Origin: Diplonema japonicum
Taxonomy: Eukaryota > Protista > Euglenozoa: Diplonemea
Direction of reading: 5' to 3'
Assembly (NCBI GenBank): GCA_964019335.1
Contig: OZ025673.1
Span: 372,001-436,000 of the forward strand
Length of the DNA stretch: 64,000 nucleotides
Shown here: positions 1-64,000 of the stretch, in pieces
Layout of the letters: each line of letters starts with the position of its first letter
How positions within the stretch are numbered: the first letter of the stretch is position 1
The notes under the pieces: model-generated
The model's input: only the letters and a program-made list of their open reading frames with translations
What the model was told of the DNA's origin: nothing
The model's database searches: none
Program-made: the position numbers and the translations under genes

Positions 1-733
1 TTTCTTTTATTTCTTTTTTGTGGGATTACTTTGTTTACCGTGTTTTTTTTATTTTTGCCGTTTTTTTTTCCCCCCTCAAAAAAGAAAGAAAAGAAAAGAA
101 AAAAAGATAAAAGGGACAAGAGTGAGAAGGGAGATGAGAAGTGGAGAAGAAAAGTCGGTTTTTTCTCCCCTCCTCTCTATCTCCCCTTCTACCCTCTTTC
201 TTTTTTTTTTTTTAATACGATTCGTTCCATTTTGTGTGATTCCTTTTTATTTTTTTAGTTTAATTGACACAAAAGAATGGGGGGTCCACAGAGATAATGT
301 GGAATGGTGAAGTGGTTAACGATCTTTTTCCTTCCCTTTCATCAGGTTTACTTATTTATTTTTTTTCCTGTCATTTCCCGCCTCTTTTTCGGCGTACGCA
401 AAAAAAAAGAAGAAAAAAAAAACCCCCCCGACAGAATAAAAGGAAAAAAAAAAAAAAATATAAGTGTTAAAGGAGGCCGGTATTGGCGGCGCCCTGCACA
501 AGAACTGTCTACTAAAATAAAAAAAAATAGGGGAAACCAAAAAAAAAAAAAAAACCTTGTTGTACAAAGGGAGGGAGTATTCGCTTTTTTTTTTTTTTTT
601 TTTTTTAAATATTAATCTTAACTAAGAGTTAATAGTGGGGAGGGGGGATTGTTATGTTGCGTTATTCCTTTTGCCAATAAAAAAAAAAATATCCTTCCAA
701 AAAGCATGTTACGGAGATATAGACAAAAAAAAA

Positions 734-1493
734 ATAACTATTTATTTAGTGAAAATAAGATCGTATGATTTTCACGCGTGGTGGCAGTGGTTTAACGAGT
801 GGGTATATGACTTCACGAGCGAAGCGAGTGCAGTCATGAATGTCTACTTCACGAGCGAAGCGAGTGAAGTAACATCAACGAGTTAAACATGCCACCACAA
901 GTGAAAATCGGATCTATTTTCACTAAATCCGTTGTTTTATTTAACGTCAGTCAGATTTGAAAGGGTGGGGTATTACAGGTTACAAGTTACAAGTTAAATT
1001 TTTACTGGGGGTGCTTATGGTTGATATTGATTGTCAAGGCATATCCTGTGTGGTGCGGGCTGTGCGTCCATGAGTGCTGACAGGACCTGTGAGGCTGCTG
1101 CCTGGGTTGCTGAGGTTGCCCCACTAGCAGCTGTCACCGCTGCTGGCTTGCCAAGCCCACCTCTCTCCCCTTCTGTTGAGAGAGGCGACCAGATCCTTGA
1201 GTGACGTAAAAAGTGAGATTCCCAGATTCGAACCGGGGTTGCCAAAACAAGAGGCCTGTGTGGTAACCACTTAGGTGATTTCTTTTCCGTGTTTGCGCCC
1301 CCAACCCCTTGCTGTGCAGTGAAAATAGGGCAAGCGTGAATATAAAGTACTTTATATTCACTCATAAAGTAATTTTCATTTCTGCCCCTGTTTTCTTCCT
1401 AAAACAAGCCTGAAATCTGCAATGAAAATAAAGTGAAGCGTGAAATAATGTGAAATATTATATTCACTCCCACCCTTGAAAATCTGACTGGAG

Positions 1494-1497
<4 letters not shown>
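734..1497 (-). mobile_element. Non-autonomous palindromic DNA element, Crypton-like (element 1)
   Basis: Imperfect hairpin 744-928 enclosing two ACTTCACGAGCGAAGCGAGTG copies (810-830, 846-866). Inverted repeat 948-969/1469-1490. Perfect 26-bp palindrome 1336-1361. ATAACT/AGTTAT ends. Same layout and terminus as the element at 38057-38883. Confidence 0.65.
1214..1285 (-). pseudogene. Degenerate tRNA-like sequence (Pol III A/B boxes) inside element 1
   Basis: Minus strand has an A-box-like TAAGTGGTTA, an intact T arm CCCGG-TTCGAAT-CTGGG and a TTTTT terminator just downstream. Acceptor and D stems do not pair. Confidence 0.55.
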
Positions 1498-1544
<47 letters not shown>

Positions 1545-1825
1545 AAAGAAACACCAACAATACGAGAAATATTCTAAAGAGAAAAAAAAATGGGGAGTGG
1601 GGTGTAGTTAAAAAAAAGAAGAAGAAAAAAAAAAAAAAAAGAGACATTTAAGGGTACCTGCGGTATGTGGCAGGACGCCTGAAAAAAGAAAAAAAAAAAC
1701 ACTTCCCCACTGCTAAGTGGGGGCGTATTTGGCAACTTTTAGGTGCATTGGATATCGCAGAAAACTAATAATAGACTTGCCAGGGGGAGAAGGAAAAAGA
1801 AGAAGAAAAAAAAGATGGTAGGAAT

Positions 1826-2030
1826 GTTGACTCGTGATTCCACCAATATTTACAATAAAAAAGGGGAGAAAAATACTTTTTAGAGACCAAAAACTTGCGT
1901 CTTGCTCCTTAAGGGGGTTCTGCTCTTTCCCGCAAGCGAATGGCATAGAAATATGATGTTAGACCTTTAAGATTGGGAAGGGTTTTTGGTCTTTAAAAAT
2001 ACTTCTCTCAAAGTGGAATCATTATCAGTT
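1826..2030. repeat. Degraded long inverted repeat, probable relic element end
   Basis: Arms TGATTCCAC/GTGGAATCA and TTTTAGAGACCAAAAAC/GTTTTTGGTCTTTAAAA around a central CGCAAGCG mini-hairpin. Confidence 0.5.
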
Positions 2031-2663
2031 AAGGTCTGAATCTGTTTCCCTTTTTTTTTCTTTTTTTTTTTCTCCTTTTTTTTTTCTTTTTCACGTTTTT
2101 GCTCAAATACCCAAGATGTGTCCCCCTTTTTTCCCCCCTCCCCCGTCTCTATTTTCTTTTTTTAAAAGTGTAAAAAAAAGGGGGGGGGAGAGGAGCTTTG
2201 GACACAAGGGGAGCGAAGGGTACCCTTCTCTTTTAGCCAATAGAACTTTTTAAAGAAAAAAGAAAAAAGCGTGTAAAAATATGGGGAGGGGAGAAGGTGA
2301 AAAGGGAGGGGGAAAACTTAAGGGGGGGAAACTATCTAAGGGGATAAAAATATAAAAAAACATTTTTTTTTCTTTTTTTTTTTTTTTTTTTCCTTTTCAT
2401 TTTACTTAAACACCACCTTCCTTCTCTGAGTTTTTCTTTTGGTGGGTTTGAAAAGAGAAGAAAAAAAAAGAGAAAAAAAAAGTACGATTAGAACTGAAAA
2501 AGAAAAATAGAAATGGAAGTGGAGGTGGAGCAGGGGGAAATCAAAAAGAAAAGGAAGAAAAAGAAAAGCATCCGTATTTGTAAAATGGATGCGAAGCAAC
2601 TGGGCTGGGGGAGACCTGACATGAATCTCCAAGAAGTGGCTTACCTTGTTCGAGATTCCTTTC

Positions 2664-2707
<44 letters not shown>

Positions 2708-3301
2708 ACATTTAAGGGTACCTGCGGTATGTGGCAGGACGCCTGAAGAGTCTCAATCTATCTCTTCTTGATCGAACTTTTCTGCTGTGGTGTGGCCTTC
2801 GGCCCCTCGTTCACCCTCCTCGGTACCTTAGGTATAAAACCCTCAACCGAGTTGTACAGTTGTTTCTCAAGGATGTGGCGGGTCACCAAAAAAAAAAAAA
2901 AAAAAAGTTTCTCTCGGAAACTTAGCATTTCCTTCCGTTATCACCAAACTGGGAGAGGGAGGAGTAAAGCCTTTTCTTTTTTTTCTTCTTTTTTTTTTTA
3001 ACTAAAAAATGTCATTTTTTCAGCTAATAATAATTTTGCCATCGAAAAATTGTGCTTCGCCCCTTTACAAAATATGGATGTGGGATCTAAAAAGTCTAAA
3101 AAAGAAATAGAAATAAAATAAGATACACAAGAAATAAATACGAACACCACACCTCTAAAGCCTGTCTGGCGACCCTTCCGTTAAAAAGACATAAAAAAAT
3201 AAAACTTCAAAACAAAGGCTGCATTTTGAAAATGTCTCAAAAGTTCAAAATTGACCACTACAGGTTTTATAGATGCGGGGCGTTAAAAAAAAAAAAAACC
3301 T

Positions 3302-5021
<1,720 letters not shown>

Positions 5022-6464
5022 TTTTCTTTTTTTTTTTTTATAAAAAAAAAATCACGTCGGTACCGGGGGGGGGGGGCAAGAAAAAAAATAATTTGAAGAA
5101 AAAAAAGGGGGGGAAGGGAGGTTTTTTCATACGAAGAAACAAAAAAGAGAGGGGAAGGGGGGGGGAAAAAAAGAAGAAAAAAGAGGTTATAAAAATACAC
5201 AAGGGGGTAGGAGACGTTAACAGTAACATTTTCTTTTTTTTAAATGGGGGGGAATGGTGGAACGTGAAAAAAGGGGGTGGGTGGGTGGGGGGTGCAACTC
5301 TCGGCGACATAATATTTCACGAAACTCTTGGTACGTAAGCCACAGTCCAAAAAAGGGGTTCGCAAATGTAGCCGAGAAAGTTCAAAGGGAAAAGGGGGAC
5401 AAACGAAGAAAATGAAAGAACAGAGTTGGTAGATCCCCCCCTCTCCCCTCATTTCCTAATTCCCCTCAAACTTTTGTGCCACCCTCTTGTCTTGAAAAGC
5501 TAAGGAATGACGAACTATATAAAAAAAAAAAAAAAACCAAAAAAAAAAAATTCACTTGGACTGGGTGGTGTATAAAGAACTAGCTTTTAGTGGAGAAACT
5601 GCAGCATGTGGCACTTTCGTGCCCCATACCTTGTGAAAAAAAAACCCCCTCTTTTTTTAAAGAGAAAAAAAAAGAGAGAGAGAGAGAGAAAAAAAGAAAA
5701 CTGAAATCATCAGCCCTGCTTTACTATACCTTTTCTCATTTTTTCCCTCCTTTAAAAAAAAAGGGGGGGGGAAAGGCAAAAAAAAAGGGGGAAGCAGCAC
5801 AAATGGTTTTTTTTTTTTTTTTTTTTTTTCCCCGAATAAAAAGGGGGGGGGTGGGGTGGGGTGGAAGAAACGAGAAACCATTGTTAAGTGTACTACAAAA
5901 AAAAAGAACTTTTTAAACCAAAATAAAAAAAAAGGGGGTATTACAATTAAGTTTTAAGTACAGCATTTTGAACTAAAATATGGGCATTTCTGCTGTAAAA
6001 AATTAGGCAGGAAAAAGTGTTAGAAAATCGGGGAGGGTGGTTTTTCTGTATGACATTTACCGAACTTAAATAAAACTACTTTGTCCACGCCAATATTCAT
6101 GCGAATAAATAGCTCTTTCTTTAACCCTCTTGATCCAAATTCCTCGACAATGTCAAGTCATAACATTCTGTACCCCCCCCCCCCCTTTATTTCCTCTGTA
6201 TATTTTTTGTTCGCTTTTTTTATTTTTTTGTTTTTCAGAACATTCCTTTCCCTTTCTCCAAAATCTTTCTTTTCAGGATCGTGCCCCCCCCTCCCATGAC
6301 GTTTCACACCTATTTTCCTGTCTTTTTAAATTTCTTTTCCAACATTTTATATTTTTCTTTTTTTCCCCCTCCTGTACCGTTCTTGTCAGACACCAGAAGA
6401 AAGCTGGAATGCTTTGAGAAGGGTGGCTGAAAAGAAATGACTACTAAAGAAGGGGAAATTGATG

Positions 6465-6499
<35 letters not shown>

Positions 6500-6609
6500 G
6501 ATAAAATTTCAGTGTGCATGGGGGTGCTCACTGTCCAGGAAGAAATTCACACCAAAGACAATGGAAAAACATGTTGTGGGAATGGCCAAAAAAAAGAAGG
6601 GGGGGGCAT

Positions 6610-6810
6610 ATGATACTCGAGAGGGCGTTCAGGAACAGGGGCATCGACTTCTCTGCGAACACTGTGGGCGAGCTCTTCATCAAGGCTGACCAGCCCAGAG
6701 AGGGCCGCATCGACCTCAACAAGTGGCACATCTTCGCTCAAGTGTACCCGAACACCGTCGATGCTGTGTACTACAGAGGCAGGGACATACGTGACGGGGA
6801 AAGGGTCTGA
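6610..6810 (+). pseudogene. EF-hand-like coding fragment, probable pseudogene
   Basis: LFIKADQPREGRIDLNKW resembles an EF-hand loop. Flanks are broken by stops and homopolymers. It is the only plus-strand host-gene-like remnant. Confidence 0.45.
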
Positions 6811-7416
6811 CAAGTGCTTCAAAAAAAAAAAAAAAAAAAAAAGAAAAATTATCAACTGAGAAGTTTTTTTTTTTTATTTGTTCAGAAAAAAAGGAAGAGA
6901 GAAAAAAAAATGCGTGTGCAGTAAGACAAAAGAAAAAAAAGAATGACAATAAAAAAAAAAAAAAAAAAAAAAAAAAACATGTTACAAGGCATTTGGGGGC
7001 ACGAGGGGGGAAAATGGGGATGAAAGAAATTTAATTTTGAACTGGAATGACAAAAAAAAAAAAAACACTTTTTTTTTTTTTAAAAAACTTGAATTCTGTT
7101 TACAAAGAGTGCTTTTTCTTTTTTTTTTCCTTCTTTTTTTTCTCCCTCCTCACTCCCCTCCTCTTTTTTTTCCTTTTTTTTTTTTTTTTTTTACTTTCTT
7201 TCTTGATAATAAGGAAAAAGAAAAGAAAAAAAAACGGGAGAGCAAAGAAAAAAAAAGGGGGGGGGGAAGAAAAAAGGCGATGTTTCAGGGCCAAAACCCA
7301 CTTGAGGATCACACCCTTTAAAAAAAAAAAAAAAAAAAAAAAACGGGGAAAAAGTACACTTACAAAATACAAACTGACTTTTTTTTTTTTAATTTTTTTT
7401 TTTTAAATTTTTTTTT

Positions 7417-9749
7417 TTACGAACTAACCCACCTTGAACTGAACTTTAAATCGCTGTCCTCATCACAGCCGTCGAGCACCCAAGAGGTTTTGACAGTAGA
7501 CCACTCCATGTTACCTCCCCACATAGTACCCTTTATATGAAAAAAAAGATTTCCCCCCCCCCCTACTTTTTTCCCATTCATACCGTTTCACTCCATTTTT
7601 TAAAGAGCGAAATAACCTCGTTCGCCCGTTCTTCAGGATCAACGTCCTCATCGACCGCGATCTCGCCCATCCACACGTCAAGGACCCGCAACTCCCCCCG
7701 TAGTTTGATGAAAACAGCAATTGACGCCTCGGCAGTTTCCTGAAACGTAAAGTAGTCATCTTCATCAAGCCCGTTCTCATGATACGAGTCGTTCAAAATA
7801 AATCCATCACCAGAATCTTTCAATGTATACATGTCTTTGATGTTCAGCTGTTCCATTAGGTATCTTGTGGAAGAATGGGATTCGGATCGGCACTGCGATC
7901 GTTCTTGTTCGTATGTTGGTGCGAGGCACACGGTGTTTCGCTGTTCCAACCATTCATGCCATTTCATAGCCATGCTTTTATCTTCATATATATCATAACA
8001 GCTTTGGGTGTTTGGGGATCCATGGCACCCTGCTGTTGTTAAACATTTCAAAAGATCGTCAGTTTCGCTGCCTTGTTCCACCAAAATAGGCGACTCAACA
8101 ACTCCAGGCGGCCATCTCAATTGAGATGAACAGTCCGGGCTTGTTCGCATTCCGTACAACGCCACTTCCGGTGCAAGGGATACCGCCACATCGTGATATA
8201 CAGTGGGGCATCGCGCGCCTTTCCAAATCCAGATTTTCTTTTCTCTCCACTGGAGGATGACGTAAGCCGTTCTGCTGTCCATGGGAATCCCATCGTTGAA
8301 CTTCTCAAGCGCCAGGACAGGAGGTAGTACTGACTCGTCGCCAAACGGTGCGAGACGGTACACAATGACCTCTCCGGGTTTCATTAAATGATTCTTCCAT
8401 TCCATCAACCTGAATGCAAACCCTGCGTTGGGTCTTGCTACGTCTCTGCCCTCCTTGACTTTCTCCATGGCCTCTTCCGGTGTGAGGAGGTACCTCCACA
8501 TGAGATAGCACGCGATCAATGTGCAGCTTCGCGACACGCCTTGATGGCAGTGAACCAACATTTTCCCGTCGGGCTTTTTCCTGCTTCGTTCGATGGCAGC
8601 GACGCAGTGGGGGAAGTAGTTGAAGATATTTTCGGATGGAGAGTCTCTCATGCGGATTGCGTAGTAGTTGAAGTACTCCTTGTACTTGCACGGGATGATC
8701 ATCTCCGCAGTGTTGATGATGTCTGTGAGGCCTGTTGTGAGGAGGATGTCGAGGTTCTCTGCAGGGTGCTGCCCGGACACGAACAGATGCGGAAGGATCT
8801 CGCTGCATTTTTTAGACGCGTCGCGCATTTTTTGTTCCCGAGCATCGTGGAGCTGTTTCTCGTCAGGTGCCGTATCTTCAACGGGGGGGCCTCGTCTCAC
8901 CATCGGAGGGGATTCTTCTTCCTCTTCCTTTTCACGCGTTGGGAGCGCCATGCTCGGCATGACAGGTTTCATTGTTAATTTCTGGGGCAACGCGAAGCCT
9001 TTCATCGGCGGCGGTGCTGACCACGATTCGTTTTCCTTGGCAGGCTCGTCCTCTGCTGATGACACAACAGAGGACGTACTACTGTTGCTTCGTGTCGTGC
9101 TTGTGTTTAAATTGTCAGTTGTTGCTTCTAAATCGTGATGGTGTTGATGTTGATGGGAGTTGCTAATCGCACCAAGCTGCATTGAATGCAACATATGAAC
9201 AATAGGTGAGGACAGTGCAGGGGGACCTGTCTTTACGGTGCTGGAGAACAACGGGGATGGGATGGGGACGGGATGGCCTATGGAGAAGAGTGTCTCTCCC
9301 ATTTCTGTGTCGTTCGACAGCCGTTTTTCAAGCTCCAAAGCCTTTTTCAAAACCTTTGCTTTCGCGAGGGATGAAGACTGTTTTCCGTACATGGCGTAGA
9401 CAGTCTTTGTGACGGGTCCCGCTCGCAGTTCTGTGAACGGGAATTTTACCCCTCTTGGTGTGAACACATGTCCCATTGCGCCTGTGACTTCATTCACTAC
9501 TCCGTCCGGTAGCGTCTCTCCGCTGTGCTTTAAAACTAATATCAGGTAGGTACTGTACTGGTCGAGGTCGATGCCTGTGTTTGTTAGATCAACCTCAGAG
9601 CAGGCCACCCGATACTTCCCGCTGAACTTCCACGCCTTCACGTTGCACCCCATCCCGCGCCGTGTGCCCCCCCCTGTCGCAGGGATTCCTCCTTCCGTTA
9701 TCGCATCTAGCTCTTGTAGTTTACAGTCGGCTGTAACACTATTTCCCAT
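7417..9749 (-). CDS. Dual-specificity phosphatase with gelsolin/villin-like region (plant MKP1-like architecture), 2 exons
   Basis: Catalytic VHCHQGVSRS and ARPNAGF motifs, followed by DSRTAY...IWIWKG. Intron 7531-7583 adds the last exon. MGNSVT is a possible myristoylation site. Confidence 0.88.
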
Positions 9750-10030
9750 CACCCCCCCCGGTTTCCCCCCCCTCTTTTTTTACCCCCCCTTTTTTTCTTT
9801 ACCTCCTTTAATTCTGTTTTTTTTTCTTCTTGGAACATTGCGTTCAAAAAAGGAAACAAAAAAAAGCGTACGGGTCGGGGGAAAAGGGAGATTTTTTTTT
9901 TTAAACGGAGGGGTTACAACATAGGGAAGGGGTGGTGGAGGGTACTAAAAAAAAAAAAAAACGGAAGGATGTAAAAGAAGAATAATCTGACACACACGAT
10001 ATTGATCTTCTTCCTTCCCCCTTCATGTGT

Positions 10031-11031
10031 TCACCTCAAGAGCGAATTGATAGGGGGCCGAGCACGGCGCACGGAGGCTATGCGGCGGTGTTTCACAGGA
10101 GAAGGAGGCCTGGCTGCGGGGGAAGGGGAAGGCCGCGCTACAGGGGAAGGGGAAGGTCGCACTGCAGGGGAAGACCCCCTCCGTACAGGGGTGCTACTGT
10201 ACTCAGCAATAATAGGCCGTTCATTGAAATGCGACGCGGTTGAGTGCATGGAAGGGGACCGCGTACGGATGGAAGAAGAAGACCTACCCCTTCTAGGCGT
10301 GGAGGGCCGGACCTGGGACTCCCTAGAGATGGACCCAGGAGGGTAGATCCCGGTGCTGGACCCAGCTGCCGACCTACGAGAAGGCTTAGGCCTTTGCAGC
10401 GAAGAAGAGAGAAAAGCAAGCGGCTCAGTGGGAAACGCACTATCTGGTACAATAGTGGGCTGGGACACCTTCAGCCTGACATATGCATCGGCAGCTCGGC
10501 GCCTCTTAGCCTCCGTCACGTCGTCTGCGAAGGAGACCTCTTTGATGAAGTGTTTCATTTGTTCGATCGCGGGTTGCTCTGCTTCGAAAGCTTCGATTCT
10601 TTTGTTTAGTTTCTCCGTTTCGATCTCCATCCTCGCCCTTTCCTGTTCACCTCTCTCCACTTCGTCGTACTTCTTGCGCAGACTCGCGCTCTCCGATTTA
10701 AGCAACTCCTTCGTCTTCCCCATTTCCCCCTCCATGCCTTGTATCGTGGCACGCAATGCATCCATCTCTTCCTCGTCCCTTTTCATCTTGTTCTTCGCTG
10801 CTGTATACAGCTCTGTGTACGTCTTTAGTTCATTTTGGAGCTGTTGGTTTTTCGCCGCTGCGTTTTGTGCTTCCTCCTCTGCCCGCGACGCTCTTAGCTC
10901 CAAGCGGGTTACCTCTACTTCCAATGTTTGGGCGCGTTCCTGGGCACCGTCAAGCTCTTTTTTTATGGTCTTTTCCCGTTCCTCCGCTTCCTCCGCCTGT
11001 TCGATCAGCTTCAATGCCTGTTTTTATGTGT

Positions 11032-11075
<44 letters not shown>

Positions 11076-12112
11076 TGCCGCACCTCTTGCCTCAACGTAT
11101 CGTTTTCCTCGTCCAGTGTTGCCACCTGCTTCTTCAGCTCCTCCGTGTCTTTGGCGTGTTCCGCTTGCATCTTCTCGTTTTCCCCTTGCAGCTCATCTAC
11201 CTCCTCGACCAGCTCCTGCATTCTCGTCAAGGCCTCTGCTTCTGCTCTCTTGGACACCCTGATCTGCTGCTCGGCAGAACGCTCCGCTTCGCTCGGCCAC
11301 TGCCTTGGCCCGCCATGTTCAGCCGGCAATGGTGAGGCTTCGTAGGTGTGCTCCAATGACGTGCACCGCGAGACGGGGCTCTTCGCTGCTGCCCAGCCCT
11401 GTATGGGTGTCACGTAGTTGGAAGACAGCTCCGACTGTGCCATGCTGAGAGGGTCACGCCCCTTGAAGGTGAAGGAAGGAGACAGCGCGCTGGTGTCAAC
11501 CGTGATGGTTGCGTTGGGTGTTGCGGAGGCGAGTGCTGTTTCTTGACTACCTTCCTTGGCGTTGAGAAGGGTCGGGAACGGCGGGCTGCTTGAGGGAAGT
11601 TCGGGGAGAGGGAAAGCCGGCAAGGACACCGATCGGTTTCTTGAGGCAGCTCCTCCTAGAATGCTCCTCGGCGAGACCTTCTTAGGAGATGGTGAGTGCG
11701 ATTGTGTAGATAATATTGCCGTCGTTGTAGTTGTATCAACCTGCCTCGGCCTGTGCTCCGTCGCTACGTGTCGGGTCTGGGGATGAGTGTATTCAACACG
11801 GGTGTCGCTGTATCCCACGCTCGTGTTTTCTGGTGTTACATCAACGAATTCAGTGTACTTTGGGGGGGGTATGACAGGGGGTTCGAACAGGTTATCCTCT
11901 TTCTCAAGCATAACCTGCCCCACACTGCAGGACAGCGTCCTCTTGCCAGCACTTGATTCGTGATCTTTATGTTTTCTCTTCAGTCTCTGTTCCCATCCGG
12001 TAATCTTGGCCTGCTCGTGTTTCATGCACAGGTCCAGCACCTCCATCTGTTCATTTGATGATAAAATTTGCAGCTCCAGTTTTTTATACTCCTGATCGCT
12101 CTCGCTATCCAT
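10031..12112 (-). CDS. Coiled-coil protein of unknown function, 2 exons
   Basis: Two ORFs joined in frame by the poly(A)-filled GT-AG intron 11018-11083 (LRQE|ALKL). Confidence 0.8.
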
Positions 12113-12689
12113 CTTTGCCTGTAACAGGGATGGCAAAGCACGTATAAAAGAAAAAAACTTTGAGAAAAATCTCTGAATATAGGCGATTTTTTCCCCCATT
12201 TTTTTTATTTTTTTTTTCTCATCCAAATCCACAGTTTTGCCCCGTAAACCAGTCAAAAAAGTCAACAAAAAAAAAAAAAGTAAAAGTCAAACTTGTGTGT
12301 AAAGTAAAACTGTGAATTCGAAGAGAAAAAAAAAAAGAACAAGAAAAAAAAAAAGCATCGCCTATTCAGAGGTATTCTCAATGTAAATGTAGTCTGTCAA
12401 CAACTTGCACAGCGTGCAGCGGCAGGCCTCCATGGCATCCCTGCTGGCGCATTGCAAGAGGGAGGGGAAAATATCTAAATTAGAAACAAAATAATTAACC
12501 GTACATATTGTTCGAACCCGTGCGGCAGGACAACACACACATCCTGCTGCCACGGTAATGATAAGTAGTGGGGTCTCAGACCCCTCTAAAATAACTAAAA
12601 TCTAACTACTAGCAGTCCACGCTTTCGCCACCACCCAACAATAGCGTGCCTTCCAGCTGTTGAGCTACGGTTCGACCACATGCCGGCAC

Positions 12690-14724
12690 TTAAGCGTCCT
12701 TTGTCCTCTTCCACTCATCGAAGCCCTCAAGGAGTGCCCCGTTCACGACACTCGAGAGGACCCTCGCAGAGAAGCCAGCATAGAAGAAGTTCCTGAACCC
12801 CCCTGCTGTCGCAACACCCGATCTGTAGACCTCACTGTAGGTGGATCCAGTCGCACTCATGAGGTTCCTTCGCACGGTGTCCCAGGGGTAAGCAAACAGT
12901 GACCCGAAAAGGGAAATCACCTGTCCGTGGGCGAAGCGGCTCACACGGTTCATCTTACCCCATTCCTCACCGTAGAATTCCTTCATGAGGTCCCACCCAC
13001 CAAGCTGCACACCACGGAAGATCATCAACCCAGGAGCGTCCATCATGAAGCCTCTGTAGAAGCCCCTCAGCCCACCCTGCGAGTACACATCCTTCGCAGC
13101 TTTGCCCCAAGTGCCCTGTGGATGTTGTGTTGTGTTGTGTTGGTCATTATTTTCTTTTTTTTTTGCCCATACCGAGTTCTTTGTTGCCATCTGCTGTCGC
13201 ATCACATCCAAGGGGTACGCCCACACAAGGGCGTTGATGACTCCGGTTGCAGCCCCTGAACCCACCTTCCCCGCGAAGTACATCCCGTACTGCTTGTCCT
13301 TGTTGTACCTGTGGTCAAGTGTTACGAATGGCTTCATCCCCACCGCACTAAAGCAGCCTCTGCGTCGCATTGCAACTCAACTCATCCAAGTAATGTTAAG
13401 GTAGAATGGTTCTTGGTAGCAGGAGACACAAAGTATCTTCAAGCCAAAAGCCAAAGTTGATAATCACATGCTGCACGTACAGCCTGCTTGCTTCTTGACA
13501 AGCTAAAGCGCGCAGTCTTACAACAGCGATGAGAGCGCGGGATTCGCTTGACGTTGGTTCCAGTTGGTCTGCCGACTCATCCAAGTAATGTTAAGGTAGA
13601 ATGGTTGTTGGTATCAAGAGACACAAAGTATCTTCAAGCCAAATGCCAAAGTTGATAATCATTGAACAGCTTCTTTTACTCTCCCACTCATTCATGTTTT
13701 CATTGCTCTCTCGGGCTATGAGGTGGCAACTAGACGTACAAAGAAAAAGGAATAGCTGTGTTATATACATCCCTGAGCAAGACAAACGGACCCTTGTTTC
13801 TATCATCAATTGAAAGAACAGCCAAAGACTCATCCAAGAATAATTAAGGTAGAATGGTTGTTTGGTATCAATAAACACGAATGTCTTCAAGCCAAATGCC
13901 AAAGTTGATAATCATCGGCCTTTTCTCCTTCATTACAGTTTGTCTCTCGGGTTATGAGGTGGCAGCTAGACGTACAAAGAAAAAGGAATAGCTGTGTTAT
14001 ATACATCCCTGAGCAAGATCAGTAGTTTCCTTCTCCCGAAGTAAAGTAAATTCACTATGATAGGAACGAAGTGGTTAGCAACGGCCCGCCAATAAAGTTA
14101 ACGAGTCAGATCTATGGGTGGAAACTAAGAACAGCGGTATCAAAGGTGCGGAGTGATGTTCACAATAGCACCACCACTGGGGGCTGTGCTCTATGAGGCC
14201 ACTCCTACCGCAGCACTACTCAAACCAACCAAGTGGAGATTGAAAGCCGCAAAAAGTGGGAAAACAATAGAAAAAAAGAAAAGAAAGAAGAAAACATACA
14301 CAGGGAAGTGTCCACTGAGGTGGTCCTTCAGGAAGAGAACAATGTACTGGGAAGGGAGCCACCTCACGATGGTGGGAGAGGCCCCTCGCCAGGCTGCAAG
14401 GTAACCCTCGTTTTTCATGTGCGAGATCGTGCGACCGAGGGACTGTGGTGGGTGAGACATCGTTTTCAGAATAATAACATACGTTGAAGTTGGATCCCTC
14501 AAATGTCTTGTTCGTGTGCTGTGTCTGCATCAGGAGCCTGATGCGCTCCACTGTTTGTGGTGGTAAGTTTAATTTTCATTTTTTTTTCATCTCATACTCG
14601 GGTAAGCCATCAGCTTGAAGGTGAACGGCACGGACTGCAGCGCCGCGAAGTGTCCCGCCGCCCTTGCGTACTTCATCACAACAAGCTCAGCAGGCACAGC
14701 AGTCGCATCAAGTTTGGCGCTCAT
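12690..14724 (-). CDS. Mitochondrial carrier, divergent ADP/ATP translocase-like, copy 1 (299 aa, 5 exons; snoRNA host)
   Basis: Three carrier signatures YPMERIR, YPLDVMR, YPWDTVRR. Introns 14551-14597, 14443-14482, 13309-14299 and 13116-13172 give a 900-nt CDS. Confidence 0.9.
13378..13470 (-). ncRNA. Box C/D snoRNA family A (snR13/U15-like), guide-variant copy
   Basis: C box GTGATTA, D' TTGA, D ATGA. Guide reads GGCTTTTGGC (one mismatch to target). CTACCTTAA element kept. Confidence 0.7.
13490..13553 (-). ncRNA. AGA-box single-hairpin snoRNA family E
   Basis: Lower stem CAAGC/GCTTG, pocket AATCC/CGCTT, upper stem CGC/GCG, AGA 15 nt from the pocket top. Confidence 0.6.
13574..13665 (-). 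ncRNA. Box C/D snoRNA family A (snR13/U15-like)
   Basis: C ATGATTA, guide GGCATTTGGC + D' TTGA, C'-like TTGATA, CTACCTTAA, D ATGA. Confidence 0.85.
13706..13775 (-). ncRNA. AGA-box single-hairpin snoRNA family B
   Basis: Lower stem GGG-ATG/CAT-CCC, upper stem CAGCTA/TAGTTG, AGA 15 nt from the pocket top. Confidence 0.78.
13825..13922 (-). ncRNA. Box C/D snoRNA family A (snR13/U15-like)
   Basis: Family A boxes and guide, plus terminal stem AAGGC/GTCTT. Confidence 0.85.
13942..14011 (-). ncRNA. AGA-box snoRNA family B
   Basis: Family B hairpin (CAGCTA/TAGCTG) plus AGA. Confidence 0.78.
14108..14235 (-). ncRNA. Long AGA-box snoRNA family C (about 128 nt)
   Basis: Single long hairpin ending in AGA-TCT. 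Pocket TGGTTT/TTAGTTT is complementary to LSU AGACUAA-UC-GAACCA. Confidence 0.72.
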
Positions 14725-15525
14725 TTTTCTTTTTTTTTAATATTTACAATACTACTTAAAGATGCTGACCCTTTGAACAGCAACAAAAGCAAAAGGAAAA
14801 AATACCATAATTGAAAGCAGCAACGGGGATCGCCGAATGGCCACACAAAAGATGCTAAAAGAAAGTTTGAAAAACTGGTAATCTAAGGGAGGAAAAAAGA
14901 AACCGTTCGTGGGGTAAAAACTCCTCACAGCGACACACACTGCCGCTAAGGTTAAAAAAGTAATGGTTCAGTGCCATATCTAAGGTGTTTAGGACTCTAG
15001 TTTGTAGTTTCTATTCATTTCTGTTCTTTTCACATGTCTTCACATTCAATCGGATCGTCTCGCGAGGTCGTGGTTGTGGTTGTACGGAGCGCCACCTAGG
15101 AGTCCCGCACTCCCTTTGGTCGCCAGGGATGTCGGGAGCCAACACTCTACGCGTCCTTTGTCCTCTTCCACTCATCGAAGCCCTCAAGGAGTGCCCCATT
15201 CACAACACTCGAGAGGACCCTCGCAGAGAAGCCAGCGTAGAAGAAGTTCCTGAACCCCCCTGCTGTTGCAACACCCGATCTGTAGACCTCACTGTAGGTG
15301 GATCCAGTCGCACTCATGAGGTTCCTTCGCACGGTGTCCCAAGGGTATGAGAACACAGACCCGAAAAGGGAAATCACCTGTCCGTGGGCGAAGCGGCTCA
15401 CACGGTTCATCTTACCCCATTCCCCACCTTCCCCGCGAAGTACATCCCGTACTGCTTGTCCTTGTTGTACCTGTATTAAGTGAATAGCTTGACCCACGAG
15501 ACGAGGCAGGAGCCATTGTCTTTTG

Positions 15526-15592
15526 ATTTCTTGTCCTGGAATACAGCACACAACTCGATCTTGTAACTAAGCAGCGTGGGATTAGCCTGACG
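15526..15592 (-). ncRNA. AGA-box snoRNA family E, diverged copy
   Basis: Keeps AATCC and (T)GCT pocket strands and AGA. Upper stem covaries CGC/GCG to CAC/GTG. Confidence 0.5.
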
Positions 15593-15707
15593 ACTAGTAG
15601 CACAGAATGATTCCAAGTATTGTACTCAGAGTCCCTCCCTCCCCTCCCCCCACAGAGTCAGTTTGCCTTACAAAGAAAGCGACAGGTCGTAACATTGCAA
15701 ACTTCCT

Positions 15708-15760
15708 TCCTCTCGGGCTATGAGTACAAAGAAAAAGGTATAGCTTGTGTTATACACCCC
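15708..15760 (-). pseudogene. Decayed family B snoRNA copy
   Basis: Internal deletion removes the 3' pocket strand and one upper-stem strand. Confidence 0.65.
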
Positions 15761-15779
15761 TTTGTTAGGAAGAACAGCC

Positions 15780-15880
15780 AAGACTCATCCAAGAATATTA
15801 AGGTAGAATGGTTGCTGGTATCAAGAAACACAAATATCTTGTGTCTTCAAGCCAAATGCCAAAGTTGATAATCATCGGCT
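15780..15880 (-). ncRNA. Box C/D snoRNA family A
   Basis: Family A boxes, guide and CTACCTTAA intact. Confidence 0.83.
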
Positions 15881-15939
15881 AATGTCCCCCTCCCACCCCC
15901 CCCCCTTTTTTTTCTCCATTGTCCCCCTACATTTTGAAA

Positions 15940-16008
15940 TTATCTCGGGCTATGAGGTGGCAGCTAGACGTACAAAGAAAAAGGAATAGCTGTGTTATAT
16001 ACATCCCT
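15940..16008 (-). ncRNA. AGA-box snoRNA family B
   Basis: Family B hairpin plus AGA. Confidence 0.78.
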
Positions 16009-16030
16009 TTTCTAATGTGTATGAAGAAGC

Positions 16031-16125
16031 AAGACTCATCCAAGAATAATTAAGGTAGAATGGTTGTTTGGTATCAATAAACACGAATGTCTTCAAGCCA
16101 AATGCCAAAGTTGATAATCATTGAT
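16031..16125 (-). ncRNA. Box C/D snoRNA family A
   Basis: Family A boxes and guide intact. Confidence 0.83.
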
Positions 16126-16235
16126 CTTTTTGAACTAATAAATCCCTCAAAGGCCCCCACCCCCCAAGAGTGCATCAGACGAGAACAGAGGAAGAAAGAG
16201 AGATGTGAAAAAGATAAGAAGGCAGATGTTGTTCA

Positions 16236-16326
16236 TGTCATCCAGTAAAATTAAGGTAGAATGGTTGTTTGGTATCAAAAGGCACTTAGTGCCTTCAAGC
16301 CAAATGCCAAAGTTGATAATCACCCA
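16236..16326 (-). ncRNA. Box C/D snoRNA family A
   Basis: C GTGATTA. Guide, D' and D conserved while spacers diverge. Confidence 0.82.
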
Positions 16327-16383
16327 TGAAGCACACCACAGCTGACTAAACATTCAGCTCGCAGGTGGTCGTTGGTTTTGAAG

Positions 16384-16453
16384 TTTTCTTGGGCTATGAG
16401 GTGGCAACTAGACGTACAAAGAAAAAGGAATAGCTGTGTTATATACATCCCTG
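16384..16453 (-). ncRNA. AGA-box snoRNA family B
   Basis: Ends CCC-A-AGA: AGA is conserved where the alternative CCGA D-box reading is not. Confidence 0.78.
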
Positions 16454-16502
16454 AGCAAGACAAACGGACCTGTGTCCCAATCATCAATTGGGAGAACAGC
16501 CA

Positions 16503-16600
16503 AAGACTCATCCAAGAATAATTAAGGTAGAATGGTTGTTTGGTATCAATAAACACGAATGTTTTCAAGCCAAATGCCAAAGTTGATAATCATCGGCCTT
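16503..16600 (-). ncRNA. Box C/D snoRNA family A
   Basis: Family A boxes, guide and terminal stem. Confidence 0.85.
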
Positions 16601-16629
16601 TTTGTCCTTGACACCAAGTTTTAATATTG

Positions 16630-16698
16630 CTTTCTCGGGTTATGAGGTGGCAGCTAGACGTACAAAGAAAAGGAATAGCTGTGTTATATACATCCCTG
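16630..16698 (-). ncRNA. AGA-box snoRNA family B
   Basis: Family B hairpin plus AGA. Confidence 0.78.
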
Positions 16699-16733
16699 AG
16701 CAAGACAAACAGTTCCCCTTCTTACAGCAAGGC

Positions 16734-16861
16734 AGATCTATGGGTGGAAACTAAGAACAGCGGTATCAAAGGTGCGGAGTGATGTTCACAATAGCACCAC
16801 CACTGGGGGCTGTGCTCTATGAGGCCACTCCTACCGCAGCACTACTCAAACCAACCAAGTG
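16734..16861 (-). ncRNA. Long AGA-box snoRNA family C
   Basis: Matches the copy at 14108. Identity stops just after AGA-TCT. Confidence 0.72.
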
Positions 16862-17739
16862 GAGATTAAAAGCCGCAAAAAGTGGGAAAACAAAAATAGA
16901 AAAAGATAAAAAGAGGGGAAAAAAAAAGTAAGAAAAAAACATACACAGGGAAGTGTCCACTGAGGTGGTCCTTCAGGAAGAGAACAATGTACTGGGAAGG
17001 GAGCCACCTCACGATGGTGGGAGAGGCCCCTCGCCAGGCTGCAAGGTAACCCTCGTTTTTCATGTGCGAGATCGTGCGACCGAGGGACTGTGGTGGGTGA
17101 GACATCGTTTTCAGAATAATAACATACGTTGAAGTTGGATCCCTCAAATGTCTTGTTCGTGTGCTGTGTCTGCATCAGGAGCCTGATGCGCTCCACTGTT
17201 GTTGGTTTTATTTTTCATTTCTTCCTTTTTTAAAAAAAAAAGAAAAGGTTCATCATCTCATACTTGGGTAAGCCATCAGCTTGAAGGTGAACGGCACAGA
17301 CTGCAGCGCCGCGAAGTGTCCCGCCGCCTTTGCGTACTTCATCACAACAAGCTCAGCAGGCACAGCAGTCGCATCAAGTTTGGCGCTCATTTTTCTTTTA
17401 ATGCCTATTCGGGAATAACAGTCCATGTGGCCAACAAAAAATATGAGAAACAAGATCGCTTCGGGGTAGAAAAAGGAAACGAAGGACTACAGAACAATAC
17501 ACGTTGCAAAGCAACTCTTTTTTTTTTTTTTTTTCTTTCTCTTTTTCTTTTTTTTTTTAAAATTCATGGACGTGGATTTTCTTTTTTTTCTTGACTTTTT
17601 TTTTTTTTTTTTTTTTACAAAAGGAAAAAAAGATTATCGTCGCCTACATGAAAAAAAGCATACAATCTTAAAAAAATAAAAAATAAAATAAAAACGGGTA
17701 CAATACAGAAGGGGGTAGGAGATTCTCTTCTTCTGTTTC

Positions 17740-20406
17740 CTAAGACAAGGGGAAGCCATTCATTTTCCACTCGAGTGGTTCAGAAGAAGCAAATCGATAC
17801 ACGGGCCGGGAGGAAGGGTTGGAGCAGAGGGAGAGAGGAGCAAAAGCCGTTTGAATTGGGAGAATGGACTTAATGCTGGCAGGGTGAACGTGCAGATTCT
17901 GCTTGAGGGGACGGAGAACCATGCTAGTCTCATTGAGCAGCTGGAGTTGTGCACACTGCTTGCCATCTTGCTTGAGGTAGAACCACTTTATCTCACCAAT
18001 AAAGGTCTCACCCTTGAAGCGAAACTCCACACAGTCCCTTGCAACAAGAACCCGTCCATCAATAAAGCACGCAGAATAGAATACTCTATCGCCTACAACT
18101 TTCCCCCTTCCCCTGAACTCTACAGGCGATGTTAGCAACATTTTGTTGTTCGTCATGCTCACTTTTGAATGGTAATACACATTCGCCAGTGCCGCGCTGC
18201 TGTGAACTTCTATGCGGTCGCCCATCAACCTGTCCGCCTTCACCTTGGCCTCCTCCTCCGTCTCGATCAGTGTTCTTGTGAAGGGTACCAAGCACCCTGC
18301 GCTGCATTTTGTTTCCGTCTGCGCGGCTTGTTCAAAATATCTAACAGAGACCTTGTCACCTTTCATGCCTAACACTCTGGCGATGCGTGGTTCCTGCATC
18401 CTTGAACCAGGACGGATGTACCTGATGTTCGAGTTGTCCCAGTCGGCGGGCAGGAGCCTCATCTCACCAGATTTTATCTGAAACCTTGCTTGGAAAATGT
18501 GCGGGAAACGGTTTTCATGGATTACGAAGATCTCTCTGAGCAGGCTTGTCGGTTCGCACCAGACTGTGCGGTCTGTCTCGATTACGCTCCTTCCTCTCGG
18601 CACCATGCATGAGGTGTGGCATTCTTGTGTCGCGGCAGCGAGCTGCTCGTAGATACGGATGTTAAACTTCCCTTCATTCTCTTCAGTTACCTTTCCGATT
18701 GTTATCTTGCCTGCAATCTTGAAAAGGAAGATTCTTTTCAAATACGGCTCAAGCTTCTGCGTCTGATCGACCAGTTCCGAAGCCATAGGGCACGACAGGA
18801 TGGATGTCGACTCCGTGCGGAGCACCTCCGGTAGCGGGGTGGCCGTTGTGGTCTTCTTTTGTTTCTTCGCAGGGTGCTCCTCTTGTATCGTGTTTGTATC
18901 TGGTTTCGTAATTGTCTCCTGCTTCGTCTTCGCCGCTTGTTTCTTGACTGCCTTCCTGTCTACAGAAGGGCTCTCGGATGTCAGGCCGTTGCTCCTCGAC
19001 TCTGAGGGTTCCCTTTTCCTTTTCGGTTCAGGCTTTTTTTTCGGTGTCCTGTCCTTTGCTTTCTCGTCCTCCTCCGTCCACCTGCGCATCTGATTCACGT
19101 TTGGCGCCACATATGAGGGGCTAGCGTTCCCGAACTGTACTCCGTACAAAGAGTCCTTGATGTCCACCACAGACCCCGTGGACCATGACGCGCCGTACTT
19201 TACTTGCACTGAAGTGCCTACGGAGAACTCCATTTTGGGTTTCGGTGTCTCGATCTCTTCTGCTATGTGCTTTTCGTTTTGGGGCTTCGGTGCTAGTTTT
19301 GCCTTTTTAGGGGTCGACATGCTCTTGGGTGCTGGTTTCTTCGGGCATGCCGGCTTTATTTTCTTTGGCTCCGCCTTGCGCATTTCGGTAGGGGGCATCA
19401 CCACAATCGAGAAGACTGTGCCTTCGAACAACACTCTGTATGACCCGTTGAGACAGCTTTCTATTGTTCCTCTGAGCCACTGTTTGTACTTGCACTCTAC
19501 TTCATCGCCGACGGCAAACCCCACCTGTTCGGGTTCGGACTCAGACGCTGACTGTGACTCTCGTTCAGACTCTGACTCAGTGTCGGTGTCTACCTGCTTC
19601 TTCGAGGAGGGCCGCCCCCGCACCTTTTTTTGAGCTGCTTTCTTCACAATCTTCTTCTTTTGTTTCGACTTTTCCTCCGATTCGCTCGAGGAAGAGGGCA
19701 CATCTACACCTTCCGACGATGAATCGACGTCCAGCTGGTTGTGCAGCGTCTTCTGTATTGTGTCCCTTGTGTCGCGCCTCTTCAGTGCCCTGACGACGGG
19801 GACTTCATGTGAAGAATCGCTTTCGTCTTTCGGAGTGTAGCACTCTATCGAAACAAGCCGGTCCATGAACACCACAGTTCTCCTCGTGCTGTGTTCGAAG
19901 ACCACCTCGCAGCTGAACGCGTTATTTATCTTTTCCACAACAGCGGTGTAAACCTTCTTGTCTCCTCTGTACACGATTTTGACATTGTCGCCCTCGGTAA
20001 GACCTGAGGTCTTCGGTGGAGGTAGCTTGGTCTTCGTCACTTTTGTTTTTTTCGAACGAGATTCCTCGTCGCGGAGCTCTTTGGGTGTCAGCTTCCTGTA
20101 CGGACTGACGTGGCTGTACACATCCGTTCGTTTGTCCTCGTTGTCGAGAATTACAGTGATGATGTCTTTAGTGCCCCTGCCGACAACTACGCCTCGAAGC
20201 TTCCCGTGGCTTTTCTTGTAAGTTATCTCAACCCTTGTGCCCCGTTCATAGGCACTGCTCTCTTCGGAGCTTTCATCGTAATGCAGACGCTTACTCTCCA
20301 CCATCTGTTCTGTCTTTAGCAAGTCTTGCGACGGGTGCGACTGCGAAGGTACAAAGGTAGAAGATCCGAACTGAGTAGTACTTGTGTCGACCTTCTCAGT
20401 GTTCAT
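17740..20406 (-). CDS. Multi-Tudor/Agenet-like and BAH-like chromatin protein (888 aa)
   Basis: Repeated GDEVECKYKQWLRGTI...YRVLFEG-type modules. C-terminal ARDCVEF...FIGEIKWFY is BAH-like. Lys-rich linkers. Confidence 0.65.
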   Translation of the reverse strand: MNTEKVDTSTTQFGSSTFVPSQSHPSQDLLKTEQMVESKRLHYDESSEESSAYERGTRVEITYKKSHGKLRGVVVGRGTKDIITVILDNEDKRTDVYSHVSPYRKLTPKELRDEESRSKKTKVTKTKLPPPKTSGLTEGDNVKIVYRGDKKVYTAVVEKINNAFSCEVVFEHSTRRTVVFMDRLVSIECYTPKDESDSSHEVPVVRALKRRDTRDTIQKTLHNQLDVDSSSEGVDVPSSSSESEEKSKQKKKIVKKAAQKKVRGRPSSKKQVDTDTESESERESQSASESEPEQVGFAVGDEVECKYKQWLRGTIESCLNGSYRVLFEGTVFSIVVMPPTEMRKAEPKKIKPACPKKPAPKSMSTPKKAKLAPKPQNEKHIAEEIETPKPKMEFSVGTSVQVKYGASWSTGSVVDIKDSLYGVQFGNASPSYVAPNVNQMRRWTEEDEKAKDRTPKKKPEPKRKREPSESRSNGLTSESPSVDRKAVKKQAAKTKQETITKPDTNTIQEEHPAKKQKKTTTATPLPEVLRTESTSILSCPMASELVDQTQKLEPYLKRIFLFKIAGKITIGKVTEENEGKFNIRIYEQLAAATQECHTSCMVPRGRSVIETDRTVWCEPTSLLREIFVIHENRFPHIFQARFQIKSGEMRLLPADWDNSNIRYIRPGSRMQEPRIARVLGMKGDKVSVRYFEQAAQTETKCSAGCLVPFTRTLIETEEEAKVKADRLMGDRIEVHSSAALANVYYHSKVSMTNNKMLLTSPVEFRGRGKVVGDRVFYSACFIDGRVLVARDCVEFRFKGETFIGEIKWFYLKQDGKQCAQLQLLNETSMVLRPLKQNLHVHPASIKSILPIQTAFAPLSLCSNPSSRPVYRFASSEPLEWKMNGFPLS

Positions 20407-20464
20407 TTGCCTGCAAGGGTAGGAGGAAGAACAAGCAAAAAAGAGAATTTAAAAAAAAAAAAAG

Positions 20465-20499
<35 letters not shown>

Positions 20500-20542
20500 A
20501 CGTTTGAACAAGAAAATAAAAATTCATTTTTTCTTAAGATTT

Positions 20543-22039
20543 TCAGAAGGTTAATGTGAATACAGCGACACCGAAGCCACGGAGGGTGAAGGGGGTTGTT
20601 GTAGGTGTGTTGGGAAGCTCGCCATAACATCCGGAAGTGCAACTGAAGGAGTCCCCCGTGGTCTGATCGACGTAAACAACAGAGTAGGAAGAAGATGGGA
20701 GATAAAGCACAGAATCGCTGTCTGCGGTGCTGACTAACAACAGCTTCCGAACCGATCCCACCGTGAACGCCTGCGCCGTGACATTCTGGACAAGGGGAGA
20801 AACATATGTATTATGCGCCGTCTTTGTCCCGTAAGGGAACGCGTCGATGAGGACCTTAAGGGTCCAGTACCGTGCGTTGCCGTTGCCTGTGTACCAGTCG
20901 ACCATTGAGGTGGAAGGCCATTCGTCGGTGCAGTTGGAACACAATGATTTCCCGGTGAAACCTATCACCTGCGACATCCCAAAGTGTTCTACTTGCAGCG
21001 GGCTCGCCTTTGCAAAAAGATACGCAAAGTTCGCTGCACACAACATATAGTACCCCTCCACAAAAATCGATGACGAAGCACATCCAATTTCGTTAATAAA
21101 CGTCTGCGTCGATGGGCTGTACGCCTGCTTAATACCCTCAATGGTGGCAACCTCATTGACAAACGTATCCATAGCAGGGAAATATATCTCGGCCATGTCA
21201 TCAAGAGTGTCGGACGATCCAATCACGTACTGGTGGTAGCTGATGCCGTCGAGGGGGATGTTCGAAGGGTTGTGGTTGCTTCTGTTGAGATGATGGGTGT
21301 AGTAGTCCAACTGGTTGTGCGTCCCCTTGGCCAAACCGATAAACTTCGTCCCGGGCATGATCTTGACCAGTTCAGTAACGATCGCGTCGTACAGCTGGTC
21401 ATAGTACTGAGGGCTCAAACCGTGCTCGTAAGATGGCTCGTTGAACACCTCCCACCACTCAAAGGTGTAGTTGTACCCTTTATGCCACGCCCCGCACTCA
21501 TCGGTGAACCCTCCTTTTGTGTAATAACTCGCTAGCCTTGTGTAATATCCGGTAATTTCTTTGAACGATTGGTCGCGAAGCTGCATTCCTTGCTCGTAAG
21601 GAACATCTCTTATATTGACAGGTGGAACTTGTACACCGGATTGCCACATCCATTCCGGGGATGTTGCAAACCCCGCTACCATAGGGTGTCCCGAGGTTGA
21701 TTCCATCAATGCGTTTGTAATCGGGTCCATGTAGGTGAAATTCCAATATGTTGTGCATGTCCCGTTCATATGAGGTTCATACAGCTCAGCCACCGCAAGG
21801 CGTGGGTATGGGAACCACGGGACATGTCGCATGTAGTCTGCCTGTAGGGCCTTCATGTTCGCGAAGACTGTTTTGCTTATGTTGCTCGTTCCTTCCAAGG
21901 TGTCCATTCTGTACTTTGGGTTGATCGATGTTTGGTACGTTGCGTGGGAGTTTGTTTGAACCCCGCTTTGCCAATCCACCGTCACGTCGCTGCACAGACA
22001 TCCCGCTGCCAGAAGCGGGAAGAGCTGGTAGCTTTTCAT
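20543..22039 (-). CDS. Secreted glycoside hydrolase, clan A (GH39-like), intronless
   Basis: Signal peptide, WEVFNEP acid/base motif, DGISYHQY, and FINEIG nucleophile motif. Confidence 0.78.
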   Translation of the reverse strand: MKSYQLFPLLAAGCLCSDVTVDWQSGVQTNSHATYQTSINPKYRMDTLEGTSNISKTVFANMKALQADYMRHVPWFPYPRLAVAELYEPHMNGTCTTYWNFTYMDPITNALMESTSGHPMVAGFATSPEWMWQSGVQVPPVNIRDVPYEQGMQLRDQSFKEITGYYTRLASYYTKGGFTDECGAWHKGYNYTFEWWEVFNEPSYEHGLSPQYYDQLYDAIVTELVKIMPGTKFIGLAKGTHNQLDYYTHHLNRSNHNPSNIPLDGISYHQYVIGSSDTLDDMAEIYFPAMDTFVNEVATIEGIKQAYSPSTQTFINEIGCASSSIFVEGYYMLCAANFAYLFAKASPLQVEHFGMSQVIGFTGKSLCSNCTDEWPSTSMVDWYTGNGNARYWTLKVLIDAFPYGTKTAHNTYVSPLVQNVTAQAFTVGSVRKLLLVSTADSDSVLYLPSSSYSVVYVDQTTGDSFSCTSGCYGELPNTPTTTPFTLRGFGVAVFTLTF

Positions 22040-22240
22040 GAGTGGATTCTAATTCTTTTTGTGTGTGTGTGTGTGTGTTTGTGTCGCAGGCAAGTGATAA
22101 TAAAATATTGAACTACAAAAGACATCAGTCTTTTTCTTTTTTTTTGCCCCCCCTTTTTTTTTCTATACAAAGAACACGCGGTTTGGCGCACGATTTCTCT
22201 CTTTTCCCCCCCCCCCCGTTTCTGATTTTTTGGTGTGAAG

Positions 22241-22275
<35 letters not shown>

Positions 22276-22276
22276 A

Positions 22277-23235
22277 TCACGCGTCCTTCGTCCTCTTCCA
22301 TTCATCAAAGCTTTCCAAAAGAGCGCCGTTCACGACGCTGGTCAAGATTCTTGCAGAAAACCCTGCGTAAAGGAAGCCTCTTAGCCCTGTTGAGTTACTG
22401 CTACTCAACGACAAAATGTCACTATAAGAAGTGTTTCTACAAGAAGACATCAAGTTACGCCTGATGGTGTCGACAGGGTAGGACACCACTGACCCCATAA
22501 GTGAGATCATCTGACCGTGCGCAAAGCGTGAAAAACTGCCCAACTGCGCCCATTTCTCTTCCCCATAGAAATCCTTCACAATGTCCCACCCACCAAGCTG
22601 CACACCACGGAAGATCATCAGCCCAGGAGCATTGATGAGAAATCCTCTATAAAACCCCTTAAGCCCATGGTGCCCATACACCTCTTTTACCCCGTTCCTC
22701 CATGAGCCAGAGTCTTTCGTAGCCAGCTGCTGTCTCACAACATCAAGCGGGTAGCCCCATATGAGGGAGTTTATTATCCCTGTGGCGGCTCCCCCACAGA
22801 CCTTGCTTACGAAAAATCGTGGATATTGCGTTTGCCGATCGTACCTGTGCGGTGTAAGGTGCAACGGGATTGTAAATAATACTTTGGTGAAAGGAACGTG
22901 AGGTAGTCCTTTAGGAACAATATAATGTACTGAGAGGGGATCCATCTTACAATTGTTGGTGTGGCTCCCTTCCATGCTGAAAGGTAGCCTTCTGTTTTCA
23001 TATGCGACATGGTGTTGGCAAGGGACTGTGGAATTTTGGGAAAAAAAAAAATGTTGGATCATACCGAAAATGATGCTCGTTCGTAGGTTTTGTTCACGTG
23101 CTGGGTTTGCATCAGAAGCCGGACCCTTTCCAAGGGGTAAGCCGCCAGCTTGATCCCAATCGGAATGGACTGCAGTTGAGCGAAATATGCCACCGCCTTT
23201 ACATAGCGTGTACCTGGGATTTCTGTTTGCGCCAT
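22277..23235 (-). CDS. ADP/ATP-carrier-like divergent paralog, 3 exons, no snoRNAs
   Basis: YPLERVR, YPLDVVR, YPVDTIRR. Introns 23026-23064 and 22845-22882 are at the same positions as host introns 2 and 3. Confidence 0.9.
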
Positions 23236-23854
23236 TGTTGTTTTTTACCCCTCTATATTGTCCGGGATTCTATTAAACTCATATGGATCCCTTGTTTTCC
23301 TATTTTTCTTTTTTTTTTTTGATTTTGAAACAATGAGGAAAGATTTTTTTTTTTAATAATAAACGATCTAAAAAGAAGAAAAAACGGGCGGTGAGGGGAT
23401 AAATCTATCAGGAGAAGAACGGAGAGAAAAAAAAGAAAAAAAAAAACGCTTATCTGAGGGAAAAATTATTTTCTTTACTTTTCACCTCAGAAATAAAAAA
23501 GGAAAAATAAAAAAAGAAGGAAAACTAAGATTGTAAAAATACATTTTTTTTTTTTTTTTTTTTTTTTTTTCATTCTCTTTCTTTTTTATACTTTTCCTCC
23601 AGTGCCTCTTCAATAGAAGAGGGTTAAGAACAAAGGAATTGAAGGGAAGAGACAAAAAAACAGCACAAGTAGGAAAGTCTGTACGATTCTTCTTTTTTTT
23701 TTCTTCTTTTCTTCATCGTTTTCATTCTTTCGTATTTTTTCATCTCTCTTGGCAACGCAACGGCATGTCAAAAAAAAAAAAAAAAAGAAGTACTAAATTA
23801 GTACCATAGATATCTAAAATAAAATCTTAAAATCGGAAAGAAAAGAAAATAGGC

Positions 23855-23886
<32 letters not shown>

Positions 23887-23994
23887 AAGGTAATTTGGAC
23901 AGAAATTGATATCAACTTACTACTAAACTAAAACGGTTTTGCAAACAGACAAGGTTGCCAGTTCAGGCAGTGTGTAAGAGATGGGTGGTCAAAG

Positions 23995-26323
23995 CTACGC
24001 GTCCTTTGTCCTCTTCCACTCATCGAAGCCCTCAAGGAGTGCCCCGTTCACAACACTCGAGAGGACCCTCGCAGAGAAGCCAGCATAGAAGAAGTTCCTG
24101 AACCCCCCTGCTGTTGCAACACCCGATCTGTAGACCTCACTGTAGGTGGATCCAGTCGCACTCATGAGGTTCCTTCGCACGGTGTCCCAAGGGTATGAGA
24201 ACACAGACCCGAAAAGGGAGATCACCTGTCCGTGGGCGAAGCGGCTCACACGGTTCATCTTACCCCATTCCTCACCGTAGTAGTCCTTCATGAGGTCCCA
24301 CCCACCAAGCTGCACACCACGGAAGATCATCAGCCCAGGAGCGTCCATCATGAAGCCTCTGTAGAAGCCCCTCAGCCCACCCTGCGAGTACACATCCTTC
24401 GCAGCTTTGCCCCAAGTGCCCTGTGGATGTTGTGTTGTGTTGGTCATTATTTTCTTTTTTTTTTTGTCCATACCGAGTTCTTTGTTGCCATCTGCTGTCG
24501 CATCACATCCAAGGGGTACGCCCACACAAGGGCGTTGATGACTCCGGTTGCTGCCCCTGAACCCACCTTCCCCACTAGGTACATCCCGTACTGCTTGTCC
24601 TTGTTGTACCTGTTGTGGGTTAAAAGAAGTCCCCCCCCCTCCAGTGTTCATAGGGCAGCAGCGGGAGTTAATCCCATTGAACAACAAGGAAAACAGCCAA
24701 GACTCATCCAAGAATATTAAGGTAGAATGGTTGCTGGTATCAAGAAACACAAATATCTTGTGTCTTCAAGCCAAATGCCAAAGTTGATAATCATCGGCTA
24801 ATGTCCCCCTCCCACCCCCCCCCTTTTTTTTCTCCATTGTCCCCCTACATTTTGAAATTATCTCGGGCTATGAGGTGGCAGCTAGACGTACAAAGAAAAA
24901 GGAATAGCTGTGTTATATACATCCCTTTTCTAATGTGTATGAAGAAGCAAGACTCATCCAAGAATAATTAAGGTAGAATGGTTGTTTGGTATCAATAAAC
25001 ACGAATGTCTTCAAGCCAAATGCCAAAGTTGATAATCATTGATCTTTTTGAACTAATAAATCCCTCAAAGGCCCCCACCCCCCAAGAGTGCATCAGACGA
25101 GAACAGAGGAAGAAAGAGAGATGTGAAAAAGATAAGAAGGCAGATGTTGTTCATGTCATCCAGTAAAATTAAGGTAGAATGGTTGTTTGGTATCAAAAGG
25201 CACTTAGTGCCTTCAAGCCAAATGCCAAAGTTGATAATCACCCATGAAGCACACCACAGCTGACTAAACATTCAGCTCGCAGGTGGTCGTTGGTTTTGAA
25301 GTTTTCTTGGGCTATGAGGTGGCAACTAGACGTACAAAGAAAAAGGAATAGCTGTGTTATATACATCCCTGAGCAAGACAAACGGACCTGTGTCCCAATC
25401 ATCAATTGGGAGAACAGCCAAAGACTCATCCAAGAATAATTAAGGTAGAATGGTTGTTTGGTATCAATAAACACGAATGTTTTCAAGCCAAATGCCAAAG
25501 TTGATAATCATCGGCCTTTTCTCCTTCATTACAGTTTGTCTCTCGGGCTATGAGGTGGCAGCTAGACGTACAAAGAAAAAGGAATAGCTGTGTTATATAC
25601 ATCCCTGAGCAAGATCAGTAGGTTCCTTCTCCCGAAGTAAAGTAAATTCACTATGATAGGAACGAAGTGGTTAGCAACGGCCCGCCAATAAAGTTAACGA
25701 GTCAGATCTATGGGTGGAAACTAAGAACAGCGGTATCAAAGGTGCGGAGTGATGTTCACAATAGCACCACCACTGGGGGCTGTGCTCTATGAGGCCACTC
25801 CTACCGCAGCACTACTCAAACCAACCAAGTGGAGATTGAAAGCCGCAAAAAGTGGGAAAACAATAGAAAAAAAGAAAAGAAAGAAGAAAACATACACAGG
25901 GAAGTGTCCACTGAGGTGGTCCTTCAGGAAGAGAACAATGTACTGGGAAGGGAGCCACCTCACGATGGTGGGAGAGGCCCCTCGCCAGGCTGCAAGGTAA
26001 CCCTCGTTTTTCATGTGCGAGATCGTGCGACCGAGGGACTGTGATGGGTGATATATCGTTTTCAGAATAATAACATACGTTGAAGTTGGATCCCTCAAAT
26101 GTCTTGTTCGTGTGCTGTGTCTGCATCAGGAGCCTGATGCGCTCCACTGTTTGTGGTGGTAAGTTTAATTTTCATATTTCTTTCATCATCTCATACTTGG
26201 GTAAGCCATCAGCTTGAAGGTGAACGGCACAGACTGCAGCGCCGCGAAGTGTCCCGCCGCCCTTGCGTACTTCATCACAACAAGCTCAGCAGGCACAGCA
26301 GTCGCATCAAGTTTAGCACTCAT
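23995..26323 (-). CDS. ADP/ATP-carrier-like copy 3 (5 exons; snoRNA host)
   Basis: Near-identical to copy 1 with intact frame. Intron 3 is 24610-25895 and intron 4 is 24421-24473. Confidence 0.9.
24699..24799 (-). ncRNA. Box C/D snoRNA family A
   Basis: Family A boxes and guide. Confidence 0.83.
24858..24926 (-). ncRNA. AGA-box snoRNA family B
   Basis: Family B hairpin plus AGA. Confidence 0.78.
24949..25043 (-). ncRNA. Box C/D snoRNA family A
   Basis: Family A boxes and guide. Confidence 0.83.
25154..25244 (-). ncRNA. Box C/D snoRNA family A
   Basis: Family A boxes and guide. Confidence 0.82.
25302..25371 (-). ncRNA. AGA-box snoRNA family B
   Basis: Family B hairpin plus AGA. Confidence 0.78.
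25421..25518 (-). ncRNA. Box C/D snoRNA family A
   Basis: Family A boxes, guide and terminal stem. Confidence 0.85.
25538..25607 (-). ncRNA. AGA-box snoRNA family B
   Basis: Family B hairpin plus AGA. Confidence 0.78.
25704..25831 (-). ncRNA. Long AGA-box snoRNA family C
   Basis: Matches the copies at 14108 and 16734. Confidence 0.72.
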
Positions 26324-26452
26324 TTTCTTTCAGATTTCTAGAAATATGGAAACTGTGGTAATAATTTTATATAAAAACAGCACAAGGGGAAGAATAATAA
26401 TAATTTATTAATATAAAAAACTACGATTCTACCTAAGATCTCTATAACTAAT

Positions 26453-27721
26453 CTACTGAAGGTCTTGAGGTGTTATGCCGTACTCTGCGCACCTCTGCTC
26501 GATGGACGCAGTGAGCTGCACTATGTAGTCATCTGTGGGTTCCATGACACCGGTTAAGAGAAGACGGTCCCTGTTGGCAACTTCTTTTTTGAGGGAAGTG
26601 AGCGCATCCGGTGGGAGGTTGAACGTAGTGGGATGGGGAGAAGAGGCACCACACGAAGAAAGCGACACACCAGGGGAGGGTGGTTGGGAAGGGTCCGTGG
26701 GAACCGAGGCAGAGGGAGATACAGGAACAGGTTGCTGAGATGGTTGTTTCGGTTTCTTCTTTTTTTTAGGCTTTTTCTGTTTGACCTCGGCTTGTATCGC
26801 AAGTTTCTCTGCTAGCTCAGCTTCGACGAGAAGGGCACGGAGCTCTTCCACACCTGACATCCCTTCCATGGTCTTACCAGTTGGACGCACTACTGGCTGC
26901 TCATGGGCAATCACTGTCTCCTCTTGTACCCTCTCACGTTGTGTCAAGTGCCGTACTGCAGCGGCTTCTTGCAGTGCCTGTGCCCTGCGAAGCGTGTTTC
27001 GTTCGTTCTCAAGAGTCTCCATCTGCGCCTTGTGAGTGATCTTCAGAAGGTCGTTGTAGTCAGATGCTATCTTCTTGATCTGGTTTTTATGCCGTGCAGA
27101 GGTTGCGTTCGCCTTTTGAAGTTGTTCTTCTAAAAGAATCTTCTCCTTTGACAGTCTTTGCGTCTCTTCAAGCAGCTGTAAGTGCTGTTCGTTAGGCGCC
27201 GCGGGAAGCAGAACCTTCTTTTTATACTCGGAGAAGTCCGTGCAGACAGATGCAAACTCTTCCTTAACGGTGTCCAGTTGCGATCTCAAGGTTTGATTCT
27301 CCATCTGGAGCTCGTTGCTCTGGGTTTTGAGAGCCTCCAAATTGAAATATTGGACCTCGTTCAGATGCCTTGTTTTGTCCTCCGCCTCCCTCACTTTTTT
27401 TTCGTAGTCCAGAACAAGGGCAGATTTTTTTCGGTTGAGCTCGACTTCGCGTTGGCTGACCATGTCTTCCCTCTCTTGGAGCGCTTCTAGGGTTTTGGTC
27501 ACGCGTTGTGACAGCCCTTGGACCTGTGATTTTTGTTTTTCAAATGCTTCCACCCTCTCGCGTTCCCTCCGTGCCATGTCCTCTTCAAATCGTTTGCACA
27601 GGTCCAACCGTTCCTTTTCGATCAGGGTTTGAAACTTCTTCTTCTCCTCGGCCTTCCATACCTCCAAGTCCCACGCCGCCTGGTACTCCGGGGTGTCGCG
27701 GACGGAGGGGGGTACGTCCAT
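26453..27721 (-). CDS. Coiled-coil protein resembling the CEP120 C-terminal region (no C2 domains)
   Basis: PEYQAAWDLEVWK...RERERVE resembles the start of the CEP120 coiled coil. Confidence 0.6.
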   Translation of the reverse strand: MDVPPSVRDTPEYQAAWDLEVWKAEEKKKFQTLIEKERLDLCKRFEEDMARRERERVEAFEKQKSQVQGLSQRVTKTLEALQEREDMVSQREVELNRKKSALVLDYEKKVREAEDKTRHLNEVQYFNLEALKTQSNELQMENQTLRSQLDTVKEEFASVCTDFSEYKKKVLLPAAPNEQHLQLLEETQRLSKEKILLEEQLQKANATSARHKNQIKKIASDYNDLLKITHKAQMETLENERNTLRRAQALQEAAAVRHLTQRERVQEETVIAHEQPVVRPTGKTMEGMSGVEELRALLVEAELAEKLAIQAEVKQKKPKKKKKPKQPSQQPVPVSPSASVPTDPSQPPSPGVSLSSCGASSPHPTTFNLPPDALTSLKKEVANRDRLLLTGVMEPTDDYIVQLTASIEQRCAEYGITPQDLQ

Positions 27722-27821
27722 GTGCCCTTTTTTTAATTATAAAAAAGAAAATAATAAAAAAACGGAAAACGACAATACACACACACAAAAAAAAAAAAAA
27801 AGAAGAAGAAGGAACACTCTT

Positions 27822-28863
27822 TCAACCTTCGGTGTCCTCATCAGCGTTCACTTCTTCGCCTCCGCTTTCGTCGTCCGAGAAAATGATGGCGTTGACGGGG
27901 CGGCGCCGGGCGTTCTCGGGTGCTTCAAGGAAGACGTTGAAATGCCTATGTTAAAAAAAAAAAAAAGATTTTTTCCCTCCCTTTCGCATCAATATACTTT
28001 GGTTGAGGTCTCCCCCCGTTGTTCAGGAGATCGTCATCGATTTCAAGGACGGCTGCCTTGTTCTTGCACCGGTAGCAGTAGTTGGGGGCGGACCACACTG
28101 TTGCACACTTCCCGTTGAAAAGTATTTGGTACCCCTTCGAACACAGCTGGTGGGCTCGGGCTAGGGAACCCAGCTGGTTCACGTGGAGAAACCGGTTCAC
28201 GATATCCTCTCCAAAATTAAAACCAGCCCCCCGGACACTGATGGAAAACCCATCCGTAATACTTTCAGGGTCCGACCACATAAGGTCAGAAACAGGACCA
28301 TCACGAGGTACCTCTTGAAACCTGTTTATAACTCTGATATGGTCCAGCTTAAGCAGCGATGGGGACAAGCCCCCATGAACCGCGAAAACCTTGTTCTCGA
28401 TAAGAGCAGATATTGCAAGGCAGTCGAATACTTCCATTATAGCTGTCCATTCAGCAGCGCCTCCGTACTTTGTAAGGCATTCCGAGTAGAAGCCGTAGAC
28501 CATCGATGTGGATCTAGTTTCGTGGTTGCCCCGAAGAAGCGTTATTCTGTGCGGCCATCGGATTTTATAGCACATTAGCAGTGAAATAGTTTCTATGCTG
28601 TAGTAGCCTCGGTCGACATAGTCCCCTAGGAAGAGGTAGTTCGTGTTGGGGAGCCAGCCGCCTACGCGGAACATCTCCAGGAGGTCCCAGAATTGGCCGT
28701 GGATGTCTCCCACTACGGTGACGGGGCTGGGCACTACCACTACGTTTCCCTCTTCCGATAGGATTTCGCTGACCTTGTTGCAGATCCAAACCACCTCATT
28801 GCCCGAGAGGCTATCCCCTGTGGTGGTCAGTCTTTCGATTAATTCATCGACGTTCAGAACCAT
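27822..28863 (-). CDS. PP2A-family Ser/Thr phosphatase catalytic subunit (PPG1/PP4/PP6-like), 2 exons
   Basis: GDIHGQ, GDYVDRG, RGNHE, RAHQL and SAPNYCYRC motifs. Intron 27946-27997 adds HFNVFLEAPEN...TEG*. Confidence 0.93.
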
Positions 28864-29348
28864 CTTTTTTTTTTAGAGCATTGTCCGGTGTGTGTGTGTT
28901 TTTTTTTTTTCTTTTTTTTCTTTTTTTTCCCTTCTTTTTTTTTCTCGCTGTCTCTTTTTTTTTTTTTTTTTCTCAAGGATTCAGAATGGTGTCAAAAATA
29001 CAGGAACAGGTTGACAGAAAAAAAAAAAAGAAATGAATGACTAAAAAGGAAAAAAAAAAAAAAAAATGGGGGATAAAAAAAGGAAGGAAATAAAACGAGC
29101 GGGAGAAAGGGGGGGGGAAAAAAAAAGAGGGGGGGGAAAAGGTGGGCGAAGGAGGCGGGGGGGGGGGGGGGGGGGTGCTTGTTTACAAAAAAAGATAGAA
29201 CAAAAAATAGATTTTCTTTTGAATTTTCTCCTAATTCGTTCTCCGTTTTTTGTTTTTTTTTTCTTCTTCTTTTCCCCCTTTTCCTTCTCCCTGACCCCCT
29301 CCCATTTGCTTTTTTTTTTCTTTCTTTTTTCGTACTGCGGGAGGAGGG

Positions 29349-29394
<46 letters not shown>

Positions 29395-30603
29395 ACTATG
29401 GCAGTGTATGTTATTTGTGCGCAAAAAAGCAGATTTTATACCAAATCGGCCACGTAGTGTGTGAAGTTCCGAAGAAGAAGAAAAAAAAAAAAAGAAAAAA
29501 AATCTGCATAAAGACCAGCCAACCGCATTGCCAAATAGTTCTTCAGTACTACAATATATTATTGTAAATACAAATAAAAGAGGAACGCTGGCCGTTGTTT
29601 GTACGTGCCGGGTAAAACCTGGAGAAGTTTGTCAAACCCGAAACACGTTCCCCTTTTGTTTAGACAAGTCAAAGACTCGTTCTTGCAAAAAAAAAAGGGC
29701 GGGGGGAGGATAAGAGGTATAAAAACAAGTAAAACGTTTAAGCAATAGTAACGGGGGGGGGGGGACATTTTTAAACTCAAAAAAATAAAAAGGCAATCCC
29801 ACTTAAGTAGAGAACCCCCCTCCCCCCCCCCCCCCTACTTACCGGAATTCTTGATTTTTCAAAATATGAAAAAAAAGGGGGGGGAGACCGGGTGAAAATA
29901 AAGTGGGGAAGAGGGAAAATGATCGGGATACAAAAATTTCAAATGAATAAAAAAGTGGGAGGGAGGATGGGGGGACAAGAGCTTCTGCTTGACATGACTG
30001 GTGCAGTGTGTGGAAGGCTGAATACGTTCTTTACTAATTCCCCCCCTCCTTCCTTTCTCCCCTTTTTTTTTTTCCCTCTTTCTTTCCCCCCCCTCCATTC
30101 CATGTCTTCGTGCTCTACAAGTAGGAGAAGGCAGTAGAATAAAGGACAAAAGAAAAAAAAGAAACAAGGGAAGGAAGAAGTAAAGGGGGGGGAGTACATT
30201 AAAAAACGAATGCAAGCTGGGTACGAGAATGGTCACATAATTTCTTTTTTGCAAGCTAACAAAAAAAAGGGGAGGGGGGAGGGAGAAGGGGAGGGGAGCA
30301 GTTTCTTTTTCTTTCCCCCCCCCCAACCCGGAAGGGGGGCTAATAAAAAAAATCTTTTTTATTCCTTCCTTTCGTTTTTTTTTTCTTTTTTTTTCTTTTT
30401 TTTGATTCTTCTTTTCTTTATTCTTCCTTTTTTTTGTTCTCCCCCATTTTTTTTTTTTAAAACCTTGTGGGATGATGAAGACAGGATGGGGGGGAGAGAA
30501 AGGGGCAGAGAAGTATTGACTAACTTTTGCTTCTTCATATGGGGTTTCTTCGAACGAATATGAAACATTTTTTTTTAAAATTTTTTTTTTTATTTTTTCA
30601 AAA

Positions 30604-30634
<31 letters not shown>

Positions 30635-30640
<6 letters not shown>

Positions 30641-43451: not shown

Positions 43452-46379
43452 TCAAGTGCAGGGCGCAACAGGCCCAGTGTAGATATCGCCCACACGAAGT
43501 TCAGGGGGTTTCAGTGCTTGGGATCGTTTCTTGCGGGTAGTGACCGGCCAGCAACTGTGATGAGAGAAAAGCTTCCTCACGAGAGGGACTGTGTTGGAAG
43601 GGTACGGTTCGGTAAAGGTGATGATGTGAGCGGATCGTGGCGCAGGTCGGGGATTGCACACCACGTAGTGCAAAGGGGGGAGGGAGGACAAGGTGCTGAG
43701 GAGGTTGAGCAGCTGGTCAACAGGCATCTCAAGACCCTCAATAAAAATCGTATTCCCCAATGCATTGCACTTCTCGCCCTTGCCATAGGCTTCATTGAGG
43801 GGCCTTCTGCACGGGACTTCTAAGTTTTCGTCGTTCCCGATGACCGCGACCCCCATGGCCACCACCTCACGCACCCTCAATAACCCCCCCACATCCAGGT
43901 CGTTCCTCACACTTACGACACCGTACCCTTTCCCCACCTCCACCCCCTCTACCCATCCTGCACAGTTTCCCAACTTTTGAACAGCTTTGTTTACTATACC
44001 CGCGTTGTGCCCACCACGTATCCATATCTGTTTTTTTTTTTTTTTTTTTTTTTTCCTCTCGCCCTTCCGGGGAAGTAAATTACCTGGTTTGCCTTCCTCC
44101 CGCCTGCTTCACTCGGAGGGACCCGGGAAGGTGGGTCCACAGGGTCCTGCATCAACAGGGAGTCTTCTTTCTCTAGCTCGTCGTTGAACAACTATTATTT
44201 GTTTGGAAGAACAAAAAAGAAATTGGTGTAACCCTTATGCAGCTGTAGAAGCAGATAATGGGGGGGGGGGGGGGGGGGGGGGGGCTTCTCGGGAAAATGG
44301 AATGGAAATCTGGAAAACCTGTGCGGGCCAATTACTCGTGACCCTCTGAACATTGACCAATGAATGCAGATTTTAAAGGACTGTGTCCATGCTAACAATG
44401 TCCAAATTCGGGAAATTTCCAAAAATATCAATTACCTCCCCCCTCCCCCTGCTGCATAAGGGTTAAACTTTTTTATTTTTGCATGTTCTTCACACCTCAA
44501 CAACGACGCCCTCGGGGCTGGGGAGCTGGTCTAGGAAGCTGCTGACCTTCGCCTGTGCTTTTTTTTTCTTCTTCTTCTTTCCCCCTCAAACCTTGGAATC
44601 ACGGGACATCGTGCAATCAGTCTTTCCGAGTGTCTGCTCAGTAAGAGGTGTGCGAGGCTGCATCGGGAACACCGGCTCTTCCTGTGTCTGGCTGTTGCTC
44701 ATGGTCTGGGTCATCGTCTGCGATGGGAGGACAGACGCCTTTACACCATGCGTCGACCGCTTCCCGCCCATGCCATCAACCATGACGGTATCGCAGCTCT
44801 CTTGAGTCATTGCAGCAGGCCGTGGTGGTGGTGGTGGTGGGGGTGTGACAGGTGTGCTGCAGGAAGACACAGTGATCACCTCAGCCGCTTGAACTTTCTG
44901 AGGAGCTTCTTCTTGCTGACCCTTCGTTTGCACCGGAGCTTCCTCTTCATCTTCAACTTTGACCTTTTTTAAAACAAGATTTGTCTTGACAGCTATTCTT
45001 CGTTTTGGCGGTACCTCATCCGGTGTAAGGGTGTTCCCCTGTAGACTCTTCCGCCGTTTGGGGGGCTCGTCTTCATTGGGAAGCTCTTTTTCTTTGTTTT
45101 GTTTCGAGGTTGGTTTTCGTTTTGGCGGTGCCTCATCCGGTGTAAGGGTGTTGTTCCGCCGTTTGGGGGGCTCGTCTTCATTGGGAAGCTCTTTCTCTTT
45201 GTTTTGTTTCGAGGTTGGTTTTCGTTTTGGCGGTGCCTCATCCGGTGTAAGGGTGTTCCCCTGTAGACTCTTCCGCCGTTTGGGGGGCTCGTCTTCATTG
45301 GGAAGCTCTTTTTCTTTGTTTTGTTTCGAGGCTGGTTTTCGTTTTGGCGGTGCCTCGTCTTCGCTCGTCTCCTGTGTTCCCTTATCTTTCCGGTTTCTTT
45401 TTCGCTTCGAGATGACCTCTTCACTCACGGCACGGCTTTCCTTAACAGTGCTCCCCTGTTGTTTTTCTTTCACTTTTCGCTTGGGCGGTGCGTCATCCTC
45501 ATCCTCGTCCGGTGTTGAGGTGTCCCTTTTTGCTTGATTCTTGTGACTCTTCCGCCGTTTCGGGGGGATCTCATCCTCATCCTCATCCGGTGTTGAGGTT
45601 TCCCTTTTTACTCGATTCTTGTGACTCTTCCGCCGTTTCAAGGGGATATCATCGTCGTCCCCTTCATCCTCAGTCACTTTTAGGGTTTTTATCCGTTTTG
45701 GCGGTGCTTCGTCGTCGCTCCCGCTTGTCTTTTGGATCTCTGCAGCCTTCTGGCTTTTCTTTCGCTTCAGGATGTCCTCATCGTCGTCCTCGTTGACTAT
45801 CAGGGTATCTAGTTCGACAGGAGGCTTGCTTACGCTGTCTGTTTCTTTGATGATTTTTGTGGACTTTCGACCTCTCTTCCGGTGAAGTGATGAGCCCCTT
45901 TCCTCTTGTGTGTTCACAATTAGAGTCCCCTGCTTACGAAGCGACGCGTCCCCTTCGGTGTTGACGATTAGAGTCCCCTGTTTGGCAGGGGGCGTGTACA
46001 CGGGGTTTATAGGGGTTGGGGTTGGTGTGGGTTTGGTTTCGTGTTCTGTTTCCGACGCTTCTTCAGAACAGGGTGCGACGGTGGCTACGCTGGCTGAGGT
46101 GCGGAGGCCGAGGAGTCTATTGTGCTCTTGCGTGCTGAGGGTCCTATCGCGTCTGTTGAAGGTCACATTGGACGCCAGCAGGCATGAACGCAGCAACAGG
46201 TCGGACCCTACGCACCACTCGTATTGGAGGCAGTTGGCCTTCGTCGTCGCCTGCACCAACCACCTTATGTTCGGGGTTTTCCCCAGCCCACCACTTCGCA
46301 CCTCAGCCAACCAGTACCCTTTTTCTGCCACAACAGCCACTATGGTCCCCGCCCTTAGATATTCCAACTGCTGTTTCAT
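43452..46379 (-). CDS. Multi-exon probable nuclear protein with PPKRR/K repeats and a possible C-terminal BRCT-like region
   Basis: The 597-aa ORF continues through small exons near 44496-44552 and 44084-44191 into the ORF at 43452-43973 via GT-AG introns. Confidence 0.65.
44232..44462. mobile_element. piggyBac-type MITE (231 bp) in an intron
   Basis: TIRs CCCTTATGCAGC/GCTGCATAAGGG flanked by GTAA and TTAA. Confidence 0.8.
44995..45360 (-). repeat. Coding tandem repeat, about 3 units of 108-120 nt
   Basis: DEAPPKRKPTSKQNKEKELPNEDEPPKRRKSLQGNTLTP units, nearly identical at DNA level. Confidence 0.9.
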
Positions 46380-46491
46380 CTCCTTTACATTTTAGTCTTC
46401 CAAGGGACACGGCCTTCGTGGATGATGCGAAAAATGAGGGGGTAAAAAAGTAGTACAATTGAAAAAAAAAAAAAAAAATGACCAACACAAA

Positions 46492-47468
46492 CTACTCTTC
46501 GACATCGGAAGAGGTGACGCCCGCTCTCCCTGGGAGGACCGATGTGGGGCGGCCTCCTTCGGACGGTGTTGCTTCCCCGTAATACTGTGTTGGGGGTTGT
46601 TTTGAGGGTGCGTATAAAAAAAAAAAAAAGAAATGTATACCTGTTCGTCGAAAACGGCAAAGGTCTCGTATTCTAAAAGTGCACGGTACGCCCTCCCTTC
46701 TCTCCTGTACGCGACCGCCCAGAAGAACGCGAAGATAGAGATAGAAAGGCCAAGGGCGTAGAGGGTCCAGCGGAGTGAGTCGGTGATCCATTTCAATCTT
46801 CTGATGAAGAAGCGTGCCTTCTTCGCCTCCCAAGGGGTCATTGCGTTCTCGTGAAAATCGATCTGCTCAAGGAAGGCATTGCGGTAAGACGCCCTCTCGA
46901 CTGGGGGCAGGAACATCTGTACCCTTGAGAGGCATATGTATGTCCATGGTGTTGCAGAGCCTTTTTTCTCCAACATGTTTCCGAAGATTTTAGCAGGTGT
47001 CTCCAAAGAAGGGTATTCGTGAGCCAGGGTATTGTACACCATAAGGTTGTAGGCTTTGTGCTCGGTTTTGTAGAAGTCCGGGTGTGCCTCCATTTTATGA
47101 AAGATTTCAACGATCTCTTTTGTTACCCGCCGACCCCTCTTGATTTCTGTCAACAGGTCCATGCACAAGACAGCGCAATCCATGTCGTTAACATGCATCG
47201 TCGAACCCGTCTTTTGCACCAGCACCCTAACGTTGTCTAAGTCGCGGAACCTCATGACAGGGTCCTTTGGGACCTCTGGGGCGTTCATCAGCTGGTTGAA
47301 GGTGACGAAGGGGACCTTCTCCACCACTGCTGTACTGTCCGTCTTCCCATCGATCAACTTCGTCCCCTCGTCCACCACTTGATTTTGAAGCAGCCTCAGG
47401 TAATTCTCGTATGACGCTGCCGAGTGCCACCTCCGCGACATCCGCAGTGTAGATTTTACAATAGGCAT
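46492..47468 (-). CDS. Probable mitochondrial single-pass membrane protein, 2 exons
   Basis: Presequence-like MPIVKSTLRMSRRWHS, TM segment LYALGLSISIFAFFWAVAY, intron 46585-46640. Confidence 0.7.
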
Positions 47469-47630
47469 TCTTTCCTGCCTTTCCTTCTCCCCTGTCCCCT
47501 TCCTGTTTTTCTTTGTGAAACACAAAGAAAAAAAAAAAGAAAGCGGTATAAAAAAAAAAAAAAAAAAAGACAAAAAGTAGATGCGAAATATTTTTCTTCT
47601 CCTTGTTTTTTTTTTCCCCCTCCACCTCTC

Positions 47631-49124
47631 TCACGCTTGCTCGCGCAGTCTGTCGAGGACGCTCCATGGAAACCTGTTCTCGGGATCGATCTCGGCTTTG
47701 TACCTTTTGTACACCTCGAGCTGCTCTTTATAATACCCACCCATCCGTTTCAAGGCTTCTCCGTCAGAAGGCTCTATTTTAGCCCAATGCGGAACAGCTT
47801 TGTACCGTTCCTGGATGGGTCCAGTGAGATCACGGAAAGAACTAAACGCGGAAGTGATGGCACGGCGGTCGGATCCTGGTGGGAGGTACATGATGATGCC
47901 GACCCATGTGAAGTATTCATCAGGGTCTTTAGAGTAAGCAGGCGATAGTAAAGATGTAGAAGAGGACGTGAAACGGACCTCAATGGGGGAAGGGGCGGGG
48001 ATTTTGTTGGATTCAATGACCTGAAGGAGTTCGTTTAAGAAGCCTACATCGCTCCCTGTAGGGGCGGTGGGGGCCCCTGACGGTACGCACACTTCGTACA
48101 CCCATTGATGCCCACCACAGTCGAAGCCCAGCACATCGAAGGAGTCGGCAACACGTGACCCAGTACTTAGCGACCAGTACTCGGCCTCTGCCTTGTTGAC
48201 TTTTTTCACGTATTCATACTCCGTGGTGTGTTGACTCAGTGCTTCGCCTCTGTACTGTGAGAAGCTTGCACCTTCGTCTAGAGCCTTCCCCAGCAGGTTC
48301 TTGAATGGCTTCAGAGCATCAGGCCCTTCAGGAACATCCCATTCCTTGAGACTCTCCTCCGTGGGGTCAGCAGTGACAACCACGACCTTGTCCTCAGTTG
48401 GGATGTACATGTACTTGAGGTGCTTGTGTGTTCTCAGCCGGGCATAGTGGTGGCGGTGTGCCTCAGCGCGTGTTTCGACCAAGATAGTCTCCTTAAGGCG
48501 GTGGCTTGGTGCGCATTGCAGCTCCAGTTCCGTTACAACCCCCAAGGTACCACAGCATACCTTGGCTAGGCTGAACAGAACTGGGTTTTTGTCTCGTGAA
48601 AGATGGTGTTCTCCACTTGGCGTGGCGATCTTCAGGGATATGATCTGCTCGTCGACAGTAGGGAGGGCGGCTCCGGTGCCGTGTGCTGCTACTTGCGTCC
48701 AGCCTGCAATCTCCTGGTCGGTGATCGAAGAGAAATTCTGTAAAGTCATTTTCTTCTCGCTTAAAAAATCCTGGATGGTCCGCACAGTGCAACCTGCCTG
48801 TACAATGACTGTGTGCTTGGTGTTGTCGTAGCTAATGATGCCGTCCATCTCAGACAGGCTAACGGCACTGACATCGCCCGACTCTGGGAAAGCAAGCCCG
48901 TTGGGTGACAGCCCGGACCCCACTGCTCTAAGCTTTTTTCCGCTTTCCACCAACCTTCTCACCTCCTCTGCTGTTTTAGGTCTTTCGACTACCGCATGAC
49001 ACTTGTGTGTCTCTGAGAAGTTATGAAGTTCCTCGAGCACCTTCGGCCTCGTAAAGTACCAGCCTGTTCCACACCCCCCTAAGATTGCTGCAGCCCGACC
49101 AACTTGCACCTTTGCTGAAGACAT
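47631..49124 (-). CDS. GLDH: L-galactono-1,4-lactone dehydrogenase (ascorbate synthesis)
   Basis: GSGLSPNGL (Leu, non-covalent FAD type), HGTGA, GFDCGG, IPAPSPIE and HWAK motifs. Confidence 0.92.
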   Translation of the reverse strand: MSSAKVQVGRAAAILGGCGTGWYFTRPKVLEELHNFSETHKCHAVVERPKTAEEVRRLVESGKKLRAVGSGLSPNGLAFPESGDVSAVSLSEMDGIISYDNTKHTVIVQAGCTVRTIQDFLSEKKMTLQNFSSITDQEIAGWTQVAAHGTGAALPTVDEQIISLKIATPSGEHHLSRDKNPVLFSLAKVCCGTLGVVTELELQCAPSHRLKETILVETRAEAHRHHYARLRTHKHLKYMYIPTEDKVVVVTADPTEESLKEWDVPEGPDALKPFKNLLGKALDEGASFSQYRGEALSQHTTEYEYVKKVNKAEAEYWSLSTGSRVADSFDVLGFDCGGHQWVYEVCVPSGAPTAPTGSDVGFLNELLQVIESNKIPAPSPIEVRFTSSSTSLLSPAYSKDPDEYFTWVGIIMYLPPGSDRRAITSAFSSFRDLTGPIQERYKAVPHWAKIEPSDGEALKRMGGYYKEQLEVYKRYKAEIDPENRFPWSVLDRLREQA

Positions 49125-49553
49125 TCTTTCCCCCTCCTCTTTCTTCCTTTTTTTTTTTTTTGAAATTGTTATTTTAGCAGGGGGGGGGGGATAGACAAAC
49201 GTAACGGACACGGAAGAAGAAAAAAAAAAGAAGAAGAAGAAACTAAAAAAAGAATTGCCACTTGAGAGGACAGACTCGATGCTCGTTGTGGCGTGAATTG
49301 CTATTTGCAGGGACGTAGCACGCGGTCCTTTGGTGACTTCACCCTCTCTTGGTTCTATAGAGGGGATCGTCGTTCTGCTCCGCGGTGCCGACCAGTAAAT
49401 TATTGTTTTTTTTACACTCCAAGAGCGTTCTCGCCTTGTAATCGAAGGCCAGCTCTACCGTTGAAAAAGAAGAAAAAAACGAAGGGGGGGGGGGGATTTG
49501 GGGGGCTTTTTTTTCATATGTTCCGTCGATCCTTCATGACAGAGATATAGTTT

Positions 49554-49584
<31 letters not shown>

Positions 49585-50429
49585 GATTTTTCTTTACAAG
49601 TACATTTTTTTTGTTTTGACAAAATAAAAAAAATAAAAATAGAATTCCATGACATGATGGAGAGAAGCCAGGAAGCTAGCAGCAACGAACCAAAAAAAAA
49701 AAAGAAAAAAGAAGAAACATAAAAGATAAGGAGGCCAGTGTTTGGAGACGCCCCCTACGGTGGCGCACCTCGGCCGAGCTGTTGCTTCTAAAGAAAAAGG
49801 GGGAGGGGGAGTAAGTCAAGACAAGAAATTGTACGAAGCCGAAATTTAAAAGAGAAGAGGCACCGAAGGTTATGTTATGCACCAGGTGCATTGTAAAGCG
49901 CGATAAGCCAGGAGAATAATAAGAAATAGTCCTAATAGCATCCTGTCTTAGTGATCGTTTTTTTTTTTTTTTTTTTTTATTTGCTTGTTCTTTTAATTTC
50001 TATTTTGTACTTTTGAACCCCACACCTCCCTTTTTTATTTCTTTAAAGAAAACAAGAAATATTATTAAATTTATGAACTCGTTCGGACGAAAGGAAGAAA
50101 AGAGAAAAAAAAAAAAAAAAAGGTAACCTTTTCTTTTTCTTCTTTTCTTTCTTTTTTTTTTTGTTCCCCCAAAGCGGGACGAGCTCACAATATCATACCT
50201 TCCCTATTTTCTTTTTCCCTTTCTTTTCCGCGTTCCCCCCCACCAAAAAAAAAAAAACCAAAAAGACGATTTAAGGGCAAATCCCACGTGAAGACTCACC
50301 CTTAAAAAAAACATTCAAAATAAACAAAAAAAAAGCGTGTATAAAAAACTTTTTTTTATGACTTGTGTGGGGGGGGGTTTTTTTTTTTTGTTCACACGAG
50401 TCAAAATTGTGCTATGAATCATAGAAGTG

Positions 50430-51473
50430 TTACTGCTGCTTAGTCGGCAACACGTTTTTGGCACTATTGTACATTTTGGAAAATTTCGCTTTGAACGAGA
50501 ACGGAGCGGGTGAAACAGGTGCCGGACCGTCACCGTCTACCTTCATTTGGATCATCTGGGCAAGCCCGTTGCTGATGTACAGCTCGAACTTCTCTGTGAG
50601 CCTTTTCAACTCTATCCTTTCGTTTTCATTCAGAACAGGTTTGTGATCAAGGTCCCTCTTTCGCATATCATCATCTCTTGTCCACTCACCAGGGTCCGCT
50701 CGCTGACAAGAAGGCGAAGGCGGCGCAGGCGTACCCGGTGTCATCTGCCTCAACCCCTCTTCAATAAACTGATTGAAACCTTCCTGCAACCGTGCAAGCT
50801 CTAACCGTTCATCATCTGTCGGTTCCGCTTTCGAAGTCAGCTCCCGAACCCTATTGTCCTCCTCTCTCGACCATGTAGCTGTTGTTGTTGTTGTTGTTGC
50901 TGTTGCGGTTGCAACTGAATCCCTTTTAACTGGTAGAAGCGAACTTGTCACCTTTCGCAATGCCTTCCACCCCCTGCTGGTGGGTGGTGGGGCTGCTTGC
51001 GCTTGATGCGCTTCGAACACAGGTGAAAGGATGTTGAACTCCGCCAGCTCTTCTTTCACAAATACATTGCCCATCGCTCGCTTGGAGACCAATTTCCTGT
51101 AGAGATCCTCCGCCTCCTGTTTCAAAGGGTTCTCTGCAGCACAGACCCTACACTGTAGTGTTCTACGGGGGTTGTCGAACCGGCACTGTTTGCATAGCCA
51201 CGGCATGCACACTTCTCCCGCCAAGCTTGCTGCCACCTTCACCTTGACATCCAAGCATACAGTTGTTCCCGCGTCTTTCATCACGTCGCTGTACGTATCC
51301 CTGTTGTCTATAACTTTACCATCTATTTTCCAAATGTACATTCCCACCTCTAGTCCTGACTCCGCTGCGCTGCCGCCTGGTTTCACTTTTTTCACATCGA
51401 GGTCCGGTCCTATCGCGATCCCAAGCCTACCATCCTTCTGTGCAATCACCATTTGTCTTGTGTCATACGCCAT
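50430..51473 (-). CDS. PDZ + RanBP2-type zinc finger protein
   Basis: RLGIAI...VKPGGSAAESGL PDZ and WLCKQCRFDN...CRVC zinc finger. Confidence 0.82.
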   Translation of the reverse strand: MAYDTRQMVIAQKDGRLGIAIGPDLDVKKVKPGGSAAESGLEVGMYIWKIDGKVIDNRDTYSDVMKDAGTTVCLDVKVKVAASLAGEVCMPWLCKQCRFDNPRRTLQCRVCAAENPLKQEAEDLYRKLVSKRAMGNVFVKEELAEFNILSPVFEAHQAQAAPPPTSRGWKALRKVTSSLLPVKRDSVATATATTTTTTATWSREEDNRVRELTSKAEPTDDERLELARLQEGFNQFIEEGLRQMTPGTPAPPSPSCQRADPGEWTRDDDMRKRDLDHKPVLNENERIELKRLTEKFELYISNGLAQMIQMKVDGDGPAPVSPAPFSFKAKFSKMYNSAKNVLPTKQQ

Positions 51474-51600
51474 CGAAGGGCTCCCCCTTCTGAAGTAGGT
51501 TTGGAGGAATGAGAAGGGGGGGAAAAAAAAAGGGGGTGTTTGAATTAAGAATCGTGTTTTTTTTTTCTTCTTCTTCTTTTTTTTGCATGTAAACGCAACA

Positions 51601-53526
51601 TTATTTCTTCTTTTTCTGCGGTTCGCCGTACCGTCTTTGCAAAACAAGCTTCGCGCCTGAGACAAGGTCGCCCACGGGGTAAGGCTTCTCCCATTTGATG
51701 TTAGGGTCCCTGGGATCGTTTCCAAGGAAGATGTTGAGCCAGAGGTGGATATCCTCTTCAGGACGATGGGGGTCGAGAGCGAGCACTTGCTGCTTGATAG
51801 CGATGGGGGTGCAGTACCCATCCTGCTGTGCTGCGTCAATGGCATCAGACAGGGATGACATGAAAATGGCAACTTCTTCCAAGTGCTGATCTCTTAGGGC
51901 CTCCACAAAGCTCATCTGGTTACCTTCGTTATCTTGCTGGAAGAGGTCCATCCATGGAACAGCACACGATCCGTACACACCTTCCTTGTCAGTGAGAATT
52001 TGTATGTCACGCTGCAACGCCAGCCGGATAGACTCTACCTGGTCCTGGCTCTTGGTGTGAAAGAATTTTGAGACCTCCTCCATGATTGTGTCAAAGGGCA
52101 GACAGTCCAACAGATCTAGTGTGACGCCCTGCTCACGCCACGATTCGACTATCTCGTCAGGCAAATCTACCAGGTTCAACACCTTCTTGAACTTATGCAG
52201 CATCACCGTTTGGTCCAGGAACACCTCTTCAGGAAGGTTTCCGTTCAGAACCTCGTAGAACATTTCAACGTCCGCGTCGTACTTAAACCGCCCCATGGCG
52301 TCTACAAGGGAGTACGCCCACTCGGTCGCGTTTAGCCACCTCTCGCAGATGTATGAATGGAAGAATTCTTGGAAGGGGCACCTTGCGTATTCGTAGTACA
52401 GAACGTTTCCGTAGTCGAAGTGGTCCGTCAGCTCGTTCCGCGTGACGCAGCGTAGTGCAACAGCAGCCGCCTTCCCACCCACGATGCCTGGTTTAGCGAT
52501 GTCAGGGAGGTCTTCGTGCAGAGCGTGAAGAATGTATCGCGACACCCACATCTCTTGAATAATCTTCTCCAGCATGCCCTTCGAGATGAACAGGTTTCGA
52601 ACTCTCCCTGTGAACCGCATGTATACAGGAACAGAGGAATTGACGCCCAACCCGCGAAGGTAAGGCCTTGCTGTATTGCTCTCATTGGTGTTGTTCTTCA
52701 CCTGTTCGTCAGAAGAATATTGGGCGTACAGTTCAGTGAGGAGATCGGCGAGCTGTCCGCTGCGACGGGAGGAGAGGATACGCCGTTCTTCTTCAAGAAG
52801 ACGGTTTTTCTCACGCGACTTGGCAAGAAGCGCTTCCAGGTTACGTGTTCTGGCGCAGGCCTCTTCGAGGTTATTGCTGCACTCATCCATTTTTACAATC
52901 AGCCGTTCCGCTAGTTGTGTTGAGTTGGACAGAACGGATTTTTCGATTTTACGTTCTTTACTAAGCTGGTGGGTGGTGCGCATTAAAGTGTCTATCTTGT
53001 CTTCGCTTGTACGGAGCTTCTCCCCGCACCTTTCTGTGAGGAGAACGAGCTCTTTGATCTTCTTTTGTTTTCGTTGATTTTCTTCGAAGAGCCAATCGCG
53101 TTCCTTCACCACTCGTTGGTAATCCGCACCGTCACGCTGCATAGCCCAGTACAAATCGTTCGCCTTGCGCAGGTTCTCGTTAGCTTGCTCGCACTTCTTC
53201 TTCGTGTAGTTTATCGATCTCTTGAACACGCGTAGTTCCGTCCCTCGTTTTTCTCGATCCTTGAAAAACATTTTATGCTGCACCCGGTGCTCTCTGGGGA
53301 GCGATCTGATGTCATTACTGTTCACCTCCCACACCACCCGCTTGTCACTCTTCAGTGTAAATGAGTACTGCACCCCAGGTAGCTCCTCAATGTGCAACGT
53401 CGCAAAGTACTCCCAAGCTGCATTGAACAATTGCAGCCTGGCTTCTAATAAACTATCACTCTCCAGAGGTTTTTCCTCAACCACTTCTGCGGTAACCTGG
53501 AGCTGTGGGAGGCTCATTTTATTCAT
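51601..53526 (-). CDS. TSNAXIP1-like coiled-coil protein
   Basis: GLGVNSSVPVYMRFTGRVRN and EWAYSL...YDADVEMFYEVLNG motifs. Confidence 0.75.
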   Translation of the reverse strand: MNKMSLPQLQVTAEVVEEKPLESDSLLEARLQLFNAAWEYFATLHIEELPGVQYSFTLKSDKRVVWEVNSNDIRSLPREHRVQHKMFFKDREKRGTELRVFKRSINYTKKKCEQANENLRKANDLYWAMQRDGADYQRVVKERDWLFEENQRKQKKIKELVLLTERCGEKLRTSEDKIDTLMRTTHQLSKERKIEKSVLSNSTQLAERLIVKMDECSNNLEEACARTRNLEALLAKSREKNRLLEEERRILSSRRSGQLADLLTELYAQYSSDEQVKNNTNESNTARPYLRGLGVNSSVPVYMRFTGRVRNLFISKGMLEKIIQEMWVSRYILHALHEDLPDIAKPGIVGGKAAAVALRCVTRNELTDHFDYGNVLYYEYARCPFQEFFHSYICERWLNATEWAYSLVDAMGRFKYDADVEMFYEVLNGNLPEEVFLDQTVMLHKFKKVLNLVDLPDEIVESWREQGVTLDLLDCLPFDTIMEEVSKFFHTKSQDQVESIRLALQRDIQILTDKEGVYGSCAVPWMDLFQQDNEGNQMSFVEALRDQHLEEVAIFMSSLSDAIDAAQQDGYCTPIAIKQQVLALDPHRPEEDIHLWLNIFLGNDPRDPNIKWEKPYPVGDLVSGAKLVLQRRYGEPQKKKK

Positions 53527-53608
53527 TTTTTTTTTTCTTTGGAGGAGAAAGCGTGAAGAGGGGTAGAATATGAACTTGAAAAAGAGAAGAAAAGAAAAAC
53601 ACGGGGAA

Positions 53609-53645
<37 letters not shown>

Positions 53646-54077
53646 AAAACTGTTTTTTTTTTTCTTTTTTTCTTTTTTCCCGTCCCTTACTCGGAGGGTA
53701 GTATAGATAATCATCAGGCACCCTCTTCTTTTCCCCATTTTTTCTCTCCTCCCTACATTCCTCCGAAAGTGTAGGTAGAACAAGAAAAAAAGGTGGGGGG
53801 GGAGGGGAGGGGATACAGTTGAGTAAATAACATGGTTTACGAGGCAACCAAAGCAAAAAAAAAGGGAGTGTGCCAACACACACTTGTCAGCTTCTTCTTT
53901 TTCTACGGTCTACTATTTCTTTTAGATGTCCCCCCCCCCCCCCCCCCCCCCGTGCATCATGAGACTCTCCATTTCTCTTATACAAATAAAAAACTTTTTT
54001 CACCCAGAAAACACCTCAAGTTAAGTAACACAACGTAAAGTAAGTAACTTTTCTTTTTTTTTTCCCCTCCCCACCCT

Positions 54078-55515
54078 TTAAGCCCGGTCCTCAACTCTGA
54101 CTTGCTGGATGTACTCAGAGAAAGATGAAACCGTGTTCACATCCACTGTTTCCCAGTCCTCTTTGACCACCCAGAGGTTGTACTTTTGCGCGAGTTTCAT
54201 TTTTGCGCCACCCTGCTTGGCAGGTTCGAAACAATGTGATACAAAAGAATGGGTCAACATGTTTGTCTCGCTGTATTCATCGCATTTCCGAGGGAAGGTA
54301 TGGTGGGGCAACAAGGCAACCCGAAGACCTTTTTTTTTTTTTTGTTTTTTTTTTTATTTGTTCACCCCTTCCCCACCCTTTACCTTTATTCGTCTCACCA
54401 AAGTTTGGCACTCGCGCCTTCTCAAATTCCATCTTCAAACCTGCGTCAGTCACCCCCTCCCAACGAACGTCAGCTATATCCAACGCTTGGTTGACACCGA
54501 TTTGATCGTCGCCCGACGTCTCGATCATTTGATTGACAGAAGAGGTGAAACGCTGTGTGGCCTTGGTGGCTCTCCAGTACGAGAACCCCATGCACAATGC
54601 AGCCCCCCATTTCGAGCTTTGCACTTCTGTAATAGATGTGTACGGGTGGTTGTACTTCCATCTCATACCAGGAAAGCTTCCCCTCTGTGACACGATGTCT
54701 GCTGTCTTTTCGTACTCCTGCAGCACCGGCATGGGGTTCCGGACGAACAATGCATCCAGATCGGACATGAGCACGTGGACATTCTTGTTCAGGAGCCTCA
54801 GGAGAAGCTTCCATCGGGCAAACCATATTGTGTCCGTGGTGCGCTGTGGTTTTTTTTTATTAAAAGAAAAAAAAAAAAAATAAAGTGGTGTCGGTACCTT
54901 CAAATGGATTTCCGATGCACTGTTGGCCCTCACGTTGTAGCTCCCGCTGCATTTGTAACAGGTTCTTGTTCCTTTGTTCCACGTGATTGCCTTGCAATCT
55001 TGGTCCTGTTCACAGGCCTGTTTGCACGCGGGTAAGGAAGAGTCTATGGTTGGCTGCTGGCCTGGTGAGGTACAGTTGTTTTCACCCCCCGTCGACCATG
55101 CACCTTGTTTCCATCCTGTGAGAATGTAGGCGCAACGGGACTTGTGTTGTGCGAACCACTTCGCGAGGCCGGTGTCAAGACATACAATGGCGTAGTTTGT
55201 GATACCGAGTTTTTCGACCTGCGCCACCCAGTTGACCATCGAGTCGATGTACTTGGAATTCGCAAAGGTGAGGATCACCGTCCCGTTCTCAGCCTTGTCG
55301 ATGATGCCCTTCAAAGACCCTGCCCGCAGCTCTAGCCCCTGTCCCACAGGCATCTCCTTCTCCCCGTATTGATCCTGCTGTACCTCGCCGCACTCCTTCA
55401 CTGCGTCCACTGTGTTTACCTCCTTCACCATCAGCAGCTTCGTCAGCATCGCCCCTATCACGTACGCCAACCCCACATGAATCCACCTCGGGTTAAGCCC
55501 ATTGTTGGTAGACAT
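54078..55515 (-). CDS. Nucleotide-diphospho-sugar transferase (GT77-like) with PAN/apple-like insert, 3 exons
   Basis: N-terminal TM, ILTFAN, VLMSDLD (DxD) and DDQ motifs. Insert CKQACEQDQDCKAITW...C. Introns 54844-54897 and 54329-54383. Confidence 0.82.
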
Positions 55516-55686
55516 CACTACCTACCTGTTGCAAAGCTTTTGTGTGGGGAAACGATAAGGAAAAGAGATTTGACACGATAATACATCAAGGGAGAAACAA
55601 AGGGGGGGGGGGGGGGGGGGGGTGGTTCTATAGATCTACGGGGGAGGGAAATGAGGGTAAAGGGAAAAGATATCGCTTTTCTAAGT

Positions 55687-57675
55687 CTAAAAAGACATTG
55701 TGTTAATAGCAGTTTCAGGGGTACCGTGGAGCCTCCACAGCGACGGGGACTGTGATTGTTGAGCAGGCGATGCAAGAGGCGGCCTTTGTGAGGGTGTGGT
55801 AGAGCGGCCGTTGTGGCGAGGGGGCATGGTCGGAGGAGGAGGAGAGATGAAAGTAAGGTTCACGGGGTTGCTGACACGGGACAGGGCAGTGAAGTACTCT
55901 GGCGGGTCGCGGACAACGGTGGCTGCCACCCCGCAGACCACCATGCCAGCCTTGACCCCAGCACGCTCCGCAGGGCCACCTTTTTGGACATTAAGAACCT
56001 TCAGATCATTTGCTAGGATCATCCCCAGTTTGCCGTCTGCATCTTTTGAGACGTGGCACGTCCAAGGTACCGCCTCGTCCCACTTCCTCCGTCCTCTCCT
56101 CTCAACCATTGTGTTGATTTCCACTGGCTGCATTGGCTGCTTCTTTTTTTCTTTCTGCGCCCTCCCCCTCACCTTTGCTCTGATCAAACCCCACACCCTG
56201 TCGTGCCTGCAGTAGTCTCCTTCCAATTCCACTGTTCCCATCCTCATCTCATGCAGGTCCAATGCCGCTACGCCCACCAGGTTACTGTCCACAGGTCGGC
56301 TCGGATCTCTCAGGGCTACGTACAGCACCTGTCTTTTGAGGCTCTCTACAGGGTACCCCGCCGCGAGACGCAACACCGGTAGCTCTTTCTCCCTCCATGT
56401 GTGAGTGTCCTTGCCTCTGCTCAGACTCTTTGTCACCGAGACTGCAGGTTTGCAGCAAGTGCCAGATGTGTAGAACACTAGTTCGACCTCCTCCAGGGAG
56501 GGCACGCCAGGGCAGATGAGCTCAACATGATCGATGCAGAGCTCGGAGGGTGTTGGTGTGAAGACGGAGAGAAGAGGGAGGGCTGTTTTGATCTCGTACT
56601 GGGCAACGATGGGGGCGGCCTCCTCGCAAGCATAGAAGAGCCCTGTGGCGGGTGAACCAGCGCTTTTAAACCATATGGCGCTACCATCGGTGGCGTAGAG
56701 AGGAGGGGGCTCGAAGGTGCCGTCCTTAGTGGGCTCGTCGTAGTCCCCTAGCCAGAACGTGTGGTCGAATTGGTTTACAAGGTCGAGTTCGGTGTTCCCC
56801 AGTTTCAAGGAGGAGATCATCCGCTTGCATGCACGCTGCTCGTCGCGAAGAGAAGCGGCGGCGAACACCAGCGAAGTCTCGAACAGCTTGAGCGACATAG
56901 CAGCACCGTCCTCGTTGGCGGTGTGCTCAAGGCACGTCACGAACTCAAACCACTCCCGTGTCGTCAGAAGCACGAGGCACAACCGGTCAATGTGCTCCGA
57001 TGCCACCACCGCATACCCTGGCAGGGCTTCCTCCACCGCTTGCTGCCAGTTTGGATCACCACCGTAGTGCCCCTTGAGGCACACACAGTGCAGCACGATT
57101 TCCTGATCCTTTCCAGCAAGCTCTTGGCAGATGGAAGGCACTGGGAGAGGGTCGCGAACCGTGGCATCGATGACGCTGCAAGAAATCTTGGCGGTGTACT
57201 CACCATTAGAAGACACGACCAGCGGGCAGCATTCCTCAACATTAACCTTGTAGAACCTCTCTTGGTTGAGATCGGCTGTTACGGGGCAGAGGTTGGGTGC
57301 CCACATGTTGCACGATGGGCGGATCACATTCAAAAGCTGGTACAGCATCTCCCTCTCGTCCACTGAAGAGCAGCGCATCTCAACAGTAAGCGACCGCACC
57401 GCCACTTTTACCCACTTGGTCCCTACCTTCTCTACATAACGCAGGTCGCCCCCAGCTGCTTTCACATCCCTTCCCTTCCACAGCATCCTGCACATTTTCT
57501 TTGGGACGTCAACCTCCACCTCACCACGCCCTGACTCCTTCCTGTCTACTACCAACTCCTTCAGCTGCATTGTATGGTGAAGATACTCAGGCCTCGCCAC
57601 TGTTTGGCTGTATCCGTCATCGCTCATAGTGGAGCCCGCCGCCCGCCTGGTAGTTGTTGCTTGCGAGAATCGCAT
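55687..57675 (-). CDS. Degenerate inositol 5-phosphatase-like + C2-like + PDZ protein
   Basis: SLKLFETSLVF and FDHTFWLGD 5-phosphatase-like motifs. C-terminal PDZ KLGMIL...GGPAERAGVKAG. Start codon uncertain (57675 or 57627). Confidence 0.65.
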   Translation of the reverse strand: MRFSQATTTRRAAGSTMSDDGYSQTVARPEYLHHTMQLKELVVDRKESGRGEVEVDVPKKMCRMLWKGRDVKAAGGDLRYVEKVGTKWVKVAVRSLTVEMRCSSVDEREMLYQLLNVIRPSCNMWAPNLCPVTADLNQERFYKVNVEECCPLVVSSNGEYTAKISCSVIDATVRDPLPVPSICQELAGKDQEIVLHCVCLKGHYGGDPNWQQAVEEALPGYAVVASEHIDRLCLVLLTTREWFEFVTCLEHTANEDGAAMSLKLFETSLVFAAASLRDEQRACKRMISSLKLGNTELDLVNQFDHTFWLGDYDEPTKDGTFEPPPLYATDGSAIWFKSAGSPATGLFYACEEAAPIVAQYEIKTALPLLSVFTPTPSELCIDHVELICPGVPSLEEVELVFYTSGTCCKPAVSVTKSLSRGKDTHTWREKELPVLRLAAGYPVESLKRQVLYVALRDPSRPVDSNLVGVAALDLHEMRMGTVELEGDYCRHDRVWGLIRAKVRGRAQKEKKKQPMQPVEINTMVERRGRRKWDEAVPWTCHVSKDADGKLGMILANDLKVLNVQKGGPAERAGVKAGMVVCGVAATVVRDPPEYFTALSRVSNPVNLTFISPPPPTMPPRHNGRSTTPSQRPPLASPAQQSQSPSLWRLHGTPETAINTMSF

Positions 57676-57943
57676 TAAACAAAGGAAAAAGAAGAAAAAA
57701 CTATTATGGGGGGGGGGGGGTGAAGTGTTTACAATATCCCTCAACAAAACATGTAACTCCTAACTCCTTGGCGAGCGCGTAGCACGCAACAAACCTTCGC
57801 CAAAGACTAACTCCTTTTTTAAGGGGCTGCAATCAACTCTCATGCTACAAAAAAAATACAAAAGTACAAGAGATTCTGAGACGTAAGTAGCTCGTTCGTA
57901 AAAAAACAAGAAGAATATACTAGAAACAAACATGAAAGCGATG

Positions 57944-58759
57944 TTACGTCAGCTCCAAAAGCGGCATTATAGCAGCTCGTATATGGGGTTTGCAGGGGGT
58001 TCTTGTAATCCCGATGGACTCGAAATGCTCTTCAGCAGTGGTGTCAGGCCCCGTACTGGGTAGGGGCGGTACTGGAGTACGGACCTCAGATGAACTCAGT
58101 CTGCGGGTCCCTGTGCCGTCCTCCCAGCGCACGTCATAGAGACCGTCCAACCTCTTGCGCCAGATCGTACATGGATACCAACTACCGTGCCAGTAGGCCT
58201 CTGCAGAAACACTCAGAAGATAGTACCAGCCTGTAGGGAGAGTCACTGAGATTTCTCCCGTGGTAAAGTTGTAGAAATATTCGTCATATTGTTTCCAGGA
58301 TAATTTCGCCCGTGCCCACACCTGGCGATCCGGGGGGTCATGCCAAGTACTGTTGCCTGTCTCAGAATGGACGTAAAACTGTCTCAACGCATTCCAACAC
58401 GTATGGACGTTCCACAGCCTCCCCTGTTCGGCTTGCTCCTTCAACGCCAGATTCCTCACGTCCTTCGGCTGGACGTCATTGGTCCCTGTACCGTCCTCCC
58501 ATGTCACATCGACAGTCCCGTCAGGTTTGACCCTCCGTACTTTACATGGATACCAAACTCCCATCCACTGGGCCTCCGTTCCTTCTGCGTTGTGCAATTC
58601 GTTTGTTACTTTGTTCACGTAGCCACCCCCGGGAATATCCTCCCATGCGCCTTCAGCCTCGGGGTCTCCCCAGATGCTTCTTGCTTCTTCCTTGTGATGG
58701 CAGTACACCTTACCTGTCGACTTCTCTACATGTCGCGACCACCTGCTTCGCGGTTTCAT
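57944..58759 (-). CDS. WW-like + Tudor-like repeat protein (271 aa)
   Basis: Two (WW-like, AxWxGxWYPC...VxWEDGT) modules. Confidence 0.72.
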   Translation of the reverse strand: MKPRSRWSRHVEKSTGKVYCHHKEEARSIWGDPEAEGAWEDIPGGGYVNKVTNELHNAEGTEAQWMGVWYPCKVRRVKPDGTVDVTWEDGTGTNDVQPKDVRNLALKEQAEQGRLWNVHTCWNALRQFYVHSETGNSTWHDPPDRQVWARAKLSWKQYDEYFYNFTTGEISVTLPTGWYYLLSVSAEAYWHGSWYPCTIWRKRLDGLYDVRWEDGTGTRRLSSSEVRTPVPPLPSTGPDTTAEEHFESIGITRTPCKPHIRAAIMPLLELT

Positions 58760-58855
58760 CCGCTCGCATCACCTTGCCATCTTCTATTTGTGTATTTTTG
58801 GTGTACCCTCCTGGGCATGGTGTGTCAGAAGGAAGGATCAACGAGCAAACAAATT

Positions 58856-59947
58856 TCAATCAGACGCGGAGTAGCTCTTCCCATCAAGGCGTATCCAAAT
58901 GACCGCGCTCCACTTCACACCGGACTTGACCTTGCAGCCCGTGTGGAGGGATGACGGGTCGAGGTGGCGGTCAGGGCGCATGCCGTAGAAAAGTACTGCA
59001 TTGCCCGTTCTTGGCTTGACACGCAGCCCAGTGTTGCACTTTTCAAAGTCAGCAGGTCGTGGACCATCGTTAGCCATAGGTAGTGCCAGCTCTCCACCAC
59101 TGGTGTCTTGCGAAAGGAAGATGTAGAAGGTAGCGACTCGGTTGGACTGCATTTCTCCGAACAGCTTTGGATCAAAGAAGTCGTGGTGCGGGAGGTACCT
59201 TTCTCCAGTTTCGTATTTCAAAACTTGAACGTCCTCCATGTTCTCCACACGAAAGCCTGTCAGCCTCGCTACCCTGCCCTTTATTTTCTTCGTTATTGCG
59301 TCCGTGTTCTCCAACCACGCACCCTTCGAGGTACGAGCGTTATCAGCATCAACGCCGGGCTTGTCCGTGCGGTACTCCGCAAGCTCGGAACGCTGAAGTT
59401 TGCTTTCTACAGAAGATATGACAAGGGAGGCATCGGCAGAAGAGAGAAACCCAGGGAAGAAATATGCTCGGGGCACATACGATACAATCAGATGTGATGT
59501 TGTGGAAAAGGCTGTGTCCGTGTCTTCTGGGTACTTGAAGGCAGGGTCACGACCGTAGGCGTATGCAGGAGAAGCCGCGACAGGGCGCATCACGTCATAG
59601 TCCGCCACTATCACATCTTCAACCAGCTCTTCGGGTACAGCGTAGGCAGAGGGTTCTGAGAGGGACGCTGCGATGGTCCTTGCCTCGTCGAACAGCTTCA
59701 TGAACTCCTCGGCGTCATGAACTTTGTTCTTTCTTTTCGCTATCTCGGCCAGCCTCCACGCCTGCTCTGATGTTACCTTCGCAGCTTCCGTTACCTTAAT
59801 GCGCGTTCTTGCCTCCTTCACCTCATCGTTCCATTTCACCACCATTCCACACCCTACCACAGACATCACCACGAACGACGCCGCCACCACCCATACTCGA
59901 ATGGGCTTTCTGGCAGCCCTTGGGTGGAGGAACGAGGCCAACGTCAT
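58856..59947 (-). CDS. Prolyl 4-hydroxylase, type II membrane
   Basis: ARTS, HHDFF (HxD), SLHTGC and KWSA motifs, with N-terminal TM. Confidence 0.92.
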   Translation of the reverse strand: MTLASFLHPRAARKPIRVWVVAASFVVMSVVGCGMVVKWNDEVKEARTRIKVTEAAKVTSEQAWRLAEIAKRKNKVHDAEEFMKLFDEARTIAASLSEPSAYAVPEELVEDVIVADYDVMRPVAASPAYAYGRDPAFKYPEDTDTAFSTTSHLIVSYVPRAYFFPGFLSSADASLVISSVESKLQRSELAEYRTDKPGVDADNARTSKGAWLENTDAITKKIKGRVARLTGFRVENMEDVQVLKYETGERYLPHHDFFDPKLFGEMQSNRVATFYIFLSQDTSGGELALPMANDGPRPADFEKCNTGLRVKPRTGNAVLFYGMRPDRHLDPSSLHTGCKVKSGVKWSAVIWIRLDGKSYSASD

Positions 59948-60005
59948 CTCGCTGTTTCCTGTGTGAAGAAGGATTGAAAGGCAAAAATCGAGAGAGAAAA
60001 AATAA

Positions 60006-62132
60006 CTAACCCGCAGACTCTACAATCTCCGCCTTGCTGCAAGACCAGAACGTCTTCACCATCAAGGGTTCCGTCAGGAGATATGCAGGACCCTCACCAT
60101 GCGCATCAATACGAGTCTTCACAGTTTCAACGTGCTTTGCGACGTTGCGGTCCGAGGGGTTGATCGCATGGTAATCCTCAAGGTAGTGGAGGGCAAGGTG
60201 CACACGGCCGCTTCGGAGATGCTGGAAAGCACTCGTTAACCCTCGAACGCAGACCTTGGGCTCGGAGCTCATCCACTCCAGTGGGTCTTCTTCGATGGGA
60301 CCTGTTATCTCGTAAAGGATCGTGGTGGTGTCGGGGAAACAGTCTTTTTTTATCTCGCATGATGCGAGAATGGCAAATGGTTTGCAATGATGCGTGGTTT
60401 CGCAGTTAAGTTGGAAGCTCTCATCGCACACAACAGGAACATTGTGCTTCGATGACAGGACGACAAGCTGCCCGGACTGCCATCTGATATCCGAGTACAC
60501 CCCATACCCACGCTGTTTGGTCCCAACCTGTCCGCACAGCGATACACCAGCAGCGACGCCGACAGAGATCTTTGGTGCGAGAGTGCTGCCGTTCCAGTCG
60601 TTAACTGCAACGTCGACAGCAGCACTCGCAGAGCTTGCGTAAACATCGACACACTGCCTTGCTGTCGTGTTGAACTGCATGAAGATGATGTCCCAAGTAA
60701 CGGAATCCATTGACCCACCATGTGTTTGGGCCGCTGTGTAACACTTCTCGATGAAAGAGGTCTGCAGGGCTTCGAAGCTCGAAAGGTCCTTGCTCTTCAT
60801 CCAAAATGCAAGCTGGTGCTGCACGGAAATCGTAATTACAGCCGTCGACTCCTGCACACATAGATTGTTGGCTTTCAGCCTTCCTCGCGCCTTCAAGCTC
60901 TCCATTGCTTTGCACGACGCTACGCTGTCTGAACGTATGATGGAGCCAAAATGGGCTTCTGAGCTTCTTACCCTTCCAAGGTTACACAAGGTTGATTGGC
61001 TGGAGTCCTCGTTCAGGGTGCAGTGGGCTATATCGCAAGACCCGTACACGGCGTTGCCAGGGATGTATGGCTTCAATGTGTTCAGCTCGGAAAGCAAATG
61101 GTGCAGTGCTGTCATTACAGACGCCACCTCCGTGTCGCCAGGGTTGCTGAGCAAGCACTCTTGCTGCTCTGGCCCCGCAATTCTGTTTTCTTCATAAACA
61201 TCAGGAAACTCAAACAATGTTTTCAGCTCCTTTATAACCTCCCTCACCAAGACCAGCACAGACAGTTTAGCCAGCCCGATGATCAGCAGAAGGTACACAA
61301 CAACAGCACACAGCGTAGCGGGTGCATTGTTGGCGGTAAAGAGCCGTCGGAAGGGTGCGCGCACGTGCCGAGCCACGTACCTCAAGCTAAGGCACAGAGA
61401 CTGGTCGCCGACACCGGACGACACATCAGCGTTGCAAGAGACACCACCATGATCGATGGACTCATTCAGATGGTGCTCTACGCCGTTGGACACGTAGAAG
61501 AGATGCACGTCGGCGGACACGAGCTGGGAGATGGTGCGGAGGGAGTCGGCAAAGAAAATCTTAGGGCTGACCAGAATTCCTCCAAGAGGCGATGCCACGG
61601 AGAGCGTTGCATTGGCGTAGCTGTGGGCAGGGAGGGAGGCGAATGCAGTTCGTGATGAAAGCAGCTCTGCGGTGGAGTTACTGCCAGCTGCGCTGTTGAT
61701 AACTCGGAAGACACGACCGGTTGGGGATTCTGCGACCCACCCAGAGACCTGTTGAGACACGATGGCATACCGAGTCCCCCGGAAACCGTAACACGCTGTG
61801 AGCCCTTCGACACTGGAAAGGATGTTCGACATCACACCCACAGCAAGGGCCAGCTCCTCAGTGTTGTCGGTCTCTGCCAGCGTTGCTGTGCACATGTCCA
61901 TCACGTATTCTAAATTTTCGCTTAGTTTATGGACTCCCCATTGGAGGGATTCAATATCCTTCTGCACTGCTTTGGCGGGAGGGGTGATGTTCCACCGTCT
62001 CTCCCATTCTGATTCGGCAGTTGCAGCCACCACAGCACACACCACCAACCCAAGACAACAGCATGACACTATGTTGATGACCAAGCCTGGGGTAAAACAT
62101 CGAGTTAGCTCGGCACTTACGTTGCACGCCAT
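60006..62132 (-). CDS. Receptor-type degenerate class III adenylate/guanylate cyclase-like protein
   Basis: Two TM segments, HAMP-like EVASV...LKPYIP, and cyclase-fold motifs HGGSMDSVTWD and ISVGVAAG...CGQVG. Catalytic residues look degenerate. Confidence 0.72.
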   Translation of the reverse strand: MACNVSAELTRCFTPGLVINIVSCCCLGLVVCAVVAATAESEWERRWNITPPAKAVQKDIESLQWGVHKLSENLEYVMDMCTATLAETDNTEELALAVGVMSNILSSVEGLTACYGFRGTRYAIVSQQVSGWVAESPTGRVFRVINSAAGSNSTAELLSSRTAFASLPAHSYANATLSVASPLGGILVSPKIFFADSLRTISQLVSADVHLFYVSNGVEHHLNESIDHGGVSCNADVSSGVGDQSLCLSLRYVARHVRAPFRRLFTANNAPATLCAVVVYLLLIIGLAKLSVLVLVREVIKELKTLFEFPDVYEENRIAGPEQQECLLSNPGDTEVASVMTALHHLLSELNTLKPYIPGNAVYGSCDIAHCTLNEDSSQSTLCNLGRVRSSEAHFGSIIRSDSVASCKAMESLKARGRLKANNLCVQESTAVITISVQHQLAFWMKSKDLSSFEALQTSFIEKCYTAAQTHGGSMDSVTWDIIFMQFNTTARQCVDVYASSASAAVDVAVNDWNGSTLAPKISVGVAAGVSLCGQVGTKQRGYGVYSDIRWQSGQLVVLSSKHNVPVVCDESFQLNCETTHHCKPFAILASCEIKKDCFPDTTTILYEITGPIEEDPLEWMSSEPKVCVRGLTSAFQHLRSGRVHLALHYLEDYHAINPSDRNVAKHVETVKTRIDAHGEGPAYLLTEPLMVKTFWSCSKAEIVESAG

Positions 62133-62263
62133 GGGGGGGGGGAGGGGGGGGCACCCTTTGTGTGAAAGGACTGCAACACGGGAATGAGAACATCATTTTT
62201 GAAAAAGAAGAAAAGAGAAATGGAGGTGTAAATTGTTTGTGTATATTTCCTCGAATTCCCTTT

Positions 62264-62562
62264 TCACCACCCTGAGTCAGGGAGGTCAGGCTTGCTCACG
62301 GCAGTGCTCCCGATGGATCCCATCCCCGACTTGGTCGTCCCGTTACTCATAGTCATGCCGATCTTGCCCCATTTCGCCTGCGACTTGATCGATGCTGCAT
62401 GAAGTGTGAAGGAGCCAGGCGACAGCTTTGCGGGTGTCAGCAAGTGAGGTTTGACAGCTGATGTTGGTGTTGTGTCAGGCCACCCCTTCTTTTCATCATA
62501 CCAAAAAACGTAGGGCAGTTCGGGTCCGCCTTCTGTGCCGCATTGGGGTTGAAGTCTCCCAT
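62264..62562 (-). CDS. Small hypothetical protein (84 aa), 2 exons
   Basis: Intron 62458-62501 joins MGDFNP...TFF to AVKPHLL...DSGW*. Confidence 0.7.
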
Positions 62563-62932
62563 TTTTGTGTGGGTAAAAAAAAAAAAAAAGGTGGGAGATG
62601 TGTATTTCCTTTTTTTTTTTCTTTCAAGTCTTTTTTTTTCTTCGCGTACAGAACAAGATTCGAGAGTCGTCCCTTGTTTCTCTTGAATAAAAAAAAATGT
62701 GGCTATCAAACCAGGAAGAAAAAAAAAAAAGAGAAAAAAAAAAGCGCTAAGCGATAAAAAAAAAGGGGGTCGGGGAGGGGTTAAAGAGAATGATAACGCA
62801 CCCTTTCAAAAAAAAAAAAAAAAAAAAAAAAAAAACCAATTAATCTATGTCTTAAAAAAAAAAAAGAAATACCCGTCGGAAGTATGATCGAAAAAAAAAA
62901 AGTTTTTTTTTAAAAAAAAAAAAGATGGAATC

Positions 62933-63424
62933 TTAGATCAGTCCGTGCTGCTTCTTGCAGGATTCGAGGTCTTTGAAGACGTAGGAGCAAGAGTCCATGT
63001 TGTTGTTGTTGTCAGCAAGGCACTTGTGGAAGAGGGAGTCAAGGTCTCTGCAAGGGGTGGGCTGGGCAGCAGCAGGGGCGGGGGCAGGGGCGGAAGACGA
63101 ACCACCACCACCGAAGAGGGCACCTACCGCCATGCTACCAACAGCCGACCCGGCTCCCATAGCAGCTCCCTGCATCAACATCCCACCGAGACCCGGACCA
63201 CTGTCCTGCACAGGAGCGGGAGCAGGAGCAGCAGGCGCATGAGCAGGAGCAGGGGCATGAGCAGGGGCGGCAGGAGCTGCTGGGGCGTGGTGGTGGTGGT
63301 GGACTTCCTTCACAGGCGCAGGAGCAGCAGCAGCAGCAGCAGCCGGGGGCGAACTAGCAGGCGGCGATGACGGCTTTGCTGCCGCAGCAGGAGCAGCTGG
63401 CTTCTTAGCGCTGGCACGGCCCAT
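62933..63424 (-). CDS. CHCHD2/CHCHD10 (Mix17)-like mitochondrial protein
   Basis: PGLGGMLMQGAAMGAGSAVG helix and C-terminal twin CX9C. Confidence 0.92.
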   Translation of the reverse strand: MGRASAKKPAAPAAAAKPSSPPASSPPAAAAAAAPAPVKEVHHHHHAPAAPAAPAHAPAPAHAPAAPAPAPVQDSGPGLGGMLMQGAAMGAGSAVGSMAVGALFGGGGSSSAPAPAPAAAQPTPCRDLDSLFHKCLADNNNNMDSCSYVFKDLESCKKQHGLI

Positions 63425-63744
63425 TTTTCTTTTTTTTTTTTTTCTTCTTCTTTTCTGACAAAAAAATTATCCCCCCCCCCCCTCCATTAATTTGGAAGAA
63501 CCAAGCCAAATAGCAAGAAGCCAGATATCCGACATGAGTGATTTGCCTGGTCCTTGGGGCACCATGGTTTCTTTTTTCTCTCTTTTTTCCAGTACCGGCG
63601 TCGAAAGAGAGAGAGGGGGAAGGAAAAATAAAAAAATAACGAACTAAAAAAAGGGGAAAATAAAAAAGTGTAGGGGGGAGGGGGGGTTTTTTTTTTCTTA
63701 GAATGTGTAGTGTACCCTGCTGTGTTGCCTTCAAATAGACTGGC

Positions 63745-64000
63745 CTATTTGCACGAATAGTTGTAAGACTTCAGCTGAAAGAGGGGGGCATAAAAAAAAG
63801 GGGGGGAAGTACCTCGAAGTCAGGGCCAGCTCCCTCCTTGCGTGCGCCCGTGCAGTTCACAGAAGCAGTAGTCATAAGGTTGCGGGGACCGAATGTAATA
63901 TCCTTCGTCGAAACCTGATTATAGATTTTTTTTTTATTATTATTCATTTGTTTCGCCCATACAATTGAGTAGCCAGCGAAGGCCTTGGGGTCGAATGAGG
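63745..64000 (-). CDS. 3' end of an unidentified multi-exon gene (partial)
   Basis: Introns 63915-63962 and 63775-63812 join SFDPKAFAGYSI|VSTKD...DFE|LKSYNYSCK*. Confidence 0.7.

Follow-up and report, generated by a model that had tools for sequence, protein, structure and literature searches.

Three long introns in a 64,000-nt stretch of DNA (the window) from a diplonemid-like euglenozoan appear to be clusters of snoRNA genes. Each is the third intron in one of three tandem copies of an ADP/ATP-carrier-like gene and is best understood as a polycistronic snoRNA cluster in sense orientation, a reading to which we assign a probability of roughly 0.77. Sequence anatomy, exon joining and the target sites present in the organism's own rRNA were observed directly. 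The units belong to three families, A (box C/D), B and C (both AGA-box hairpins). Coordinates are positions in the window, and all features listed below lie on its minus strand.

The assignment to a diplonemid-like organism, already implied in an earlier note on this DNA, agrees with a spliced leader of the kinetoplastid/diplonemid type, an unfragmented LSU rRNA, and open reading frames longer than 200 amino acids that are all located on the minus strand, save for a few overlapping longer minus-strand frames. Spliced leader, unfragmented LSU rRNA and frequent cis-introns fit a diplonemid.

Copy 1 of the carrier gene (12693–14724) consists of five exons with an intact reading frame, as judged from exon frames, a Pfam Mito_carr domain, structure matches (ADP/ATP carriers being the closest among solved structures) and RNA-like contigs. 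Copy 2 (15147–17392) carries a deletion after exon 4 that shifts the frame and leads to a stop at about 15407–15409, and copy 3 (23995–26323) appears intact. The three copies are the result of a recent tandem duplication. Intron 3 measures 991 nt in copy 1 (13309–14299), 1474 nt in copy 2 (15471–16944) and 1286 nt in copy 3 (24610–25895), with GT..AG ends in all three cases, while the remaining introns are short (57, 40 and 47 nt). In copy 1, position 14299 adjoins 13307 at contiguous record coordinates in RNA-like contigs from four runs, from which the short introns 13115–13171 and 14443–14482 are likewise absent. These contigs derive from close relatives labelled as different organisms, and their RNA nature is a guess with the missing introns as its sole support. 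Copies 2 and 3 are indistinguishable from copy 1 in them, and the exon joint is thus stated for copy 1. Both the intron coordinates and, for copy 1, the predicted splice junctions of the earlier note, which had described long cis-spliced introns next to otherwise short ones in an ADP/ATP-carrier-like host, are borne out by these data.

Between six and nine units are present per intron 3, all of them on the host strand and largely alternating, as had been noticed before. Their order is C, a 41-nt repeat, B, A, B, A, a unique spacer and a degenerate A in copy 1; C, B, A, B, A, A, B, A, a truncated B and a 240-nt tail that is single-copy in the genome in copy 2; and C, the 41-nt repeat, B, A, B, A, A, B and A in copy 3.

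The eleven family A copies reported earlier were all recovered, three in the first intron and four in each of the other two. In the reference copy (13824–13920) the C box reads AUGAUUA and is followed by the guide GGCAUUUGGC and the D' box, UUGA; beyond an internal stem come the C' box, UGAUAC, then CUACCUUAA, which is a conserved element, and finally the D box, AUGA. The first intron holds two further copies, at 13571–13667 and 13376–13472, the latter probably degenerate (guide GGCUUUUGGC; C' UGCUAC). Those of copy 2 are located at 16502–16598, 16232–16328, 16030–16126 and 15779–15880, and those of copy 3 at 25420–25516, 25150–25246, 24948–25044 and 24698–24799. The units at 16232 and 25150 represent a subtype with a CAUG/CAUG terminal stem, and those at 15779 and 24698 have a longer internal stem. 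All four boxes differ from consensus (standard C, RUGAUGA; standard D, CUGA). However variant they are, C box RUGAUUA and D box AUGA are invariant in 12 of 12 distinct copies aligned, and boxes and guide are unchanged in 21 of 22 copies genome-wide. Since the array copies are near-identical because of their recent duplication, such invariance says little about selection when taken alone. In the K-turn deduced from the alignment, U6 of the C box and A1 of the D box form a Watson-Crick pair in place of the usual G6-C1, and the tandem GA/GA pairs are present. One subtype closes its ends with the 4-bp stem CAUG/CAUG and the other with 3 bp, GAC/GUC; in this terminal stem, three of four aligned pairs have changed on both sides. 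Pairing in the internal stem is 100%, and both sides have changed in three of its five pairs. The covariation score of the two stems was reached by none of 500 shuffles.

The guide GGCAUUUGGC(U) matches LSU 2348–2358 over 11 nt by Watson-Crick pairing and ends at the D' box, although an antisense match of this length is by itself frequent by chance (144 such matches in a reversed window). The fifth base upstream of D' is opposite LSU A2353. A second match, of 9 nt to LSU 2341–2349, involves a conserved element and abuts that of the guide. Immediately before D the sequence varies among copies and lacks an rRNA match, hence only D' would guide. Taken together, variant boxes, covarying stems and the match to the organism's own rRNA suggest that the RNAs of family A are box C/D guides, the class proposed in the earlier note, and that their D' box would direct 2'-O-methylation of A2353, which corresponds to A2280 of yeast. 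The yeast site is methylated and guided by snR13 (PMC4174444). As in snR13 and human SNORD15 (U15), the predicted target is the second A of GCCAAAUGCC, between helices 70 and 71 (PMC4174444). Unlike these RNAs, family A shows no detectable sequence homology or Rfam match to them, has the variant boxes RUGAUUA/AUGA and contains an extra conserved 9-nt element that pairs with the adjoining rRNA segment. Membership in the snR13/SNORD15 Rfam family was rejected as there is no covariance-model match, which leaves family A as a functional analogue only. Rfam yielded no family at gathering score in the window and nothing relevant up to E = 10 in 13200–17000.

Family B is represented by eight intact units: the reference copy at 13942–14012 (pocket strands UAUAAC and CACCUC) and copies at 13706–13776, 16630–16699, 16384–16454, 15940–16010, 25538–25608, 25302–25372 and 24858–24928. 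A truncated copy at about 15709–15762 is internally deleted, with the 3' half of its second stem missing, and is likely a pseudogene. The hairpin of about 68 nt has a stem I (GGG-AUG/CAU-CCC) with a 2-nt bulge and a perfect 6-bp stem II, with one base unpaired between either pocket strand and stem II. A single unpaired base leads up to the AGA box, which lies 14 nt from the base that opens the 3' pocket strand. For AGA-box RNAs of trypanosomatids and Euglena the AGA lies 1–3 nt after stem I and the target U 13–16 nt upstream of it, and the rRNA is paired in two parts of 3–9 nt per side that flank an unpaired U-N (PMC2613932). Family B matches this trypanosomatid consensus in stem I, pocket, stem II, the single base before AGA and the 14-nt spacing. 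Its target is GAGGUG-[UA]-GUUAUA at LSU U2528, with 6+6 Watson-Crick pairs and no G-U pair, a match equalled by only 1 of 2000 shuffled pockets. Differences among copies are restricted to loop, bulge and distal pocket. Family B is thus predicted from its sequence to be an AGA-box single-hairpin guide for a pseudouridine at U2528, in line with the earlier reading of its units as single-hairpin RNAs ending in AGA. For A as for B, a target in the organism's own LSU rRNA has statistical support.

Family C occurs once per intron (14108–14232, 16734–16858 and 25704–25828) and, in the first of these, has pocket strands UUUGAGU and UAGUUU with AGA 14 nt below the pocket. At about 124 nt it far exceeds the 57–91 nt of trypanosomatid and Euglena AGA RNAs; longer than any described RNA of this type, it lies outside the single-hairpin size criterion of PMC2613932. 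The sequence nevertheless folds better as one long hairpin (−42.1 kcal/mol) than as two (about −35), and its AGA follows a single unpaired base, at a distance of 14 nt from the start of the 3' pocket strand. The best Watson-Crick target at the exact pocket boundaries, AACUA-[UG]-ACUC at LSU U2333 in helix 69 (5+4 pairs), was matched by 21 of 2000 shuffles. With this modest 9-bp target the case is weaker than that of family B. Family C is most likely a longer AGA hairpin aimed at U2333, the equivalent of position 2260 in yeast.

By contrast, a fourth family ('E'), previously counted as two further AGA-box guides, was rejected. At its core lies a dispersed element of 41 nt, inserted in a spacer at 14051–14090 and again at 25647–25686. 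The element is present in 416 genomic copies with unrelated T-rich flanks, makes up the 3'-terminal part of a longer element and recurs with differing flanks in many RNA-like contigs. Its fold is no better than that of shuffled sequence (z = +0.38). Of the 13 AGA hairpins claimed before, the eight of family B (plus the truncated one) and the three of family C therefore stand and the two of 'family E' do not, which gives a tally of 11 C/D RNAs and 11 intact AGA hairpins.

The arrays are not confined to the carrier genes. The genome as a whole holds 22 copies of A, 15 of B and 4 of C, the extra ones at two loci without carrier exons that are 130–155 kb away on the same strand. Mature guides might come mainly from these two intergenic arrays, with the intronic copies being passengers of segmental duplication that are degraded along with the spliced intron. 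The intergenic arrays have the same order, the sole RNA-like contig spanning two units has an intergenic-type spacer, and one A and one B intronic copy are degenerate. However, boxes, guides and stems are intact in 10 of 11 intronic A and 8 of 9 intronic B copies, as in the intergenic ones; an intronic unit in a polycistronic transcript would be equally open to snoRNP assembly; and RNA-like runs give some coverage of intronic A units (bins 13484–13811 and 15780–15943). We consider a mainly intergenic origin of the guides unlikely. A 524-nt RNA-like contig of a relative contains an A unit and intergenic-type spacer and is possibly a precursor.

The same loci argue against release of the cluster solely by cis-splicing of the carrier intron, by which rRNA modification would be functionally coupled to mitochondrial carrier expression, as the earlier note had proposed. 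Such coupling would agree with the position of the array in the same intron, which is spliced, of three carrier paralogues. Given the recent tandem duplication of the carrier copies, this shared position reflects common descent and not selection. Moreover, the A/B/C array occurs twice without a carrier gene, the largest array resides in the frameshifted copy 2, and a fourth, divergent carrier paralogue at 22277–23234 has no such intron. A specific tie to carrier expression is thus very improbable, and the link is probably an accident of duplication. Because the array is found twice in intergenic DNA its intronic position is most likely incidental, and any non-coding stretch of a polycistronic transcript can most likely serve as an array site.

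Least probable of all is a reading in which the units have no function and only expanded an intron, as satellite repeats or as snoRNA pseudogenes in decay: their non-canonical boxes, the missing Rfam match and the exposure of 'family E' as a dispersed repeat would suit this idea, but it is at odds with the compensatory changes in the stems of family A, the confinement of family B variation to loop, bulge and distal pocket, the pocket-AGA spacing obeyed by B and C (P of about 0.0005 and 0.01, respectively, for their targets by shuffling), and the clustering of three predicted LSU targets within about 200 nt, two of them at yeast-modified sites.

Taking the intronic clusters as functional, we infer stable RNAs of about 90 (A), 68 (B) and 124 nt (C), rRNA modifications and the following processing route. 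The A, B and C units would be transcribed within a unidirectional Pol II gene cluster and each bound by snoRNP proteins. Spacers would then be cut and ends trimmed to the protein-protected limits, as in plant and trypanosomatid clusters, with intron 3 being spliced from the carrier mRNA. The array itself probably multiplied by segmental duplication along with its host gene.

Several snoRNA genes per intron are not new in kind, since intronic clusters are known from plants and Chlamydomonas reinhardtii (PMC7671301; Chen et al. 2008 cited there). These resemble the present arrays in that both snoRNA classes and several genes lie in sense orientation in one spliceosomal intron of a protein-coding gene, that families have multiple isoforms through duplication, and that the polycistronic precursor needs cuts between units. 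They differ in having two-hairpin H/ACA RNAs as pseudouridine guides, where we find single AGA-box hairpins, and in that the host described here is part of a unidirectional, trans-spliced gene cluster and the array is also intergenic. Trypanosomatid and Euglena clusters share the tandemly reiterated mixture of C/D and single-hairpin AGA-box RNAs; there, mixed C/D and H/ACA-like genes are presumed to be cut from long polycistronic transcripts (PMC2613932). Those clusters are described as free-standing, whereas three of the five arrays found here are located in a cis-spliced intron. Kinetoplastids have almost no cis-introns (PMC11613528).

In line with the novelty suggested by the earlier note, no paper among those searched describes snoRNAs of diplonemids. 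With these genes, a diplonemid-like organism would have its first described snoRNAs, and the single hairpin with an AGA box, as seen in kinetoplastids and euglenids, would extend to a third euglenozoan branch. They lead to three predictions for the LSU rRNA, namely Am2353 and pseudouridines at 2333 and 2528. No new mechanism is revealed. Nevertheless, the presence of one array in both intronic and intergenic settings of a single genome offers a natural system for studying the splicing dependence of snoRNA processing in polycistronic eukaryotes.

In animals, non-coding snoRNA host genes of the UHG/GAS5 type carry one snoRNA per host intron. By its sequence, carrier copy 2 would resemble such hosts, in that its reading frame is lost and the largest array is kept, as in a gene retained for the sake of its intron. 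It is tempting to speculate, if only tentatively, that the arrays of this lineage are spreading cassettes which settle in introns and intergenic spacers and whose protein-coding host may decay to a pure snoRNA host gene, with copy 2 as an example. If true, this would constitute a protist parallel to the animal non-coding hosts, within polycistronic, trans-spliced units.

The repeated units of families A, B and C inside intron 3 of three tandem ADP/ATP-carrier-like genes are very probably genuine guide-RNA genes, as judged from sequence. The position, length and GT..AG ends of these introns were borne out on the minus strand at 13309–14299 (991 nt), 15471–16944 (1474 nt) and 24610–25895 (1286 nt); adjacent introns within the carrier genes measure 57, 40 and 47 nt. 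The hosts are mitochondrial carrier paralogues whose exons match Pfam Mito_carr, an assignment made from exons searched singly. Solved ADP/ATP carriers are the nearest structures to the last carrier exon (E = 6.6e-11). Carrier copy 2 is frameshifted by a deletion at 15407–15470 that links exon 4 out of frame with the middle part of exon 5 and yields ...GKVGNGVR followed by a stop; it retains the largest of the snoRNA introns. A fourth carrier paralogue at 22277–23234 (minus strand; about 69% identity to the other copies, Mito_carr match) has one short intron, and where introns 3 and 4 would lie its ORF is unbroken; it therefore carries no snoRNA intron.

The long carrier intron is real and spliced. 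Splicing was examined over 12500–17400 against contigs of four runs holding part of this stretch. In all four, one contig joins 14299–14442 directly to 13172–13307 with contiguous record coordinates, which corresponds to the exact removal of intron 3 from carrier copy 1 as predicted in the earlier note. The same contigs lack 13115–13171 and 14443–14482, each of which starts with CT and ends with AC when read on the plus strand. The runs bear other organism codes, their contigs differ from the window at 1–5% of bases, and they cannot separate carrier copies 2 and 3 from copy 1; that they represent RNA is a guess, in favor of which the absent introns argue.

A motif search recovered 11 copies of family A in the three introns, the number of box C/D units counted previously. 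Common to every copy is a layout of 5' stem, C box RUGAUUA, guide region UCAACUUUGGCAUUUGGC, D' box UUGA and stem-loop, followed by C' box UGAUAC, CAAACAACCAUUCUACCUUAA, 8–10 variable nucleotides, GG-AUGA (D box) and 3' stem. The C and D boxes each deviate from the consensus at one position (U6 of C, A1 of D), and together these changes restore the base pair usually formed by G6 and C1. In an alignment of 12 distinct copies, every cell of the internal stem (100%) is paired and three of its five pairs change on both sides, while the terminal stem alternates between CAUG/CAUG and GAC/GUC. The observed covariation score was reached by none of 500 shuffles, and slid registers collapse. In the copy at 13376–13472 guide and C' box are mutated. 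The Rfam comparison proposed in the earlier note matched no snoRNA family, either in the window at gathering score or in 13200–17000 at E ≤ 10, and no relatives of family A were found in two metagenome scans.

The guide GGCAUUUGGCU of family A is exactly complementary to LSU rRNA 2348–2358, and the invariant CUACCUUAA is exactly complementary to the abutting positions 2341–2349. An 11-mer antisense match alone is weak, given 144 of them in the reversed window. The family A match is nevertheless unlikely to have arisen by chance (rough joint probability about 1e-4) because it abuts D', is invariant, is accompanied by a second match on neighboring bases and falls on a known modification site. 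With UUGA as D', the fifth base of the guide lies opposite LSU A2353. Applying an offset of 73 to yeast numbering, taken from a hand alignment of the H69–H71 sequence, this base equals yeast A2280, whose methylation is guided by snR13 (PMC4174444). The bases immediately upstream of D vary among family A copies and have no match; therefore, CUACCUUAA is best read as accessory pairing rather than as a second methylation guide. An 11-nt match of family A to SSU 1158 was put down to chance because it is located in the variable internal stem.

Family B, with eight full copies and one internally deleted copy in the three introns, folds as a single hairpin. It follows the trypanosomatid H/ACA-like consensus (PMC2613932) in having an A before stem I, 6 bp in stem I, 6 perfect bp in stem II, one free base before AGA and a pocket-to-AGA distance of 14 nt; it departs from this consensus only in that one unpaired base separates each pocket strand from stem II. 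A pocket drawn one base off on each side gave no rRNA target. The boundaries were then scanned by shifting them by a base, and the shifted pocket pairs through CACCUC and UAUAAC with LSU GAGGUG-[U2528 A]-GUUAUA (6+6 pairs, no G-U). With the pocket fixed at U2528, one of 2000 shuffled pockets was equally good. Variation among the 14 full copies in the genome is found at the loop, bulge and distal pocket, at the base preceding AGA and in stem II, where a G-C pair becomes G-U. An 11-nt antisense match to 5.8S 45–55 was taken as chance: it shares bases with stem II, lacks a suitably placed U and would be expected about once per ten units. Complementarity to the organism's own LSU rRNA, which the guide-RNA proposal implied, was thus found for both family A and family B.

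The three intronic copies of family C are about 124 nt long and form one long hairpin (−42.1 kcal/mol versus about −35 for a two-hairpin H/ACA model, which was ruled out on energy). The hairpin has stem I and a 7/6-nt pocket, and AGA follows one free base at 14 nt below the pocket. With the pocket kept to exactly these boundaries, Watson-Crick pairing is best with AACUA-[U2333 G]-ACUC in helix 69 (5+4 pairs), a result equalled by 21 of 2000 shuffles; by the offset of 73, U2333 is yeast 2260. Shifting the pocket by one base gives LSU U1110 as an alternative target, with 3+8 pairs including one G-U. Family C has just four copies in the genome, nearly identical to one another, and these offer no covariation.

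Of the 13 AGA hairpins claimed for the introns, the eight of family B and the three of family C were found, and the two of family E (14051–14090, 25647–25686) turned out to be a dispersed 41-nt repeat and not guide RNAs. The stretch 14048–14097 is matched by more than 100 contigs whose A/T-rich flanks are unrelated and whose depths add up to a very high value, and the 37-nt core of family E occurs 416 times in the genome, which rules out a spliced-leader-like or small-RNA unit. Aligned copies share only the 41 nt GGCGGGCC...GTGAA, and the element usually lies between T-runs. At two loci (L009 and L010, of the set L007–L012) it makes up the 3' end of a longer element common to both, and it is present at high depth in very many RNA-like contigs of relatives. 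In the first and third of the long introns it is inserted in the spacer that separates C from the first B; it is absent from the second and from the intergenic array.

Genome-wide, 22 A, 15 B and 4 C copies were located, all on the minus strand of contig C26. Two extra arrays, L013 2390–3963 (C26:516.9–518.5 kb) and L014 2966–3967 (C26:527.0–527.9 kb), both on the minus strand, contain no carrier exons. The ATG of a duplicated cysteine-rich gene lies about 200 nt beyond the end of each array, after a pyrimidine tract and AG, so that the arrays hold the position of an intergenic spacer or outron. The unit order of one extra array is that of the introns, C first, and a 524-nt RNA-like contig of a relative joins a family A unit to intergenic-type spacer. 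An insertion of about 250 nt (about 2700–2950) interrupts one of the family B copies in L013.

The earlier note had tied rRNA modification to transcription of the carrier gene. Four observations speak against such a functional tie: the same array sits (or works) in intergenic DNA, carrier copy 2 is frameshifted, the fourth, divergent paralogue lacks a snoRNA intron, and the three intronic arrays are copies made by tandem duplication. Two known patterns come together here: the mixed C/D and AGA cluster of euglenozoans (PMC2613932), and the clustering of snoRNA genes within introns that is found in plants and Chlamydomonas (PMC7671301, and Chen et al. 2008 cited there). By analogy with other systems, the units would be released by cuts between them and then trimmed. 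In agreement with the earlier note, the literature searched gave no description of diplonemid snoRNAs, and they are absent from the main text of the Diplonema papillatum genome paper.

Directly upstream of C units and CAUG-type A units lies a recurrent spacer motif, TTTTCCC(A)(C)TTTT(T)GCGGC (window 14240–14265, 25835–25860; L013 3495–3515; L014 3437–3457, 3955–3975). Introns and intergenic arrays share this motif, which may represent a processing signal or a scar left by duplication. The intron stretches 13473–13572 and 15475–15745 are single-copy and have no convincing boxes. Single-copy CAUCGCUGUUG at 13521–13531 (minus strand) is antisense to LSU 66–76, and single-copy GUCGCUUUCUUU at about 15655–15670 (minus strand) is antisense to LSU 58–69 with one mismatch. 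UGUAAG comes after each of them, and their LSU pieces adjoin; the two stretches may be what is left of a further guide family, or chance matches.

Several features point to a diplonemid-like euglenozoan, as had been assumed. The genome comprises 62.5 Mb, with an rDNA unit of 6.8 kb, an SSU of 2070 nt and an unbroken LSU of 3480 nt. A pattern for the spliced leader of kinetoplastids and diplonemids, covering its 3' half, has 216 genomic matches versus 0 for the control, and the full leader at three loci (L015–L017) is ACCAACGATTCTAAAGCTACAGTTTCTGTACTTTATTG, then GTA. Only about 27 of the 216 copies are followed by GGTA as in an SL RNA gene; GGTC or GGTG follows most of them, and many are no more than a few kb away from a contig end, a pattern suggestive of retroelements or relics beginning with the leader. 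ORFs of more than 200 aa in the window are on the minus strand, save a few that overlap longer minus-strand ORFs. Intron frequency points the same way, kinetoplastids having at most three intron-bearing genes (PMC11613528), and 28S rRNA is split in kinetoplastids and euglenids but not in Diplonema (PMC10161547). Partial SSU rRNA copies of 36–590 nt, mostly 100–590 nt, lie outside the rDNA array (C37:500460–501050, C78:225662–226071, C80:201742–202018, C18:611890–612361, C34:455854–456158, C22:271656–271941) and resemble the dispersed rRNA gene pieces described in Diplonema papillatum (PMC10161547).
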